Shown: piece by piece, positions 1 through 64,000 of the stretch | Layout of the letters: each line of letters opens with the position of its first letter | Numbering within the stretch: position 1 is the stretch's first letter | Assembly: GCA_040377305.1 (NCBI GenBank) | Contig: JBEIPA010000012.1 | Span: 64,001 to 128,000, forward strand | From: Flavobacteriales bacterium | GTDB lineage: Bacteria; Bacteroidota; Bacteroidia; Palsa-965 | Direction: 5' to 3' | Length of the DNA stretch: 64,000 nt | The notes under the pieces: model-generated | Told to the model about the DNA's origin: nothing | Seen by the model: the letters and a program-made list of their open reading frames with translations, nothing else | Databases searched by the model: none | Program-made: the position numbers and the translations under genes

Positions 1-1773
1 GGTCCTCAGTCAATCGCGGTAGTTCGGTTCCATTCAAACCTTACTCCACCTTTGTATTCTGTTACCACAAATGCTTTTACAACATTGTTTCTCACGCAGA
101 ATGATCCTACATCCGGTATTATTCCCGTGAACATTCAGGTGGAACAAGGTGATGTAATCGGAATTCTGGGTCAGCGGGCAACTGTAAATTCTTATGGCGG
201 CGGAAGCTTTCCTACAACAATTGATGGATTCCCGACAACAGTGAATCGCTTGGGCATGCAGTTTCCTTTGACAACAACAGCACCACAGCAATTGTGGACA
301 GAAGCAGCAGGAAGCATCAGCCGCGTATTCATGTATTACGATTCGTTGATTACTTACAACGTTACTTCCGGACCAATCGGACCACTCACTGAGCAGTTCG
401 GAAACGGCGCTGACACTTCTTTCACTTCATCATGGGATTTTGGTGATGGGTCTCCACTTGGAACGGGATCGAATCCAACGCACACGTATGCAATGGCGGG
501 TACTTATAACGTGTGTACGTACATCACGAACACTTGTGGAACTGACACATTGTGTACTTCTGTAACAGTTTGTAATCCTTCACCGGCGGTTGCAGGTTAT
601 ACATCAAGTGTAGCCGGTCCAACAGTCACTTTCACGGACGGCTCTTCGAATGCAAGCAACTGGCTTTGGGATTTCGGTGATGCAACTACGTCAACAGCAC
701 AAAACCCTTCGCATACGTATGCAATGTCAGGAACGTATAACGTCTGCCAGATTGCATACAACGGAACTTGCGACGCAGATACGATTTGTACTTCAATCAC
801 AGTATGCGTTGCACCAACAGTTACTTACACTTCTATGGATATGGGTGGCGGATTGTACATGTTTAATGATACAACCACCGGCGCAACGTCATGGGCATGG
901 GATTTCGGTGACGGATCACCAATCGGAACAACACAGGATCCTTCACACACATACGCAGTGAACGGAACCTATACCGTGTGCGTTACTGCTTACGGATGTG
1001 ACAGCACAACCTACTGCAACACCGTTGTTGTTTGTATGCCAACCGTTGCAAACTACACAAGCACATCTTCAATGGGCATGGTCATGTTCACAGATGCTTC
1101 TGCACACGCAACTTCATGGGCATGGGATTTCGGTGATGCATCTCCGGTTGACAACACTCAAAACCCAATGCATACATACGCTACAAATGGCGTGTACACA
1201 GTTTGTTTGATTGCTACAGGATGCAGCGGATCAGATACAACCTGCACCATGATCACAGTTTGTCCTGAAGCATTGAGTGCGGCGTTTACATCAACAGACA
1301 CGCTGATGAATGCAACTTTCTCAAATGGTTCAATGAGCGCATCCAGCTACCTGTGGGATTTCGGTGACGCCTCAACAGACACAGCTGCGAATCCATCGCA
1401 CACGTATGCTGCAACGGGTCAGTATCTGGTTTGTCTCACTGCATGGAATATCTGTGGAGATTCAGCTACCACATGTGATACGATTCTCCTGATTATTCTC
1501 GACAACAACTCGATGACAACAGGGTCAACAATTGATCTGTATCCGAATCCGGCGAATGAAGTAGCAACTGTAAACGTTTCTTCAGTGATTTACAGCGGCA
1601 ACTATGTATTCGAAATGTTTGATGCAGCCGGGAAACTGGTGCGCACGCAAAACGGAGTATTCGGTCAGAACATGAACGTAGATCGTAGCGGACTTGAAGG
1701 TGGAATTTACATCTACAAGATCAGCGTTGATCAGAACGTTGTTGGTAACGGACGTTTGATCTTTACTCAGTAG
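1..1773 (+). CDS. PKD-repeat protein with T9SS type A C-terminal sorting domain (5' partial)
   Basis: The frame is open from base 1. Five WDFGD...NPxHTY PKD cores are present, and the C-terminus LYPNPA...GIYIYKI...GRLIFTQ fits a T9SS CTD. Confidence 0.9.
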   Translation, partial: GPQSIAVVRFHSNLTPPLYSVTTNAFTTLFLTQNDPTSGIIPVNIQVEQGDVIGILGQRATVNSYGGGSFPTTIDGFPTTVNRLGMQFPLTTTAPQQLWTEAAGSISRVFMYYDSLITYNVTSGPIGPLTEQFGNGADTSFTSSWDFGDGSPLGTGSNPTHTYAMAGTYNVCTYITNTCGTDTLCTSVTVCNPSPAVAGYTSSVAGPTVTFTDGSSNASNWLWDFGDATTSTAQNPSHTYAMSGTYNVCQIAYNGTCDADTICTSITVCVAPTVTYTSMDMGGGLYMFNDTTTGATSWAWDFGDGSPIGTTQDPSHTYAVNGTYTVCVTAYGCDSTTYCNTVVVCMPTVANYTSTSSMGMVMFTDASAHATSWAWDFGDASPVDNTQNPMHTYATNGVYTVCLIATGCSGSDTTCTMITVCPEALSAAFTSTDTLMNATFSNGSMSASSYLWDFGDASTDTAANPSHTYAATGQYLVCLTAWNICGDSATTCDTILLIILDNNSMTTGSTIDLYPNPANEVATVNVSSVIYSGNYVFEMFDAAGKLVRTQNGVFGQNMNVDRSGLEGGIYIYKISVDQNVVGNGRLIFTQ

Positions 1774-1835
1774 GCAGTATGTCAGTAGTGCAGTAGGCAG
1801 TCGTGAGGGCTGAATTGCTGTAAGAAAAGTATAAG

Positions 1836-1878
1836 AAAGGGGTTGTTCAGGTGAAGTCTGAATGACCCTTTTTCTTTT
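1836..1878 (+). terminator. Probable intrinsic terminator
   Basis: AAAGGGGTTGTTCAGG-TGAA-GTCTGAATGACCCTTT hairpin followed by a T tract, downstream of the PKD gene. Confidence 0.7.
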
Positions 1879-1978
1879 GACTGTCTACTGCCCAAAGCTG
1901 ATTCACTTGGCGCGATCAGCATACCACTGCAACGACGGGACTGCCTACTGCCCAACTGCCCAACTGCCTACTATTTAG

Positions 1979-1986
1979 TAGTTTTG
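1979..1986 (+). promoter_or_regulatory. Bacteroidota -7 promoter element (TAnnTTTG)
   Basis: TAGTTTTG lies 6 nt upstream of the ATG at 1993. Confidence 0.55.
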
Positions 1987-1992
1987 TCCTCT

Positions 1993-3321
1993 ATGAACTC
2001 CATTCTCATCATTGGCGCTGGCCGGTCTTCTTCCGCACTTATTTCGTATTTACTGAAAAACGCCGAAGTGCATGACTGGAATGTCCGCGTTGGCGACATG
2101 AATGAACAATTCGCGAAGGATAGAGTAGGCGCGAGCAAACGGGGTACTCCTTTTCGTTTTGATATCACGAATCAGTCTCAACGTGAAGAGGAAATTCAGA
2201 AAGCGGACCTCGTAGTGTCGATGTTGCCTGCGACTATGCACGGACAAGTAGCAGAAGACTGCGTTCGTTACGGAAAACATCTGGTAACAGCATCGTATGT
2301 TTCAGACAAGATGCGTTCGCTGGATGAAGAGGCAAAAAAGAAAGGTGTGATCCTTCTCAATGAAATCGGATTGGATCCGGGCATTGACCACATGAGTGCT
2401 ATGCAGATTATTGATGATGTTCATGCACGCGGAGGAGAAATGAAAGCGTTTTACTCGTACTGCGGTGGATTGGTTGCTCCCGAATCGAATGATAATCCAT
2501 GGGGATATAAGTTCTCCTGGAATCCGCGCAATGTGATTCTTGCCGGACAAGGCGCACCTGCACAGTATATTGAGGATGGAGAACTTCAGGAAGTGGATTA
2601 CATCGAGTTGTTTTCTTCGGCACGACAAATTGAAGTGAAGGGTCACGGGAAATTTGACGCGTATGCCAATCGCGATTCGCTTTCTTACAGAAGTGTGTAT
2701 GGCTTGGAGAATATTCCAACGATGCTGCGTGGTACGTTGCGTGCAGAAGGCTTTTGCAAAGCATGGAATGTACTGGTGCAGTTAGGTTGGACAGATGACA
2801 GTTACACACAAGAGAATCTGACCGGCTTGAGTTACGCACAACTCACAGAACGTTTGCTTGGTCAGTGTAAACGTTCCTTGCGTGCAGAAGCTGCGGGTGA
2901 TGCAGGTCTGGCCGAGAATGATCCCGCAATGGACATGGTGGAATGGATCGGCATTTTTGGCGACGAGAAAATTCCGTTCGACAAAGGAAGTCCTGCGCAA
3001 ATTCTTCAGGAACTTTTGGAACGTAAATGGAAACTGCAGCCTGGCGATAAGGATATGATTGTGATGCAGCACGAGTTTGAATATTCACTGAACGGTAATG
3101 ATGCGAGAATCACTTCTTCACTGGTTGTGAAAGGCGAAGATGAAATTCACACCGCGATGGCAAAGACAGTAGGCTTACCAGCGGCCATAGCGGTGAAATT
3201 GATTTTGACCGGGCAATATAAATCGAGTGGGGTAGTGGTGCCGGTAAAGAAGGAATTGTATGAGCCGGTGTTGAAGGAATTAGGAGAGATGGGAATTGTT
3301 TTTGAAGAAGTGCACTCCTGA
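1993..3321 (+). CDS. Saccharopine dehydrogenase family protein
   Basis: N-terminal ILIIGAGRS Rossmann motif; EIGLDPGIDHM; SYCGGL...NPWGYKFSWNP; AMAKTVGLP. Confidence 0.92.
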   Translation: MNSILIIGAGRSSSALISYLLKNAEVHDWNVRVGDMNEQFAKDRVGASKRGTPFRFDITNQSQREEEIQKADLVVSMLPATMHGQVAEDCVRYGKHLVTASYVSDKMRSLDEEAKKKGVILLNEIGLDPGIDHMSAMQIIDDVHARGGEMKAFYSYCGGLVAPESNDNPWGYKFSWNPRNVILAGQGAPAQYIEDGELQEVDYIELFSSARQIEVKGHGKFDAYANRDSLSYRSVYGLENIPTMLRGTLRAEGFCKAWNVLVQLGWTDDSYTQENLTGLSYAQLTERLLGQCKRSLRAEAAGDAGLAENDPAMDMVEWIGIFGDEKIPFDKGSPAQILQELLERKWKLQPGDKDMIVMQHEFEYSLNGNDARITSSLVVKGEDEIHTAMAKTVGLPAAIAVKLILTGQYKSSGVVVPVKKELYEPVLKELGEMGIVFEEVHS

Positions 3322-3330
3322 TTCATCTCT

Positions 3331-3765
3331 ATGAAGCGTTTCATTCTGCTTCTGGTCGCTGGAATTCTATTCATGGGATGTGGGTATAACTATTTGAGTT
3401 ATCGGCACAGGAAGCAATTCCGCGATTCAAAGTCTGAAGTAACGCTCAATCAAATATCACAATTACGTGTTTTGGATTCTGCAAAGTTTAGTCGGGGAGC
3501 ACACGTTTACATTCGTCCAATCATGGTGAACAGAAATCACGTTGGAGTTTATGGCTACAACCGGAACTCTTCACATTTCGGACGCGTATATTTCTTCGAA
3601 TACAAGAACGACTCTGTGATTCTCATTTCGCGAAACAATGAGGATAGTTTACGCAACGAAGTTGAACGATTTCTCAATGAACATGATTTCAGCAAACGAA
3701 AGATTGCGGTAGCTATGAAACGACTGAAGTCGACGTACGATATACTGTCAACGGATTCGTTCTGA
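3331..3765 (+). CDS. Hypothetical lipoprotein
   Basis: MKRFILLLVAGILFMGC lipobox-type signal; 144 aa; starts 9 nt after the previous gene. Confidence 0.6.
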   Translation: MKRFILLLVAGILFMGCGYNYLSYRHRKQFRDSKSEVTLNQISQLRVLDSAKFSRGAHVYIRPIMVNRNHVGVYGYNRNSSHFGRVYFFEYKNDSVILISRNNEDSLRNEVERFLNEHDFSKRKIAVAMKRLKSTYDILSTDSF

Positions 3766-3926
3766 GATTGCGGTATTCAATCTACCTCGCGAATCTGAAA
3801 TCAGTTCCCGAAGACGGAGTTGATTTGCGCAACAAGAATCCGGAATTACTGACCAATTTCAAGTGATTGGGATTTTTAACAAGTCAGTGTGTTGCCTAAC
3901 GTTTGCCCGTTCACTATCTTTCTAAG

Positions 3927-4271
3927 ATGAAAACCAACCTGCTTGTTCGCGTAATTACACTTTCCGGATTTACAATTCTGATGAGTGGATTTGTTGCGTA
4001 CAAAGCGGGTGCATTTGAATCGGGCTCGAATGTTAATGCTGACTCTCCGGTTAAGGATACCCTTTCACCGTTGATTTACGCACCAAGTTCCAAGTCGGGT
4101 CCGGTGTTTATTAGTGCTTCAAGTACTCAAGACACGGTAAAGCTACAGTCGACAGAGCAGCAAGCACCAAACCAGCGTGCTGAGCCACCAAAAGTGAAGA
4201 CTTATATGGGTGGAAGTAAATCGAAGCAGGTATTTACTCCTGAGCCAAAAGACACAAGCAAGCCGAAATAA
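3927..4271 (+). CDS. Small membrane-anchored protein with two xxSKS motifs (YAPSSKS, YMGGSKS)
   Basis: ATG at 3927; hydrophobic N-terminus ending FVAYKAGAFE; N-terminus is paralogous to that of the next gene. Confidence 0.75.
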   Translation: MKTNLLVRVITLSGFTILMSGFVAYKAGAFESGSNVNADSPVKDTLSPLIYAPSSKSGPVFISASSTQDTVKLQSTEQQAPNQRAEPPKVKTYMGGSKSKQVFTPEPKDTSKPK

Positions 4272-4277
4272 AAGCTG

Positions 4278-4748
4278 ATGAAGACTTTTCATCCTGCGGT
4301 AAAGATTCTTACAGCATCAATTTTCTTTTTGTTGATGTTCGCGTTTGTTGCGTTCAGATCGGGAGCGTTTGACGGAACACGAGCAGCACAAATCAAGCTT
4401 CATGTGAGTCGGACAGGAAAAAGTCATCACCAGAAATCAAACGATCCGAATAAAAGAGCAGTTCACGAAGGACGTCCAACGCTTAAGCAACGTGCTTCGA
4501 CAATTGAGATAAATCCAGAATGGGCAATGATGGCCAGTTCGAAGACAATTGTTGCTACACCTGTACATTGGTCTTTCGTCGGAAATTCTTTTGGGTCTAA
4601 TGCCTCACGCGCTATGATGTCGAGTTCCAAATCAACTCTCATGGTCTCTGAAGCGGAATTATATTCAGTCTACCGTGGAATTTTTAATGTTCCTTATAGC
4701 GACAAAACAGTAGGTAAAAACGAACAGCTGAAGCAAGGCAAGAAGTAA
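4278..4748 (+). CDS. Small membrane-anchored protein with two SSK[S/T] motifs (MMASSKT, MMSSSKS)
   Basis: Hydrophobic N-terminus ending FVAFRSGAFD; 6 nt after the previous gene and 1 nt before the next. Confidence 0.75.
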   Translation: MKTFHPAVKILTASIFFLLMFAFVAFRSGAFDGTRAAQIKLHVSRTGKSHHQKSNDPNKRAVHEGRPTLKQRASTIEINPEWAMMASSKTIVATPVHWSFVGNSFGSNASRAMMSSSKSTLMVSEAELYSVYRGIFNVPYSDKTVGKNEQLKQGKK

Positions 4749-4749
4749 G

Positions 4750-5622
4750 ATGGAGCAGCTCAAGGAAATATTCGACTTGATTTGGCCAACCGGCTTGAGC
4801 ATTCTGTTCCTCGCCATCCTTTTCATTCCCATGGAAAAAGTTTTTCCTGCGAAACCGGGACAGAAAGTATTTCGTCCGCGTTGGTTTACCGATCTGCTGT
4901 TTTTTCTCGGACAATATCTTTTCTGGAGCTTCTTCGTGTTCTGGGTGCTCAGCTTTTTCAGCGAGTGGATTTTCATGATTGTGCCCGAAGGATTCAGATC
5001 AGCCGTTGCATCACAACCCTGGGCGCTTCAGGTGTTCGAGGTAATTGTGTTAAGCGATTTCATCATCTACTGGGCACATCGTCTGCAGCATAAAGTGGAT
5101 TTCCTCTGGCGTTTTCACAAAGTACATCACACCGCCGAGCATCTCGATTGGCTGGCTGCACACCGCGAACATCCGCTCGATTCGATTTACACCATCGGAC
5201 TGATTAATCTGCCCGCATTCATTCTCGGATTTCCGTTGGAGACAATCGCCGGCTTAATTGCTTTCCGTGGCATCTGGGCAATTTACATTCACTCAAATGT
5301 GCGCATTCCCCTCGGACCATTGCGTGTACTCATTGGGTCTCCGGAACTGCATCACTGGCATCACGAACTCGAACGCGATCGCGGTAACTACGCAAACATT
5401 TCTCCGATCATGGACAAACTGTTTGGAACATACACCTGTCCCGATCACGAACCGGAGCATCTCGGCATCAAAGAAGAATTTCCCAAACACTACGTTGGAC
5501 AGCTCGTTCATCCGATCCTGCCGAAGAGAGTGGGGGATTGGATGTTTAAGAAGAAGAAGGCCGTTGTTACGATGAAACCAGAGCCCATTCGTGAAACAGT
5601 CGAAGTTCAGGTTCCACAGTAA
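4750..5622 (+). CDS. Sterol desaturase / fatty acid hydroxylase superfamily membrane di-iron enzyme
   Basis: Histidine boxes YWAHRLQH, FHKVHH, YIHSN and HHWHH; several TM segments; NY...DKLFGT tail. Confidence 0.9.
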   Translation: MEQLKEIFDLIWPTGLSILFLAILFIPMEKVFPAKPGQKVFRPRWFTDLLFFLGQYLFWSFFVFWVLSFFSEWIFMIVPEGFRSAVASQPWALQVFEVIVLSDFIIYWAHRLQHKVDFLWRFHKVHHTAEHLDWLAAHREHPLDSIYTIGLINLPAFILGFPLETIAGLIAFRGIWAIYIHSNVRIPLGPLRVLIGSPELHHWHHELERDRGNYANISPIMDKLFGTYTCPDHEPEHLGIKEEFPKHYVGQLVHPILPKRVGDWMFKKKKAVVTMKPEPIRETVEVQVPQ

Positions 5623-5708
5623 TGTAAACGTAACATCACGATCAAATTGTCTTAAGGTTAAACAGCTAACTCCTTCCTAATTTCATATCAGAATAAAATC
5701 AATACTGA

Positions 5709-6476
5709 ATGAATGATCATGAAAAACAACTTTGGAACAGGATTAAAGAGTTTCAATTCGATGAACCGGAAGTAGCATTTAGCTTTTCCGACCGGTTGGC
5801 AAATGAGAACAACTGGAAAAAGGATTTCGCCATTCGGGCGATTGAAGAATACCGCAAGTTTATTTATCTCTGCTGCGTTGCTGGACATCAGGTCACTCCT
5901 TCCGATGAAGTAGATCAGGTATGGCATCTTCACCTCACTTTTACTAAATCGTACTGGAAAGAGTTGTGCGAAAAAGTTTTGGAGAAAGAGTTGCATCACA
6001 ATCCAACAAAGGGCGGTAAAGTTGAAGAGAAGAAGTTCGACTTGTGTTACTCGAAAACGTTGGTTTCTTATCGCAATCACTTCGGAGTTAATCCTCCGGT
6101 AGATTTATGGCCGAATGGAACTACACGGTTTCAAAATGCAAATCATATACGCGTCGATGCACTTCGAAACTGGATAATTAAAAAGCCACAGCGAAGAATC
6201 CGAATTGCATTTGTAGTTCTACTTCTTTCGATCGGAGGACTCCTGAATGTTCAGGCATACGACAACAAGGATGTGATTGTCGGGTTTGGTGTAATGGCAG
6301 TGATTGCGGTTATCGGAATTATCACCTGGCGAAACGGTGGAGGAAATGGAAATGGGGGAAGTTGTTCATCCGGTTGCAGCACGAGCGGTTGCGGTGGATC
6401 ACACAGTGGATGTTCTTCGAACGGTTGCAGCTCCGGTTGTGGTGGCGGTTGCGGTGGAGGCGGATGTGGAAGTTAG
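5709..6476 (+). CDS. Glycine-rich-domain (GRDP/DUF1399-like) membrane protein with Gly/Ser/Cys tail
   Basis: RLANENNW...AIEEYRKF...TPSDEVDQVWHLH...Y...C...HHNP core; two TM segments; C-terminal GC-repeat tail. Confidence 0.75.
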   Translation: MNDHEKQLWNRIKEFQFDEPEVAFSFSDRLANENNWKKDFAIRAIEEYRKFIYLCCVAGHQVTPSDEVDQVWHLHLTFTKSYWKELCEKVLEKELHHNPTKGGKVEEKKFDLCYSKTLVSYRNHFGVNPPVDLWPNGTTRFQNANHIRVDALRNWIIKKPQRRIRIAFVVLLLSIGGLLNVQAYDNKDVIVGFGVMAVIAVIGIITWRNGGGNGNGGSCSSGCSTSGCGGSHSGCSSNGCSSGCGGGCGGGGCGS

Positions 6477-6526
6477 TTTCATAAAAAAGCGCGAATCTCT
6501 CCGCGCTCATACTATATCCTGACTGC

Positions 6527-6544
6527 TCCCGATAGCTATCGGGA
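6527..6544. repeat. Perfect 18-bp palindrome TCCCGATAGCTATCGGGA (REP-like)
   Basis: Read directly between convergent genes; a related copy lies at 44915-44933. Confidence 0.7.
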
Positions 6545-6546
6545 TG

Positions 6547-7275
6547 CTACTGCCGCTGCAACTGATTTTTAGGAACAATCTTATCCATCACTTTCCCACC
6601 CATCTCTTTTCCTTTTTCTTTTCCTTTTTCCTTCGCTTTCTCCTTCACCTCTTCTTTTACTTCTTCCTTCACTTGCTCTTTCACGGTAGTTGGAGCGGCA
6701 GCTGTTGTATCACTCGCATTCGAAGGAGAAGGTGCTGGTTTTGTTTTTCCCGTTCCTGCTTCGTCGATGGAAAGGTTAGTTGGACTAACAGCGCCATTAA
6801 CTGCGTCTGCAGGTGATTTCACCTTACCGGTTCCGGCTTCATCAATTGTGATTTGTCCACCTCCCCCATCAAGTCCACTCGCACCAGCAGGTGGAGCCGG
6901 AGCAGGTGATGCTTCTTCAGCCGGAGCAGCTTCAACTTTCGATGCAGATGTTCCAGCCTCAGCTTCTTTTGGTTGTTCCGGCTCGGGTTCACTCGGTCGC
7001 TCAAGTCCAGGAACACTTGGATTATTCGTAGTTGAGTCGGTACGATTCGCGTCGTTCTTAGTCTTCGTTTTACCTGTGCCAGGCTCATCGATGGTTATCT
7101 CCTGAGGAACACCACCGGATGGTTGATCGCGATTATTGACCGTAGTTGTATCCACAGCCTCCGCAGCATCTTTCTTTTTATTCTTCTTTTTCTTTCCTCC
7201 GTCTTGTGCGTAAGCATCGGCAGACAAAATCACTGCAGCCGCAAGAGTTAATAAAGTAAGTAGTCGTTTACTCAT
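6547..7275 (-). CDS. Secreted low-complexity protein with three IDE[A/P]GTGK repeats
   Basis: Signal peptide MSKRLLTLLTLAAAVILSADAYA|Q; Pro/Ala/Glu-rich linkers; Lys/Glu-rich tail. Confidence 0.75.
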   Translation of the reverse strand: MSKRLLTLLTLAAAVILSADAYAQDGGKKKKNKKKDAAEAVDTTTVNNRDQPSGGVPQEITIDEPGTGKTKTKNDANRTDSTTNNPSVPGLERPSEPEPEQPKEAEAGTSASKVEAAPAEEASPAPAPPAGASGLDGGGGQITIDEAGTGKVKSPADAVNGAVSPTNLSIDEAGTGKTKPAPSPSNASDTTAAAPTTVKEQVKEEVKEEVKEKAKEKGKEKGKEMGGKVMDKIVPKNQLQRQ

Positions 7276-7389
7276 GTGATTGTAAATTATATTGATTCGA
7301 TTTCGTGAATCCAAACACAACCGTTCGGACTTCCTGGCAGAACTTTATAATGGATTATTACCCAAAATTAGTGCCATTTGGGATACCTT

Positions 7390-9828
7390 TTACTTAGACA
7401 ACTCAATTGCCTCAGGTACAGACACTTGCTCCCCTTTATAGAAAGCAATAATGAAGCATTCCGGGAAGCCCTGAGCACGCATTTTGTCTTTCAGCGCGGT
7501 GATATCGGAATAGCTGGAAGTGCCACCTACTGTGTATCGCGTTAAGCCTTGTGTTGTGGTCGACTTCTTCAGTCCAACCACTTTATCAAACTTCGCCTGA
7601 TCTTCTGCTGATGGAGCATTCTTGTATGCGCCCAACTGAACCTGGAACTCAACAAATCCTTTCGTGCCTGCACCTTGAGCTGTATCAGGTGTCATCGGTT
7701 CAACTTTCATGTAGGTTGCTCCGGCTTTCTCGAGTGGAATTCTCTTTCCTTGTTTATACGCAACAATAAACGCTCCTGAATATCCTTTAACCAACAACGC
7801 AGCTTTCGCATCAGATGCTTCCTGGAATGTTTTGTATGAACCAGACATGTACTTGTAAAGTCCGTCATCCGTCTTGAAGTAAAGTAGATCTGGAACATCT
7901 GCGAATGTTGCTTTGGAAATCGGACGACTGAATGCACCAACCTGAACGCGGAAAGTTAATCCCGTATCATTCGGCATAGTTTTCACACCGCCGTTAGTTC
8001 CACCTGTATTTCCTCCGGTGTTGCCACCTGTATTTCCTCCGGTGTTACCACCAGTATTTCCTCCGGTGTTACCACCTGTATTTCCTCCGGTGTTGCCACC
8101 TGTATTTCCTCCGGTGTTACCACCTGTATTTCCTCCGGTGTTGCCACCTGTATTTCCTCCGGTGTTACCACCTGTATTTCCTCCGGTGTTACCACCTGTA
8201 TTTCCTCCGGTGTTGCCACCAGTATTTCCTCCGGTGTTACCACCTGTATTTCCTCCGGTGTTGCCACCTGTGTTTCCTCCGGTGTTGCCACCTGTATTTC
8301 CTCCGGTGTTGCCACCCGTATTTCCTCCGGTGTTGCCACCTGTATTTCCTCCGGTGTTACCACCTGTATTTCCTGCAGTGTTGCCAGTGAGGCCTGTTAC
8401 TTCAACCAGTTTTCCATCAGCAGTTTTGTATACGATGGTTGGCGTTTTGAATCCTTGTGCTTCCAGTGCTTTTCTTCTGCGTTCAGCTTCTACGAGATCG
8501 TAAAACTTTCCGGCAGTATATGCTGTAGATGAATCATACAACGAGTGCGTTGCAATATCCGGAACGCTGAGAAAACGCATCATCTGTTCATTGGTGATGG
8601 CGCTGTTGTAAGTCCCGAGCGAAACCATATACACTTTCCGTTCTGCTCCACCTGTCCCGGCAGTATTCTGTCCGTTGAGTTTGACATTCACTGAATGGTA
8701 TTCACCGGTTGAATCGTTGTAAAGCAACCAACGCTTGTATACGATTGAATCTGTCAACGCAATTCCATTCTCGTCGGTAAAGAATTCTTTCGGCGATTCT
8801 AGTTCCTTATCGCGATAGTCAGCCGTGTTGTCAATGTCATCATCAAGCGGACAACCGTGTATGTCAACCGAAACTCCAACAGGTGTGAGTGCGCAGGAGT
8901 CTGACAAATCGAATACGCCATCCATATCGTAGTCATCGTCATTGAACACATAAAGGCTGTCTGTCGGTGCGAATGTGTCAATCTCCTCTTTCTCTTGTCC
9001 GGTGAGATTGTAACGCATTCCGAACGAAGTCATCACGAAATGGTCATTCTTAGAATTGCCTTGACGTGCGCCCGTGCTTTGTGCAGTTATTCCGTCAACA
9101 TAATCGGTGAACGTAAAGTGGAATGTGGTTCCAACAACGGCCTGCCAACGGTCGGTCAGGTGCATCGTGAATCCAATTCCAACAGGAACGGCGAAAGAAC
9201 GTTCAGGATATCTTCCGAAGTCATCCGGATTCGTATTGCGCACATCTGTTTCGTACGTGTAATCGCGCACAAGCATAGAAGCCTGCCACGCGAAGGGATC
9301 GCTTTCGTCAATATTACGGATTGATCCATCAGACCAGTAGTAATAACGATTTCCATTTGCATCGAACAAATCTGTCTTCGATAAGAACTCGAACGATTCA
9401 ATACCAACGCTTACCCACGGCATCACGTTTCTTCTCGTGCGAAAGAAATTCTGAAAGTTGTACTCGAAATGAATTCCGCCAACACGAATTGCTGATTCGA
9501 AATTCACATTGCGTGTAATCAAACGTTCATTTGCCCCAAGCTTTCCGAAGCAGGTATAAAATCCGATGTTGAGGTAGGGAGTAAGCGTTTGATGAACCGA
9601 AAGTTCAAATCCAATTCTGCTGACCTGAAAATTTGCAAGATGCTTATCGTACACGTCGCCGTAATACGAGAACATTCCAGTACCAAGACCTACGGTTGGC
9701 TTAAAAACGAAAGGTGCCGGTTCATCGGCTACTTTCTTTTGCCACAGTCGGGGTTGGACTGTATTTTCCCGGCTGTGCATTATTGCTGTATGCAAAACCA
9801 GTAACAGGACGAAGGTTATTCTTCGCAT
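7390..9828 (-). CDS. Outer-membrane beta-barrel + TSP3-like repeats + (GGNT)30 spacer + SPOR domains
   Basis: Barrel-like N-terminus (VGLGTGMFSYYGD...FTFTDYVD); DxDxDGxxD repeats; SPOR-like segments VYMVSLGTY, FRVQVGAF and FQVQLGAY, the last two ending AFIVAYK.GKRI / FIIAFYKGEQV. Confidence 0.8.
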   Translation of the reverse strand: MRRITFVLLLVLHTAIMHSRENTVQPRLWQKKVADEPAPFVFKPTVGLGTGMFSYYGDVYDKHLANFQVSRIGFELSVHQTLTPYLNIGFYTCFGKLGANERLITRNVNFESAIRVGGIHFEYNFQNFFRTRRNVMPWVSVGIESFEFLSKTDLFDANGNRYYYWSDGSIRNIDESDPFAWQASMLVRDYTYETDVRNTNPDDFGRYPERSFAVPVGIGFTMHLTDRWQAVVGTTFHFTFTDYVDGITAQSTGARQGNSKNDHFVMTSFGMRYNLTGQEKEEIDTFAPTDSLYVFNDDDYDMDGVFDLSDSCALTPVGVSVDIHGCPLDDDIDNTADYRDKELESPKEFFTDENGIALTDSIVYKRWLLYNDSTGEYHSVNVKLNGQNTAGTGGAERKVYMVSLGTYNSAITNEQMMRFLSVPDIATHSLYDSSTAYTAGKFYDLVEAERRRKALEAQGFKTPTIVYKTADGKLVEVTGLTGNTAGNTGGNTGGNTGGNTGGNTGGNTGGNTGGNTGGNTGGNTGGNTGGNTGGNTGGNTGGNTGGNTGGNTGGNTGGNTGGNTGGNTGGNTGGNTGGNTGGNTGGNTGGNTGGNTGGNTGGNTGGNTGGTNGGVKTMPNDTGLTFRVQVGAFSRPISKATFADVPDLLYFKTDDGLYKYMSGSYKTFQEASDAKAALLVKGYSGAFIVAYKQGKRIPLEKAGATYMKVEPMTPDTAQGAGTKGFVEFQVQLGAYKNAPSAEDQAKFDKVVGLKKSTTTQGLTRYTVGGTSSYSDITALKDKMRAQGFPECFIIAFYKGEQVSVPEAIELSK
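8005..8364 (-). repeat. In-frame tandem repeat encoding (GGNT)30
   Basis: 15 copies of a 24-bp unit with alternating codons (GGT GGY AAC ACC GGA GGA AAT ACA) and a few synonymous variants. Confidence 0.95.
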
Positions 9829-9924
9829 TAATCTCAAAAATAGCTATTCTAATTCGAATTCTCTTGGTTTTTAACAGCGAAGATCGTCATGACTGCCTAC
9901 GGCCCAACTGCTCACTGCCTACTG

Positions 9925-11343
9925 CTACTTGATCCACTTTTGACTCGTAATCATCAGCGCTTCCTGCACCGTAATTCTCTTACCGCTGCTGTATGCCACT
10001 ACAAACGGACCTTCAACACCTTTTCCACGAACTGTTTCACGGCTATTTCGTGCATCCTGATAAGTTGTGAATGAACCTGTCGTGTACTTATTCAAACCAT
10101 CAACCTGTTCAGCATTCACCGTATTGAGTCCGTATGTGTTCTCGTAATAATTAGTTGGAACACGACGCACCATTGCTGCAACCTGAATCGAGAAAGAAAC
10201 ACCTTGAGTCTTATTCACGATAGGATCCTGTTGCGTATCTCCGGTGTTTCCGTCATTACCGGTGTTTCCGTCATTGCCCGTGTTGCCTGTATTTTCTGTA
10301 ACCGGATCTTGCCCCGACTTGTTTCCGTTGGCATCGTTCCCCGTGTTTCCGTCGTTACCGGTATTGCCATCATTCCCTGTATTTCCAGTGTTCCCTGTGT
10401 TTCCAATGTTCCCTGTGTTTCCAATGTTCCCTGTGTTTCCTGTATTGCCCGTGTTACCCGTGTTACCGGTATTATTATTTCCAACGATAGCTTCGTTCGC
10501 TTTCATTTCAATAACTGCAGGAGCAATATTCACCAGCTTGTTATCCATGTTCTCGATGTACGAAACGTGTCCGTTGATGGTATAACGCCCAGCTACATCA
10601 GGAGATACAATAACTTTATACTGGGCATGCAATGTTGCGCTCGCCTTGTTTGGATTGTACCACTGCAAACGCACAATTCCATTCTCAAAAGACCAGTCGC
10701 CACCATCGTTCATGACCGACTTTGCAATGAATCCTTCCGGCAATGTATCCTGGAGCTTGATGAAGCTGCTGAGATCGCCCTTTTGTATAGTGATATCAAC
10801 AATGAATTCTCCGGTTACAGGTTCAGTGGGAACAATACGCGTTACTGTAACACTTGCTGCTGGATTTGCAGTCGAATCGTTGGTCTCCGGAATGTAGTTG
10901 CCGTTGTTTTGGGTTCCCGCGTTACCGACAATGAGTTTCATGGGATCAAGTACTATATGACTCGGTAGATTGTCTACTGTATGCGAAAGTTTTTGTGTGC
11001 ATTCAAACGTCCCTTCCGCATCTGACGGAGGTGTAAGCTTGAAGGAAACATTCAGTTCTTCGCGCACACCAACACGTGACCAAAGAAATTTTACGGTGCG
11101 ATCTTCAAACATGAAAGAAGATCCGTCTTCTTCAATCTTTTCTGCTGTCCATCCTTCGGGAATTACCATGGAATAACGAAGCAGCTTATCAACTCCGTTT
11201 GGATCAATTTTCACCTTCACTATCACGCTCTCGCCCTTATTAATCGAAGCAGGAGCCGTAATGGTTGCAGAAGGACCTCCCGCGAGCAGAGAAAAAATCC
11301 ACACAGCTAAAAAGTTCAACGCAAATATCAGTCCTCGTATCAT
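9925..11343 (-). CDS. Membrane-anchored protein with two beta-sandwich-like domains, GN[T/I/D] repeat linker and C-terminal SPOR-like domain
   Basis: N-terminal TM; two similar domains containing IPEGW/LPEGF and VKFLW/VRLQW; GNT repeats at ~10240-10480; FSIQVAA...PFVVAYSSGKRITVQEA. Confidence 0.75.
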   Translation of the reverse strand: MIRGLIFALNFLAVWIFSLLAGGPSATITAPASINKGESVIVKVKIDPNGVDKLLRYSMVIPEGWTAEKIEEDGSSFMFEDRTVKFLWSRVGVREELNVSFKLTPPSDAEGTFECTQKLSHTVDNLPSHIVLDPMKLIVGNAGTQNNGNYIPETNDSTANPAASVTVTRIVPTEPVTGEFIVDITIQKGDLSSFIKLQDTLPEGFIAKSVMNDGGDWSFENGIVRLQWYNPNKASATLHAQYKVIVSPDVAGRYTINGHVSYIENMDNKLVNIAPAVIEMKANEAIVGNNNTGNTGNTGNTGNTGNIGNTGNIGNTGNTGNTGNDGNTGNDGNTGNDANGNKSGQDPVTENTGNTGNDGNTGNDGNTGDTQQDPIVNKTQGVSFSIQVAAMVRRVPTNYYENTYGLNTVNAEQVDGLNKYTTGSFTTYQDARNSRETVRGKGVEGPFVVAYSSGKRITVQEALMITSQKWIK

Positions 11344-11361
11344 AGTTTCCCTTATTTGTAA

Positions 11362-12567
11362 TTATTGTTCGAAGTAGTAGTCAATCAGCTGATTGATTTT
11401 TTCTGCAGTCCAACCGCCTTTATCATCAAAGAAATCATCTACCACAGAATCAATTTCATCAGCCGTTATCATACAGTTGCTATCGTAATCAGCCGCGCGA
11501 AATTCTTCAGGAATGCAATTCGGGTTAATTACATTTCCGAGACTGTCGAGTTGAGTGAGTGTAGTTGTTACTCCATCCTTATCAACCGGCGTGTTTTTAG
11601 CCGTGTTCTGTTCTTTGTCGCGATAATCAGGAACTCCGTCTTCATCATTATCAGGCGGACATCCATTGCGATTTACCTGAACACCCGATGGAGTTCCTGC
11701 GCACAGATCATCCGCATCGCGAACACCGTCTTTGTCGGAGTCTTCGTTCAGAATATCAGATCCGTTGGTGCGGTCTGCTTTCGGACCACGTGAATTGAAT
11801 TGATAATAGATGGAAACACTCGCATACATCCAACTGTCGTTGCGGTCAAACTTGAAGTTGTCAATGTAATCGCTGAACGTAAGATTGTATGTAGCGCGAA
11901 AATCAGCACCAACATGTCTGTTGAATTTGAACTTCGTACCAACGCTCAGTGGAATTCCCATTGTGCTTCGCGTGTAATTCACTGCGCTGTCGGTGAGCTG
12001 AGTTTCGTAAGTGTAATCGCGGGTGAGATAATTCGATATGAAATTTGCATTGGGTGCGCTTTCATTCACATCGCGAATAGTTCCGTCAGACCAGTAGTGG
12101 TACGTTGAATCATTCGCCGCTTTCAGATCGCCATACGGATCAAAACTCATCCACATAAATCCAACACCCAGGTAAGGACCGACTGTTGCGCGCCGCGACA
12201 GAATGAAATCATTGTCGAGATTAAACATCAGTCCGCCACCAACGCTGATGAATTGTGTTGTGAAATTTCTGTTGAATGCAACTGAACGTTCATTGGCGGT
12301 TAGCGTACCATATACTCCGTATAATTCTGCACCCAGTGTTCCAAGAAAACGTTGTTCTATTCCAAAACGAAAACCGGTTCTGAATGATCCTCCGGTTCCT
12401 TTGGTTGGAGCAATATCTCCACGGAAGTAAGTGAGTCCCGCACCAACTCCAAGGAGTGGAAGTTCTTTGTGTTCAGGATCGGATTGAGCCGACAAAGTTG
12501 TGGTCGCGCAGAATATGGGCACGATACAGAGCAAGGGAAGCAGCTTAATGGTTTGGTTCAAATCCAA
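11362..12567 (-). CDS. Outer-membrane beta-barrel protein with TSP3-like repeats and EF-hand-like tail (paralog of 7390-9828)
   Basis: GVGAGLTYFRGD; YNLTFSDYIDN; DSDKDGVRD...DNDEDGVPDYRDKE; ADYDSNCMITADE loop. TTG start. Confidence 0.75.
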   Translation of the reverse strand: MDLNQTIKLLPLLCIVPIFCATTTLSAQSDPEHKELPLLGVGAGLTYFRGDIAPTKGTGGSFRTGFRFGIEQRFLGTLGAELYGVYGTLTANERSVAFNRNFTTQFISVGGGLMFNLDNDFILSRRATVGPYLGVGFMWMSFDPYGDLKAANDSTYHYWSDGTIRDVNESAPNANFISNYLTRDYTYETQLTDSAVNYTRSTMGIPLSVGTKFKFNRHVGADFRATYNLTFSDYIDNFKFDRNDSWMYASVSIYYQFNSRGPKADRTNGSDILNEDSDKDGVRDADDLCAGTPSGVQVNRNGCPPDNDEDGVPDYRDKEQNTAKNTPVDKDGVTTTLTQLDSLGNVINPNCIPEEFRAADYDSNCMITADEIDSVVDDFFDDKGGWTAEKINQLIDYYFEQ

Positions 12568-12586
12568 TGGGTTTATGCGTACCCAA

Positions 12587-12594
12587 CAAATCTA
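12587..12594 (-). promoter_or_regulatory. -7 element for the barrel/SPOR operon
   Basis: TAGATTTG on the minus strand about 20 nt upstream of the start at 12567. Confidence 0.45.
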
Positions 12595-12824
12595 TACTTG
12601 CAGTGCGCGCACAACGGCCGACGTTATTCACAATTACCAACATGAAAATGTGAATACGACAATGAACGAAACGATGAAAGCCCCGTCGATAGAGGCTTTC
12701 AGAGGTTTTGAAGAATGATGTTGTAGTGTTAGTCGTTATTCACATTTGACTGTTAGCGAATGTTCCTTGATACGTTCCACGAATGTGTGGCTCAAGCTTT
12801 CGCTGAGTCTTAGCGTCGCTACGA

Positions 12825-13538
12825 TTAAAAGTTCGGCTTAAGGAGGTAATGCGAGTAGAAGTCGTTAATGATCTTCACTGCATCATCTGCCGTGTCTACC
12901 ACATGAAACAACTGCAGATCGGAAGGATTGATGTTGTGCTCTTTCTCCAGCATAGTATGCTTTATCCAATCGAGGAGTCCGCTCCAGTATGCAGTGCCTA
13001 CAAGAATTACCGGAAAGTTGGCAATCTTCGATGTTTGAACAAGCGTCAACGATTCGAAGAGCTCATCCAGTGTTCCGAATCCGCCGGGCATTGCAATGAA
13101 TCCCTGGCTGTATTTCAGAAAGATTGTTTTGCGAATGAAGAAGTAGTCGAAGTTGATATTCTTGTCGAGATCAACGTAAATGTTCGACGACTGTTCAAAC
13201 GGCAAACGAATGTTGAGTCCAACCGATTTTCCTTTCGCTGTCTTTGCGCCCTTGTTCCCGGCTTCCATAATTCCCGGACCACCACCTGTGATAATTCCGT
13301 AACCTTCCTGCGTGAGACGCAATGCAATTTCTTCCGCGAGTTTGTAGTAGGGACTATCGGGTTTTGTTCGTGCAGATCCGAAAATTGAAACACACGGTCC
13401 GATCTTCGCCATCTTCTCAAATCCTTCAACGAACTCCGACATGATTTTAAAAATCTGCCAGGAGTTTCCGGCTTTAATCTCATTCCAATCTTTTTCAGCA
13501 AATGCGCGCCGGATTTTTTCTTCTTGATTCTCAGTCAT
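12825..13538 (-). CDS. LOG family (TIGR00730-type) nucleotide phosphoribohydrolase
   Basis: VSIFGSART, ITGGGPGIMEA, RKTIF and the PGGFGTLDE signature. Confidence 0.92.
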   Translation of the reverse strand: MTENQEEKIRRAFAEKDWNEIKAGNSWQIFKIMSEFVEGFEKMAKIGPCVSIFGSARTKPDSPYYKLAEEIALRLTQEGYGIITGGGPGIMEAGNKGAKTAKGKSVGLNIRLPFEQSSNIYVDLDKNINFDYFFIRKTIFLKYSQGFIAMPGGFGTLDELFESLTLVQTSKIANFPVILVGTAYWSGLLDWIKHTMLEKEHNINPSDLQLFHVVDTADDAVKIINDFYSHYLLKPNF

Positions 13539-13690
13539 AAAAATTCTATAGGGTTATTCTCTTAATCTCTGGGATGAACTGTTGAGATATGTTTAGCAAA
13601 CAACTTGCCATGTTAGTGAGGACAGTTGTTATACGGCCACAATAACATGATGTTTCAGAATAAATGCAAATGCGCCTAAATCGGAGTGAA

Positions 13691-16540
13691 TTACGGCATT
13701 TCCAGTTCTTCTTTCAAAAACTTCGCAGTAAAGCTCACCTTATTCTTCGCAACAATTTCCGGGGTTCCGGCAGCAAGAATTTGTCCGCCCCCGCTTCCGC
13801 CTTCAGGACCAAGATCAATGACGTAGTCGGCAACTTTGATGATGTCTAAGTTGTGTTCGATCACAAGAACGGTGTTGCCTTGATCAACGAGCTTCTGCAA
13901 GACTTCAAGAAGAATGCGAATGTCTTCGAAATGCAATCCTGTTGTTGGTTCGTCGAGCAGATACAACGTATTTCCGGTTTGCTTCTTCGCTAATTCGGTT
14001 GCAAGCTTCACTCGTTGTGCTTCACCACCGGAAAGCGTGGTACTTTGCTGTCCAAGTGTAATGTAACCTAGACCAACATCAAACATTGCTTTTACGCGTG
14101 CGAGAATTGAAGGATGCGCTTCGAAAAATTCAACAGCTTGTTCAATCGTAAGATCAAGTACATCGCTGATTGATTTTCCTTTGAAACGAATTTCCAGCGT
14201 TTCACGATTATAGCGTTTGCCATTGCAGCTTTCGCAATGAACATAAACGTCCGGAAGAAAGTTCATCTCAATGGTCCGCAAGCCTGCTCCCTGACATGTT
14301 TCGCAACGACCACCTTTTACATTGAAAGAGAATCGGCCGGGCTTGTAACCACGGATTTTCGCTTCAGGCAACTCGGAGAAAAGCAACCGAATATCGGAGA
14401 ACACATTCGTGTACGTTGCCGGATTCGAACGTGGAGTTCTTCCGATTGGCGACTGATCAATGTCAATCACTTTATCGATATACTCGAGCCCGTGAATTTT
14501 CTTGTATGGTAACGGACGTTTCTCTGAGCGGTAAAAATGTTTGCCGAGAATAGGGTAGAGGGTTTCATTAATCAGCGAAGACTTTCCACTACCACTCACG
14601 CCAGTTACACAAATGAAACGACCGAGCGGCAACTCGACAGTTACATTTTTGAGGTTGTGACCTGTACAGCCATCGAGTACAATTGACTTGCCATTTCCTT
14701 TACGTCGCTCTTTCGGAATTGCAATGGAACGTTTACCCGTGATGTAATCCGCCGTAAGCGTATCGAATTTGATCAGTTCTTCCGGAGTTCCTTGTGCAAC
14801 AATGTGTCCGCCATGCACACCTGCTTTCGGACCAATGTCGAGCACGTGATCGGCACACATAATCATTTCCTTGTCGTGTTCAACCACAAGAACAGAATTA
14901 CCGATGTCGCGCAAATTCTTCAATGCGTCAATCAATCGGACATTATCGCGTTGATGCAATCCAATACTCGGCTCGTCGAGAATGTACAACACACCGACAA
15001 GCTGAGAACCGATTTGTGTTGCCAAACGAATGCGTTGCGCTTCTCCACCCGAAAGTGAACGCGAACTGCGATTGATCTGCAAATAATTCAATCCTACATC
15101 AAGCAGAAAGCCAAGTCGTGCACGAATTTCTTTCAACACTTCCTGGCCGATGCTTTTCTGACGGTCACTGATTCGTTTTTCAACACCCGTAAACCACTTC
15201 TGCAAATCTTCAAGTCCCATTGCAGATAACTCCGCGATGTTCTTCTCGTTGATGCGGAAATATAAGGCCTCTTTCTTCAATCGCGATCCTTCACACTTCG
15301 GACAAACCGATTCGTTCATGTATTCCTGCGCCCACTTCTGCACATTCGAAGAACCTTCCTGTTCCTGTCGCGCAAGAAAATTCACAACACCCTCGAACGA
15401 CATGGAATAACTCGTGCCGGTGCTTTGCTGTTCGCTTTTCACCTTGAGCATTTCGTCGGTACCAAACAGAATAGCATTCAATCCGTCTTCCGGAATATCT
15501 TTCACCGGATCAGCAAGCTTGAATCCGAATTTATGTGCGATTGCTTCGAGCTGGGCAAAGATCCAGTTATTGCGATGCTCACCAATAGGAACAATCGCTC
15601 CCGACTTGATGCTTCGCGTTTTATTCGGAATGATCTTGTTGATGTCAATCTCGAGGATGTGTCCGAGTCCGTTGCAACGTGTACACGCCCCATAAGGAGA
15701 GTTAAACGAAAACAAATTCGGAGCAGGATCGTCGTAAGCAATTCCGGAGGTTGGGCACATCAAATGTCGGCTGAAGTGACGCGCCTCGTTTTTGTTCTGT
15801 TCGGCAACCATCATCGTGCCTTTGCCATGACGCAAAGCAAGTTTGATAGAGTCGACCACACGTTGCTTGTCGTCTTCTTTCACTTCCAGACGATCGATTA
15901 CTATTTCAATGTCGTGTACTTTGTAACGGTCGAGTTGTACACGCGAAGTGAGTTCAAGAATCTCTCCGTCAACACGTGCACGAAGAAATCCTTGTTTGCG
16001 GATGTGCTCAAACAACTCACGGTAATGCCCTTTGCGTCCTTTGACAACGGGAGCGAGGATAAATATTTTCTTCTTCGCGTACGTTGTTAGAATAAGATCA
16101 ACAATCTGTTCATCCGAATAGCGAACCATCTTCTCGCCCGTAACGTACGAGTAAGCATCACCGGCACGTGCAAACAGCAGTCGAAGAAAATCGTAGATCT
16201 CCGTGATTGTTCCGACTGTTGAACGTGGATTCTTATTGATCGTTTTCTGTTCGATAGAAATTACAGGACTCAATCCGGTAATCTTGTCTACATCCGGGCG
16301 TTCAAGATCACCCAGGAACTGACGCGCATAAGCAGAAAACGTTTCGATATAGCGACGTTGTCCTTCTGCATAAATGGTATCGAATGCAAGCGACGACTTT
16401 CCGCTTCCGCTCAAACCCGTAATTACAACCAGTTTGTTGCGAGGAATGGAAACTGAAACGTTTTTCAGGTTGTGCACTCTCGCACCGGATACTTCCAGTG
16501 TTTCGCTTTCACTTTCTGCAATGGCAGGTAAATTCTTCAT
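13691..16540 (-). CDS. uvrA: Excinuclease ABC subunit A
   Basis: Two ABC ATPase domains ([18 protein letters not shown], two LSGGEAQR) and CxxC zinc fingers; 949 aa. Confidence 0.99.
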
Positions 16541-16549
16541 ACTACTTCC

Positions 16550-17764
16550 TTATCGGCGAGGAATTGCAATCTCTTCACCGGCAACCGGCTCCTTGCTCTC
16601 ATCACGTTTGTTAAACTCTAAAATGTATTCTTTGGTGATTCCAAATTTGTCCGAAATCGATTTCCACGTGTCGCCCGCAACAACGGTGTAGAAGATTGAT
16701 CGTGCGGTTGAATCTGCTGTCACTTCGGCTTGCGTTACGTATTTGGATGTATCGGTAATGGTCATGCTATTCGGAGGTAAAACATCCTCTTCTAGTCCAT
16801 ACAATGCTGCACCTTTCGCAGGCAATTGTATCGTGTATTTCTTGTTCGAAGTGTTTGCCAGGGAACTATTCAGCAGCCAGGGATTTAATGTTTTGAGAAT
16901 CTTGTAGGTTGTACCGTTTGCAATGGCGAAGGCAGCAAGATCTGTAATCGCAGAATCTACAATTACTTTGTTCACCGGAATGGCGGGATACAAATCTGAT
17001 TTACGCAGATGATATCCATACGCTTTTGGACGTGAAATAATTTCTTTCAACGCAACGATCCGGTAAATGTAACGAGCCGTTTCTTCGTTCAGATACAGAT
17101 TGTAGTAACTATCTGTTTGCTGTTTTGACATGGCTTTGTCGATTCCGCCCATGCCCAGATTGTATGAAGCAGCAGCCATGGTCCAGTTGCCGTAATGCTT
17201 GTATGCATCGAGTAATACTTCGCACGCTGCTTGTGTTGCCTTCTCCACGTTGTAGCGTTCATCTACTTCGTCTGAAACTTCCAGACCATAGTAGTCGGCA
17301 GTGGCTTTCATGATTTGCCAGAATCCGGTTGCTTTCTGTGGCGAAACTGCATTGGTCAATCCGCTTTCAGCAAGTGCAATGTATTTCATATCATCAGGAA
17401 CTCCATTCTGTTTGAGTATGGGTTCGATCACCGGAAACCAACGGGAAGCACGCTTATGTAACAACACCGTTTGCGACTGCCAATACGTGTTCACAAGAAG
17501 TTCACGTTCCATCGCTTCACGTACGGTGAAATCGGTAATTGGAATTTGCTCTCCGCAGAAATTAATGTCTTTCGGAATCGTAATGCCGAACACCTTGTAG
17601 TTCGATGCGAAGTAGGAACGGTAATCCTCATCACTTACTGCATCGTCTGTCGAAAAGTTAAACAACTTGATCATGATCACCAGCAGCATAAGTGCAGGAA
17701 CCGCGAACAGGTGTTTATACCAACGCCTGAGGAAATCAGTTATTTTTTCCGTTCTCTTTTTCAT
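16550..17764 (-). CDS. Lytic murein transglycosylase (SLT/MltD-like) with LysM domain
   Basis: YIALAESGL catalytic Glu; ATGFWQIM; AASYNLG; C-terminal [13 protein letters not shown] LysM. Start set at ATG 17764, overlapping the wecA end. Confidence 0.9.
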
Positions 17765-18833
17765 CCTTCTGAGGAGGTTTTGAATAACGTGTGATTCCGT
17801 AGAGTATTCCGCCAATGATGACCATGTACGCGACAAATCCAGCGATGTATTTCCAGTTCCAGGTTGTGAGCGATTTCTGTATAACAACAATCAACACTGT
17901 TGAAACCATAGAAATGCCACCGTAGGTCATGGCAACCTGACTGTCACTCAATCCAAGATAGGAGAGATGATGTGTAGTGTGGTCTTTACCTCCAATGAAC
18001 GGAGATTTTCTTTTGAGCAAACGGTTAATGACAACGGTTGTGGTGTCGACTATGGGAATAAGGAACCCAATTCCAACGACGATGATTTGTTTCGAACGAA
18101 TAAAATTGTTGTCGATGTCGGGGTGATTCCAGAAATACTGGATTCCGAAAATTGCAAGCACGATTCCAAGAAACTGGCTTCCGGTATCTCCCATGAACAA
18201 ACGGGAAGGATGCCAATTGTAGAAGAGAAATCCAAGTAGTGATCCGCCTACACCGATGATGATGAGCATGTGGGCATTGTAATAATCCTGACTCATGAAC
18301 AATATCAGAAATGCCTGCAGCAAGATGAAGAGTGAAGTGACCGCAGTTATTGCATCCATGTTGTCAAGCATGTTGATGGAGTTCATCATGGCAACAACCC
18401 AGAAAACAGTTAGTAGGATGTTGAGATATTCATTGCCAGTAACCGTGATGAGAAATCCGGTATTCGCTACAATCAATCCGCATAAGAACTGAACTATAAA
18501 CTTCAGCAGTGGTTTGGTGTTGTATGCATCGTCTGCAAGTCCCATGAGAAAGGCAAGCGTAACACTTCCCAGTAAACCCAACATTGCGGTGTCTGTGGGT
18601 ATAAACTTGTAGGGAAAGAAAACCGTGTAACAGGCAATCGAAATCAGGAACACAAAGAAGAATGTAATTCCACCCAATGAGGGTTTCTGCATCGGCGACC
18701 AACGGATCAAATCTCCGTCTGAACGAATTCCCAGGTTTCGGGAAAAGCGCAAAAAGAGGCCGTTAAGCATCAAAGCCACAACGATACTGAAAATGAAAAA
18801 TCCCGCGTAAATCAGGATGTAGTTGCCGCTCAT
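17736..18833 (-). CDS. wecA: WecA/MraY family polyprenyl-phosphate GlcNAc-1-P transferase
   Basis: PSLGG, MGLADD, NSINMLDNMD, FMGDTGS and DHTTHH motifs; multi-TM. Confidence 0.85.
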   Translation of the reverse strand: MSGNYILIYAGFFIFSIVVALMLNGLFLRFSRNLGIRSDGDLIRWSPMQKPSLGGITFFFVFLISIACYTVFFPYKFIPTDTAMLGLLGSVTLAFLMGLADDAYNTKPLLKFIVQFLCGLIVANTGFLITVTGNEYLNILLTVFWVVAMMNSINMLDNMDAITAVTSLFILLQAFLILFMSQDYYNAHMLIIIGVGGSLLGFLFYNWHPSRLFMGDTGSQFLGIVLAIFGIQYFWNHPDIDNNFIRSKQIIVVGIGFLIPIVDTTTVVINRLLKRKSPFIGGKDHTTHHLSYLGLSDSQVAMTYGGISMVSTVLIVVIQKSLTTWNWKYIAGFVAYMVIIGGILYGITRYSKPPQKDEKENGKNN

Positions 18834-18855
18834 CCGAAGGGTTAAAACTGAAGCG

Positions 18856-18863
18856 CAAAGATA
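18856..18863 (-). promoter_or_regulatory. -7 element for wecA-transglycosylase-uvrA
   Basis: TATCTTTG on the minus strand 22 nt upstream of the wecA ATG. Confidence 0.55.
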
Positions 18864-18953
18864 CGAAATCAGCAGGCAGCGTGTTGAACAGGATTACATA
18901 GTAAACGTAAAGTTGTTCACCACATAACACGCATTAAATCTCTGAAAAGCAGA

Positions 18954-19505
18954 CTATTGAAATAAAAAGGGAGACTCGAAATCTTTCAGCAAACTTCCTT
19001 CGAGGTCTTTAGGTGAAAGAAGTGGATTGTTTACGTTCCAGTCAATTTTCAAGTCAGGATCGTTCCACAAAAGGCAGCCTTCAGAAGCCTTGTTGTAATA
19101 GTTTGAACACTTGTACTGGAAAATGGTGTTGTCTTCCAGAGACACAAAGCCATGTGCAAATCCTGCTGGAATGTAGAATTGAAGATTGTTCTCAGCGGAG
19201 AGAATGATTGTTTCGTGAAGTCCATACGTCGGAGAGCCTTTACGAATGTCCACTGCAACATCCAGTACAGCACCCCGCGTTACACGAACGAGCTTTGCCT
19301 GTGCAAACGGTGGAGTCTGAAAATGCAAGCCGCGCAAAACGTTTGCTTTTGACTCCGATTGATTATCCTGAACAAAGTCATCGTTTATTCCGGCAACGGT
19401 AAAAATTTGCTTGCTAAACGATTCATAGAATGAACCTCTGTTGTCGCCGAAAACTTTTGGTTTAATAATCCGGAGGCCCGGAATCTTAGAAGCAACTATT
19501 TCCAC
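18954..19505 (-). CDS. rfbC: dTDP-4-dehydrorhamnose 3,5-epimerase
   Basis: FGDNRGSF, VQDNQS, LRGLHFQ, QAKLV and GFAHGF motifs. Confidence 0.97.
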   Translation of the reverse strand: MEIVASKIPGLRIIKPKVFGDNRGSFYESFSKQIFTVAGINDDFVQDNQSESKANVLRGLHFQTPPFAQAKLVRVTRGAVLDVAVDIRKGSPTYGLHETIILSAENNLQFYIPAGFAHGFVSLEDNTIFQYKCSNYYNKASEGCLLWNDPDLKIDWNVNNPLLSPKDLEGSLLKDFESPFLFQ

Positions 19506-21961
19506 TATTTCCTTTTTAAAATCCTACTTAGAATTCCTTTAGACTTTGGCTTTTGATCCTCGTCATAATATCCATAACCGTAACCATAACCATATCCGTA
19601 ACCATAACCATAACCGGCGTTGGCAGATTTGCGATCTACATCAACACCATTGAGAACAACTGCAAGCTTGCGCACATTATTTTCATTGTGGAGTCGATCA
19701 ACAATCTGAATGAAATTTTTCCGGGAGTAGTCTGCCCTGAAAATATAAATCGGGTAATCTGCTTTCTGGAAAATGTGAATTCCATCAGTTACTAATCCAA
19801 CTGGTGGGTTATCTACAATAACAATGTCGTACATGCTCTTGAATTCATCCAGAAGCTCATCCATTTTTTTACTGATGATGAGCTCCGAAGGATTAGGAGG
19901 AATTGGACCTGCAGTAATGAAATGTAAATTCTCCTGAGAACTATGACGTATGCAGTTCTCCAGCGAATCGCGCCCGATCAGTAGTGTGCTCATTCCGCGG
20001 TCGTTTGGAACATTAAAGCCCAGGTGAATTTTTGGCTTACGCATGTCCAGATCGACAATGATCACTTTCTTTCCGGAGTAAGCAATAATTCCCCCGAGGT
20101 TAATCGCCACGAATGTTTTGCCTTCGCCGGAAATGGTTGACGTCACCGCTAACACTTTTGACCCCGGTTCGTTATCAATGAACTGAAGATTTGTTCGCAA
20201 TGAACGAAAAGCTTCAGAGATCAAAGACTTCGGATTCTTGTCGACGATAAGCTGCGATACCGGAATTTCATGCTTGTATTTCGGAACAATTCCCAACGCA
20301 CTTACTGAAGCATTTGTGTGGCGTAGTATTTCATTCAGACTGCTGATCGTATCATGGAGCAGGTAACGGATAATTACGAGAATAATACTTACCAGAGACG
20401 CAACAAGGAAGCAGGTAAGAATCGTCGCACGACTTGACGGGCGAATAGGAGTAGTCGGAATGCGCGCCTGTTCCAGGATAACGTGGTTTGCCGTGATTCC
20501 TTTTTCGCTGATCTGAAATTCTGTTTTGCGCTCGAGTAGTAAGTTGAAAAACTTTTCGTTGATGTTGTAAAGTCGCTGAAGTTCGAGGTACTTGAAAGCG
20601 CTATCCATTTTCACGGTACCGCGTTCGTAAGTATAAGCACCCATTTTCTGTGCAATGGCATCGCGACGGATCGTGTTTTGCTGAAGCAACGAGGCAACGC
20701 TTGCCGTCAATATATTTTTCTGCGTTTCTATCTGGAAGTCCAATGCTTTCACTTCCGGACTATCCTTGGTTGCCACGTACATGGCCTGATCGCGTTCATC
20801 AATTAGGCGTGCAAGGTTTGATAGCGGTAGATTCAATGCCTGACTGTTGTCCGTACCTGCGAGTAATGCAATGATCGACTTCACATCGGTCTTTGGATCG
20901 TTCAAACGTTCAGAGACCTGCGAGAGTACCTGTATCTGAAGTTCCAGATCCGTTAACTGTGCTTCAAGAGTACCGTATCTCGAAAAGTTGAACGCCATCA
21001 GTTCCGGATCTTTTTCCGGACCCATTTGCTGTTTGAATTTATCAAGAGAATCTTCGGAAGATTTCATCTTCTCAGTCACCTGATTCAACTGATCATCGAT
21101 AAAAGCCAGAATTGTTTTCGAACTTTTACTTCTGCGTTCAACATCATAATCAATGAACTCGCGTGCCACACAATTCGCAAGGTCGTATGCTTTCTGCGGG
21201 TTGTTAGTTTCAAATGAAATTCGAACGGTCTTTGCTGCTTCGTTCACTAATCCAACGGTTAACTGCGGACCATAGTAATCAGGAAGCAACTCCGGATCAT
21301 TCAGTGTGAAGTAATACTTATTGCTGCCCTCGTCATTAGCAACCATTGAAATTAAACGCACCTGATCGATAGTTACCATCAACGAAACATCATTGAACTC
21401 AACCCACGTGTTGTTCACAAATGATTTTTCAGTAGGAACACCCGACTCGTTAATCGTGATTTTACCGGAGTTATTATCCGCGTTGAATACGATGTCGTTA
21501 CGGCGTCCGTATCCCGCATTATTCTTAACGAGGTAAGTGATGGTATACGGAGACGAGCGATAATGTTCGTTCGTCTTTATGCGCCCCTCTGCGTAGTAAC
21601 TGATCTGCAAGGGAAGCTTGAGCAATGCACGTTTGAGAAACTCTTCCGAACGAATTACCTCGATGAGCGATGCAACTTCATTTGATTCGTCAACGAATGC
21701 TGAATTCATATCAAGCACCTTCGATGAAGTGTTCTCAATATTTATCTGAACAACAGAAGCAGCCTGGTAATAGTTTTGAGAATAACGCAGATACAGCCAC
21801 GAGATTACACCGGCCATTCCCATAAGGAACATGATCCAGATGAGGCTCTTTCTTGCAATGAACATGAAAAGACCGAACTCGAATTCGACACTAAAATTCG
21901 TAAGACGTTCTTTGTAACGGTCAAACGTCTCGTTGCGGTCATTAACCTGCGCCTGTAGCAT
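19505..21961 (-). CDS. wzc: Polysaccharide co-polymerase / BY tyrosine kinase
   Basis: Two TM segments; EAFRSLRTNL; SGEGKT; DLDMRKP; GPIPPNPSEL; DNPP; (GY)n tyrosine cluster. Confidence 0.93.
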   Translation of the reverse strand: MLQAQVNDRNETFDRYKERLTNFSVEFEFGLFMFIARKSLIWIMFLMGMAGVISWLYLRYSQNYYQAASVVQINIENTSSKVLDMNSAFVDESNEVASLIEVIRSEEFLKRALLKLPLQISYYAEGRIKTNEHYRSSPYTITYLVKNNAGYGRRNDIVFNADNNSGKITINESGVPTEKSFVNNTWVEFNDVSLMVTIDQVRLISMVANDEGSNKYYFTLNDPELLPDYYGPQLTVGLVNEAAKTVRISFETNNPQKAYDLANCVAREFIDYDVERRSKSSKTILAFIDDQLNQVTEKMKSSEDSLDKFKQQMGPEKDPELMAFNFSRYGTLEAQLTDLELQIQVLSQVSERLNDPKTDVKSIIALLAGTDNSQALNLPLSNLARLIDERDQAMYVATKDSPEVKALDFQIETQKNILTASVASLLQQNTIRRDAIAQKMGAYTYERGTVKMDSAFKYLELQRLYNINEKFFNLLLERKTEFQISEKGITANHVILEQARIPTTPIRPSSRATILTCFLVASLVSIILVIIRYLLHDTISSLNEILRHTNASVSALGIVPKYKHEIPVSQLIVDKNPKSLISEAFRSLRTNLQFIDNEPGSKVLAVTSTISGEGKTFVAINLGGIIAYSGKKVIIVDLDMRKPKIHLGFNVPNDRGMSTLLIGRDSLENCIRHSSQENLHFITAGPIPPNPSELIISKKMDELLDEFKSMYDIVIVDNPPVGLVTDGIHIFQKADYPIYIFRADYSRKNFIQIVDRLHNENNVRKLAVVLNGVDVDRKSANAGYGYGYGYGYGYGYGYYDEDQKPKSKGILSRILKRK

Positions 21962-21976
21962 CGCTTTTGCGAAAAG

Positions 21977-22780
21977 TTATATTCGGGTGAATATCAAATA
22001 CAGCGAGAAGGATGCAGTAATCAGAGAAAGAATTGGTGTCACCTCCTGCAGGGTGCGGCTTGCTATACGTTTTCGAGGCTCTACGTATATCACATCGTTG
22101 GACTGTACCACAATGCTACCTTGATCAACGTTACGGATATCAGATAGATCGAGCCGGTAAACGTACGGGTTAGCAGGGTCTTCTGATTGTCTGATCAACG
22201 AAATTTTATGCGCTTTACCGTTGGCAGAAATTCCTCCGGCTTGTGCGATCGCTTCAAAAACTGTTGTATTTCCTGCAACCAACGGAATAACTCTCGCTTC
22301 TCCGGGACCTCCAGGGAAAACAATAATTCTCCGGCTGGAAACGCGAATAATTACATAGGGCTTTACGTAATACACCGAGTATCTTTCTTCCAAATGAGCT
22401 TCAGCTTCACGAATAGTCATGCTGTCCAGCTTCACAAGTCCGAGGATAGGCAACTTAGCATAACCACGTGCATCAATCGTGTATTCAAAACCTTGACGTA
22501 CAATTGAATTTGATTGTGCATTCGCTCCCGACGTAATCAGATCGACCATTTTGAAACCATCATTAGCGAACAGACGCAACTCGATTACGTCATCAGGCGC
22601 CAAACGGTATTCGGTTGAAAATCTGGCAGAGTCCAACTTCAGCGTGTCAAACACAAAGTTTTTGTCTGCTTCAATCATGATGCTGGGATTAAGCAACCGG
22701 CAACTGTTTAAACTCAACAGCGCAATTGGTGTCAGAATCAGCAGAAATCTCTTAAGTGTAGCTAGTTTCATACAGCGCAT
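21977..22780 (-). CDS. wza: Polysaccharide export outer-membrane lipoprotein
   Basis: LSLNSC lipobox; EYRLAPDDVI; GYAKLPILG; AIAQAGG; DVIYVEP. Start is 22780 or 22771, with TACCTTTG at 22793-22800. Confidence 0.88.
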   Translation of the reverse strand: MRCMKLATLKRFLLILTPIALLSLNSCRLLNPSIMIEADKNFVFDTLKLDSARFSTEYRLAPDDVIELRLFANDGFKMVDLITSGANAQSNSIVRQGFEYTIDARGYAKLPILGLVKLDSMTIREAEAHLEERYSVYYVKPYVIIRVSSRRIIVFPGGPGEARVIPLVAGNTTVFEAIAQAGGISANGKAHKISLIRQSEDPANPYVYRLDLSDIRNVDQGSIVVQSNDVIYVEPRKRIASRTLQEVTPILSLITASFSLYLIFTRI

Positions 22781-22816
22781 GGATACTTGCTGCAAAGGTA
22801 TCAAAATCAGCGGTTT

Positions 22817-24028
22817 TTACGCCTTTTGGGACAACAATCGGGTGTACAAACGCTTCATATCTGCACAAAGACGTTGATAGCTGTAATTCCGGAGAACTTG
22901 ATCTTTCGCGCGGGAAGCCATCGATTCGCGCAAATCAACATTATTAATCAGCTTTTCGAGGTGTTCAGTAAATGTTTTAACATCTCCGGGATCGCAAACA
23001 AAACCTGTTTCTCCATGCTTAACGATATCCTCAACACCTCCAGCCCGGGTGGTTACTACCGGACAAGACGCTGCGTGTGCTTCGATTAAGCTTACTGGCG
23101 TTCCTTCATTCCACGATGTTAATGCTATAATTTCGGATCCGGCAAGTACAGCATCTACTTCACGAATCCACGATGTAAATACAATCTGATCCCGATAAAG
23201 CTCGGTTACCGCAATGCTGTTTAGATAATTTACGTGCTCTTCCAATTCTGTCCGCATTTCCCCATCACCCACAATCAGAAACCTGATTTTGTTGGGTCGT
23301 GTTTCCAGAATTTTGAACGCACTCTCCAAAAACATTTTGTGATTCTTCACCGGCACAAGTCTTCCGATAATTGAAATCACAACATCATCATCCGCAATGT
23401 TCCACTTCGCGCGAAATGCTTTCCGTTTCTCCTCCCGATTCTGTTGAAACCTGTCGAGGTCAAATCCCAATGGGATCACTTCCATTTTTTCACGAGGACA
23501 GATTTTGTGCACATCACACAATTCTGTTTTTTGAATCTCGCTGATTGCTACAATGGCTGTACTTCGTTTTGCGAGATAACGTTCAATCCGTTTAAAAATC
23601 GCAGTGGTGAATCCGCTGAAGTACGAATGAAAAACATGCCCGTGAAAAGTGTGTACAATTACAGGTACTTTTTCTTTGATTGCAGCTAATCTTCCAAGTG
23701 CACCTGACTTTGATGCGTGCGTGTGAACAATATCCGGTTTGAATTCGCGAATGATTTTGCGGATCTCTTTGTAGGCTTTGTAGTCGTTCAGCGGATTGAG
23801 GCTGCGCTTCATGCCGTGAATAATTCTTGGAGCAATGCCAAGATTTTTCACAATGAAATCGGAGTCAGCTTCTGATTCGTCTTTCTCTCCACCAACGAGA
23901 AGTGTTTCATACTCCGGCTCGAGATATTTCGTGAGATACGAAACGTTGTACGTCGGGCCGCCAAGATTAAAGCGGTTGATTATTCGCAGGACGCGGATTT
24001 TGTTCTCAGTTCTCGGTTCTCGGTTCAC
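22817..24028 (-). CDS. Glycosyltransferase family 4
   Basis: RIINRFNLGGP, PDIVHTH, IGRLVPVKNH and EGTPVSLIEA motifs. Probable GTG start at 24028. Confidence 0.9.
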   Translation of the reverse strand: MNREPRTENKIRVLRIINRFNLGGPTYNVSYLTKYLEPEYETLLVGGEKDESEADSDFIVKNLGIAPRIIHGMKRSLNPLNDYKAYKEIRKIIREFKPDIVHTHASKSGALGRLAAIKEKVPVIVHTFHGHVFHSYFSGFTTAIFKRIERYLAKRSTAIVAISEIQKTELCDVHKICPREKMEVIPLGFDLDRFQQNREEKRKAFRAKWNIADDDVVISIIGRLVPVKNHKMFLESAFKILETRPNKIRFLIVGDGEMRTELEEHVNYLNSIAVTELYRDQIVFTSWIREVDAVLAGSEIIALTSWNEGTPVSLIEAHAASCPVVTTRAGGVEDIVKHGETGFVCDPGDVKTFTEHLEKLINNVDLRESMASRAKDQVLRNYSYQRLCADMKRLYTRLLSQKA

Positions 24029-24110
24029 AGCAGGAGTAACTGAAATAAATGTACTTGATATTAATGAGAATTCGTTGAACTGAGCACTGAGAACAGAGCA
24101 CTTGGAACAA

Positions 24111-24743
24111 TTACCAGAGATGTTCCGTCTCACCCAAACCTTGTCGCACAACAGCACATGCACCACCGGCCGCATCAATAATGGTTGAAACCTGATTGTG
24201 GCAATACCCGCCGTTGATTACAAGCTGCACTTCATCGCGATCCTGAAACTTCTCGTAAACGGCATCCGGATCAGCGAAAAATTCTTCGAGCTCTTCTTCC
24301 GACTGATGTGCAGAAGAGGATACAATCGGATTGCCCAACTCTTTCACAATCTCACTCACGATTTTATTGTCTGGTACACGGATTCCGATCGTCTTTTTCT
24401 TGTGCAGAAAGAACTTCGGAACTTTTTGATTCGCATCAAGAATGAACGTGTACGGACCAGGAAGTGCTTTCTTCAGGACACGAAACACTGGTGTCTTTAT
24501 CGGTGTTGTGAAATCCGCCAGATGTGAAAGATCATGGCAGATGATGGAGAAATTCGCTTGCGTCACTGGAATGTTCTTCAGCTTGCACAAATTCTCAAGC
24601 GCTTTTGGTTGCATGATGTCGCAGCCGATCCCGTAAACCGTATCAGTAGGGTAGACGATGATTCCACCCGAACGCAAAATATTCGCAGCACGAATAATTT
24701 GATCGTGATCGGGTTTATCTGGATTGAGATAGATTAAAGCCAT
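24111..24743 (-). CDS. Sua5/YciO/YrdC family threonylcarbamoyl-AMP synthase-like protein
   Basis: YPTDTVYGIGC, LPGPYTFIL, IGIRVP and SSSA motifs. Confidence 0.9.
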   Translation of the reverse strand: MALIYLNPDKPDHDQIIRAANILRSGGIIVYPTDTVYGIGCDIMQPKALENLCKLKNIPVTQANFSIICHDLSHLADFTTPIKTPVFRVLKKALPGPYTFILDANQKVPKFFLHKKKTIGIRVPDNKIVSEIVKELGNPIVSSSAHQSEEELEEFFADPDAVYEKFQDRDEVQLVINGGYCHNQVSTIIDAAGGACAVVRQGLGETEHLW

Positions 24744-24884
24744 CGGTACTTCTTCTACGACTTCGGTAATTTGAAGATTCTAAAATTCGAAGATTTGAAA
24801 ATACCGGGGGTTAATTGGAACGATTAGCCAGCTTTCAACCGGTAATCGAATTTTCAAATCTTCAAATATTCGAATAGATTGATG

Positions 24885-25538
24885 TTATGCGAACTTCTTC
24901 GCGTCAATCAGGAACTGTGCAAGCCCGGTGTCGGTTAGCGGATGCTTCAACAAAGCAGTGATCGCACTCAAAGGACATGTTGCAACATCAGCTCCGATTT
25001 TCGCGCACTCAATAATGTGCATCGGGTGACGAACTGAAGCAGCGAGAATTTCTGTGCGGTATCCGTAGTTGTCGTAAATGGTTCTGATCTCTTCAATCAA
25101 AGCAAGTCCATTTACAGAAACATCATCCAATCGACCAATGAAAGGCGACACATAAGAAGCTCCGGCTTTAGCAGCGAGCAATGCTTGTCCTGAAGAAAAC
25201 ACGAGTGTGCAGTTCGTGCGGATTCCTTTATCACTGAAATAGCGGATCGCACGAATGCCGTCTTTTATCATCGGAACTTTCACCACAATCTGGTTGTGCA
25301 GCTTCGCGAGCTCTTCACCTTCTTTAATGATGGTTTCGTAATCAGTTGCAATTACTTCTGCACTCACATCACCAGTTACGATGTTGCAAATGTCGACGTA
25401 ATGTTTCATCACCGCTTCTTTTCCGGAGATTCCAACTTTAGCCATGAGAGATGGGTTAGTTGTTACTCCGTCGAGCACACCTAATTCCTGTGCTTCTTTA
25501 ATTTGTGCGAGATCTGCGGTATCGATGAAAAATTTCAT
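24885..25538 (-). CDS. fsa: Fructose-6-phosphate aldolase / transaldolase (TalC family)
   Basis: [37 protein letters not shown] and ILAASVR motifs. Confidence 0.93.
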
Positions 25539-25700
25539 AGTTGTGTGTTTTTACGAATGCGAAATTACTCATAGTTCCCGGTTCTCAGTTCCCGGTTTCC
25601 GGTTGAGCGAAGTGCTATTGTCAACAATATTTGAACACAAGTTGAGCGTAATGAGGAGATTCATTCATAATACGCGAAACAGGGATCTGAGAACCGGAAA

Positions 25701-26249
25701 CTACTTGTAGATCTCGTAGTATACGCAGTCCATGAGTATTCCATCATGTGAACGAAAATCGCGTTTCGCCAGACCAATTTCACTCGCATTTAGCTTTTTC
25801 GCAATTGCAACAGAAGCTTTATTCTCCGGCCAGATACGCATGGTGATTTTCTCCAGCTTCAATTTCGCAAAACCCCAATCGGAAAACGCCTTCGCGACTT
25901 TGGTTCCCAATCCTTTTCCGGTGCGCGATTTCTCAATGAAATATCCCATGTCGCATTTCGGTACAGTCCAATCGAACTTGGTGAAAAGAACATGACCAAA
26001 TAATCTTTCAGTTAGTGGATCAAACACACCGCAAACCACAATCAGTCCCGATTTACGCTCGGCTTGTTTCTGCAGAATATATTTTCGTGTGCGCATCACC
26101 GTACTCGTGCCAGCAACCGATAGAGGAAACGTATGTAACAGATCCGCTTGATTTGCCTTCATCATGCGATGCAAAGGATGTGTATCGCCCATTGCATACG
26201 GACGAATTACAAAGTCTGGGGTTTCGAGAACTGGGGCTGGGATGTTCAC
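25701..26249 (-). CDS. GNAT N-acetyltransferase (RimJ/RimL type)
   Basis: MGYFI...GKGLGT...ENKASVAIAKKL. Start moved to GTG 26249 because the longer ORF runs into the SRP RNA. Confidence 0.85.
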   Translation of the reverse strand: MNIPAPVLETPDFVIRPYAMGDTHPLHRMMKANQADLLHTFPLSVAGTSTVMRTRKYILQKQAERKSGLIVVCGVFDPLTERLFGHVLFTKFDWTVPKCDMGYFIEKSRTGKGLGTKVAKAFSDWGFAKLKLEKITMRIWPENKASVAIAKKLNASEIGLAKRDFRSHDGILMDCVYYEIYK

Positions 26250-26265
26250 GTATGGGCAAAAAAAA

Positions 26266-26365
26266 GTGGGTAAGCTACTCATATCGCACCGCTCAACCAC
26301 CTACCCTTGCTCCCTTCCGGACCTGGGGGATTCAGCAGGAGCTGGTCGTATAAGACTTACCCGGC
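26266..26365 (-). ncRNA. ffs: Small signal recognition particle RNA (4.5S)
   Basis: The minus strand carries the domain IV core CAGGTCCGGAAGGGAGCA. The ends GGGTAAGT/GCTTACCC pair, a U tract follows, and TACTTTTG lies at 26374-26367. Confidence 0.92.
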
Positions 26366-26485
26366 ACAAAAGTAGCAAAAGTGTGCAGTTTATCGTGCGC
26401 CGTACACAGTATTTTATTTTCCATGCTGCCAATTACCGTGAACTGCGCACTGTTTCCCTCGCACTGCGTACTTTTAGGTCGCTAG

Positions 26486-27280
26486 ATGATTGAGCCATTG
26501 AATATTCGCACAGTAGATGTTACCCGCTATATCGCACCGTTGCGGGAAGGTGGATCACTGCCTGCGATAGCGGAAGCTGACGATCATTTCAAATACGTTT
26601 TAAAATTCCGGGGCGCCGGACATGGCACTAAAGCATTGATCGCCGAGTTTATTGGCTCTGAAGTTGCGCGGGCACTCGGTTTTCGTGTTCCGGAAGTTGT
26701 ATTTGCCCGCCTTGATGAAGCCTTCGGTCGTACGGAAGGTGATGAAGAGATTCAGGAATTGCTGCGAAAAAGTCACGGGATCAATCTAGGACTTCATTTT
26801 CTTTCCGGCGCCGTTACGTTCGATCCGGTGACGAATAAAATTGATGAGTTAACCGCTTCGAAGATTGTATGGCTGGATGCTTTTCTCACGAACATCGACC
26901 GCACATTCCGCAATACAAATATGCTGATGTGGAACAAGGAACTATGGCTCATTGATCACGGCGCAGCTTTATATTTTCACCATTCCTGGAGCAATTGGGA
27001 AGTTCATGCGAAAAGTGCTTTCGAACTGATCAAGGATCATGTACTTCTTCCATCTGCAACACAAATGCAAGAAGCGGATGCAGCATGCCGCGCATTGTTG
27101 AATCCTGATTTTTTTACCCGGTTAGTAGATGCATTGCCTGAAGATTGGCTGACGTGGGAGGGAAGTGAACTGACGCCAATTGAAATCCGAAAAGTCTACA
27201 GCAATTTTTTAGCAATGCGACTCGCGCATTCTTCCATTTTCACTAATGCCGCAAACGATGCACGGAAAACGCTTGTATGA
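26486..27280 (+). CDS. HipA-like Ser/Thr kinase
   Basis: PLREGGSLP P-loop; YVLKFRGAG; NIDRT...N..LWLIDHGA catalytic motifs. Confidence 0.88.
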   Translation: MIEPLNIRTVDVTRYIAPLREGGSLPAIAEADDHFKYVLKFRGAGHGTKALIAEFIGSEVARALGFRVPEVVFARLDEAFGRTEGDEEIQELLRKSHGINLGLHFLSGAVTFDPVTNKIDELTASKIVWLDAFLTNIDRTFRNTNMLMWNKELWLIDHGAALYFHHSWSNWEVHAKSAFELIKDHVLLPSATQMQEADAACRALLNPDFFTRLVDALPEDWLTWEGSELTPIEIRKVYSNFLAMRLAHSSIFTNAANDARKTLV

Positions 27281-27641
27281 GTATGCGGTGATCCGTTATG
27301 TCCCTCGTGTCGAACGGGAGGAGTTTCTTAACGTAGGAGTGATCGTGTTCTGCAAAGACGAGAAAAAAGTACACGTGTTGTTTCATGTCAATGAGGCACG
27401 GCTTCATTCCTTAGCACCGGATGCAGATGTGAAAGAACTCAATGCATACCTCGAAGCATTTGCGGCAACAGCATCGGGTAGGAAGGAAGGTGGACCCATT
27501 GCACGGGAAGATGCTGCGTCGCGTTTCCGTTGGTTGACTGCAGTGCGAAGTTCTTCGATTCAGACGTCGCGTCCACATCCCGGATTTTCAGGTGATACGG
27601 AAAATACTGCTCAGCGTTTGCTGGATGAACTGGTGAAATAA
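27258..27641 (+). CDS. DUF3037 family protein
   Basis: YEYAVIRYVPRVEREEFLNVGVI; RFRWLTAVRSS; overlaps the kinase stop. Confidence 0.88.
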   Translation: MHGKRLYEYAVIRYVPRVEREEFLNVGVIVFCKDEKKVHVLFHVNEARLHSLAPDADVKELNAYLEAFAATASGRKEGGPIAREDAASRFRWLTAVRSSSIQTSRPHPGFSGDTENTAQRLLDELVK

Positions 27642-27664
27642 ATTGCTGTGTCGCTGTTGGCTTA

Positions 27665-28729
27665 CTAATTTGAATCGATCAGGTCTGCAATCACAATATA
27701 ACCTTCCTGCGTAATCAGACTTTTCTGAATTCCTCCAATGAAACGCTTTCCGTTCGGACTGAATGAAACCAATCCTGTCCATCGTGCTTTGCCAACGTAC
27801 ATCAAATGGCCGGGCGTATTGAAAAAGGTTAAACGCTTTTTGTTCGTTCCATCCGCATTCATGATCCACCAATCCGTGCCTTTGTTGTCGTTGTCTTTGT
27901 TCGACATCCAGATGATGCGCTTTCCGTCGGGAGAGAAAACACCATGTTCGTTGTAATCGCCTTTGCCGGGAGTTCCTTGCGTGAGCTGTTGCAATTCTGT
28001 TCCGTCAATGTTCATGATATACAATTGACTCTGCCACGCCGATTTGGTTGTGAAGCTTCCGCAGAATATGATCTTCTTTCCATCGGGTGAAAATCCGTAA
28101 GCCTCTATGAAAGAATGATAACCGGGAAACAAATCTTTCGGGTGCTTGACAATCGGAATGCTGTCTACACCCCAACTGAATTCAGAAAGCTGCACCGACC
28201 AGAAACCAAAATGTCGTTCTGCATTCAGAATTCCCGGTCTGCGAAAACGATCGGTCCACATAATCTTAGTGCCGTCAGGGGAAAACTTCGGCATAATAAC
28301 TCCGTGATCGAAATCGTTGGGCAGCTCAATGAGTTTATACGCTTTTTTTCCGTCGGAAGAAATGAGCCAGATGTCGCAATACGCACCAAATCCCGGAAGA
28401 GAATTCGCTGAACTGCGCGGATGTACTTTCTTCTCTACAACCGCCAGCAACCATCTGCCGGAAGGATGCCAGGACATATTCGCAATGTGTCGGTTTGGAA
28501 GCAAGGGATGATCGCACGTAATGCAAACATCTTTCTTGCGATCGGGTGAAGCGATGTGAATGTCGTAATACATGTCTTTGCCTTTCACCGAATAGGCAAT
28601 CACGTTGCTGTCGACCGGACTCCACATGGCATCCAATGCAGTGTCCCGAAATTGTGTCACTTTAACGGTTTGTGCATACGTGTGCATGGAAATGCAAAGC
28701 GTGCCTAAAAAAATCAGCAGTTTACTCAT
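27665..28729 (-). CDS. Secreted TolB-like beta-propeller (PD40 repeats)
   Basis: Signal peptide; repeated WSP/WHP/FSPDG motifs; MNIDGT and MNADGT. Confidence 0.8.
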   Translation of the reverse strand: MSKLLIFLGTLCISMHTYAQTVKVTQFRDTALDAMWSPVDSNVIAYSVKGKDMYYDIHIASPDRKKDVCITCDHPLLPNRHIANMSWHPSGRWLLAVVEKKVHPRSSANSLPGFGAYCDIWLISSDGKKAYKLIELPNDFDHGVIMPKFSPDGTKIMWTDRFRRPGILNAERHFGFWSVQLSEFSWGVDSIPIVKHPKDLFPGYHSFIEAYGFSPDGKKIIFCGSFTTKSAWQSQLYIMNIDGTELQQLTQGTPGKGDYNEHGVFSPDGKRIIWMSNKDNDNKGTDWWIMNADGTNKKRLTFFNTPGHLMYVGKARWTGLVSFSPNGKRFIGGIQKSLITQEGYIVIADLIDSN

Positions 28730-28899
28730 ATGAAAGTATTTTCAACTTTTGAATTCCTGCCCGACTCTGTCATTCAGGCGGGCGTGAATCCTGACTAAAA
28801 AGTCAGGATTTCATGGTGAGTGAATGTACCAATTTGACGGCTATCTGTTAACGATTGTTACACCTGTGGAGTAGAAGGGTTTATTCTATCTTTGCTGCA

Positions 28900-29463
28900 A
28901 TGGAAAATTCGAACGGAAAGTCCCTTTTAATTACTGCACTACAGTATGCAGGTGTGCTTGCAGTAGTGATGGCGGTATTAACGCTGGTTTCATACCTTAC
29001 TGGATTATCTTATTTCTGGGGAGGTGCTATTGCGAATGTCCTCAAAGGAGTAGTTTTCCTCATTGGGTTCATTTTGGTTCTTGTCAATTGGAGGAAGAAA
29101 TCAGTGGAAATTACTTACAAGAACGCGTTCATGTTCGGTTCTCTAATTGTCATCGGTTATGTACTGATGATCACGATATTTGACTATATATTTTATGCTT
29201 TTATTGCACCTGACTTTTACAATGAGCTTCGTACACATACATTGCAAATGATGATTGAATACAATCTTCCTGAAGCACAGATTGACGAAACTGACGCGCA
29301 ATTTGAGAAAGGAATGGCTGGGGCAACACCAATCAAAATGAGTTTGAATACTGGGATTGCCCGTTTGGTAGCAGACCTTATTTTATTATCAATTGTTGCA
29401 ATTTTTCTTAGAAAGAAATTGCCAGTAGTACATGATTCATTGCCTTCTAATTCTCCGCAATAA
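28900..29463 (+). CDS. DUF4199-like membrane protein
   Basis: Four TM segments; FDYIFYAFIAPDF; AIFLRKK; TATCTTTG at 28887-28894 supports the ATG at 28900. Confidence 0.7.
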   Translation: MENSNGKSLLITALQYAGVLAVVMAVLTLVSYLTGLSYFWGGAIANVLKGVVFLIGFILVLVNWRKKSVEITYKNAFMFGSLIVIGYVLMITIFDYIFYAFIAPDFYNELRTHTLQMMIEYNLPEAQIDETDAQFEKGMAGATPIKMSLNTGIARLVADLILLSIVAIFLRKKLPVVHDSLPSNSPQ

Positions 29464-29469
29464 TATAGT

Positions 29470-30435
29470 ATGCAGATTTCAGTAATAGTTCCGCTTTACA
29501 ACGAAGATGAATCGTTACCAGAGCTTCACGACTGGATCGTGAGAGTGATGGCGGCAAATAATTTTTCGTACGAAATTGTTTTTGTTGATGACGGAAGCAA
29601 GGACAAATCGTGGAAGGTGATTGAATCGTTGTCGGCTAAAAATCCTTGCGTGCGCGGAATCAAATTCCGTCGTAACTACGGGAAGTCGGCAGCACTGCAA
29701 ACCGGCTTCGAAGCGTGCAAAGGCGATGTGGTGATTACCATGGATGCGGATCTGCAGGATAGTCCTGACGAAATTCCTGATTTGTACAAACAGATCACGC
29801 AAGACGAATTCGATATTGTATCCGGATGGAAGCAGAAGCGTTTCGATCCTATCACGAAAACACTTCCTACGAAATTATTCAACTGGGCGGCGCGCAAAAT
29901 GTCGGGCATTTACCTGCACGATTTCAATTGCGGACTCAAAGCATATCGCTCTGATGTCGTGAAGAGCATTGAAGTGTATGGTGAAATGCATCGCTACATT
30001 CCGGTGATTGCAAAACGCGCTGGCTTTACGAAAATAGGTGAGAAGGTTGTTCAGCACCAATCACGGAAATACGGTACAACCAAATTCGGGTTGGAGCGTT
30101 TCGTGAATGGATTCCTCGATCTCGTTTCGATTTCATTCGTCACACGTTTCGGAAAAGCGCCCATGCATTTCTTTGGTTTGCTCGGAACACTGATTTTTAC
30201 ACTTGGATTTTTCTCCGCAGCGTGGCTGGGCGCTCACAAACTGTGGGTGATTTACTACGAGCATGGTACAGATGAACGGGTTACTGAAAGTGCGTGGTTC
30301 TACATTGCACTTACTTGCATCATTCTGGGTACGCAACTTTTCCTCGCAGGATTCTTAGCTGAATTAATCGGACGCAATTCGCCGGACAGAAATACTTACC
30401 TCGTCGAAAAGGAAGTCGGCGAAGGAATCGCCTGA
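29470..30435 (+). CDS. Glycosyltransferase family 2 (DPM1/ArnC-like)
   Basis: SVIVPLYNE, VDDGS, RNYGKSAA, MDADLQD and DFNCGLKAY motifs; two C-terminal TM segments. Confidence 0.93.
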   Translation: MQISVIVPLYNEDESLPELHDWIVRVMAANNFSYEIVFVDDGSKDKSWKVIESLSAKNPCVRGIKFRRNYGKSAALQTGFEACKGDVVITMDADLQDSPDEIPDLYKQITQDEFDIVSGWKQKRFDPITKTLPTKLFNWAARKMSGIYLHDFNCGLKAYRSDVVKSIEVYGEMHRYIPVIAKRAGFTKIGEKVVQHQSRKYGTTKFGLERFVNGFLDLVSISFVTRFGKAPMHFFGLLGTLIFTLGFFSAAWLGAHKLWVIYYEHGTDERVTESAWFYIALTCIILGTQLFLAGFLAELIGRNSPDRNTYLVEKEVGEGIA

Positions 30436-30470
30436 TGACTGATAGCTAACGACTGATATAAAATAGTTGT

Positions 30471-30510
30471 ACAAAAAAAGAGTGAGTCAATTGGCTCACT
30501 CTTTTTTTGT
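30471..30510. terminator. Bidirectional intrinsic terminator
   Basis: ACAAAAAAAGAGTGAGTCAA/TTGGCTCACTCTTTTTTTGT inverted repeat between convergent genes. Confidence 0.85.
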
Positions 30511-30529
30511 AGCTATCAGTCATCAGCTA

Positions 30530-31519
30530 TCAGTTTGTTGAAGCGCGGACTTTGTGTCCACTTTTTCCTGTACCCGTGTAAATCACACCCATTTCAAATC
30601 CTCCACGACGGCCACCGAAGTTTTTCAGGTTGCTGGTAACAACATCGTAGCTGATGCGGAATGTGTTTCCACCTTGTTTGAATCCGAGGTGAATAACGAT
30701 CGCATCTCTGTGACGGTATGATCCACCCGCGAGTAAGCTGTATTCCGATCCCGATACCGCGTAGTTTGCAAGTAATCCGGCGTTGATCTCCATTGCTTTT
30801 CGCTGGTACATGAAGAGAACATTCGGCGTGAAAGTCAAATCTTCTCTTGCGTGAATATCACATGCACCTGTTACCGCCCAACGAATTGGCAGACGATGTT
30901 TTTGACCTGTGAACGATTCATTCGGCATGGTCAAGTGATAAACACCGAGACCAATGGATGGATCAAACTTTCCGTTTTTATCAATGTATTTGTAGTACAT
31001 GCCGATGTTCGCATCAAAACGGAACATGTTGTAACGCGGGAATAATTCTCCGTCAGGAAGGTTTGGATCCAGTCCGTTCGTAGCGTCGTATTGATTCTCG
31101 AAGAGCAAAGCTGCATCGTTAAAACGCTTCTGGAAGAATCCAAGTTGCAAGCCTGCCGTAAGAATATGGTTTTTGCTTTTTGGATCAGTGATCTTATACG
31201 AACCGGATCCCATAAACTGAAACGTACCGAAGTTTGATGTACCTGCGATGTGATCCAATATTTGAACTCCAATTCCGAAACGATCATCCAAAGGCATATC
31301 CCACGATATACCAACAGAAGAGTACGGTTTCCCTTGCAGCTTTTGCCACTGAGAACGATAGCTTCCGCAGACCCGCATCTTCACGTTATCGTCGAAGAAC
31401 AATCCCGTAACTGCCGGATTGTAATACAACGGTTGCATTTCGTATTGCGAAAGGTGAAAGTCCTGCGACTTTGCATTGTATCCAATCAGGACGAGCAAAA
31501 TGACCAGTGTCTTTTTCAT
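30530..31519 (-). CDS. PorP/SprF family T9SS outer-membrane protein
   Basis: QDFHLSQY...PLYYNPA.TG; YRSQW; SYD...S.L...GGFE; directly downstream of a type B CTD protein. Confidence 0.9.
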   Translation of the reverse strand: MKKTLVILLVLIGYNAKSQDFHLSQYEMQPLYYNPAVTGLFFDDNVKMRVCGSYRSQWQKLQGKPYSSVGISWDMPLDDRFGIGVQILDHIAGTSNFGTFQFMGSGSYKITDPKSKNHILTAGLQLGFFQKRFNDAALLFENQYDATNGLDPNLPDGELFPRYNMFRFDANIGMYYKYIDKNGKFDPSIGLGVYHLTMPNESFTGQKHRLPIRWAVTGACDIHAREDLTFTPNVLFMYQRKAMEINAGLLANYAVSGSEYSLLAGGSYRHRDAIVIHLGFKQGGNTFRISYDVVTSNLKNFGGRRGGFEMGVIYTGTGKSGHKVRASTN

Positions 31520-31567
31520 AATCGTGATGTGTGAAAAATAGTTCTTCATGTTTCAGTTCCTCCCCGT

Positions 31568-34500
31568 TTAGCGAATCAGTGTTACGTTACCGGAGAGATT
31601 AACCGGCTTTCCATCAATGGTTGTTCCGATGACCGTGTAGATGTATACACCGCCCGGCTGATCTTTGCCTTTGTATGTTCCGTCCCATCCTCCGTCAGGA
31701 TCTGTAGTGGAGTAAACCAGGTTGCCCCACTCATTGTAGATTCGGAAATCACACTCAGAGAATGGTCCACCTAATACGTGGAGCACATCATTCGTCTGGT
31801 CATTGTTCGGTGTGAATCCTGTTGGAATTGCAACCGGTGTGAGAATTTCTTCGGTAGGTGTAACTACAGAAACCGCAGTGTCTGTACATCCACCTGAACT
31901 GGTAATGATCAACGTCACCGTATAGCTTCCTGCAGTCTGATAGATTTGCGAAGGATTCTGTTGTGTGGATGTTGCTGTGTTTCCGAAATCCCAATACCAG
32001 GCGGTTGCTCCGGTCGATAAATCAGTGAAGTCTATGCCCAACGAATCACCTGCGAGCGAAGAGAATGCTGCAATCGGAAGTGGTTCCACCGTGATGATCA
32101 TTGTGTCGCTTACCGCAGGACAAATGCTGTTACCTGTTGAAGTAAGAATCAACATCACACTTCCTGCAATTACATCCTGGGTACTCATCGAATAAGTTGC
32201 AGTGAGCGAAGTTGCATTCGGCGTGAATGTGCCGGTGCCGTTTGTAGTCCAGATTCCTGTTGTTGTAATTCCTGAAACTAGACCCTGCAACGTTACGTCA
32301 GTCTGATTTCCGCACACAATCCGATCTGGTCCTGCACTTACCAATGCAACAGGCGTGATCGTTACGACCATTGTATCTGCGCGTGGTGCACAAATTCCTG
32401 ATCCTGTTGAAGTCAACACCAGAGAAATTGTTCCGGTTGCAAGATCGGTAACAGAAGGAGTATACACCGCATTCAGATCCGTGTTCGAAGGAGCGAATGT
32501 TCCGCTTCCGCTTGTTGTCCAGATTCCGGTTGTAGAACCAACAGTCACTGTTCCGGTGAGATTGACTGAAGCTCCTTGCGAACAAACTGTTTGGTCAGGA
32601 CCTGCAGTGACAACAGCAGGGTTCTGAATAATCACAGTTACTGTATCAGCAGCCGGAACACAAGAGCCTGTGTTTGTCGCAGTGAGGATGAGCATTACAC
32701 TTCCTGCAAGTGAATCGCTTGCGCTAGGAATGTACGTTGCATTCAGTGTGGTATTGTTCGGTAGGAATGTTCCTGATCCGGATGTTGACCAGATACCTGA
32801 TGTTGATGCACCTGAAACGTTCCCGCCCAATGGTGCAGAAAGGTTGTCGGAACAAATTGTGACGTTACCACCAGCACTTACTACTGAAAGTGGAGCGATT
32901 GTGTACGACACTGTGTCTAATCCCGGCAAACAAGAACCGTGATCAATGGTTTGCAGGAAGAATGTTACAACTCCTGTTGAAACATCATTCGCAGAAATCA
33001 CATATCCTGTCGTGAGGAGAGAATCATCCGGATTGAATGTTCCTGTTCCTGTGCTCATCCAGTAACCTGTTGTTGCACCACCGGTAACAAATCCATTGAG
33101 TCCAATCAATGTATCAGATGCGCAAATCGCCTGATCATATCCTGCGAATGCAAATGCGCTTGGACCGAAGGTGATTACCACTGTATCTGTTTCAACCGGA
33201 CAAACTCCATTGTTAGTAGATGTAAGAATCAATGTGATTGATCCCGCAGCAGTGTCGGCAGAACTGAATGTATAAATCGCGTTCAATGCACTATCATTCG
33301 GAGTGAATGTTCCCGAACCAAGCGTCGACCACATTCCTGTAGTAGATCCGTTCGAAACAATACCCTGCATCTGCGTGAAGTTTGCACTCACACACACTTG
33401 CTGATCAACACCAGCATTCACAACAATTCCCGGAGTGAAGTAGAAGCGCACTGTATCCTGTTCCGAGTTACAGTTTCCGTTTCCGGTTGTTGTAAGTATG
33501 AGCAATACAGAACCTGCAGCCTGTTCTCCCGCCGTTGGAGAATACGATGCGTTCAGAGTAGTGTTATTCGGAGCGAATGTTCCTGCACCACCACTCCAGA
33601 TTCCGCCGGTTGCGTTTGTTACGGAACCGTTGAGTATGATTGTCGGATTAACACCGCAAGTTGACTGTGAATTACCAGCATCTACAATAGGAGCAGGAGT
33701 GATGATAATATTCATGAAGTCAATTGCAGTATTACAGCTGTTTGTTGCTGTGAATACAAGGCTCACTGTTCCGGAAATCTGATCACCAGGTCCGGGAACA
33801 TACGTAGCATTCAATGTCGTGCTGTTCGGAATAAATGCGCCGTCGCCAGTAGTACTCCACTGCCCGGTTGTTGCACCGCCACCTAAGGTTCCGTTAAGTA
33901 ACACATTGGCGTTGTTACTACATACAATCTGGTCAGGGCCTGCATTTGCAGTTCCCGAAGGGAAAATATTCAACGTCATTGTATCCGATACAGGAACACA
34001 ACTTCCATTGTTCGTAGAAGTAAGTATCAGTAGTATTGTTTGTGTCGTTGAATCGCCGCTGCTTGGATTGTACGTCGCATTTAGAGCGGTATTGGATGGT
34101 GTAAATGTGCCGGACCCTGTTGTTGTCCAGATTCCGGTTGTAGTTCCACCAGAAACCGATCCGTTCAGTGTGGTAGTCATAGCGCTTGAACAAACTGTTT
34201 GATCAGGACCAGCGTTTACTACCGGAGCAGGAGTAATGGTTACTACAAGACTATCAACAGCGAAGTTGCAGCTGTTGGCCGTGAGGAACAAGGTTACTCC
34301 ACCGTTCGCAACGTCAAATCCGCTTGGGATGTAAGTCGCATTCAACGTGTTATTCGAAGGTGTGAAAATTCCCGTGCCTGTAGTTCCCCATGTTCCGGTT
34401 GTTGCACCGCCTGCAACCACACCATTCAGAGCAATGGCCGCGTTGTTTCCGCATACTGTGACATCGCTTCCAGCAGCAGAAGTTCCTGCCGGAAGAATGT

Positions 34501-37500
34501 TGATCATCATCGTATCTGTTACTGCGTTGCATGCACCATTGCCTGTAGATGTGAGCGTGAGAATTACACTTCCAGCAAGGGAATCCGCAGCACTGCACTG
34601 GTAAGTAGCGCTGAGTGTAGTGTTATTCGGAGAGAAGGTTCCGCTACCGGAGGTCGACCAGATTCCTGTGTTCGTAGGTCCGGATACACTTCCGCTGAGT
34701 GAAACGTTGAGGTTTGTAACGCATATCGTTTGACTGCTTCCGGCGTTCACTGTTGGAGAAGGTGTGATTGTAATCAGCACGCTGTCCACCTCAGGCAAAC
34801 AAGTTCCGTTACCGGTTGTTGTTAAATACAACATCACTGATCCCGCGGTAATTTCTGTTGCAGATGGTGTGTATTGTGCACCAAGTGCGGTGTTAGACGG
34901 GGAGAATGAACCGAGACCACCTGACCAGAGTCCGCCAGCAGCAACTGTGACGCTGCCACTAAGTGTCACCACCGAGTTGTTTGCACACGCCGTAATTGCT
35001 GTGCCCGCATCAACAGTTGGAGCAGGTGTGTAGGTTATACGAACGGTATCGGAAACAGGTGAACATGCTCCGTTTCCTGTTGTGGTGAGAATGATGTCTA
35101 CAAATCCTGCAGCGATTTCACCTGCAGTTGGAGTGTAAGTTGCTCCGAGCGCCGTGTTGGACGGAGTGAACATTCCGAGCGCACCTGTCCATTGTCCGCC
35201 TGCGCAGAAGTTCACAGAACCGTTCAGTGTAACTGTTGAGTTGTTACCACAAACAGACTGATTCGAACCCGCGTTCGCAACCGGAGCAGGAGCCAGGAAT
35301 ATTACAACCTGATCAGTAACCGGATTGCATCCACCATTTCCTGTTGATGTAAGTGTAAGAGTTACCTGGCCGGCAGAAATTTCACCAGCTGATGGCGTGT
35401 ACGTTGCATTGAGTGTAGTTGCATTCGGGAAATATGTTCCGGCACCACCACTCCATGTACCACCACCTGCATTGAACACTTGACCGTTCAGATTGACAGG
35501 GCCAGCATTTGCACACGAGTTAATATCAGCACCCGCTGCAACAGTTGGAGCAGGAGTAATTGTTATCACTACCTGATCAGATACTGAAACGCAAGTACCA
35601 TTTCCTGTTGAAGTAAGGGTTAGCGTTACAGTTCCGGCTGCAATTTCTGCTGCACTAGGACTGTATACTGCATTCGTGGTGGTGTTATTCGGATTGAATG
35701 TTCCGGTACCACCTGACCATACAATTCCACTCGCAACCGTAAATGACCCATTCAGTGTAGCGTTCGAATTGTTTGCACACACGGAAATAGCTGAACCTGC
35801 GCTAACCGTTGGAGCAGGCGTAAAGAAGATTGTCATTTGGTCCGTTACGCTTGAACAAGTACCGTTACCCGTTGTATTGAGCGTAAGTGTAATGCTTCCG
35901 GCTGCAATTTCTCCAGCAGTAGGACTGTAAACTGCATTCAGCGAGTTGCTGTTTGGAGTGAATACACCTAAGCCACCTGACCATTGTCCACCAGTTGCAA
36001 TTGTAACACTGCCGGCAAGAGTTGTTGCCGCGTTGTTAGCACACTTGGTTTGATCAGGGCCTGCATTAGCTGTTGGAGCAGGCGTGAAGAAAATCGTAAC
36101 CTGATCTGTGACTGCGAGACATGTTCCGTTTCCTGTAGTGGTTAATGTAAGCGTTACGCTACCAGTGGAAATTTCTCCCGGAGTCGGCGTGTATGTTGCG
36201 TTCATAGCTGCAGTGGATGGAGCGAATGTTCCTCCGCCTCCCGACCAAAGTCCACCTGTTGCAACAGTAATAGCACCAGCTAATGTCGTGTTTGCATTGT
36301 TCGCACACTTAGTTTGATCTGGACCAGCATTCGCAGTTGGTGAAGGTGTAATTGTGATTACAATCTGATCGCTTACCGCCGTACAAGTTCCATTACCAGT
36401 AGATGTCAGTGTCAGTGTAACTGTTCCTGCAGCGCGCTCGGCAGCTGTTGGAGAGTACACCGCATTCATCGTTGTATTGTTCGGTGCAAAAGTTCCGGCA
36501 CCACCTGTCCATGCTGCACCTGAAGAAACTGTAAATGCTCCCGAGAGAGTTACGGCAGAGTTGTTTGCACAAACTGTTTGATCAGGACCTGCGTTTACTG
36601 TTGGAGCAGGAGTGAAGAAAATTGTCATCTGATCCGTAACAGCAGTACAGGTTCCGTTACCGGTAGATGTAAGTGTAAGTGTAATACTTCCGCCGGCAAT
36701 TTCTCCTGCTGTAGGTGTGTAGGTTGCATTCAGTGTCGTGTTATTCGGAGCGAAAGTTCCCAAACCGCCTGACCATGAACCACCGGATGCTACCGTGATT
36801 CCACCAGCTAGCGTGGTTACTGCATTGTTCGCACATTTGGTTTGATCAACGCCAGCATTTGCAGTAGGAGCAGCAGAGAAGAAAATCGTCATCTGATCAG
36901 TGACCGCATTACATGTTCCGTTCCCGGTTGTAGTCAACGTGAGTGTAACACTACCAGACGAAATTTCTCCGGCTGTCGGCGTGTATGTTGCATTCAAAGC
37001 TGCATTAGAAGGGTTAAACGTTCCAGCGCCTCCCGACCATGCACCACCTGTTGCAACAGTAACGATTCCTGCGAGCGTCGTACCGGCATTGTTCGCACAT
37101 TTCGTTTGGTCAGGACCTGCGTTTGCAGTTGGTGAAGGTGTGATCGTAATCAGCACCTGATCGTTCACTGGATTACAGCCACCATTACCTGTAGTTGTTA
37201 GCGTGAGTGTAACACTGCCTGCTGCACGTTCCGCCGGAGTCGGCTGGTACGTGGCGTTCATTGTCGTGTTATTCGGTGTGAATGTTCCAGCGCCTCCAGA
37301 CCATGCCGCACCCGTGGATGTGGTGAATGATCCCGCCAAAGTCACCAACGAATTGTTTGAGCACACCGTCTGATTCGGTCCTGCATTAACAGTTGGTGCA
37401 GGTGTAAAGAAGATCGTCATCTGATCTGTCGTTGCATTACATGTACCATTACCGGTTGTGGTAAGCGTGAGTGTCATACTTCCACCGGAAATTTCTCCAG

Positions 37501-39856
37501 CGGTCGGCGTATAAGTTGCATTCAACGCGTTAGCATTCGGTGCAAATGTTCCCAGTCCACCGGACCACGTTCCGCCCGTTGCAACGGTTACAGAACCTGC
37601 TAGTGTAGTTGCTGCGTTATTCGCGCACTTGGTTTGATCCGGACCCGCGTTCGCCGTTGGAGAAGACGTAAAGAAGATCGTGATTTGATCAGTCACCGCG
37701 TTACACGTACCGTTTCCGGTGGAAGTCAGTGTGAGTGTAACGTTACCGGCAGTAATTTCTCCGGCGCTAGGTGTGTAAACTGCGTTCAAGGCTGTTGCAG
37801 AAGGATTAAATCCGCCAGCACCACCCGTCCACACGCCACCAGTTGCTCCACTTACAGTTCCAGCAAGAGTTGTGGCAGCATTGTTTCCGCACTTGGTTTG
37901 ATTGGGACCAGCATTTACAACCGGAGAAGGTGTGAAGGTGATCGTAATATTATCATTGACCGGATTACACAATCCATTTCCTGTGCTTGTTAAAGTAAGG
38001 ACAACGCTACCGGCAAGTAATTCGCCCGCGGTAGGTGTGTAAATTGGATTGAGTACGTTGTTCGATGGTGCGTAAGTACCTGCGCCACCTGTCCAAACAC
38101 CTCCCGTGGCAATTGTAACAGCTCCGCTCAATGTTGTATTCGCGTTGTTCCTGCATTTTGTTTGATCGGGACCAGCATTAACTGTTGGAGCCGGAGTAAT
38201 GGTTAATGTCATTGGATCCGAAACAGGAATACACGCACCTGTTGATGTGAGCGTTAATGTTACCGTTCCAACTGCGGCATCACCAGCACTTGGAGTGTAC
38301 ACTGCGTTCAACGTGGTAGCGCTTGGCGTAAATGTTCCGCTACCGGATGTCGTCCACAGTCCTGTGGTCGTACCACCGGCGACACTACCACTGAGTGTGG
38401 CAGTCGTATTCGCACAAATCGTTTGATTAATTCCGGCGTTGACGGCAATCGGAGCAACGAATTCAGAATAGTATCCGTACCGGCAACCGGAAGTACCTCC
38501 GCCATTGACAAGTCCTAATGCAAAAACGTCCAGAGAATTCGCAACACGAAACGTGGAATCGACCGGAACTTGAGTTGTATTATAAGTAATACGCGCAGAG
38601 CTCCATGTTCCACCAGTGCCTGGAACAACAAGGAAAGAGGCTGGATTTATGGTTGCCGTACCTGGTCCAACAATTGTAAATGCATTGATAGCAGCAGTGC
38701 GGCACAGTAACGTAACATAAAAAGTTTCTGCAGTGGTCCGCACAAAATTTACGGCTTGAGATCCGGCACAATTTAATGGCGGTAGTATGGCCATTCCCGA
38801 CTCACATCCAAATCCTGTGACGTGTACGGCATAAATCGGTTGCGTGGCGTGAATGAATACTGAACTTCCTGCGGGACTTGCTGCTAAATAATCCATGTCA
38901 ACGCGATAGTATTCTCCAGCGAATAGTGTAACTACAGGTACAGCTGCTCCATCCAGAAAAATCTGTGTATTGTTTCTGGTTGCAGTGATGATCACACTCT
39001 CATCGCCCGTTGCGTTGAGTGAACCTTTAACGGCTACGTAATCTTCACCAAGAATATTTACCGGAACCAATTGATCCCCCATGAGGTCATAACAACCTCC
39101 GGAAGGATTGCGATCGGAATCGTCTTTGAGAGAAACGGCGACAGGTTTATCGGAAAGCACCACCGCACCAGAAGGATGCGTTGAGGGCTGTTCATAGTTA
39201 GCACCGGTCCACGCACACGAATAAGTTTGACCGATATTAAGTGTCACCGAGAACTGCTGCAACGCCGGATGTCCATCGACAGGAACCGGAGAATAAATGG
39301 TAACTACCGTATTGTTCTGAGTCGCAACAATATCAAAAGATGCATACGCCTGGTGTGGTGCTGCAAATGTATTGTTGAAGAACGGCGCATGTTTGTGAAG
39401 TGGAATGTAAAATTCCTGTCCAAGTCCATTAGGCCCTTTAAGTACCCAGATGTCGGTATTATTGGTGTTTGCAATTTCGTAGTGACACGTGATGGGCGTT
39501 GTAGACGTTATGCGCAACCCCGTATTACAAATAGTATTTGTAGGACGAGTTTCGAGTTGTGCCTTGCGCGGAGTAAGGTTTACTCGTGTTGATCGGTTGG
39601 CAGTTACGTTAACTACAATAGGAACAAACGCACCATTCGCAGGTTGATCGATTGTAACTGTCGCAGCTGCACCTGCAGAAGAAACAATCAGATAGATTGG
39701 TTCACCGCCGGGTGAATTATGCAAATCGGTTACATCCGGTGGAGCTAACCAGAACTGAGTTCCTTGTTGAGCACTCAGAAACTGAGGTGTCGCTAAAAGT
39801 AAAATAGTAAAGTAAAGAGCAAGCGATACCCGGCTAAGGAAGTAGCGTTTCATCAT
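31568..39856 (-). CDS. Giant T9SS type B CTD (gliding-motility-associated) adhesin: IgGFc-binding-like N-domain, 24 Ig-like repeats, PKD
   Basis: Signal peptide from ATG 39856; 24 ~88-aa repeats (NAGxDQTxC...W...GTF.P...TY.P...LTLT.TGNG.C); WYWDFGN; IPTGFTPNNDQTND...IYNEWG...WDG...VTLIR. Confidence 0.92.
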   Translation of the reverse strand: MMKRYFLSRVSLALYFTILLLATPQFLSAQQGTQFWLAPPDVTDLHNSPGGEPIYLIVSSAGAAATVTIDQPANGAFVPIVVNVTANRSTRVNLTPRKAQLETRPTNTICNTGLRITSTTPITCHYEIANTNNTDIWVLKGPNGLGQEFYIPLHKHAPFFNNTFAAPHQAYASFDIVATQNNTVVTIYSPVPVDGHPALQQFSVTLNIGQTYSCAWTGANYEQPSTHPSGAVVLSDKPVAVSLKDDSDRNPSGGCYDLMGDQLVPVNILGEDYVAVKGSLNATGDESVIITATRNNTQIFLDGAAVPVVTLFAGEYYRVDMDYLAASPAGSSVFIHATQPIYAVHVTGFGCESGMAILPPLNCAGSQAVNFVRTTAETFYVTLLCRTAAINAFTIVGPGTATINPASFLVVPGTGGTWSSARITYNTTQVPVDSTFRVANSLDVFALGLVNGGGTSGCRYGYYSEFVAPIAVNAGINQTICANTTATLSGSVAGGTTTGLWTTSGSGTFTPSATTLNAVYTPSAGDAAVGTVTLTLTSTGACIPVSDPMTLTITPAPTVNAGPDQTKCRNNANTTLSGAVTIATGGVWTGGAGTYAPSNNVLNPIYTPTAGELLAGSVVLTLTSTGNGLCNPVNDNITITFTPSPVVNAGPNQTKCGNNAATTLAGTVSGATGGVWTGGAGGFNPSATALNAVYTPSAGEITAGNVTLTLTSTGNGTCNAVTDQITIFFTSSPTANAGPDQTKCANNAATTLAGSVTVATGGTWSGGLGTFAPNANALNATYTPTAGEISGGSMTLTLTTTGNGTCNATTDQMTIFFTPAPTVNAGPNQTVCSNNSLVTLAGSFTTSTGAAWSGGAGTFTPNNTTMNATYQPTPAERAAGSVTLTLTTTGNGGCNPVNDQVLITITPSPTANAGPDQTKCANNAGTTLAGIVTVATGGAWSGGAGTFNPSNAALNATYTPTAGEISSGSVTLTLTTTGNGTCNAVTDQMTIFFSAAPTANAGVDQTKCANNAVTTLAGGITVASGGSWSGGLGTFAPNNTTLNATYTPTAGEIAGGSITLTLTSTGNGTCTAVTDQMTIFFTPAPTVNAGPDQTVCANNSAVTLSGAFTVSSGAAWTGGAGTFAPNNTTMNAVYSPTAAERAAGTVTLTLTSTGNGTCTAVSDQIVITITPSPTANAGPDQTKCANNANTTLAGAITVATGGLWSGGGGTFAPSTAAMNATYTPTPGEISTGSVTLTLTTTGNGTCLAVTDQVTIFFTPAPTANAGPDQTKCANNAATTLAGSVTIATGGQWSGGLGVFTPNSNSLNAVYSPTAGEIAAGSITLTLNTTGNGTCSSVTDQMTIFFTPAPTVSAGSAISVCANNSNATLNGSFTVASGIVWSGGTGTFNPNNTTTNAVYSPSAAEIAAGTVTLTLTSTGNGTCVSVSDQVVITITPAPTVAAGADINSCANAGPVNLNGQVFNAGGGTWSGGAGTYFPNATTLNATYTPSAGEISAGQVTLTLTSTGNGGCNPVTDQVVIFLAPAPVANAGSNQSVCGNNSTVTLNGSVNFCAGGQWTGALGMFTPSNTALGATYTPTAGEIAAGFVDIILTTTGNGACSPVSDTVRITYTPAPTVDAGTAITACANNSVVTLSGSVTVAAGGLWSGGLGSFSPSNTALGAQYTPSATEITAGSVMLYLTTTGNGTCLPEVDSVLITITPSPTVNAGSSQTICVTNLNVSLSGSVSGPTNTGIWSTSGSGTFSPNNTTLSATYQCSAADSLAGSVILTLTSTGNGACNAVTDTMMINILPAGTSAAGSDVTVCGNNAAIALNGVVAGGATTGTWGTTGTGIFTPSNNTLNATYIPSGFDVANGGVTLFLTANSCNFAVDSLVVTITPAPVVNAGPDQTVCSSAMTTTLNGSVSGGTTTGIWTTTGSGTFTPSNTALNATYNPSSGDSTTQTILLILTSTNNGSCVPVSDTMTLNIFPSGTANAGPDQIVCSNNANVLLNGTLGGGATTGQWSTTGDGAFIPNSTTLNATYVPGPGDQISGTVSLVFTATNSCNTAIDFMNIIITPAPIVDAGNSQSTCGVNPTIILNGSVTNATGGIWSGGAGTFAPNNTTLNASYSPTAGEQAAGSVLLILTTTGNGNCNSEQDTVRFYFTPGIVVNAGVDQQVCVSANFTQMQGIVSNGSTTGMWSTLGSGTFTPNDSALNAIYTFSSADTAAGSITLILTSTNNGVCPVETDTVVITFGPSAFAFAGYDQAICASDTLIGLNGFVTGGATTGYWMSTGTGTFNPDDSLLTTGYVISANDVSTGVVTFFLQTIDHGSCLPGLDTVSYTIAPLSVVSAGGNVTICSDNLSAPLGGNVSGASTSGIWSTSGSGTFLPNNTTLNATYIPSASDSLAGSVMLILTATNTGSCVPAADTVTVIIQNPAVVTAGPDQTVCSQGASVNLTGTVTVGSTTGIWTTSGSGTFAPSNTDLNAVYTPSVTDLATGTISLVLTSTGSGICAPRADTMVVTITPVALVSAGPDRIVCGNQTDVTLQGLVSGITTTGIWTTNGTGTFTPNATSLTATYSMSTQDVIAGSVMLILTSTGNSICPAVSDTMIITVEPLPIAAFSSLAGDSLGIDFTDLSTGATAWYWDFGNTATSTQQNPSQIYQTAGSYTVTLIITSSGGCTDTAVSVVTPTEEILTPVAIPTGFTPNNDQTNDVLHVLGGPFSECDFRIYNEWGNLVYSTTDPDGGWDGTYKGKDQPGGVYIYTVIGTTIDGKPVNLSGNVTLIR

Positions 39857-40399
39857 AAGTGTAAGATGCCTGGTTAGAAATTCAAAGTGTGTGGACGGAC
39901 TTTGACGCGAGAAAGTACTTTCAGAATGGTGTGCGAGTAACTGTTTACTCATATGATCGTGTCTTACGTTTAATCTATTGGTGATCCTGACCATAAACGT
40001 CAGGATTTCTTCATGCGCGGTTTTTAAGATGGAGGTGGGACTAGTTCTACTTAAGCGCAGCACAGAACGTCATAAGATCAGACAGAAAACCCATCCGATT
40101 AGTGCGATAGTGCGAAAAAGTGTTTAAAACTGGTGCCGACCTGCCAGGTCTTGAGCCTATATACGTGCATTAGGGTGGGAATGTTCAGCGAATATGTGGG
40201 GAATACCGTCTTTTCGTCGGCAAAAATCGATCGATTGTCAAAAAGTCTTGAATTGAATTGACAATTCAGTGATTCCGATTCCGTTAGAACTTCTGTAAAT
40301 TCATCGTTCTGTAACTTTAACACGCTTGAAGCTTTATACCAATGAATGGCTTGCAATTTGCAATCCTGATGTGGTCAATTAATCTTAACTTTGTATCCT

Positions 40400-41293
40400 A
40401 TGCTGAAGGCACTGATTTTCAACGTTTTTAAGCTCATTTCGCGCATTTTCGACAGACCGTCGGAATCTAATTTATCGACTGTACGCATTCGTACTACTCG
40501 TAGTAAGCGCATGTTCATGCTCGCAGCGGTCATTGTCCCTTCCATGTTGATGGCTCAGGTTCCAACAGGAGTTTATCCAAATACAACCGATGCAAACGGG
40601 AAGAAGCAAGGTGCGTGGAAGAAGGTTGATGAAAACGGAACGTGTATCTACGTCGGACAATTCAAAGACGATCAGCCTTACGGTATGTTTACTTACTTCG
40701 ATACTGAAGGACGGAAGATGACAGAGATGAATTTTCTGAAGGGTGGAAATGTCGCTTATGCAAAGATGTATTACATCGACGGCAAGGTTCAGGCCGAAGG
40801 AAAATATCTCAATCAGAAAAAAGACAGCGTTTGGAATTTCTATAACGTAGATGGATTATTTCTCTCGACTGAGACATGGGTTAACGGTAAGAAGGAAGGT
40901 AAAGTTGTTGTGTATCATCCGGGAACGAAACAGGCAGCAAGCATTACCATTTTTAAAAATGGTTTGGAAGATGGTGAATACGTTGAATATTATCTCGACG
41001 GCCAAATTAAGATGAAGGTGAATTACATCGCGGGGAATATGGAAGGAACGGCAATCTGGTATTTCTCTGACGGTCGCATCAACATTATGGGTGCATACCA
41101 GCACGCGGTGAAACATGGTAAGTGGACTTACTATAATTCAGACGGAACTGTGAAAGGAACAGAGACATGGACGTTTGGAAAACTTACAAGTCAGGAAAAT
41201 TTAATTAAGCCGGAAGATTTATACAAAACAATAGAGAATCCACAAAACCCGAATCATAATCCTGATCCGGGCGGTGGAGGCGGAGGAAATTAG
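40400..41293 (+). CDS. MORN-variant repeat protein (often labelled YwqK antitoxin family)
   Basis: Repeated G.Y...KK.G.W..Y..DG units. Start is uncertain (40400 or 40511); TAACTTTG lies at 40386-40393. Confidence 0.8.
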   Translation: MLKALIFNVFKLISRIFDRPSESNLSTVRIRTTRSKRMFMLAAVIVPSMLMAQVPTGVYPNTTDANGKKQGAWKKVDENGTCIYVGQFKDDQPYGMFTYFDTEGRKMTEMNFLKGGNVAYAKMYYIDGKVQAEGKYLNQKKDSVWNFYNVDGLFLSTETWVNGKKEGKVVVYHPGTKQAASITIFKNGLEDGEYVEYYLDGQIKMKVNYIAGNMEGTAIWYFSDGRINIMGAYQHAVKHGKWTYYNSDGTVKGTETWTFGKLTSQENLIKPEDLYKTIENPQNPNHNPDPGGGGGGN

Positions 41294-41295
41294 CA

Positions 41296-42438
41296 GTGAA
41301 TAGCAAAGGAAAAGTTTTAGTTGCCATGAGCGGTGGGATCGATAGTTCGGTAACAGCGCTCATGTTGCATGAAGAGGGGTATGAAGTAATCGGTATTACG
41401 ATGAAAACCTGGGACTACGCTTCTTCGGGCGGATCGAAAAAGGAAACGGGTTGCTGCAGTCTTGATTCAATCAACGACGCACGCATGCTTGCAGTTGACA
41501 AAGGATTCCCACATTACATTCTCGACATTCGCAGTGAATTTGGTGAGCACATCATCAACAACTTCGTAGAAGAATATCTTGCAGGTCGCACACCAAATCC
41601 GTGTGTGTTGTGTAATACGCACATCAAGTGGGATGCTTTGCTGAAGCGTGCCGATCAACTCGGTTGCGATTTCATTGCCACTGGACATTACGCTTCTGTT
41701 CGTGAAGTGAATGGTCGTTACGTGATTTCGAAAGGGAAAGACGCAAACAAAGATCAGTCGTATGTGCTGTGGGGACTTTCGCAAGAAAGTTTGAAGCGCA
41801 CGATTTTTCCACTAGGCACATTCGAGAAGCCTGTGATTCGTCAAATGGCGGCTGATGCAGGCTACGGCGATCTTGCAAAGAAAGCAGAGAGCTATGAAAT
41901 CTGTTTCATTCCTGCGAATGACTATCGCGCATTCTTAAAACACAAAGTTCCGGGACTCGAAGAAAAAGTCGACGGAGGAAACTTTGTGCGCACAGACGGA
42001 ACGATCATCGGCAAACACCGCGGATATCCGTTCTACACCATTGGTCAGCGTAAAGGTTTGGAAATTGCTTTGGGCGAACCCATGTTTGTGTTGAGCATAG
42101 ATCCGGATACGAACACAGTCGTGATCGGCACGAAAGAGGAGCTCGAACGTCAAACGATGTGGGTGCGCGATTACAATCTCGTGAAATACGCATCGCTTCC
42201 TGAGAATTTCACAGCGCTTGTAAAAATTCGTTACAAGGACGCAGGTGCAATGGCGAACCTCACTGAAGAAGACGGCAAGATCAAAGTTGTTTTCCATTCT
42301 CCGGTGACAGGAGTTGCTCCGGGACAATCGGCCGTGTTTTACGAAGGCGACGATCTCGTAGGTGGTGGATTCATTGATCGCAGAACAGAATTTGTCCCAA
42401 ACAAATCAAATTCGATCTCGGATAAAGTGAAAGCATGA
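41296..42438 (+). CDS. mnmA: tRNA 2-thiouridine(34) synthase
   Basis: AMSGGIDSS, GRTPNPCVLCN, ATGHY, KDQSY, YTIGQRKGL and PGQSAVFY motifs. Confidence 0.97.
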   Translation: MNSKGKVLVAMSGGIDSSVTALMLHEEGYEVIGITMKTWDYASSGGSKKETGCCSLDSINDARMLAVDKGFPHYILDIRSEFGEHIINNFVEEYLAGRTPNPCVLCNTHIKWDALLKRADQLGCDFIATGHYASVREVNGRYVISKGKDANKDQSYVLWGLSQESLKRTIFPLGTFEKPVIRQMAADAGYGDLAKKAESYEICFIPANDYRAFLKHKVPGLEEKVDGGNFVRTDGTIIGKHRGYPFYTIGQRKGLEIALGEPMFVLSIDPDTNTVVIGTKEELERQTMWVRDYNLVKYASLPENFTALVKIRYKDAGAMANLTEEDGKIKVVFHSPVTGVAPGQSAVFYEGDDLVGGGFIDRRTEFVPNKSNSISDKVKA

Positions 42439-43172
42439 GAAAACTTTACGACGCATCGTTTCTTAAAATGCTGACTGCAGTTGTTGCAGTTGCATGGATG
42501 TGTTCGTTTGGGTCTTGTAAGAATGATGAGCCCGTTGACGCTGATATCGGTTATGGATATTTCCCAACCAAAGTCGGTCATTGGGTGATTTACGAAATCG
42601 ATTCTACCGTTTACGACGACTTCGATGGTGATACTGATGTTTACCGCTATCAGGTGAAAGAGATTCTGGAATCGGAGTTTACCGATAACGAAGGAAGACC
42701 ATCCGTGCGTGTTGAACGCTATCGCCGGAACTATGATTCTTCTGTTGCGTACGACAGTTTGCCCTGGTATTTGTCACGTGTGTGGTCATTCACGAAAACG
42801 ACCACAACCGCAGAGAAGTTCGAAGAGAATCAACGTTACATTCGTTTAGCGTTTGCTGCTGTCGATGGAAAATCCTGGGATGGCAATGCGTATAACACGA
42901 TGGGTCAGTGGAATTACAAATACACCGACGTCGATCAGCCTTATTCGATGGGAGCGTTTGCGTTCGATTCCACGTGTTTGGTTGAACAGAAAAAGGAAAT
43001 TAATCTCATCAATCACCGGACGTATTACGAACGATACGCGAAGAATGTGGGTTTGATTGAGAAGAATGTAATTGATGTACACGACACAGGTTTTGCCGCA
43101 ATGCCTGTGATTAATAGAATTCACGACGGTGTGATTTATAATATTACACTGGTAGATTATGGTCCACGTTAA
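42435..43172 (+). CDS. Hypothetical lipoprotein
   Basis: FGSC|KNDE lipobox; YFPTKVGHW; YAKNVGLI; ATGA overlap with mnmA. Confidence 0.75.
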   Translation: MRKLYDASFLKMLTAVVAVAWMCSFGSCKNDEPVDADIGYGYFPTKVGHWVIYEIDSTVYDDFDGDTDVYRYQVKEILESEFTDNEGRPSVRVERYRRNYDSSVAYDSLPWYLSRVWSFTKTTTTAEKFEENQRYIRLAFAAVDGKSWDGNAYNTMGQWNYKYTDVDQPYSMGAFAFDSTCLVEQKKEINLINHRTYYERYAKNVGLIEKNVIDVHDTGFAAMPVINRIHDGVIYNITLVDYGPR

Positions 43173-43218
43173 TAACAATGCGCAGTGCTCAGGTGGCAGT
43201 GCGCAGTAAATTCAGATT

Positions 43219-44889
43219 ATGAAAAAACTTTTACTCGCTGCACTTCTCGTCTCATCTTGTTCGTTGTTCGCACAAGCACCAGTGAAATATTGGGTGCAGT
43301 TTACCGACAAAGGAAACAACACATTCACAATCGGAAATCCTTCCGCTTACTTGTCGCCACGTGCTTTGCAACGCAGAACGAACATGGGAATTGCAATTGA
43401 CTCCACCGATCTTCCGTGCACTCCTTTGTACGTTGCTGGTGTTGCCGGAACTGGCGCAACGGTTCAGGCTCAATCGAAATGGCTGAATGGAGTAGTCGTA
43501 ATTGCCGACAGCACTCAAATGCTTTTGGTGAACGCGCTGCCGTATGTTGCGAATACGATGTTCGTGAGTTTGCGCACTTCGGGTGGCGAGGATGTGAAGT
43601 TTGCTGATGAAACATTCACCCGCGACGAGACTTCAAGTCAACGTCAGGGCAATGTTGAATCCACGATGCTGAGTTACGGACAGGCATTCGATCAGGCGAA
43701 TCAGATTGGTGCGGTGTGTTTGCACAATGCAGGTTACACCGGCGCAGGTATTGTAATTGCTGTGATCGATGCAGGGTTCCGGGATGTGGATATTCATCCG
43801 ATGTTCGATTCGTTGAACGACAACGGACAAATTCTCGGCACATGGGATTTTGTTGCAGGAGACACCAGCGTTTACGAAGACAATACACACGGAGCGATGG
43901 TACTTTCCTGCATTGGAGGAAACTTGCCGGGAACTCACGTTGGAACTGCACCTCATGCCGATTATTGGTTGCTGCGCAGTGAAGAAGCTGCAACGGAATA
44001 CATCATCGAAGAATACTGGTGGTCATGTGCTGCGGAATATGCCGATAGCGTTGGAGCAGATCTGATCAATTCATCACTCGGTTACACGCAATTTGATGAT
44101 CCTGCACAAAATCACATATACGCAGACATGAATGGTGACATTGCCCCTTCTACACGCGCAGCTGATTTTGCTGCATCGCGCGGAATTGTTGTACTCAACA
44201 GCGCAGGGAACTCCGGACAAAATCCTTGGTTTTATATTGGTGCGCCTGCTGATGCAGACAGTATCATTTCAGTTGGCGCTGTCGATGTGAACGGAGTAAT
44301 TGCCGGATTCAGCTCGCACGGACCAACATCAGACGGGCAAATTAAACCTGATGCGTGTGCACGTGGTGCAAGTGCATCAATTGTGGATCTGGGTGGAACT
44401 GTCATGTTCGGTAACGGAACCTCATTCGCTTCACCTGTTTTGTGCGGAGCCGTTGCTTGTCTGATGCAAGCTCAACCTGCACAGAACAATATGGCAATAG
44501 TAGATGCAGTTCGTAATTCCGGCAGCATGTATGCAAATCCGGATTCCGCTTACGGTTTCGGCATTCCTGATTTGTGCGCAGCGAATTTGTATCTCTCGGG
44601 CAGCACATTTGTTCCCGGTAACGACGACACGATGTTGTCTGTTGCGCAAAATCCGTTTACCACTTCACTCGGTTTCTCGCTTTATGTTGCAAACGATCAG
44701 GACATCGTTGTACGCATGTTCGATATGCAAGGCAAACTCGTTGTAGAACAATCTATGTTTGCTGCTGGTGGCGCGATTAACTATTACACCGTTCAGGATT
44801 TAGGAACGGTTGCTGATGGAGCTTATGTGCTGCAAGTGACAACGCTTCAGGAAGTGATGACGAAGAATGTGGTTAAGAATAATCCGTAA
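43219..44889 (+). CDS. S8 subtilisin-family serine protease with T9SS CTD
   Basis: Triad IAVIDAG / HGAMVLS / GTSFASP; oxyanion SAGN; NPF...GAYVLQV...KNVVK CTD. Confidence 0.93.
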   Translation: MKKLLLAALLVSSCSLFAQAPVKYWVQFTDKGNNTFTIGNPSAYLSPRALQRRTNMGIAIDSTDLPCTPLYVAGVAGTGATVQAQSKWLNGVVVIADSTQMLLVNALPYVANTMFVSLRTSGGEDVKFADETFTRDETSSQRQGNVESTMLSYGQAFDQANQIGAVCLHNAGYTGAGIVIAVIDAGFRDVDIHPMFDSLNDNGQILGTWDFVAGDTSVYEDNTHGAMVLSCIGGNLPGTHVGTAPHADYWLLRSEEAATEYIIEEYWWSCAAEYADSVGADLINSSLGYTQFDDPAQNHIYADMNGDIAPSTRAADFAASRGIVVLNSAGNSGQNPWFYIGAPADADSIISVGAVDVNGVIAGFSSHGPTSDGQIKPDACARGASASIVDLGGTVMFGNGTSFASPVLCGAVACLMQAQPAQNNMAIVDAVRNSGSMYANPDSAYGFGIPDLCAANLYLSGSTFVPGNDDTMLSVAQNPFTTSLGFSLYVANDQDIVVRMFDMQGKLVVEQSMFAAGGAINYYTVQDLGTVADGAYVLQVTTLQEVMTKNVVKNNP

Positions 44890-45056
44890 CAGTAGGCAGT
44901 AAGCATTAGAGCAGTCCCGAAGTTTATTCGGGATCCTGATCGCTTACAGCGCATCAGGGTTGGCAGTCCCCACACAGGAGAGTAAATAGTAGTCCCGCCA
45001 TGCGAATCAGGATCGTGTAATTGATTGCGTGCACTTCAGATCCTGCTGCTTAACGA

Positions 45057-46337
45057 TTAAAACGCCGCTGGAGGATCTCCGTAAATAATCTTCAGCTCAC
45101 TCGGTGCGCCTTTCTCAATGGTTCTGAAGAATCCGGCTTTGGTTACTTCGTCGAGTTTGTCGTCTTCGATAAAGACAGCAATGGCAACCTGATTGAAGAG
45201 TGAAACAGAATAGAAAGCACCACCTGCACCTTGTTCAGCAAGTGCATCATTCACAAAGTCGAGGAAGTAAGGCGATTCAATTCCATGTTGCGACTGAAAA
45301 TCCTTCTCGTAGACTTTTCCTTTCAGCGTAAAACGAACGGCGTGGGTAGGACTTTCGCCGATTCTTGCGTCACTAACCCCGGATGGTTCGAAGAATCCTT
45401 GTGATTTTGTTTCGAGTGAAACCAACATCTCTTCATACGGATTGAAAGGATTCAACGTGTCGAACATCAGCGTTGCGAAATAATCATCATAGAAGTCAAT
45501 GATATCCTGCTGATCGTAAATCGTATTCCAGCGAACATCCGATGCGATTGTATCGAACCATTTCTCGTTACTGAAAATTCCGGATGCCCAGAGCTTCTGC
45601 AATTCTTCATCGACTTTCGCAGAATTGTACGCCTGGAATTCCTGCTGTGGCTCCAATGAAAGCTCAGGAATACTCATCAGCGTATCGGCTTGTTGTTGCG
45701 TGAGTCGCATCACACCCATACGATTCACATCAAGATCACCAAGGAAATCATCAACCATTCCGGTGTCGCGTTCATTGGTGAAGTATTGAGCGAGATATAA
45801 ACGAGTGTCTTTGTTCTGATCGGCAAGCATGGTGTTGTAAGCACAATACATGAAATTGTCAACCGGCCAATCTTCGAAGTAGTACAGCTTGCGCGAATAC
45901 CACTTCTCGCCGAACTTCTGTTCGAGCAACACCCAACCGCTGTCATTTCCACCCGGATCATTGGGTAGAAATTTACATTTCACTTCGGAAGGTTTGAGAT
46001 CTGGATATTTCATTCCGATGGTGTCGACTGCTGCTTTGTAAACCTCCAGCGGAGACCGACCGTTCAACTGAAGTCCAATCTGCAACAAATCACCGGAAGC
46101 GGCTAGCATACGTTTCATTCCGTTCGAGGAATCAACGTTGTATACCGAAACCAGCGAGTCGAGTTTTGCTCCGGAGTAATTTTTCAGAAATCCGTTACGC
46201 TTGAGTTTGTCAACTCCTTCTCGGAAGTAGTCGCGACCAACAACTTTATCTGAATCGTCTTTTACGTCGTTTGAATCATCACCGCAGGAAACCAAAAAGA
46301 GAGCAGGGAAGAGGAGCAGGTAAAAGTAACGCTTCAT
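45057..46337 (-). CDS. Hypothetical acidic lipoprotein with internal duplication
   Basis: FLVSC|GDD lipobox; 426 aa; two similar halves. Confidence 0.7.
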   Translation of the reverse strand: MKRYFYLLLFPALFLVSCGDDSNDVKDDSDKVVGRDYFREGVDKLKRNGFLKNYSGAKLDSLVSVYNVDSSNGMKRMLAASGDLLQIGLQLNGRSPLEVYKAAVDTIGMKYPDLKPSEVKCKFLPNDPGGNDSGWVLLEQKFGEKWYSRKLYYFEDWPVDNFMYCAYNTMLADQNKDTRLYLAQYFTNERDTGMVDDFLGDLDVNRMGVMRLTQQQADTLMSIPELSLEPQQEFQAYNSAKVDEELQKLWASGIFSNEKWFDTIASDVRWNTIYDQQDIIDFYDDYFATLMFDTLNPFNPYEEMLVSLETKSQGFFEPSGVSDARIGESPTHAVRFTLKGKVYEKDFQSQHGIESPYFLDFVNDALAEQGAGGAFYSVSLFNQVAIAVFIEDDKLDEVTKAGFFRTIEKGAPSELKIIYGDPPAAF

Positions 46338-46342
46338 AAAAA

Positions 46343-46981
46343 TTATTGAGTTTGATACTGGCTGTAGTAGGTTTCGAATGCATCCATCATATCGCCCCAG
46401 GTGAAAATCTTTTGCGATTTATCGGGCACAGGATATGTTTTCGCAAAACCAGAGAGTGCATTCCATTCGGGACCCGTCATTCCCAATTTTCCGAAAGTGG
46501 CCTGCATGGTCTGAATCTTTGTTGCGTCGAAAGGAAGAGAACGAACGCTGTCCAAGGTCATTGTGCGTTCATGCAATTCTGCATAAGCAGGTGTTGACTT
46601 GAATTCATTCATGTGCAGGATGAAGTCGTTGTATGTAAGTCCTTGCGTTCCTTTCACACGCTCTTCACTCAACCAGCTTGCGAGCAGATTTGGAACGATA
46701 TACACAAAGTCAAAACTGTCTACACAGTACGCGAGTTCATCCAGATCATACGACAACTGCTCAAGTGCGCTATCCGCAGGAATTTTCTTTTTCAGGATGG
46801 AGCAATCGTGACGCACAATTACCGGAACACCGTCGGCACCCATGATGGTATCAATGAGAATAAACGGCGTATCTACGACCACAACGTTTGGGGCAGAATC
46901 CACGCGTTGAACATCTTTAGGCTGATCTTCGTTGCAGGAAAACGCGAAAACAAGGAATAAGAATACCGGCAGGTACTTCAT
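46343..46981 (-). CDS. Hypothetical lipoprotein
   Basis: FAFSC|NED lipobox; TATTTTTG -7 element at 46993-46986. Confidence 0.7.
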   Translation of the reverse strand: MKYLPVFLFLVFAFSCNEDQPKDVQRVDSAPNVVVVDTPFILIDTIMGADGVPVIVRHDCSILKKKIPADSALEQLSYDLDELAYCVDSFDFVYIVPNLLASWLSEERVKGTQGLTYNDFILHMNEFKSTPAYAELHERTMTLDSVRSLPFDATKIQTMQATFGKLGMTGPEWNALSGFAKTYPVPDKSQKIFTWGDMMDAFETYYSQYQTQ

Positions 46982-47153
46982 AGATCAAAAATAACGTATT
47001 AGTCCTGATTTTCGTGTATCGCGGCTGTTAATGAAAGTTGTTGTTGCTCTAAAGCCAGTAAAATCTACCACGAAGTTCACAAAGACACAAAGAAACAACT
47101 AACTAAACTTCGTGCCTTTGTGTCCTTAGTGGTGAAAATAAGAGCATAGTAGT

Positions 47154-49109
47154 TTAGCCAAGATATTTCTTCCACCAGCTTTGAAAGACGATCAAGCCCC
47201 AAATTCTCGCCGCGGAATCTCCCGGATCATTCGAGTGCAACTGTTTGCGGATATTCTTCACCTCAGCCGGATTGAACAGGTTTTGCTCTTTCAGGAATTT
47301 CTCATCGAGCAATTCGTCAATCATTCCGCGTAAATCGCCGCGAAACCACTTGAGGAGCGGAACTTCGAAGCCTTGTTTCTTGCGGGAGAAAATTTCCGGT
47401 GGCAACAAGTCACGACAAGCATCTTTGAGAATGCGCTTGCGTTCGTGCCGGTTGATTTTGTATTCCGAAGGAAGCGACATCACATATTCAACCAAATTAT
47501 GATCAAGGAACGGAGAACGAACCTCGAGGCTGTTAAGCATGGACATTCGATCGACTTTGACGAGCATGTCGCCTTCGAGGACGAGTTGGAAGTCGGCGCG
47601 GAGAACGTCATTGAAGTCTGAACTGTCATTCATTTCTGAACTCAGAAGAGCGGTTGTCATTTCACCATCGGAATTCAATAGTAATCTGGCGACCTCATTA
47701 ACCTTCGTGATACCTGCCCATCGCCAATAGCGTTCTTCGGCTTTCAAAGAGAATCCATTGGCAAACTTGCGCAGCTGTCGTATAGTATTTCCGGTTTTAC
47801 TGTTTCTTGAAGCCGGCATCACGTTCCATAGAAATTTGCCTGCACGTATAAGAGTTTCGCGACCACCCGGATTTCTTGCAAGATATTCAGCCGCATGCTT
47901 ATTGTAGCCCGCGAAAAGTTCATCTGCACCGTCACCTGAAAGTGCGACTGTTACATGCTTTCTGGTTTCGCGTGCCAGGATATTTACAGCAAGAGCTGAT
48001 GAATCTGCAAATGGCTCATCCAGATTTTTCAGGTAGGAATGCAGGGAATCGAGCAAATCATTGTTCGTCAAAGAGAATACATGATGCTTCGATCTAATAT
48101 GTTTCGCAACAAGTTCAGCATAATGGGTTTCATCGAAATATTTTTCATCCGCATATCCGATGGAAAATGTTTCGAGATTATCTTTCTGCTTTGCTGCGAA
48201 AGCCGATACAATGGATGAGTCAACTCCACCGCTTAGAAAGGAGCCGATAGGTACATCGGAAATAAGCCGACGCTCAACTGCCGTCTCTATTTTGGCGCGG
48301 ACCGCAGTTCGTGCAGCTTCATATTCTTTCGGTGTTGAACGCGTCTTGCAGCGATCCGGAATGTAATACCACGAAGGCTTTTGAAATTGTGTTGTGGAAT
48401 CTGCAGGATGATAGGTCATCTGCCAACCCGGGGAAAAAATTCTGATCGAATTGTTGAGTGTTGCAGGCCCGGGTAAATAGTTCAGATGCAAATAGGACTG
48501 CAATTCCTCTGCATTGAAGTGCACAGGAAATCCCATCGCATATAACGCTTTTGGTTCGGAGGCGAATGCGATAACATCCGGAAGTTGATTGAAAGACCCA
48601 TCTAACCTTTGGAGACGGTAATCTTCCTGTCTTTGAAACTTTCCCAATCCTGCGGCAGCGGTGTATAATGGTTTTTCGCCAAATCGGTCACGTGCAATGA
48701 ACAACGAACCGTCTATATTATCATACACCGCAAACGCAAAAAAACCATTCAGTTTATTCAAACACGCTTTACCTTCCTTCGCATACAACGTCAACAACAC
48801 CTCCGTATCACTCTCACTCCGGAACACAAATCCTTCTTTCTCCAACTCAGCGCGCAATTCTTTGTAATTGAAAATTTCTCCGTTGAACACAATCGTGTAT
48901 CGCCCATCACTGGATGTGAACGGTTGTGCAGCTGCATCAGAAGTGTCAATGATTGCGAGTCGTGTGTGACCGAGTGCTACGTTGCCGTGACGGAATACAC
49001 CACTTCCATCCGGGCCGCGGTGGTGCAAAGATTTCACCGCATCATCGATCTTATCGAGATACTTTCGACCCTCTTCTGTAAAAGCAAGTATGCCTGTTAT
49101 TCCACACAT
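47154..49109 (-). CDS. asnB: Glutamine-hydrolysing asparagine synthase family amidotransferase
   Basis: MCGI N-terminus; HRGPD; LGHTRLAIID; FNGEIFN; LSGGVDSS; SGDGADELFAGY; KVDRMSM. Confidence 0.93.
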   Translation of the reverse strand: MCGITGILAFTEEGRKYLDKIDDAVKSLHHRGPDGSGVFRHGNVALGHTRLAIIDTSDAAAQPFTSSDGRYTIVFNGEIFNYKELRAELEKEGFVFRSESDTEVLLTLYAKEGKACLNKLNGFFAFAVYDNIDGSLFIARDRFGEKPLYTAAAGLGKFQRQEDYRLQRLDGSFNQLPDVIAFASEPKALYAMGFPVHFNAEELQSYLHLNYLPGPATLNNSIRIFSPGWQMTYHPADSTTQFQKPSWYYIPDRCKTRSTPKEYEAARTAVRAKIETAVERRLISDVPIGSFLSGGVDSSIVSAFAAKQKDNLETFSIGYADEKYFDETHYAELVAKHIRSKHHVFSLTNNDLLDSLHSYLKNLDEPFADSSALAVNILARETRKHVTVALSGDGADELFAGYNKHAAEYLARNPGGRETLIRAGKFLWNVMPASRNSKTGNTIRQLRKFANGFSLKAEERYWRWAGITKVNEVARLLLNSDGEMTTALLSSEMNDSSDFNDVLRADFQLVLEGDMLVKVDRMSMLNSLEVRSPFLDHNLVEYVMSLPSEYKINRHERKRILKDACRDLLPPEIFSRKKQGFEVPLLKWFRGDLRGMIDELLDEKFLKEQNLFNPAEVKNIRKQLHSNDPGDSAARIWGLIVFQSWWKKYLG

Positions 49110-49274
49110 ATATTTAAACACATAGGATCATAGAAACATAGCTTGTTAGAAGGAGTTCCGGTGAGCCGGAACTATACATAGTACACATGAATATTTTCTC
49201 TTGTGAACTATGTACCGGACAGAAAACAAAGTACGTTGGTCCGACTTTTTAATTTTTCTATGATACTATGTGGT

Positions 49275-49649
49275 TCATTTTATAGCGATCATGGAAATTT
49301 CTACCAGAACATCCAACGGCAATCTCGAAACTTCAACCGTTTCTCTCGCAGGCGGATCACTTTTGAAACGTGCTCCGTAAATTCCGTTCACCGTTTGAAA
49401 ATCGTTGAAGTCTTTCAGGAAGATGGTTGTCTTCACCACATTCGTGAAATCCATTCCGGCCTCGTTGAGAATTCCTTGCAGGTTGTTCATCACATTCTCG
49501 GCCTGGCCTTCAATCGTTGTTGGAATATCTCCGGATTGAGGATGCTTTCCAACTTGTCCGGAAATGAAGAGCATGTTGCCGTGCATCACCGCGTGACTGT
49601 ATGGGCCGATGGGAGCGGGGGCGTTTTTAGAGGTAATTATTTTTTTCAT
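49275..49649 (-). CDS. ridA: RidA family reactive-intermediate deaminase
   Basis: APAPIGPYSHA, ISGQ, VVKTTIFL, PPARETV and VEISMIA motifs. Confidence 0.93.
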   Translation of the reverse strand: MKKIITSKNAPAPIGPYSHAVMHGNMLFISGQVGKHPQSGDIPTTIEGQAENVMNNLQGILNEAGMDFTNVVKTTIFLKDFNDFQTVNGIYGARFKSDPPARETVEVSRLPLDVLVEISMIAIK

Positions 49650-49675
49650 AGTTGTGTGCTTGATGCAAATATAGA

Positions 49676-49830
49676 ACATTCGACCCCTTCGGGGTCGGGG
49701 TGCCTCGCGTGTAATTTTTTCTATTCACATTAAACCCTTTCAGGGTTTCTTATCGAACGACGCTGAAGGCGTCGAATGTGAATAGAAAAAACGTGCGTGA
49801 CACGACCCCGACCCCTAAGGGGTCGAATGT
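49676..49830. repeat. REP/REPIN-like cluster of four GC-rich palindromes inside a 155-bp inverted repeat
   Basis: ACATTCGACCCCTTCGGGGTCG ... CGACCCCTAAGGGGTCGAATGT outer pair; TTCTATTCACATT / AATGTGAATAGAA inner pair. Confidence 0.8.
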
Positions 49831-50621
49831 CATTTCCGCCACAACGCCATCAAATCCATCGTAATCGCAACCGAGTAATGAATCATGATTCCTAAAATCA
49901 CCGAGCGACTCTTCAGACTTAAGGTGCCCAAAACAATTCCGGCAATGATTGCTCCTATTGTTTCCGGCATTGGTTTTCCGAAGTGAATCATGCAGTACGG
50001 AATCATCATCACGAAAATGCTCATGTACCCAAATGATTTTCGTGTGCCGAGTGTGATGAATCCACGGAAGAAAAATTCGAGTGATGCGAATTGTACGAAG
50101 TACATAATTTCCCAAATGATGAAGTTGGGCCACATCGATTCCCCGGGAACCATCTTGTAGAATGGATAACGCGACTGAAAGCTGGTTGTGCCGGAACAGA
50201 AATACACGAGCGGAATCATGACACCGAGCATGATGGCATACAACTGCCAACCTTGCATGGAATTTTTGAATGTTAATCCCATATCACTCAACTTCTGTTT
50301 GAAGAAGAAGCGTGTGATGATTGCCGGCACCACGAAATACACGAAGATGATCATGCCCGACCACCAGCACAGTGTATGGAGTCGTGCATCGGGACCGTTA
50401 TTCATGAAGTTGCCGAAAACGTTGGCAGCGTGCGTAAGATTCCAGCTCTTGAGAACTCCAAGTACGAAGGTGGTGCTTCCCCAATACTCGGTGATCGATA
50501 ATCCAAGTGCGGTCCACAAGAGAATGACCAACGTGCGCGTATGATCTTTCTTTGTAGGAGGATCAGCGAGCCACAATTCGTTTTCTTGTGTCCAGACTTT
50601 TTTGAGAATTGCTATCGGCAT
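49830..50621 (-). CDS. CPBP (Abi/CAAX) family intramembrane protease
   Basis: LEFFFRG, YCMIHFGKP and IMIH motifs; multi-TM. Confidence 0.85.
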   Translation of the reverse strand: MPIAILKKVWTQENELWLADPPTKKDHTRTLVILLWTALGLSITEYWGSTTFVLGVLKSWNLTHAANVFGNFMNNGPDARLHTLCWWSGMIIFVYFVVPAIITRFFFKQKLSDMGLTFKNSMQGWQLYAIMLGVMIPLVYFCSGTTSFQSRYPFYKMVPGESMWPNFIIWEIMYFVQFASLEFFFRGFITLGTRKSFGYMSIFVMMIPYCMIHFGKPMPETIGAIIAGIVLGTLSLKSRSVILGIMIHYSVAITMDLMALWRK

Positions 50622-50782
50622 GAGTGGTAATTTAAAAAACTCCCGACAAGATCCGTGTTCCTCTGTATTATCAGTTTTTTTCTGTGTTCCATTTTCAGTT
50701 GACTTGTAATGATAATGAAGCGAAACTCATTTTAACACGGATCAAAACGGATTTAACGGATGAACACTGATTTGCCTTCTTG

Positions 50783-51796
50783 TTATATTGGAAAACGAGC
50801 CATGGGAGCAACGTGCATATCTGCAAACACGCCTTTCTCAAACTGAAAATGTCCGGCCATTGCAATCATGGCAGCATTGTCTGTGCAATAAGCGAATGGT
50901 GGAATGCAAACCTGTACGTTCATTTCTTGTCCGAGTGAAAGAGCCGCTTTTCTCAATCCTGAATTTGCAGAAACTCCACCGGCGAGCGCTATGCATTTTA
51001 CTTTTTTATCAGCAACCACTTTCTTCAGTTTGCTGATCAGGTGGCGAATGATACTGGCCTGCACACTCGCACAAATGTTGTTCATGTTTTCTTCCACGAA
51101 TTTCGGATTCACCGCTGTTTGATCGCGAACGAAATACAATACAGATGTTTTTAATCCGCTGAAGCTGTACCCGTAATTCGGAATCTGTGCTTCGGGGAAC
51201 TTAAACGATGTTGCGTCACCCATCTGTGCATTGCGATCAACTAACGGTCCTCCCGGATAAGGCAATCCTAGAATCTTCGCTGTCTTATCGAATGCTTCTC
51301 CTGCGGCATCATCTTGTGTTTCTCCCAATACTTCGTATGTAAAAGGATCACTCACCAACACGAGTTGTGTATGTCCTCCCGAAACGGTTAAACACACAAA
51401 TGGAAATTCTGGTTTCGCTCTTGGTGTTTCATCCTCAATGAAGTGCGCAAGAATATGCGCTTGCATGTGATTAACTGCTATGAGCGGTTTATCCAACGCG
51501 TGTGCAAATCCTTTCGCGAATGATGAGCCCACGAGAAGTGAACCCATGAGTCCGGGACCTTGTGTGAATGCAATTCCATCAATGTCGTTAACACTTTTTC
51601 CGGATTTTTTTAACGCTTCATTTACCACGGGAATGATGTTCTCCTGGTGCGCACGCGAAGCTAATTCGGGAATTACCCCACCCCATTGCTTATGAATTTC
51701 CTGTCCGGCCACAATATTGGCAAGCAGTTTGCCGCTATCAATTACGGCTGCAGCGGTATCGTCGCACGAAGACTCAATGCCCAGAATAACAGCCAT
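50783..51796 (-). CDS. tsaD: tRNA N6-threonylcarbamoyltransferase
   Basis: LGIESSCDDT, HMQAH, VSGGHT, DDAAGEAFDK, SFSGLKT and CTDNAAMIA motifs. Confidence 0.98.
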   Translation of the reverse strand: MAVILGIESSCDDTAAAVIDSGKLLANIVAGQEIHKQWGGVIPELASRAHQENIIPVVNEALKKSGKSVNDIDGIAFTQGPGLMGSLLVGSSFAKGFAHALDKPLIAVNHMQAHILAHFIEDETPRAKPEFPFVCLTVSGGHTQLVLVSDPFTYEVLGETQDDAAGEAFDKTAKILGLPYPGGPLVDRNAQMGDATSFKFPEAQIPNYGYSFSGLKTSVLYFVRDQTAVNPKFVEENMNNICASVQASIIRHLISKLKKVVADKKVKCIALAGGVSANSGLRKAALSLGQEMNVQVCIPPFAYCTDNAAMIAMAGHFQFEKGVFADMHVAPMARFPI

Positions 51797-51817
51797 TTAT
51801 TGCGTATTTTTGTAGTA

Positions 51818-54800
51818 ATGTCGGCAATTAAGGAGAAGGTTCGCAAAATTACCAAAAAGCTGCTCAAGTTTCTGGGTTGGACGACGGGTATTCTTGTGGT
51901 TTTGTTGGTGATTGCGTATTTCGCCTTTCGGAGTCCGAAGGTGCAAACCTGGGTTGCTCAAAAGCTGAGTAATTACCTTGCCGATGAGCTTAAGACGAAG
52001 ATCACAGTTGGTGGGGTCGATATTAAGTTTTTTACCTCCATTGAATTAGAAGAACTCTACGTTGAAGATCAACACGGTGATACGTTGCTGCTGGCTCCGT
52101 CATTCACTGTTGATCTCAGTCTTTTCAATTTCAGTGATCAGCATGTAAGCATCGATGCTATTACACTTACTGATGCGAACATTGCGCTCAAGAAATACGA
52201 AGGTGATACCGGTTTGAATTACCGATTCATTATGATGTATTTTAAGAATACTGACACGACCAAGGTGGTTGATGAAGAAGCGGAATGGGAAGTGGCACTC
52301 GGAAAGATCGCTCTCGAGAATTGTACGTTCTCCTACATCGATACCCGTTTTAGTGATGTTGATCGTGGAATGGATTTTGAAAATATTCTGGTGACAGAAA
52401 TTTATACTACGTTGGAGCGCATTGAGCCAATGGGAGATTCTACATCGGTTTATTTATCGGAATTACGAGCGAAGGAACAATGTGGTTTGAACATTGAGCA
52501 CCTCGAATCGCGGGTAATGATTGCGGATACGTTTATCAAAATGAACGACCTTATAATTCAGACCCCCGGATCGGATATTAAAGGGTGGATGGGTTTTCAT
52601 TTCGAATCGTTTGATGATATCGAAGACGATTTCATTCACAAAGTGAAAATGGACGGCCATTTTTCAGAGTCTGTTGTGGAGATGGGCGATGTTGCATACT
52701 TCTCACCCGTGATGCTTGGGATACAGAAGAAAGTTTTGCTCACCGCGGATATTTCCGGGACAGTAGAGAAACTGAAGACGAAGAATGTCGATCTGCGTTT
52801 CGGTAAAAGTTCACGTCTTGCCGGAAATTTCTCGTTTGATGGATTGCCGGATATTGAAAGCACCGATATGCACTTCAAATTCAAGGACGCTACAACGAAT
52901 TTCGAAGACTTAAGTGGAATTCCTGTTGCGCCGTTTAATGATACTTCCTTCCTCGACGTTCCTGATCGCATCGCATTGCTTGGAAATATGTCGTTCACGG
53001 GCACTGTCGAAGGATTCATGCACGATTTTGTTGCACATGGAAAGCTGAAGACGGGCCAAGGGAATCTTGTACTCCAGAATCTTGTGATGAGTCAGGACAG
53101 CACTGCTGATGATTACACGTGGGAAGGAATTCTTTCTGCGGAGGAATTCAACATCGGTACTTATCTCGGAGTACCAGACATGGGCCGCATCACCGGAACT
53201 GCGAACATCATTGGATATGGAACCGATGTTCCTTCCATTGTTGCATCGATGAATGCCAACTTCTCGGCGTTTGAGTATTACGGTTATCGCTACTCGAACA
53301 TCGTGGTGACGGAAGGACAGTTGGCGAAGGAAGTCTTCGAAGGCGTGGTCGATATGGACGATCCGAATGTTGGATTGCATTACGATGGGTATGTCGACTT
53401 CAAAAATCAGAACGATCCAATTCTGGAATTCTATGCCAAGATTGATTCAGCGAATGTGGGTGCTCTCGGTTTTGCGGATACATCTCTGGGTTTGATTGTG
53501 TCCTCCGAAATGTACTTCGATATGCATGGTAGTAACATCGACAACCTCGATGGAACAATTACGCTGAACAACATTGACTTCACCAAACTTGGAAAGAATT
53601 ATCACTTGACAACCATGGTGTTGTCGTCGACTTTCACTGGTCAATCATCGCGCGTTCTTGCATTCTCTTCCGACTTCGTAAATGCGAGAATGGAAGGACA
53701 GTTTGAAGTGATGGAAGTGGGGCACGCATTTACCGATGTGATGTCAGCATATCTGCCGGCCTATTTCCCTCCACATGCTGTTGATCCGAAGAAGAAAGAA
53801 ACGCTCCAGAAATTTACATTAACGGCGAACTTTCTCCGGAACACAGATGCAATTAAGGCATTCGTCCCTGAACTCATGATTGCTCCCGGCACCTTCCTGC
53901 AAATGGGACTTGATCAGTCGACGCGCTCATTAAACCTAAACGTTTTCAAGTGCGATAGTTTGTTCTATGGTGCTTATGAAATCTACAATTTTCAGCAGGC
54001 TCGTGTGGATGGAACGCACGGCGCAGCAGATTTGAAAATTAATTTGGAAAGAGTGCAGGTAAACGATTCCACCGGATTCGATAATATTTCTCTTCACTCA
54101 CAAGCCAGCAGTAATACACTTACTACTGATTTGTTCTGGCAGAATGAAACGGAGAAAGCAAATATGGGCAAGCTACGAACGGTTGCCACTTTCGAAACGC
54201 AGAAAAGTTTGAGTGTTAAGATTGAAGAAGGTACTTTCTCTTTCAACGATACAACGTGGAATGCTGATCCGAATGGAATAATCAGAAAAGATTCGTCGTC
54301 GTGGACGTTTAAGAATGTCAATTTTCAGAGTGGGGCGCAGTACATCATGGTGAATGGTCGCGTATCTGAAAATCCTAAGGATTTGCTTACCGTTCATTTC
54401 AACGATTTTGATCTTGATGGCCTGAACTTCTTTCTAAGTGCGAGTGGTGTCACGATTGGAGGAAACATATCTGGTGACGTTAACTTATCGAACTTATATC
54501 ATGCGCCGAAATTTGATGGAGATGTAGAATTGAAGAAAATAAAGCTGAATAACGAGAAACTTGGAAATGGTACAGCAAAAGCAATTTATCATCCCGAAGT
54601 TCAGGGAATAGAAATTGACTTGATATTATCGAATGGCGCTCAGGATTTAGAAACCGGCGGAGTGATTAATAACATTGCGATGACCGGTTACTATTATCCG
54701 CAGAGAAAGGAAGAGAGTCTGGATCTGGTGGTAAAACTTCGGCAAATGCCGTTAGGTTTGATCAAGCCTGTCCTTGCTGATTATTGTTCTATGGTAGTTG

Positions 54801-56434
54801 GGCACGTAGGTGGTAAAGTCGATATCAAAGGAAGTTTTGAAAAACCCCGGTTGAACGGTGATTTAGCTTTATCGATTGGGAAGGTAAAAGTTGATTACCT
54901 GGGAATTGAGTTGACGCATAAGCCTGCGCAGACACTTTTGGTTCGGGAGAACAGGTTTGAGTTTGACAATTTCAAAGTTTCAGACAACCAACGCGATACT
55001 GCAATTATCAACGGTCAGCTGTTTCACGACAACTTCACCAATTTCCAGTTTGATATGTTCTTTGAGTTCAATCACTTCATGGTGCTGAATACAACCGAGA
55101 AGGACAATGAAGATTACTTCGGACGTGTTTTTGCTACGGGTTACATGGATTTGTTCGGTTACGCTGATAAGAAGATCACAATGAATATCACCGCGCAAAC
55201 AGGAGGTCTCTTGTTACAGAACGGCAATTTCATTTCTTCCGATTTCAATATTCCGATGAGCACAACAAGTGAGGCCGGAGACAATGAATTCATTGAGTTT
55301 ATAGACGAGGATGAGGTGATTGATTCAACAAACATCCCTGCGAAGAAAGTGTTCAAAGACAACGGAATTGAGTTGAACATGAATCTCTCCGTCGACAACA
55401 ACACTTTAGTGCGTGTGATCTTTGATGAAACGGTAGGGGATGAACTTTCTGCAAGAGGAAAAGGTGAGTTCACCATGCAGATCAAACCGACTGGTGAGTT
55501 TACGATGAAGGGTGCATATGAAATTGAACGTGGAGATTACATGTTCACACTCAAGAACATTGTGTATGCACCGTTTGAACTTGTCAATGGAGGAATCATT
55601 ACCTGGAACGGGGATCCGGCTGACGCGCGTATTGACGCCGATGCTATTTACTATGCCAATGCTTCTGTGGAACCTTTCTTCCCATACGACACAACAACGG
55701 CAGCATATCAACAGAACTATCCGGTGAACGTAATCATGCACCTGGATGGTCAGCTCACAAATCCGGGCTTGTCCTTCGATATTGAATTGCCGACAGCCGA
55801 TCCGAACATTCAGGAAACGGTTCGCAGCTACACACAATCGGAATTGGAAATGAACCGACAAGTTCTTTCACTAATGGTATTGAACAGTTTCATGACTCCT
55901 GCCGAGTTCCGCGATGGAAGTGATGGCAATAGTGCGGGAGGAGCTGCCGGTACAACGCTACTCAGTAATTTCGTTTCTGGAACATTGAACAACTGGTTAT
56001 CACAAATCAGTGAAAACACAAACGTGAAGTTCAAGTACCGACCGAACGATGATATGAGTTTGCAGGAATTGAGACTTGCACTGGGGACTCAGCTCCTGAA
56101 CAACAGGCTAACTTTCGACGTGGCAGGCTCTCTGCAGAACGCGAACCAAACTCAGGTGCAGGGTGGATATAACCAGTACGTCGACGTAAACGTAGAGTAT
56201 AAGGTAACAAAAGACGGACAAGTACGCCTGCGCGCATTCAACCGAGGAAATGAACAGTCTGCAATTACGCAAGGAGCCAACCATACGCAAGGTGCGGGCG
56301 TCTTCTATAGGGAAGATTTTGAAACATTTAAAGAGCTAATGGATCGTTACCGGGCGAACTGGAACAAGCCTGCGAATAATGAAGAGAAGAAGAAGCAGGA
56401 AGAGCAACAGGTTCCTGATCCTAACGCCAATTAG
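51818..56434 (+). CDS. tamB: Translocation and assembly module TamB
   Basis: N-terminal TM, ~1540-aa beta-taco body, C-terminal G.I.W.GDP...QVLSLMVLNSF...GAGVFYREDF; divergent from tsaD. Confidence 0.88.
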   Translation: MSAIKEKVRKITKKLLKFLGWTTGILVVLLVIAYFAFRSPKVQTWVAQKLSNYLADELKTKITVGGVDIKFFTSIELEELYVEDQHGDTLLLAPSFTVDLSLFNFSDQHVSIDAITLTDANIALKKYEGDTGLNYRFIMMYFKNTDTTKVVDEEAEWEVALGKIALENCTFSYIDTRFSDVDRGMDFENILVTEIYTTLERIEPMGDSTSVYLSELRAKEQCGLNIEHLESRVMIADTFIKMNDLIIQTPGSDIKGWMGFHFESFDDIEDDFIHKVKMDGHFSESVVEMGDVAYFSPVMLGIQKKVLLTADISGTVEKLKTKNVDLRFGKSSRLAGNFSFDGLPDIESTDMHFKFKDATTNFEDLSGIPVAPFNDTSFLDVPDRIALLGNMSFTGTVEGFMHDFVAHGKLKTGQGNLVLQNLVMSQDSTADDYTWEGILSAEEFNIGTYLGVPDMGRITGTANIIGYGTDVPSIVASMNANFSAFEYYGYRYSNIVVTEGQLAKEVFEGVVDMDDPNVGLHYDGYVDFKNQNDPILEFYAKIDSANVGALGFADTSLGLIVSSEMYFDMHGSNIDNLDGTITLNNIDFTKLGKNYHLTTMVLSSTFTGQSSRVLAFSSDFVNARMEGQFEVMEVGHAFTDVMSAYLPAYFPPHAVDPKKKETLQKFTLTANFLRNTDAIKAFVPELMIAPGTFLQMGLDQSTRSLNLNVFKCDSLFYGAYEIYNFQQARVDGTHGAADLKINLERVQVNDSTGFDNISLHSQASSNTLTTDLFWQNETEKANMGKLRTVATFETQKSLSVKIEEGTFSFNDTTWNADPNGIIRKDSSSWTFKNVNFQSGAQYIMVNGRVSENPKDLLTVHFNDFDLDGLNFFLSASGVTIGGNISGDVNLSNLYHAPKFDGDVELKKIKLNNEKLGNGTAKAIYHPEVQGIEIDLILSNGAQDLETGGVINNIAMTGYYYPQRKEESLDLVVKLRQMPLGLIKPVLADYCSMVVGHVGGKVDIKGSFEKPRLNGDLALSIGKVKVDYLGIELTHKPAQTLLVRENRFEFDNFKVSDNQRDTAIINGQLFHDNFTNFQFDMFFEFNHFMVLNTTEKDNEDYFGRVFATGYMDLFGYADKKITMNITAQTGGLLLQNGNFISSDFNIPMSTTSEAGDNEFIEFIDEDEVIDSTNIPAKKVFKDNGIELNMNLSVDNNTLVRVIFDETVGDELSARGKGEFTMQIKPTGEFTMKGAYEIERGDYMFTLKNIVYAPFELVNGGIITWNGDPADARIDADAIYYANASVEPFFPYDTTTAAYQQNYPVNVIMHLDGQLTNPGLSFDIELPTADPNIQETVRSYTQSELEMNRQVLSLMVLNSFMTPAEFRDGSDGNSAGGAAGTTLLSNFVSGTLNNWLSQISENTNVKFKYRPNDDMSLQELRLALGTQLLNNRLTFDVAGSLQNANQTQVQGGYNQYVDVNVEYKVTKDGQVRLRAFNRGNEQSAITQGANHTQGAGVFYREDFETFKELMDRYRANWNKPANNEEKKKQEEQQVPDPNAN

Positions 56435-56468
56435 TGGAACTGACGCAATTTGTTTTTTTATAGTTCAG

Positions 56469-57386
56469 ATGAAAACAAAATCCAATTTCCTTTTCGTATC
56501 AGGTCTGCTTTGTTTAACGGTATTCTTTGCCTGCAACCGACATACAACTTCAACTGCTGATAGTTTTCAAGGACCTGTAGAAGGAGATACAGTTGCGTAT
56601 TTTCCCACAATGAATTCAAAGTTGCGTGAAGATTCAGTGCTAAGAACGGATGCTTACTATTATCGCATCAATCGGGTGAAGCGCGAAGAGATTACTGATG
56701 AGGACTCGAAAGAAGTGAATGAGTATGATCGTTTCGGCAATATGCTCCGCCAGGTTCACTACCTCGATGGAGAAATGTTCTGGAAAAATGTTGACGTGTA
56801 TAACCGCTTCGGAAATCACACATTGGGTGTGCACACGTTCTATGACAACGGACTACCGGATAACATTTACACAACAAAAAGTCAATTCGAACCGGATGCA
56901 TCCGGATTAGGTCAGCGCATTGTACGAACCGATATGGCCTGTGATGATACCAATGGAGATTTGGATAAGGACTATGCATACACCTTCACGTACAAGGGAG
57001 ATCTTGTTGACGTAGAAACCCGTTTCGTTGATGGGAAGTGTACGGAGAAGGTCTATCACACGTACAATGCTTCGAACAAATTACAACAAGACCTGATCAT
57101 TGAGTTCACCACCGAAGGACCTGATACTACAATCTGTACGTACACTTACGATGCGCAGGGAAGAGAAGTTAATTGGTCGGAAACATCACACGGAGTTTTA
57201 CTGAACGATCATCGCACAGAATATAATAGCGATGGACGCACTGCAAAATACTCAAGCCTGAACTACGAGCCGTACCTCACAATTACGTTTGAGTATTTCT
57301 ATCTGAAAAACGGATTGGTAAGCCACGTTGTTACAACGTACAACGGGAAAGCTACAACAGCGAAGTATAGGTACTCTTATTACTAG
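56469..57386 (+). CDS. Hypothetical lipoprotein with YD/RHS-like beta-hairpin repeats
   Basis: VFFAC lipobox; EYDRFGN, YNRFGN, YTYDAQGR and EYNSDGR repeats. Confidence 0.65.
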   Translation: MKTKSNFLFVSGLLCLTVFFACNRHTTSTADSFQGPVEGDTVAYFPTMNSKLREDSVLRTDAYYYRINRVKREEITDEDSKEVNEYDRFGNMLRQVHYLDGEMFWKNVDVYNRFGNHTLGVHTFYDNGLPDNIYTTKSQFEPDASGLGQRIVRTDMACDDTNGDLDKDYAYTFTYKGDLVDVETRFVDGKCTEKVYHTYNASNKLQQDLIIEFTTEGPDTTICTYTYDAQGREVNWSETSHGVLLNDHRTEYNSDGRTAKYSSLNYEPYLTITFEYFYLKNGLVSHVVTTYNGKATTAKYRYSYY

Positions 57387-57392
57387 AGCGCA

Positions 57393-58991
57393 CTACTTCT
57401 TCTTATCCTGCTCAATCCTACGGTTTAACACATTCCTCAATCCATGCGGATCCACACGCTTGCCGATGATCTTTTTGTTCTTGTCCATCAGGTACAGTGT
57501 TGGAGTAGAGAAGACGTCGTAATAGAATTTTGCATTCCCTAATTCCTGTGCATTCTTCGCGTGAACATCTTTCCACGTGTGTTTGTGCTCCTTGATGTAA
57601 GTTCTCCAGGTTGCATCTCTGTTCAATGGATCGTGCTCCGATAAAACAGCATACACTTCGATAGAAACACCGGCGGCCTTGAGTGAGTCGTAATAAATTT
57701 TCAATTCCGGAATTTCCACTTTGCAGTGACTGCAGGTCGGATCCCAGAAAATAACAATGGTATAGTCCGCGTTAATTTTTGCCAGCTCTACAACGCGCTC
57801 GTTTGAATCCAGGAAGAACAAATTAACCGCCTGAGAGCCGATGAGTGTATATCTCAGTTTATTCGCGCGATCTACAATTTTCTTGTTGATTTCCTCTGTG
57901 AGCCACCATGCCTTGCGCTTCACGTGATTGCTGTCTACAATGGCAACAAACACCGCATCGAAGCCCATAATTTTTGACGATTCAAAGTGGTAGGTGAGAT
58001 AGCTCAGCGTATAACGGTACAAATCGTCAGATTGCTCTGTTTGTTTGAGCAACCAATTCATATTCACTCCAAGTGTATCCGGGTGCTGAGGAACGACTTT
58101 CTCTACCCAGAATTTCATTTTGTTGTAGTAGACCGGAGTGCGCAACAAACGCTCGTCTGTCCAGTCCATGCCATCCCAATAATGATTGCGGTAATTCCAA
58201 TAATTGAATGTACTGTCAATAGTGCCATCAGCTTTGCGCGGACATTTATCATAAGGAACTGTTTCCGGCTCTTCCATGAACTTCAACACCTTCGTCATGA
58301 ACATATCAGGATATTTCTTCTGATAATCTTTCTTGTACTGCTTTACTGCACTGTCAATTCCAGTGATCTTCTTGGTCATCAATGCCACTGAATCCTTGTT
58401 GCCACTTGCTTTCGCTTTATCCAAAGCCTGACGGTATGGTTCAACTTTCATTCCCTGCTCATTCATGAAACGCTGATGCTCGTAGAATGCAACATTCTCT
58501 TTCGATCCCTCAACTTTGATCGTCTCAACAATTTTCAAAGTATCAGGAACATCAACTTTGAATTTCTGTTCTTCTGCAAGAATAATTTCGAAGTGACGCT
58601 TGCTCGGCAATACAACCAGGTAAATTCCTCCCGGTGCTGCAGAGTCGGCCTGAAATACACAATTGCCTTTTGCATCTATGTCGGCCGTGTCGAGTACACG
58701 GTTTTGATTCGCATAATAATGTGCAAGCAGAACTTTACCAGATGTGAGCTGATTGAAGTGGAGAGTAAGCGCAAGATTCTGCTGCTTCGGACTTACCGGA
58801 TAATGTTTGCCGGGAGCATTTCCAACTGGCTTCTGCAACGCAGGATCTTCCGGAGAAACTTTAGCTGCAGGTTTAGCTGGAGATGCAGGAACCGGAACCG
58901 GTTTAGGAGGAGCAGGTTTTGGCGTTGGTGTTTGTGCAATCAAACCCACGCTTAATACAATTGCAGATGCAACAAGGAAAAGGTGCTTCAT
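57393..58991 (-). CDS. Periplasmic thioredoxin-like (TlpA/DUF5106-type) protein
   Basis: Signal peptide; HYWD...ERLLRTP; FWDPTCSHC CxxC; YDVFSTPTLYL. Confidence 0.82.
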   Translation of the reverse strand: MKHLFLVASAIVLSVGLIAQTPTPKPAPPKPVPVPASPAKPAAKVSPEDPALQKPVGNAPGKHYPVSPKQQNLALTLHFNQLTSGKVLLAHYYANQNRVLDTADIDAKGNCVFQADSAAPGGIYLVVLPSKRHFEIILAEEQKFKVDVPDTLKIVETIKVEGSKENVAFYEHQRFMNEQGMKVEPYRQALDKAKASGNKDSVALMTKKITGIDSAVKQYKKDYQKKYPDMFMTKVLKFMEEPETVPYDKCPRKADGTIDSTFNYWNYRNHYWDGMDWTDERLLRTPVYYNKMKFWVEKVVPQHPDTLGVNMNWLLKQTEQSDDLYRYTLSYLTYHFESSKIMGFDAVFVAIVDSNHVKRKAWWLTEEINKKIVDRANKLRYTLIGSQAVNLFFLDSNERVVELAKINADYTIVIFWDPTCSHCKVEIPELKIYYDSLKAAGVSIEVYAVLSEHDPLNRDATWRTYIKEHKHTWKDVHAKNAQELGNAKFYYDVFSTPTLYLMDKNKKIIGKRVDPHGLRNVLNRRIEQDKKK

Positions 58992-59045
58992 AAGTCCGGT
59001 AAAAATAAAGTATTTGCCTGCCGAATGCCTCAAAAACCAGACCAA

Positions 59046-60251
59046 TTAACGGTTTTTAGCGAGGCGCAGAACATTTTTTCTGACACTCAAGTAATTGAAT
59101 ATCAGGAAAAAGGCTAGGAGGCATACAGCGAGCAGGAGAATTTTCAGGTCAATTCCATTCTGTAAAGAGAAGCCTCTATCCTTGGCAATTCCTTTTGCAG
59201 CGAGCTTGATGAAGTAAACCCCGAACATGCCGGCAGTGATTAACCCGGTGAACAGCACGAAGTAGTACTTCATGTACGTTGCAATCAATTTGCGCGGACT
59301 ATATCCGATGAAAACCAACGTTTGAATTTCATACGAAGACTTCGCAATGACAAGCTGCGAATACAAAATGAAAACCATCAGTGCGAGGAAAATGATGATG
59401 GTTCCAATCACAACACAAATGCTCATGATTGTATTCAGCACGGAATTCAACATGGAGTTACGCAAACTCTCCTGACTTGTTTCGTAACCGTTCTCTTCGA
59501 AGTAGTCAATGAGCTGTGAAGTTGCGGGACCATCACTTTTGATGATAACGCGACTGGATGCGCTTGTTCCCGGATCTATGTCAGCGTATTCCTTATTCGC
59601 ATAGTCCATGAACGCCTGAGGAACGAGTATCGTGTTAAGACGCTCCGATAAACCGACAATCTTACCCTGATAGTTTACTTTGCCGTCGGGTGTTGTTAAT
59701 GTAATGTTGAATTCCAGAATCCCAACCATGTTCTCCGGAATTGGTGGCATATTCTGCGTTGGCGCAAATCCAAAATTGTACAGATTGATGTAGTTTTTCG
59801 GAATAAGAATTGGAATGACAGTTGAACCTGGAGTCCATTTCCATTTATCTGATGCAACATCAACAAATCCATCAGGAACAGCTTCAAAAAATGCCTGTGA
59901 ATTTCCACTTAATCCCGGAAGTCCTTCCATCCCGGAAATGGATCCACTCACTTCAAAGTGACTCGCTGTAAGCGGAGCAACATCGACAACACCTTGAATG
60001 GATTTCAGTTGTGTTATTTCTTCTGCATCAAAACCTTTTTGTCCACCGAACAACGTATTGATGACGCTTACCTGTTTGTTGATCGTGAAATATTGTGCCG
60101 CATTCAGATCGCTGTTGCCATTGATTACTTTGTCGAAGTCAATGTACAACTGCAGTGAACTCAGCAACAAGATAATTCCTGCCATAGATCCCGCAACTCC
60201 TGCAATGAGGAAGGACAATTTCTGATGAGAGAACAACAGCTTCCGTACCAT
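59046..60251 (-). CDS. ABC transporter permease (FtsX/MacB-like)
   Basis: 1+3 TM layout with a large periplasmic loop; YINLYNFGFAP; RLNTILVP; EIQTLVFIGY. Confidence 0.82.
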   Translation of the reverse strand: MVRKLLFSHQKLSFLIAGVAGSMAGIILLLSSLQLYIDFDKVINGNSDLNAAQYFTINKQVSVINTLFGGQKGFDAEEITQLKSIQGVVDVAPLTASHFEVSGSISGMEGLPGLSGNSQAFFEAVPDGFVDVASDKWKWTPGSTVIPILIPKNYINLYNFGFAPTQNMPPIPENMVGILEFNITLTTPDGKVNYQGKIVGLSERLNTILVPQAFMDYANKEYADIDPGTSASSRVIIKSDGPATSQLIDYFEENGYETSQESLRNSMLNSVLNTIMSICVVIGTIIIFLALMVFILYSQLVIAKSSYEIQTLVFIGYSPRKLIATYMKYYFVLFTGLITAGMFGVYFIKLAAKGIAKDRGFSLQNGIDLKILLLAVCLLAFFLIFNYLSVRKNVLRLAKNR

Positions 60252-60892
60252 CAGATTGAAATTTTGGTGGTGAATGGAAACAGATCATTCGGACCAAGAC
60301 TCGTCATGAGTAATCCGGCGTTGTTCTTTTTGCAGCGATCCATCACGAGCTCTACCACTTTGCGTGAGTTGTTGTCGTCGAGATGACTGAATGGTTCGTC
60401 TAGCAGCAAATAAGAAAATGGTTGCGCCATTGCACGAATTAATGCAACGCGTTGTTGTTGTCCGAGAGAAAGTTTTCCGCAAGGTGCATCCATGCGATGA
60501 TCAACACCGAGATGTTTCGCCATCTCGCGGATTTCACTTTCGCTAACAGACGGATTCAGATCGTTCTTCAAAATCACATTCTGCATCGCAGTGAGCGAAG
60601 GAAACAAACGCAGATCCTGAAACACAACTGAAATTTTATCGCGACGGATTTCTCCCCATTTCTCGACATCGAAAGTGCGGATGTCATCGTTGTCCATGAA
60701 CACGTGACCATCGTAATCGCGGCGCACGCCATAGAGAATGGAAAGCAATGTCGTTTTTCCGGTTCCGGATGGAGCTTCGGCAATGGTAAACGTGCTGCAG
60801 TCAATGTCAACGTCTTTTCTCCACAAAGAATATTCCGACAGAGGGCTGTCAGCTAAAGGAATGGGAATGACATTGTCGAGACGAAACTTCAC
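60251..60892 (-). CDS. ABC transporter ATP-binding protein
   Basis: APSGTGKT; LSLGQQQR; LLDEPFSHLD. Confidence 0.93.
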   Translation of the reverse strand: MKFRLDNVIPIPLADSPLSEYSLWRKDVDIDCSTFTIAEAPSGTGKTTLLSILYGVRRDYDGHVFMDNDDIRTFDVEKWGEIRRDKISVVFQDLRLFPSLTAMQNVILKNDLNPSVSESEIREMAKHLGVDHRMDAPCGKLSLGQQQRVALIRAMAQPFSYLLLDEPFSHLDDNNSRKVVELVMDRCKKNNAGLLMTSLGPNDLFPFTTKISI

Positions 60893-62478
60893 TTGGGCTG
60901 CAGAAATTGAATGATGCGCATGAGTGAATTGTCTTGTCCGTCTTTCATCACAAAACGAAATGTGGAAGTCGTTGGCGTTGATTCGTAACGCACCGTTTTC
61001 AGAATTCCTGATAGCGCAACATAACCCGCAAGATCTGCAGCATCCAGCAAGGGAGATTCAGGAGCGAGCAGGAGAGGAGGTAAATGTTCTTTTTCGAAAT
61101 CCATATACAGCGCGAATGACTGCAATGGAATTTGTTTCGCGTACGTATCCGGAAGTTTACCGCTGAGCTTAGTTTCTTTCGCAAGCGTTTCTGCCGTGAG
61201 ATAATCATTGGTGATCACCATCTGAGTAGGAGTGATGGCCGCATACACAACGAGTTCAACGCCGGGCGCCGCCCAGAAATTTTCTCCCATTTTCTTCATG
61301 CCGATCATGGTCAGGACATCTGTCGCTTCATTCGCATCCGTTATTCCCATTGCGATTGTCGTTACGGGAACTTCGATGGAAATTCCTTCCAGCATATTTG
61401 ACATCATATCAGCAGCAATTCCATCGAGTGGTCCCATCATGGCGCTCATTTCCTGCTGTACACGGGGATCGGTCGTCACAATGTTTTTGTAGTCGGAAAC
61501 AGCAACAACAACACTTCCGGTAAAGAGTTTAGCCATCTGATCATTCGTCAAGCCGAGTGAACCGGTCAGCATATCAACGTTCTGTTGCATTGCAGGATCT
61601 GTGCCGGCTGAACCAAGAAGATTTTTCACATCCAGATTCAACGACAGAAACAGCAGCGGATCTTTTGTTCCCAACGCAGCAAGATCACTCGCCGGAGGAC
61701 CAGCAGCTTTGAAGATTGACGGTTGCGTAGATTTTGGCGCAACATATTCCGTAACAATTTCATCCTGCTCAAAGCGAAGAAAGAACTGACTGTTTCCTTC
61801 TGCCATGCCAATCATTGCAAGCGGAGAAGTTTCCTGATTAAGTACTTTCAAACGTTCGTTGTTCGTCCACAAACCCGCATCAAACTTCTTCGCGTTGAAA
61901 TTCGAAAAGGATGTGTCTTCTTTGATCGATTCTTTTGCTGTTTGACCGAACAGTTCTTCCGTGTATGCGCGAACGTCTACTTCGCTGGTAGAAATGAATA
62001 AAGCCGCCTCCTTGTTCCATGCAATACCACGATTATCATCAATGTCGATGTAATTGCAGGAGCCAATATCTTCCACCGTACGATCAGGAAACATCTTCGA
62101 AGCGAAATCGGTAAAGTCGCCTTTGTCTTGAACAGAGACAACGAGTGCAGAAACAGTTCCGCCTTTTTCTTTCTCAACGAAGCCGTAGAAATTCTGAATC
62201 GGATCAATGCCCGTCGACAGAGGATCAGTCATGATGTTCACCAAAAAATCCGGAATGTCGTTCACTGCATCCTGTGCGGGCTTCAGCGACTCGAGTTTCG
62301 ACAAATCAACCTTCGAAGCAATTTCAAGATTGTGAATCGAGAACACCGCAGAAGCTTCTTTCGGAATATACTTCAGGTGCGCATCGTCTGTATGAGAGTT
62401 AAACCAGAACCACGCGAATACAGCTACGCCGGCTATCAAGATACCGGAGAACAACAGAATCTTTGATGTCTTACTCAT
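60889..62478 (-). CDS. DUF4836-like membrane-anchored protein
   Basis: N-terminal TM; HLKYIPKEAS; DPLSTGID; NSLMRI tail; overlaps the ABC ATPase start. Confidence 0.6.
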   Translation of the reverse strand: MSKTSKILLFSGILIAGVAVFAWFWFNSHTDDAHLKYIPKEASAVFSIHNLEIASKVDLSKLESLKPAQDAVNDIPDFLVNIMTDPLSTGIDPIQNFYGFVEKEKGGTVSALVVSVQDKGDFTDFASKMFPDRTVEDIGSCNYIDIDDNRGIAWNKEAALFISTSEVDVRAYTEELFGQTAKESIKEDTSFSNFNAKKFDAGLWTNNERLKVLNQETSPLAMIGMAEGNSQFFLRFEQDEIVTEYVAPKSTQPSIFKAAGPPASDLAALGTKDPLLFLSLNLDVKNLLGSAGTDPAMQQNVDMLTGSLGLTNDQMAKLFTGSVVVAVSDYKNIVTTDPRVQQEMSAMMGPLDGIAADMMSNMLEGISIEVPVTTIAMGITDANEATDVLTMIGMKKMGENFWAAPGVELVVYAAITPTQMVITNDYLTAETLAKETKLSGKLPDTYAKQIPLQSFALYMDFEKEHLPPLLLAPESPLLDAADLAGYVALSGILKTVRYESTPTTSTFRFVMKDGQDNSLMRIIQFLQPK

Positions 62479-62481
62479 GAT

Positions 62482-63768
62482 TTAATTTCTTTTATGCTGT
62501 GATGGTCCTTTGTTGTTTCCACCACCACCACGTGGGGAGTCTTTCGAACCGGGTTTGCGTCCACGACCGGAGAATTTCTTGTTTCCGCCTTTTCCTCCAC
62601 CACCGCCAGAACGACTTGCACTATTGTAAACCGGAGTTTCTCCAAGCTCAGCCGGAACAACGCCTTTGGTTACTTCATATCCAATCAACTTCTCAATGCT
62701 ACCGAACTTGCGCATATCATCCGGTGAAACGAATGTTACTGCTTCGCCTTTTGTTTCAGCACGTGCAGTTCGTCCAACGCGGTGAATGTAATCTTCTCCG
62801 TCTGCCGGCACATCGTAATTGATGACCATGCTGATATTCTCAATATCGATTCCGCGTGAAAGCACGTCTGTAGCTACGAGAATTTGCAGTTGACGGTTTC
62901 TAAACTTCAAAAGAACTTCTTCGCGTTCATTTTGTTCGAGATCGGAATGAATAGCTGCGATGTTTAATCCCAGTTTCTTCAGTTCTTTCTCCATGTTCTT
63001 CACATTCTGCTTTGTCGACGAGAAAATGATGACGCTCACCAATGCAGTATCTTTCAGAATATGCATAAGCACCGGAACTTTCTGCGCATCGTAAACACAA
63101 TAAGCTGTCTGTTTAATTCCGGCTGCAGGTTTTGAAATTGCAATGTTCACCTCTGCTGGATTTCTCAGCAACGTATTGGCCATCTGACGAATGCGTGAAG
63201 GCATGGTCGCAGAAAACAAAACGGTTTGCTTGTCCTTCGGAAGAAATCCGTTAATGCGCATAATGTCTTCGAAGAATCCCATGTCGAGCATACGATCGGC
63301 TTCGTCCAGAATTAAAGTGTTCAGTCCTGCAGTGTTGACGTAACCAAGATTCAGGTGAGAAAGCAAACGTCCGGGAGTGGCAATGATGATATCGCATCCT
63401 GTTGTCAGTGCTTTCTTCTCGCGATCGAAATCTTCGCCTTTTCCTCCGCCGTAAACAGCAATACTGCTGATGCCGCAATAGTAGGCGAATCCTGTCAAGG
63501 CCTGATCGATCTGCAAAGCAAGTTCGCGTGTCGGAGCCACAATCAAAGCCTGGATTCCGTTACGGTCGCCACGCAGAATTTTATTCATGAGTGGCAACAA
63601 GTACGCAGCCGTTTTTCCGGTTCCTGTTTGAGCGCAACCAATAAGATCGCGGTTCTCTATGAGATAGGGTATTGCTAATTCCTGAATGGGTGTAGCCTGT
63701 GTGTAACCCATCGCATCAATGCCATCAAGCACTGAATCGTCCAGGTCAAAGTCGTGAAATAATTGCAT
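62482..63768 (-). CDS. DEAD-box RNA helicase (RhlE-like)
   Basis: Q motif TPIQ; AQTGTGKT; PTRELA; DEADRM; SAT; SRGID; HRVGRTAR. Confidence 0.96.
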   Translation of the reverse strand: MQLFHDFDLDDSVLDGIDAMGYTQATPIQELAIPYLIENRDLIGCAQTGTGKTAAYLLPLMNKILRGDRNGIQALIVAPTRELALQIDQALTGFAYYCGISSIAVYGGGKGEDFDREKKALTTGCDIIIATPGRLLSHLNLGYVNTAGLNTLILDEADRMLDMGFFEDIMRINGFLPKDKQTVLFSATMPSRIRQMANTLLRNPAEVNIAISKPAAGIKQTAYCVYDAQKVPVLMHILKDTALVSVIIFSSTKQNVKNMEKELKKLGLNIAAIHSDLEQNEREEVLLKFRNRQLQILVATDVLSRGIDIENISMVINYDVPADGEDYIHRVGRTARAETKGEAVTFVSPDDMRKFGSIEKLIGYEVTKGVVPAELGETPVYNSASRSGGGGGKGGNKKFSGRGRKPGSKDSPRGGGGNNKGPSQHKRN

Positions 63769-64000
63769 TATGTTTTATGTACTCGGTATTAGGGGATTCG
63801 GAATCCGGGTTGTTTTTCGCGTGCATCCCGAAAACTGATGGGAGAGAAGAAAACAACCGGAATTACTCCGAATCACGTCTCGCAGCACTGGCATGAAGAT
63901 ACTAAACAAAATGCCTGTTTTGGGTAGATATTCACTTAAATATTGTATGCTTTTGTTGAGATTATTTACATTAGGCGAATAATACTCACATGTATGATTC

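Follow-up and report, generated by a model that had tools for sequence, protein, structure and literature searches.

The gene for a small protein with a short repeated SKS motif and the gene for an integral-membrane di-iron enzyme of the PF04116 superfamily form a cassette, of which one copy lies in the window (the whole stretch of 64,000 nucleotides that was analysed); the association of the two genes is certain. On balance, we think it probable that the enzyme oxidises, and most simply hydroxylates, the lysine of the motif, and that its partner is an exported, membrane-anchored protein. The system comprises two genes and a short repeated motif, and is present in cultured isolates, among them the harmless species Zavarzinella formosa, Aureisphaera galaxeae and Winogradskyella eckloniae.

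Organization of the locus

The locus contains three ORFs, all on the forward strand and separated by gaps of 6 and 1 nt, as the initial annotation had described. The first (3927..4271, +) encodes protein A, 114 residues long from its ATG, with an N-terminal membrane helix, a disordered linker, two copies of the motif and two D[ST]-hydrophobic sequons. Its N-terminal signal or anchor (residues 1-31; 3927..4019, +) is conserved and ends in an aromatic-h-h-aromatic-basic pattern; in the AF2 model, residues 5-26 form the helix, with pLDDT values of 90-98. Motif A1, YAPSSKSGPVF (4077..4109, +), contains Lys56 (codon 4092-4094), which is invariant in 56 aligned rows. Motif A2, YMGGSKSKQVF (4203..4235, +; Lys98 codon 4218-4220), was read from the sequence and the homologue alignment. 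Protein B (4278..4748, +) is a paralogue of A, with 156 residues, no D[ST]-hydrophobic sequon and two motifs read from the sequence, MMASSKTIV (4527..4553, +; Lys89 codon 4542-4544) and MMSSSKSTL (4614..4640, +; Lys118 codon 4629-4631). All four motifs thus start where they had been placed initially, at 4077, 4203, 4527 and 4614, and the consensus proposed with them was close to the one found here, which is refined to [IML]-[MLIF]-[SPYG]-[SG]-[ST]-K-S-[G/hydrophobic] and, after it, three residues that are mostly hydrophobic. Each small protein has two matches to [SG]SK[ST], against a mean of 0.1 upon shuffling (5000 shuffles, maximum 2). Two small genes in succession are a minority layout, present by profile in five of the 81 loci described below, the window included; most loci have a single one.

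The third gene (4750..5622, +) encodes protein C, a His-box enzyme of 290 residues belonging to the SKS-linked clade of PF04116. Its score on the PF04116 profile, 112.4 bits, is above the curated cut-off of 31, and its AF2 model (pLDDT 91.9) has five predicted membrane helices. Nine histidines are invariant in 77 aligned enzyme sequences, among them H110, H114, H123, H126 and H127 of His boxes 1 and 2 (5077..5130, +) and H181 with H201, H204 and H205 of His box 3 (5290..5364, +), confirming the earlier assignment to the hydroxylase/desaturase superfamily. The clade is further marked by polar residues, including Y56, E97, E140, Y147, N153 and R173; E97, E140, N153, R173 and N216 are invariant in the clade and absent in all six outgroup rows, E140 being part of the signature H138-R-E140-H141 (5161..5172, +). 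Conservation is 0.89-0.93 around the metal site and on the inside, against 0.57-0.58 on the outer face. Scs7p was the top fold match in both searches performed, but the match is weak (Foldseek E 0.82; Z 5.3, rmsd 5.2 over 170 residues). Databases name the small protein "hypothetical protein" and the enzyme "sterol desaturase family protein".

The host genome (5.2 Mb, 99.99% complete) has its nearest named homologues in Bacteroidota. It contains seven PF04116 genes, with SKS matches at this locus only; of the other six, the five that were inspected have no SKS partner, and the paralogues are at most 34% identical to enzyme C. A promoter and terminator scan gave signals at or below chance. Beginning 86 nt after the enzyme, an ORF at 5709-6476 (+) encodes a protein with one membrane segment and a tail rich in Gly and Cys. 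Its GRDP-like match is weak (E 0.036), and it is absent from the conserved neighbours among the 81 loci. On the reverse strand, 6547-7275 encodes a secreted-looking low-complexity protein with three [TSA]IDE[AP]G repeats followed by T/S and Lys. These repeats are conserved in four aligned homologues, all Pfam matches are below cut-off, and the multi-core layout is as in the SKS proteins, with a different motif. Further on, 7390-9837 and 9925-11343 (−) encode two envelope-type proteins, in both of which Gly-Asn-Thr forms long tandem repeats.

Linkage of the small gene to one enzyme clade

A scan of species genomes yielded 294 relatives among 329 pattern matches. The best 80 of the 294, with identities of 63-81%, were analysed, and all 1572 ORFs of these 80 loci and the window (81 loci) were clustered. 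Only two genes are conserved, the enzyme (81/81) and the small protein upstream of it. A third cassette gene was rejected: clusters 2, 3 and 11 consist of shadow frames that overlap the enzyme gene, while every other genuine gene near the pair occurs in at most seven of the 81 loci. By profile, which was seeded from small ORFs of the same loci and is therefore partly circular, an SKS ORF lies at most about 125 nt upstream of the enzyme in 76 of the 81 loci. The gap is 46 nt or less in 69 of these 76, and 20 are overlaps of 1 or 4 nt. Among the five loci missed by the profile, L069 and L071 have an SKS ORF on inspection. In L046 (G360:C74) a five-motif SKS gene is situated about 10 kb upstream of the enzyme, on the same contig and strand, with other genes filling the interval. 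In L008 and L040 the contig stops 118 nt and 75 nt, respectively, before the enzyme is reached from upstream; the L008 genome has an SKS match on another contig, the L040 genome none. The initial annotation had proposed to look for SKS neighbours beside homologues of the enzyme, and the 76 loci answer that proposal.

The two genes are also present and absent together. Among 301 genomes of the window's phylum, the SKS profile and an enzyme of at least 66% identity were found in the same three, adjacent to each other, while 298 have neither; as one of the three positives is the window and another belongs to the training set, the 298 double negatives carry most weight. Five of the 301 have enzyme homologues of 33-40% identity without an SKS match. 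In a second sample, of 61 relatives, 13 have both genes (several of them overlapping with the 80-locus set) and 48 neither; within the genus, both are present in nine of 26 genomes and neither in 17. A 39% homologue in one relative (G331) is likewise without an SKS match. Related genomes are not independent, and these counts should be read accordingly. SKS genes separate from the enzyme, which the initial annotation had regarded as evidence against a pairing, were found in none of the genomes that do not have the enzyme clade. Searching metagenomes from the SKS side, nine of 11 loci, two of the 11 being near-duplicates, have the enzyme directly downstream, and the contigs of the remaining two break off about 55 nt downstream of that gene.

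In 251 genomes of Planctomycetota (the phylum of Zavarzinella), the enzyme matched 24 places. An upstream SKS gene accompanies 11 of the 13 enzymes with at least 44% identity, some of these genes being barely reached by the profile, and none of the 11 enzymes with 40% or less. The two exceptions in the former group are an N-terminally truncated remnant and L141 (44%). When 62 of the 124 enzymes were placed in a tree, all the SKS-linked ones fell into a single 40-row clade with an SH-aLRT support of 92 (99 if L141 is included); the tree is a quick one with long outgroup branches, and contains two label changes. The SKS family thus sits directly upstream of one PF04116 clade in both Bacteroidota and Planctomycetota.

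L141 (G526:C150) branches beside the SKS clade as its most basal neighbour; reading of the sequence suggests a pilin-like gene upstream of it, its genome has no SKS match, and it possibly has a different partner. Enzymes of a separate clade of 33-37% identity (L091-L094) are encoded in a conserved operon whose other genes, as read from sequence, would specify a NeuB-like synthase, a KdsC-like phosphatase and a short-chain dehydrogenase, in most cases together with an acyltransferase; the operon may serve a lipid or sugar pathway. All 132 enzyme-matching plasmid records are below 60% identity (34-38% among those listed) and hence outside the SKS-linked clade. None of eight pattern matches in viral contigs was confirmed, a search of sequencing runs listed no RNA run holding the locus, and a search for fused SKS-enzyme forms in 7993 candidates with lengths of 413-2000 residues gave none at E ≤ 0.01, which is weak evidence.

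The motif lysine and its side of the membrane

In a 50%-cluster library the SKS family has 894 clusters at E ≤ 1e-10. Relaxing the threshold to E ≤ 0.001 raises the number to 2136, of which the weak tail may contain low-complexity noise. Pfam and NCBIfam profiles have zero matches to proteins A and B; over 56 aligned SKS homologues each family matched at most one member, and none of 12 long SKS members was matched. For protein A, the ESM Atlas returned only unnamed clusters, with scores of 0.78 or lower, and a sequence search of solved structures gave nothing meaningful (best E 0.051). Family members have a single N-terminal helix followed by disordered linkers, the remainder being without predicted structure. 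The motif, [IML][MLIF]x[SG][ST]KS plus hydrophobic residues across the family, is usually present in one to seven copies (one to five per protein in 176 proteins, one to seven in a further 127), spaced from eight residues upwards, with a median of 46 residues between the helix and the first motif lysine. This variability in number and spacing suits independent substrate sites, as far as sequences can tell. The aromatic-h-h-aromatic-basic pattern at the end of the helix was observed in 188 of 217 family members and in 14 of 1779 genome controls; in divergent Planctomycetota partners it is rarer (3/9), suggesting that the motif and not the leader is the universal element. A 501-residue Planctomycetota member (P0296) has about ten motifs, another (P0076) contains two leader-plus-motif units inside one ORF, and in a subset including L029, L033, L056 and L065 the membrane helix is followed at a short distance by a further conserved element, S[PH]NG.

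For the analysis of the central residue, strict sites were defined by the flanking residues alone and the central position was left free; for loose sites the flanks were relaxed. Lysine occupies the centre of 247 of 247 strict sites in the first set of 176 proteins and 244 of 244 in the further 127, and of 490 of 494 loose sites, none of which has arginine. Even in 41 proteins whose linkers prefer arginine (408 R, 241 K), the motif lysine is retained at 122 of 123 sites and is never arginine. The flanking serines are less restricted, with T, G, P or V tolerated. The initial annotation had left a choice between oxidation of the lysine and use of the motif for docking; a lysine that is invariant and never replaced by arginine favours lysine chemistry, leaving plain docking less favoured. 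Three other functions of the motif or protein were rejected from the motif table, by comparison with the reference motifs. A catalytic SxxK motif does not agree with the frequent P, Y or G at position −3, nor a lipoprotein with the lack of a conserved cysteine; the third was a flavinylation motif. Beyond residue 35, cysteine occurs in only two of 167 and four of 127 SKS proteins.

The motifs appear to lie outside the cytoplasm, and the conserved N-terminus is a membrane helix; neither point had entered the initial annotation. The N-terminal side of the anchor helix is the more positive one in 66 of 79 proteins, with 11 equal, and in three of 222 members a second, C-terminal hydrophobic helix with a basic tail would place the loop with the motifs outside. 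The 73 SKS proteins from Bacteroidota loci contain 225 D[ST][AILVMT] sequons against 41 ± 6 in shuffled sequences, a 5.4-fold excess, while in 13 hand-picked Ala/Pro-rich members there are six against six. According to PMC12871550, this sequon is glycosylated in non-cytoplasmic proteins only; in a crude gene set of the host genome, exported-like proteins show a ratio of 2.25, against 1.17 in cytoplasmic-like ones. With this sequon in a region predicted to be non-cytoplasmic, the SKS family would fall among the O-glycoproteins of Bacteroidota; protein B has none. In the enzyme, the segments bearing the histidines are the basic ones, and from the charge bias on the model the His boxes are predicted to be on the cytoplasmic side. 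Motifs outside and an active site inside are the main unexplained point of a reading in which the enzyme oxidises the motif. Proteins with a signal anchor are also usually exported while they are being translated, which would leave a cytoplasmic enzyme little time to act.

Proposed reaction, alternatives and known systems

In the mechanism we propose, the SKS motif would be the substrate and its lysine the reactive residue. The conserved N-terminal helix would direct the partner into the Sec pathway and might, in addition, bring it next to the enzyme within the bilayer. With His boxes inside and motifs outside, the lysine would be oxidised before or during export, as has been inferred for the bufferins; alternatively, the motif, flanked by hydrophobic residues, may insert into the polar membrane core of the enzyme from the outside. 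Electrons would be supplied by housekeeping carriers, given that the cassette encodes none. Hydroxylysine would be the likeliest product, with allysine expected from an attack on the epsilon carbon, and the result could be an envelope glycoprotein with several modified lysines for cross-linking or metal binding, likely a membrane-anchored protein rather than a cleaved peptide. A near-irreplaceable lysine, repeated in a disordered chain and encoded by a gene tied to one oxygenase clade, would most simply be a multi-site substrate, and direct oxidation was adopted because of this invariance, the variable repeats and the precedents of OlsE, the bufferins and the DAG-RiPPs. Against it stand the lipid or carotenoid substrates of the superfamily members known to us, the awkward topology, the absence of the anchor-end pattern from most of the divergent Planctomycetota partners, the unpartnered basal L141 and the missing sequon of protein B. 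For the most far-reaching version, a first integral-membrane His-box di-iron protein modifier that converts lysine to allysine, hydroxylysine or N-hydroxylysine and so equips the envelope of Bacteroidota and Planctomycetota with a multivalent cross-linker or metal sponge tethered to the membrane, we see the case as evenly poised.

Co-inheritance cannot distinguish a substrate from a partner, and its strictness fits equally well an enzyme that hydroxylates or desaturates a lipid or small molecule, with the SKS protein as an accessory or regulator and the motif as a docking peptide that stays unmodified. The conserved end of the anchor helix suits such an intramembrane partner, the closest named model is OlsE, and all characterised relatives that we know of act on lipids. 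We nevertheless consider this not very likely: a lysine that is never arginine is unusual for docking by charge, copy numbers from one to seven or more and occasional gene duplication are odd for a stoichiometric subunit, the enzyme is least conserved on its outer face, the side available to exported motifs for docking, and none of the other hydroxylase loci examined has a comparable partner. Were it nonetheless the case, the SKS protein would still be an undescribed obligate partner of a membrane di-iron enzyme.

The mismatch in topology would be resolved if the lysine were modified indirectly, by an aldehyde made by the enzyme or an acyl group placed by a housekeeping enzyme, ending up on the motif outside the cytoplasm; lipid-type chemistry would be kept and the invariance of the lysine explained. 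A transferase, ligase or carrier gene is conserved at none of the 81 loci, however, and as the pair spans Bacteroidota and Planctomycetota any helper would have to be universal. Judging from residues and not from coordinates, E97, R173, Y147 and N153 in the membrane helices are also unlike a long acyl tunnel. Indirect modification is thus unlikely, and the acylated lysine considered in the initial annotation is not supported, with no acyltransferase conserved at any of the 81 loci.

Of the RiPP or PTM layout seen initially, the small precursor, its conserved N-terminus and the repeated cores beside an enzyme stand. A classical RiPP, which would lose its leader and have short modified peptides excised from the variable linkers and released as small molecules, is not supported, and we hold it to be very unlikely. 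Neither protease nor exporter is conserved at any of the 81 loci, and the absence of a conserved protease, transporter, recognition protein or acyltransferase beside the pair disfavours cleaved RiPP and acylated lysine alike. In the motif table the cores have no conserved flanking cleavage motif, although a housekeeping peptidase may release them, and the sequon-rich linkers and the C-terminal helix of three of 222 members point to an intact envelope protein. A chance neighbourhood or low-complexity artefact, for which only the Ser/Lys-rich composition of the small proteins would speak, is already refuted by the shuffles (122 [SG]SKS occurrences in 73 homologues against 3.2 ± 1.8), the matched presence in two samples and the clade boundary.

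If the motif lysine is indeed oxidised directly, a lipid-modifying superfamily would gain protein substrates, and a function could be assigned to a large family, 894 clusters at E ≤ 1e-10, that has no annotation so far. RiPP/PTM mining would gain a class-defining enzyme and with it a new class of ribosomal modified products, and the 11-residue motif would provide a portable tag for site-specific lysine oxidation, useful in protein engineering. In the full-text literature searched, mostly outside subscription papers, neither the pair, the motif nor a protein-acting PF04116 enzyme is described; supplementary tables could list the pair.

Among known lysine-modifying enzymes, collagen lysyl hydroxylase, lysyl oxidase and the EF-P hydroxylase EpmC oxidise protein lysines defined by a motif. 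Their families and cofactors are unrelated, and to our knowledge none is a His-box membrane di-iron enzyme. Scs7p/FA2H, the ERG3-type sterol desaturases and AGMO share the His-box arrangement of PF04116, but their substrates, that of AGMO included, are lipids, and they have no SKS partner. OlsE, a further member of this di-iron fatty acid hydroxylase superfamily, adds a hydroxyl group to C4 of an ornithine headgroup (PMC12971839) and thus oxidises a basic amino-acid side chain in a membrane-held substrate. That substrate is a lipid, however, with no protein partner described in the accessible part of PMC12971839, and the window enzyme scores 121.3 bits on NF052566, below the equivalog cut-off of 475. 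The closest parallels in layout come from MNIO systems, as far as the accessible texts describe them: bufferins have Sec signal peptides that are dispensable for their enzymatic modification (bioRxiv 10.1101/2024.03.18.585515), and DAG-RiPPs are export-signal precursors modified by a neighbouring iron enzyme (PMC13056109). In both, as here, an export-signal precursor is encoded beside a dedicated iron oxidase, and MNIO products are periplasmic or membrane-bound. The cassette differs in its enzyme, an integral-membrane PF04116 protein and not DUF692, in having no partner protein gene, and in its putative substrate, disordered and multi-copy, with a conserved lysine in a motif without cysteine. 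Judged by its sequences, the SKS-enzyme cassette resembles an exported RiPP/PTM pair and lies outside the OlsE and MNIO systems.
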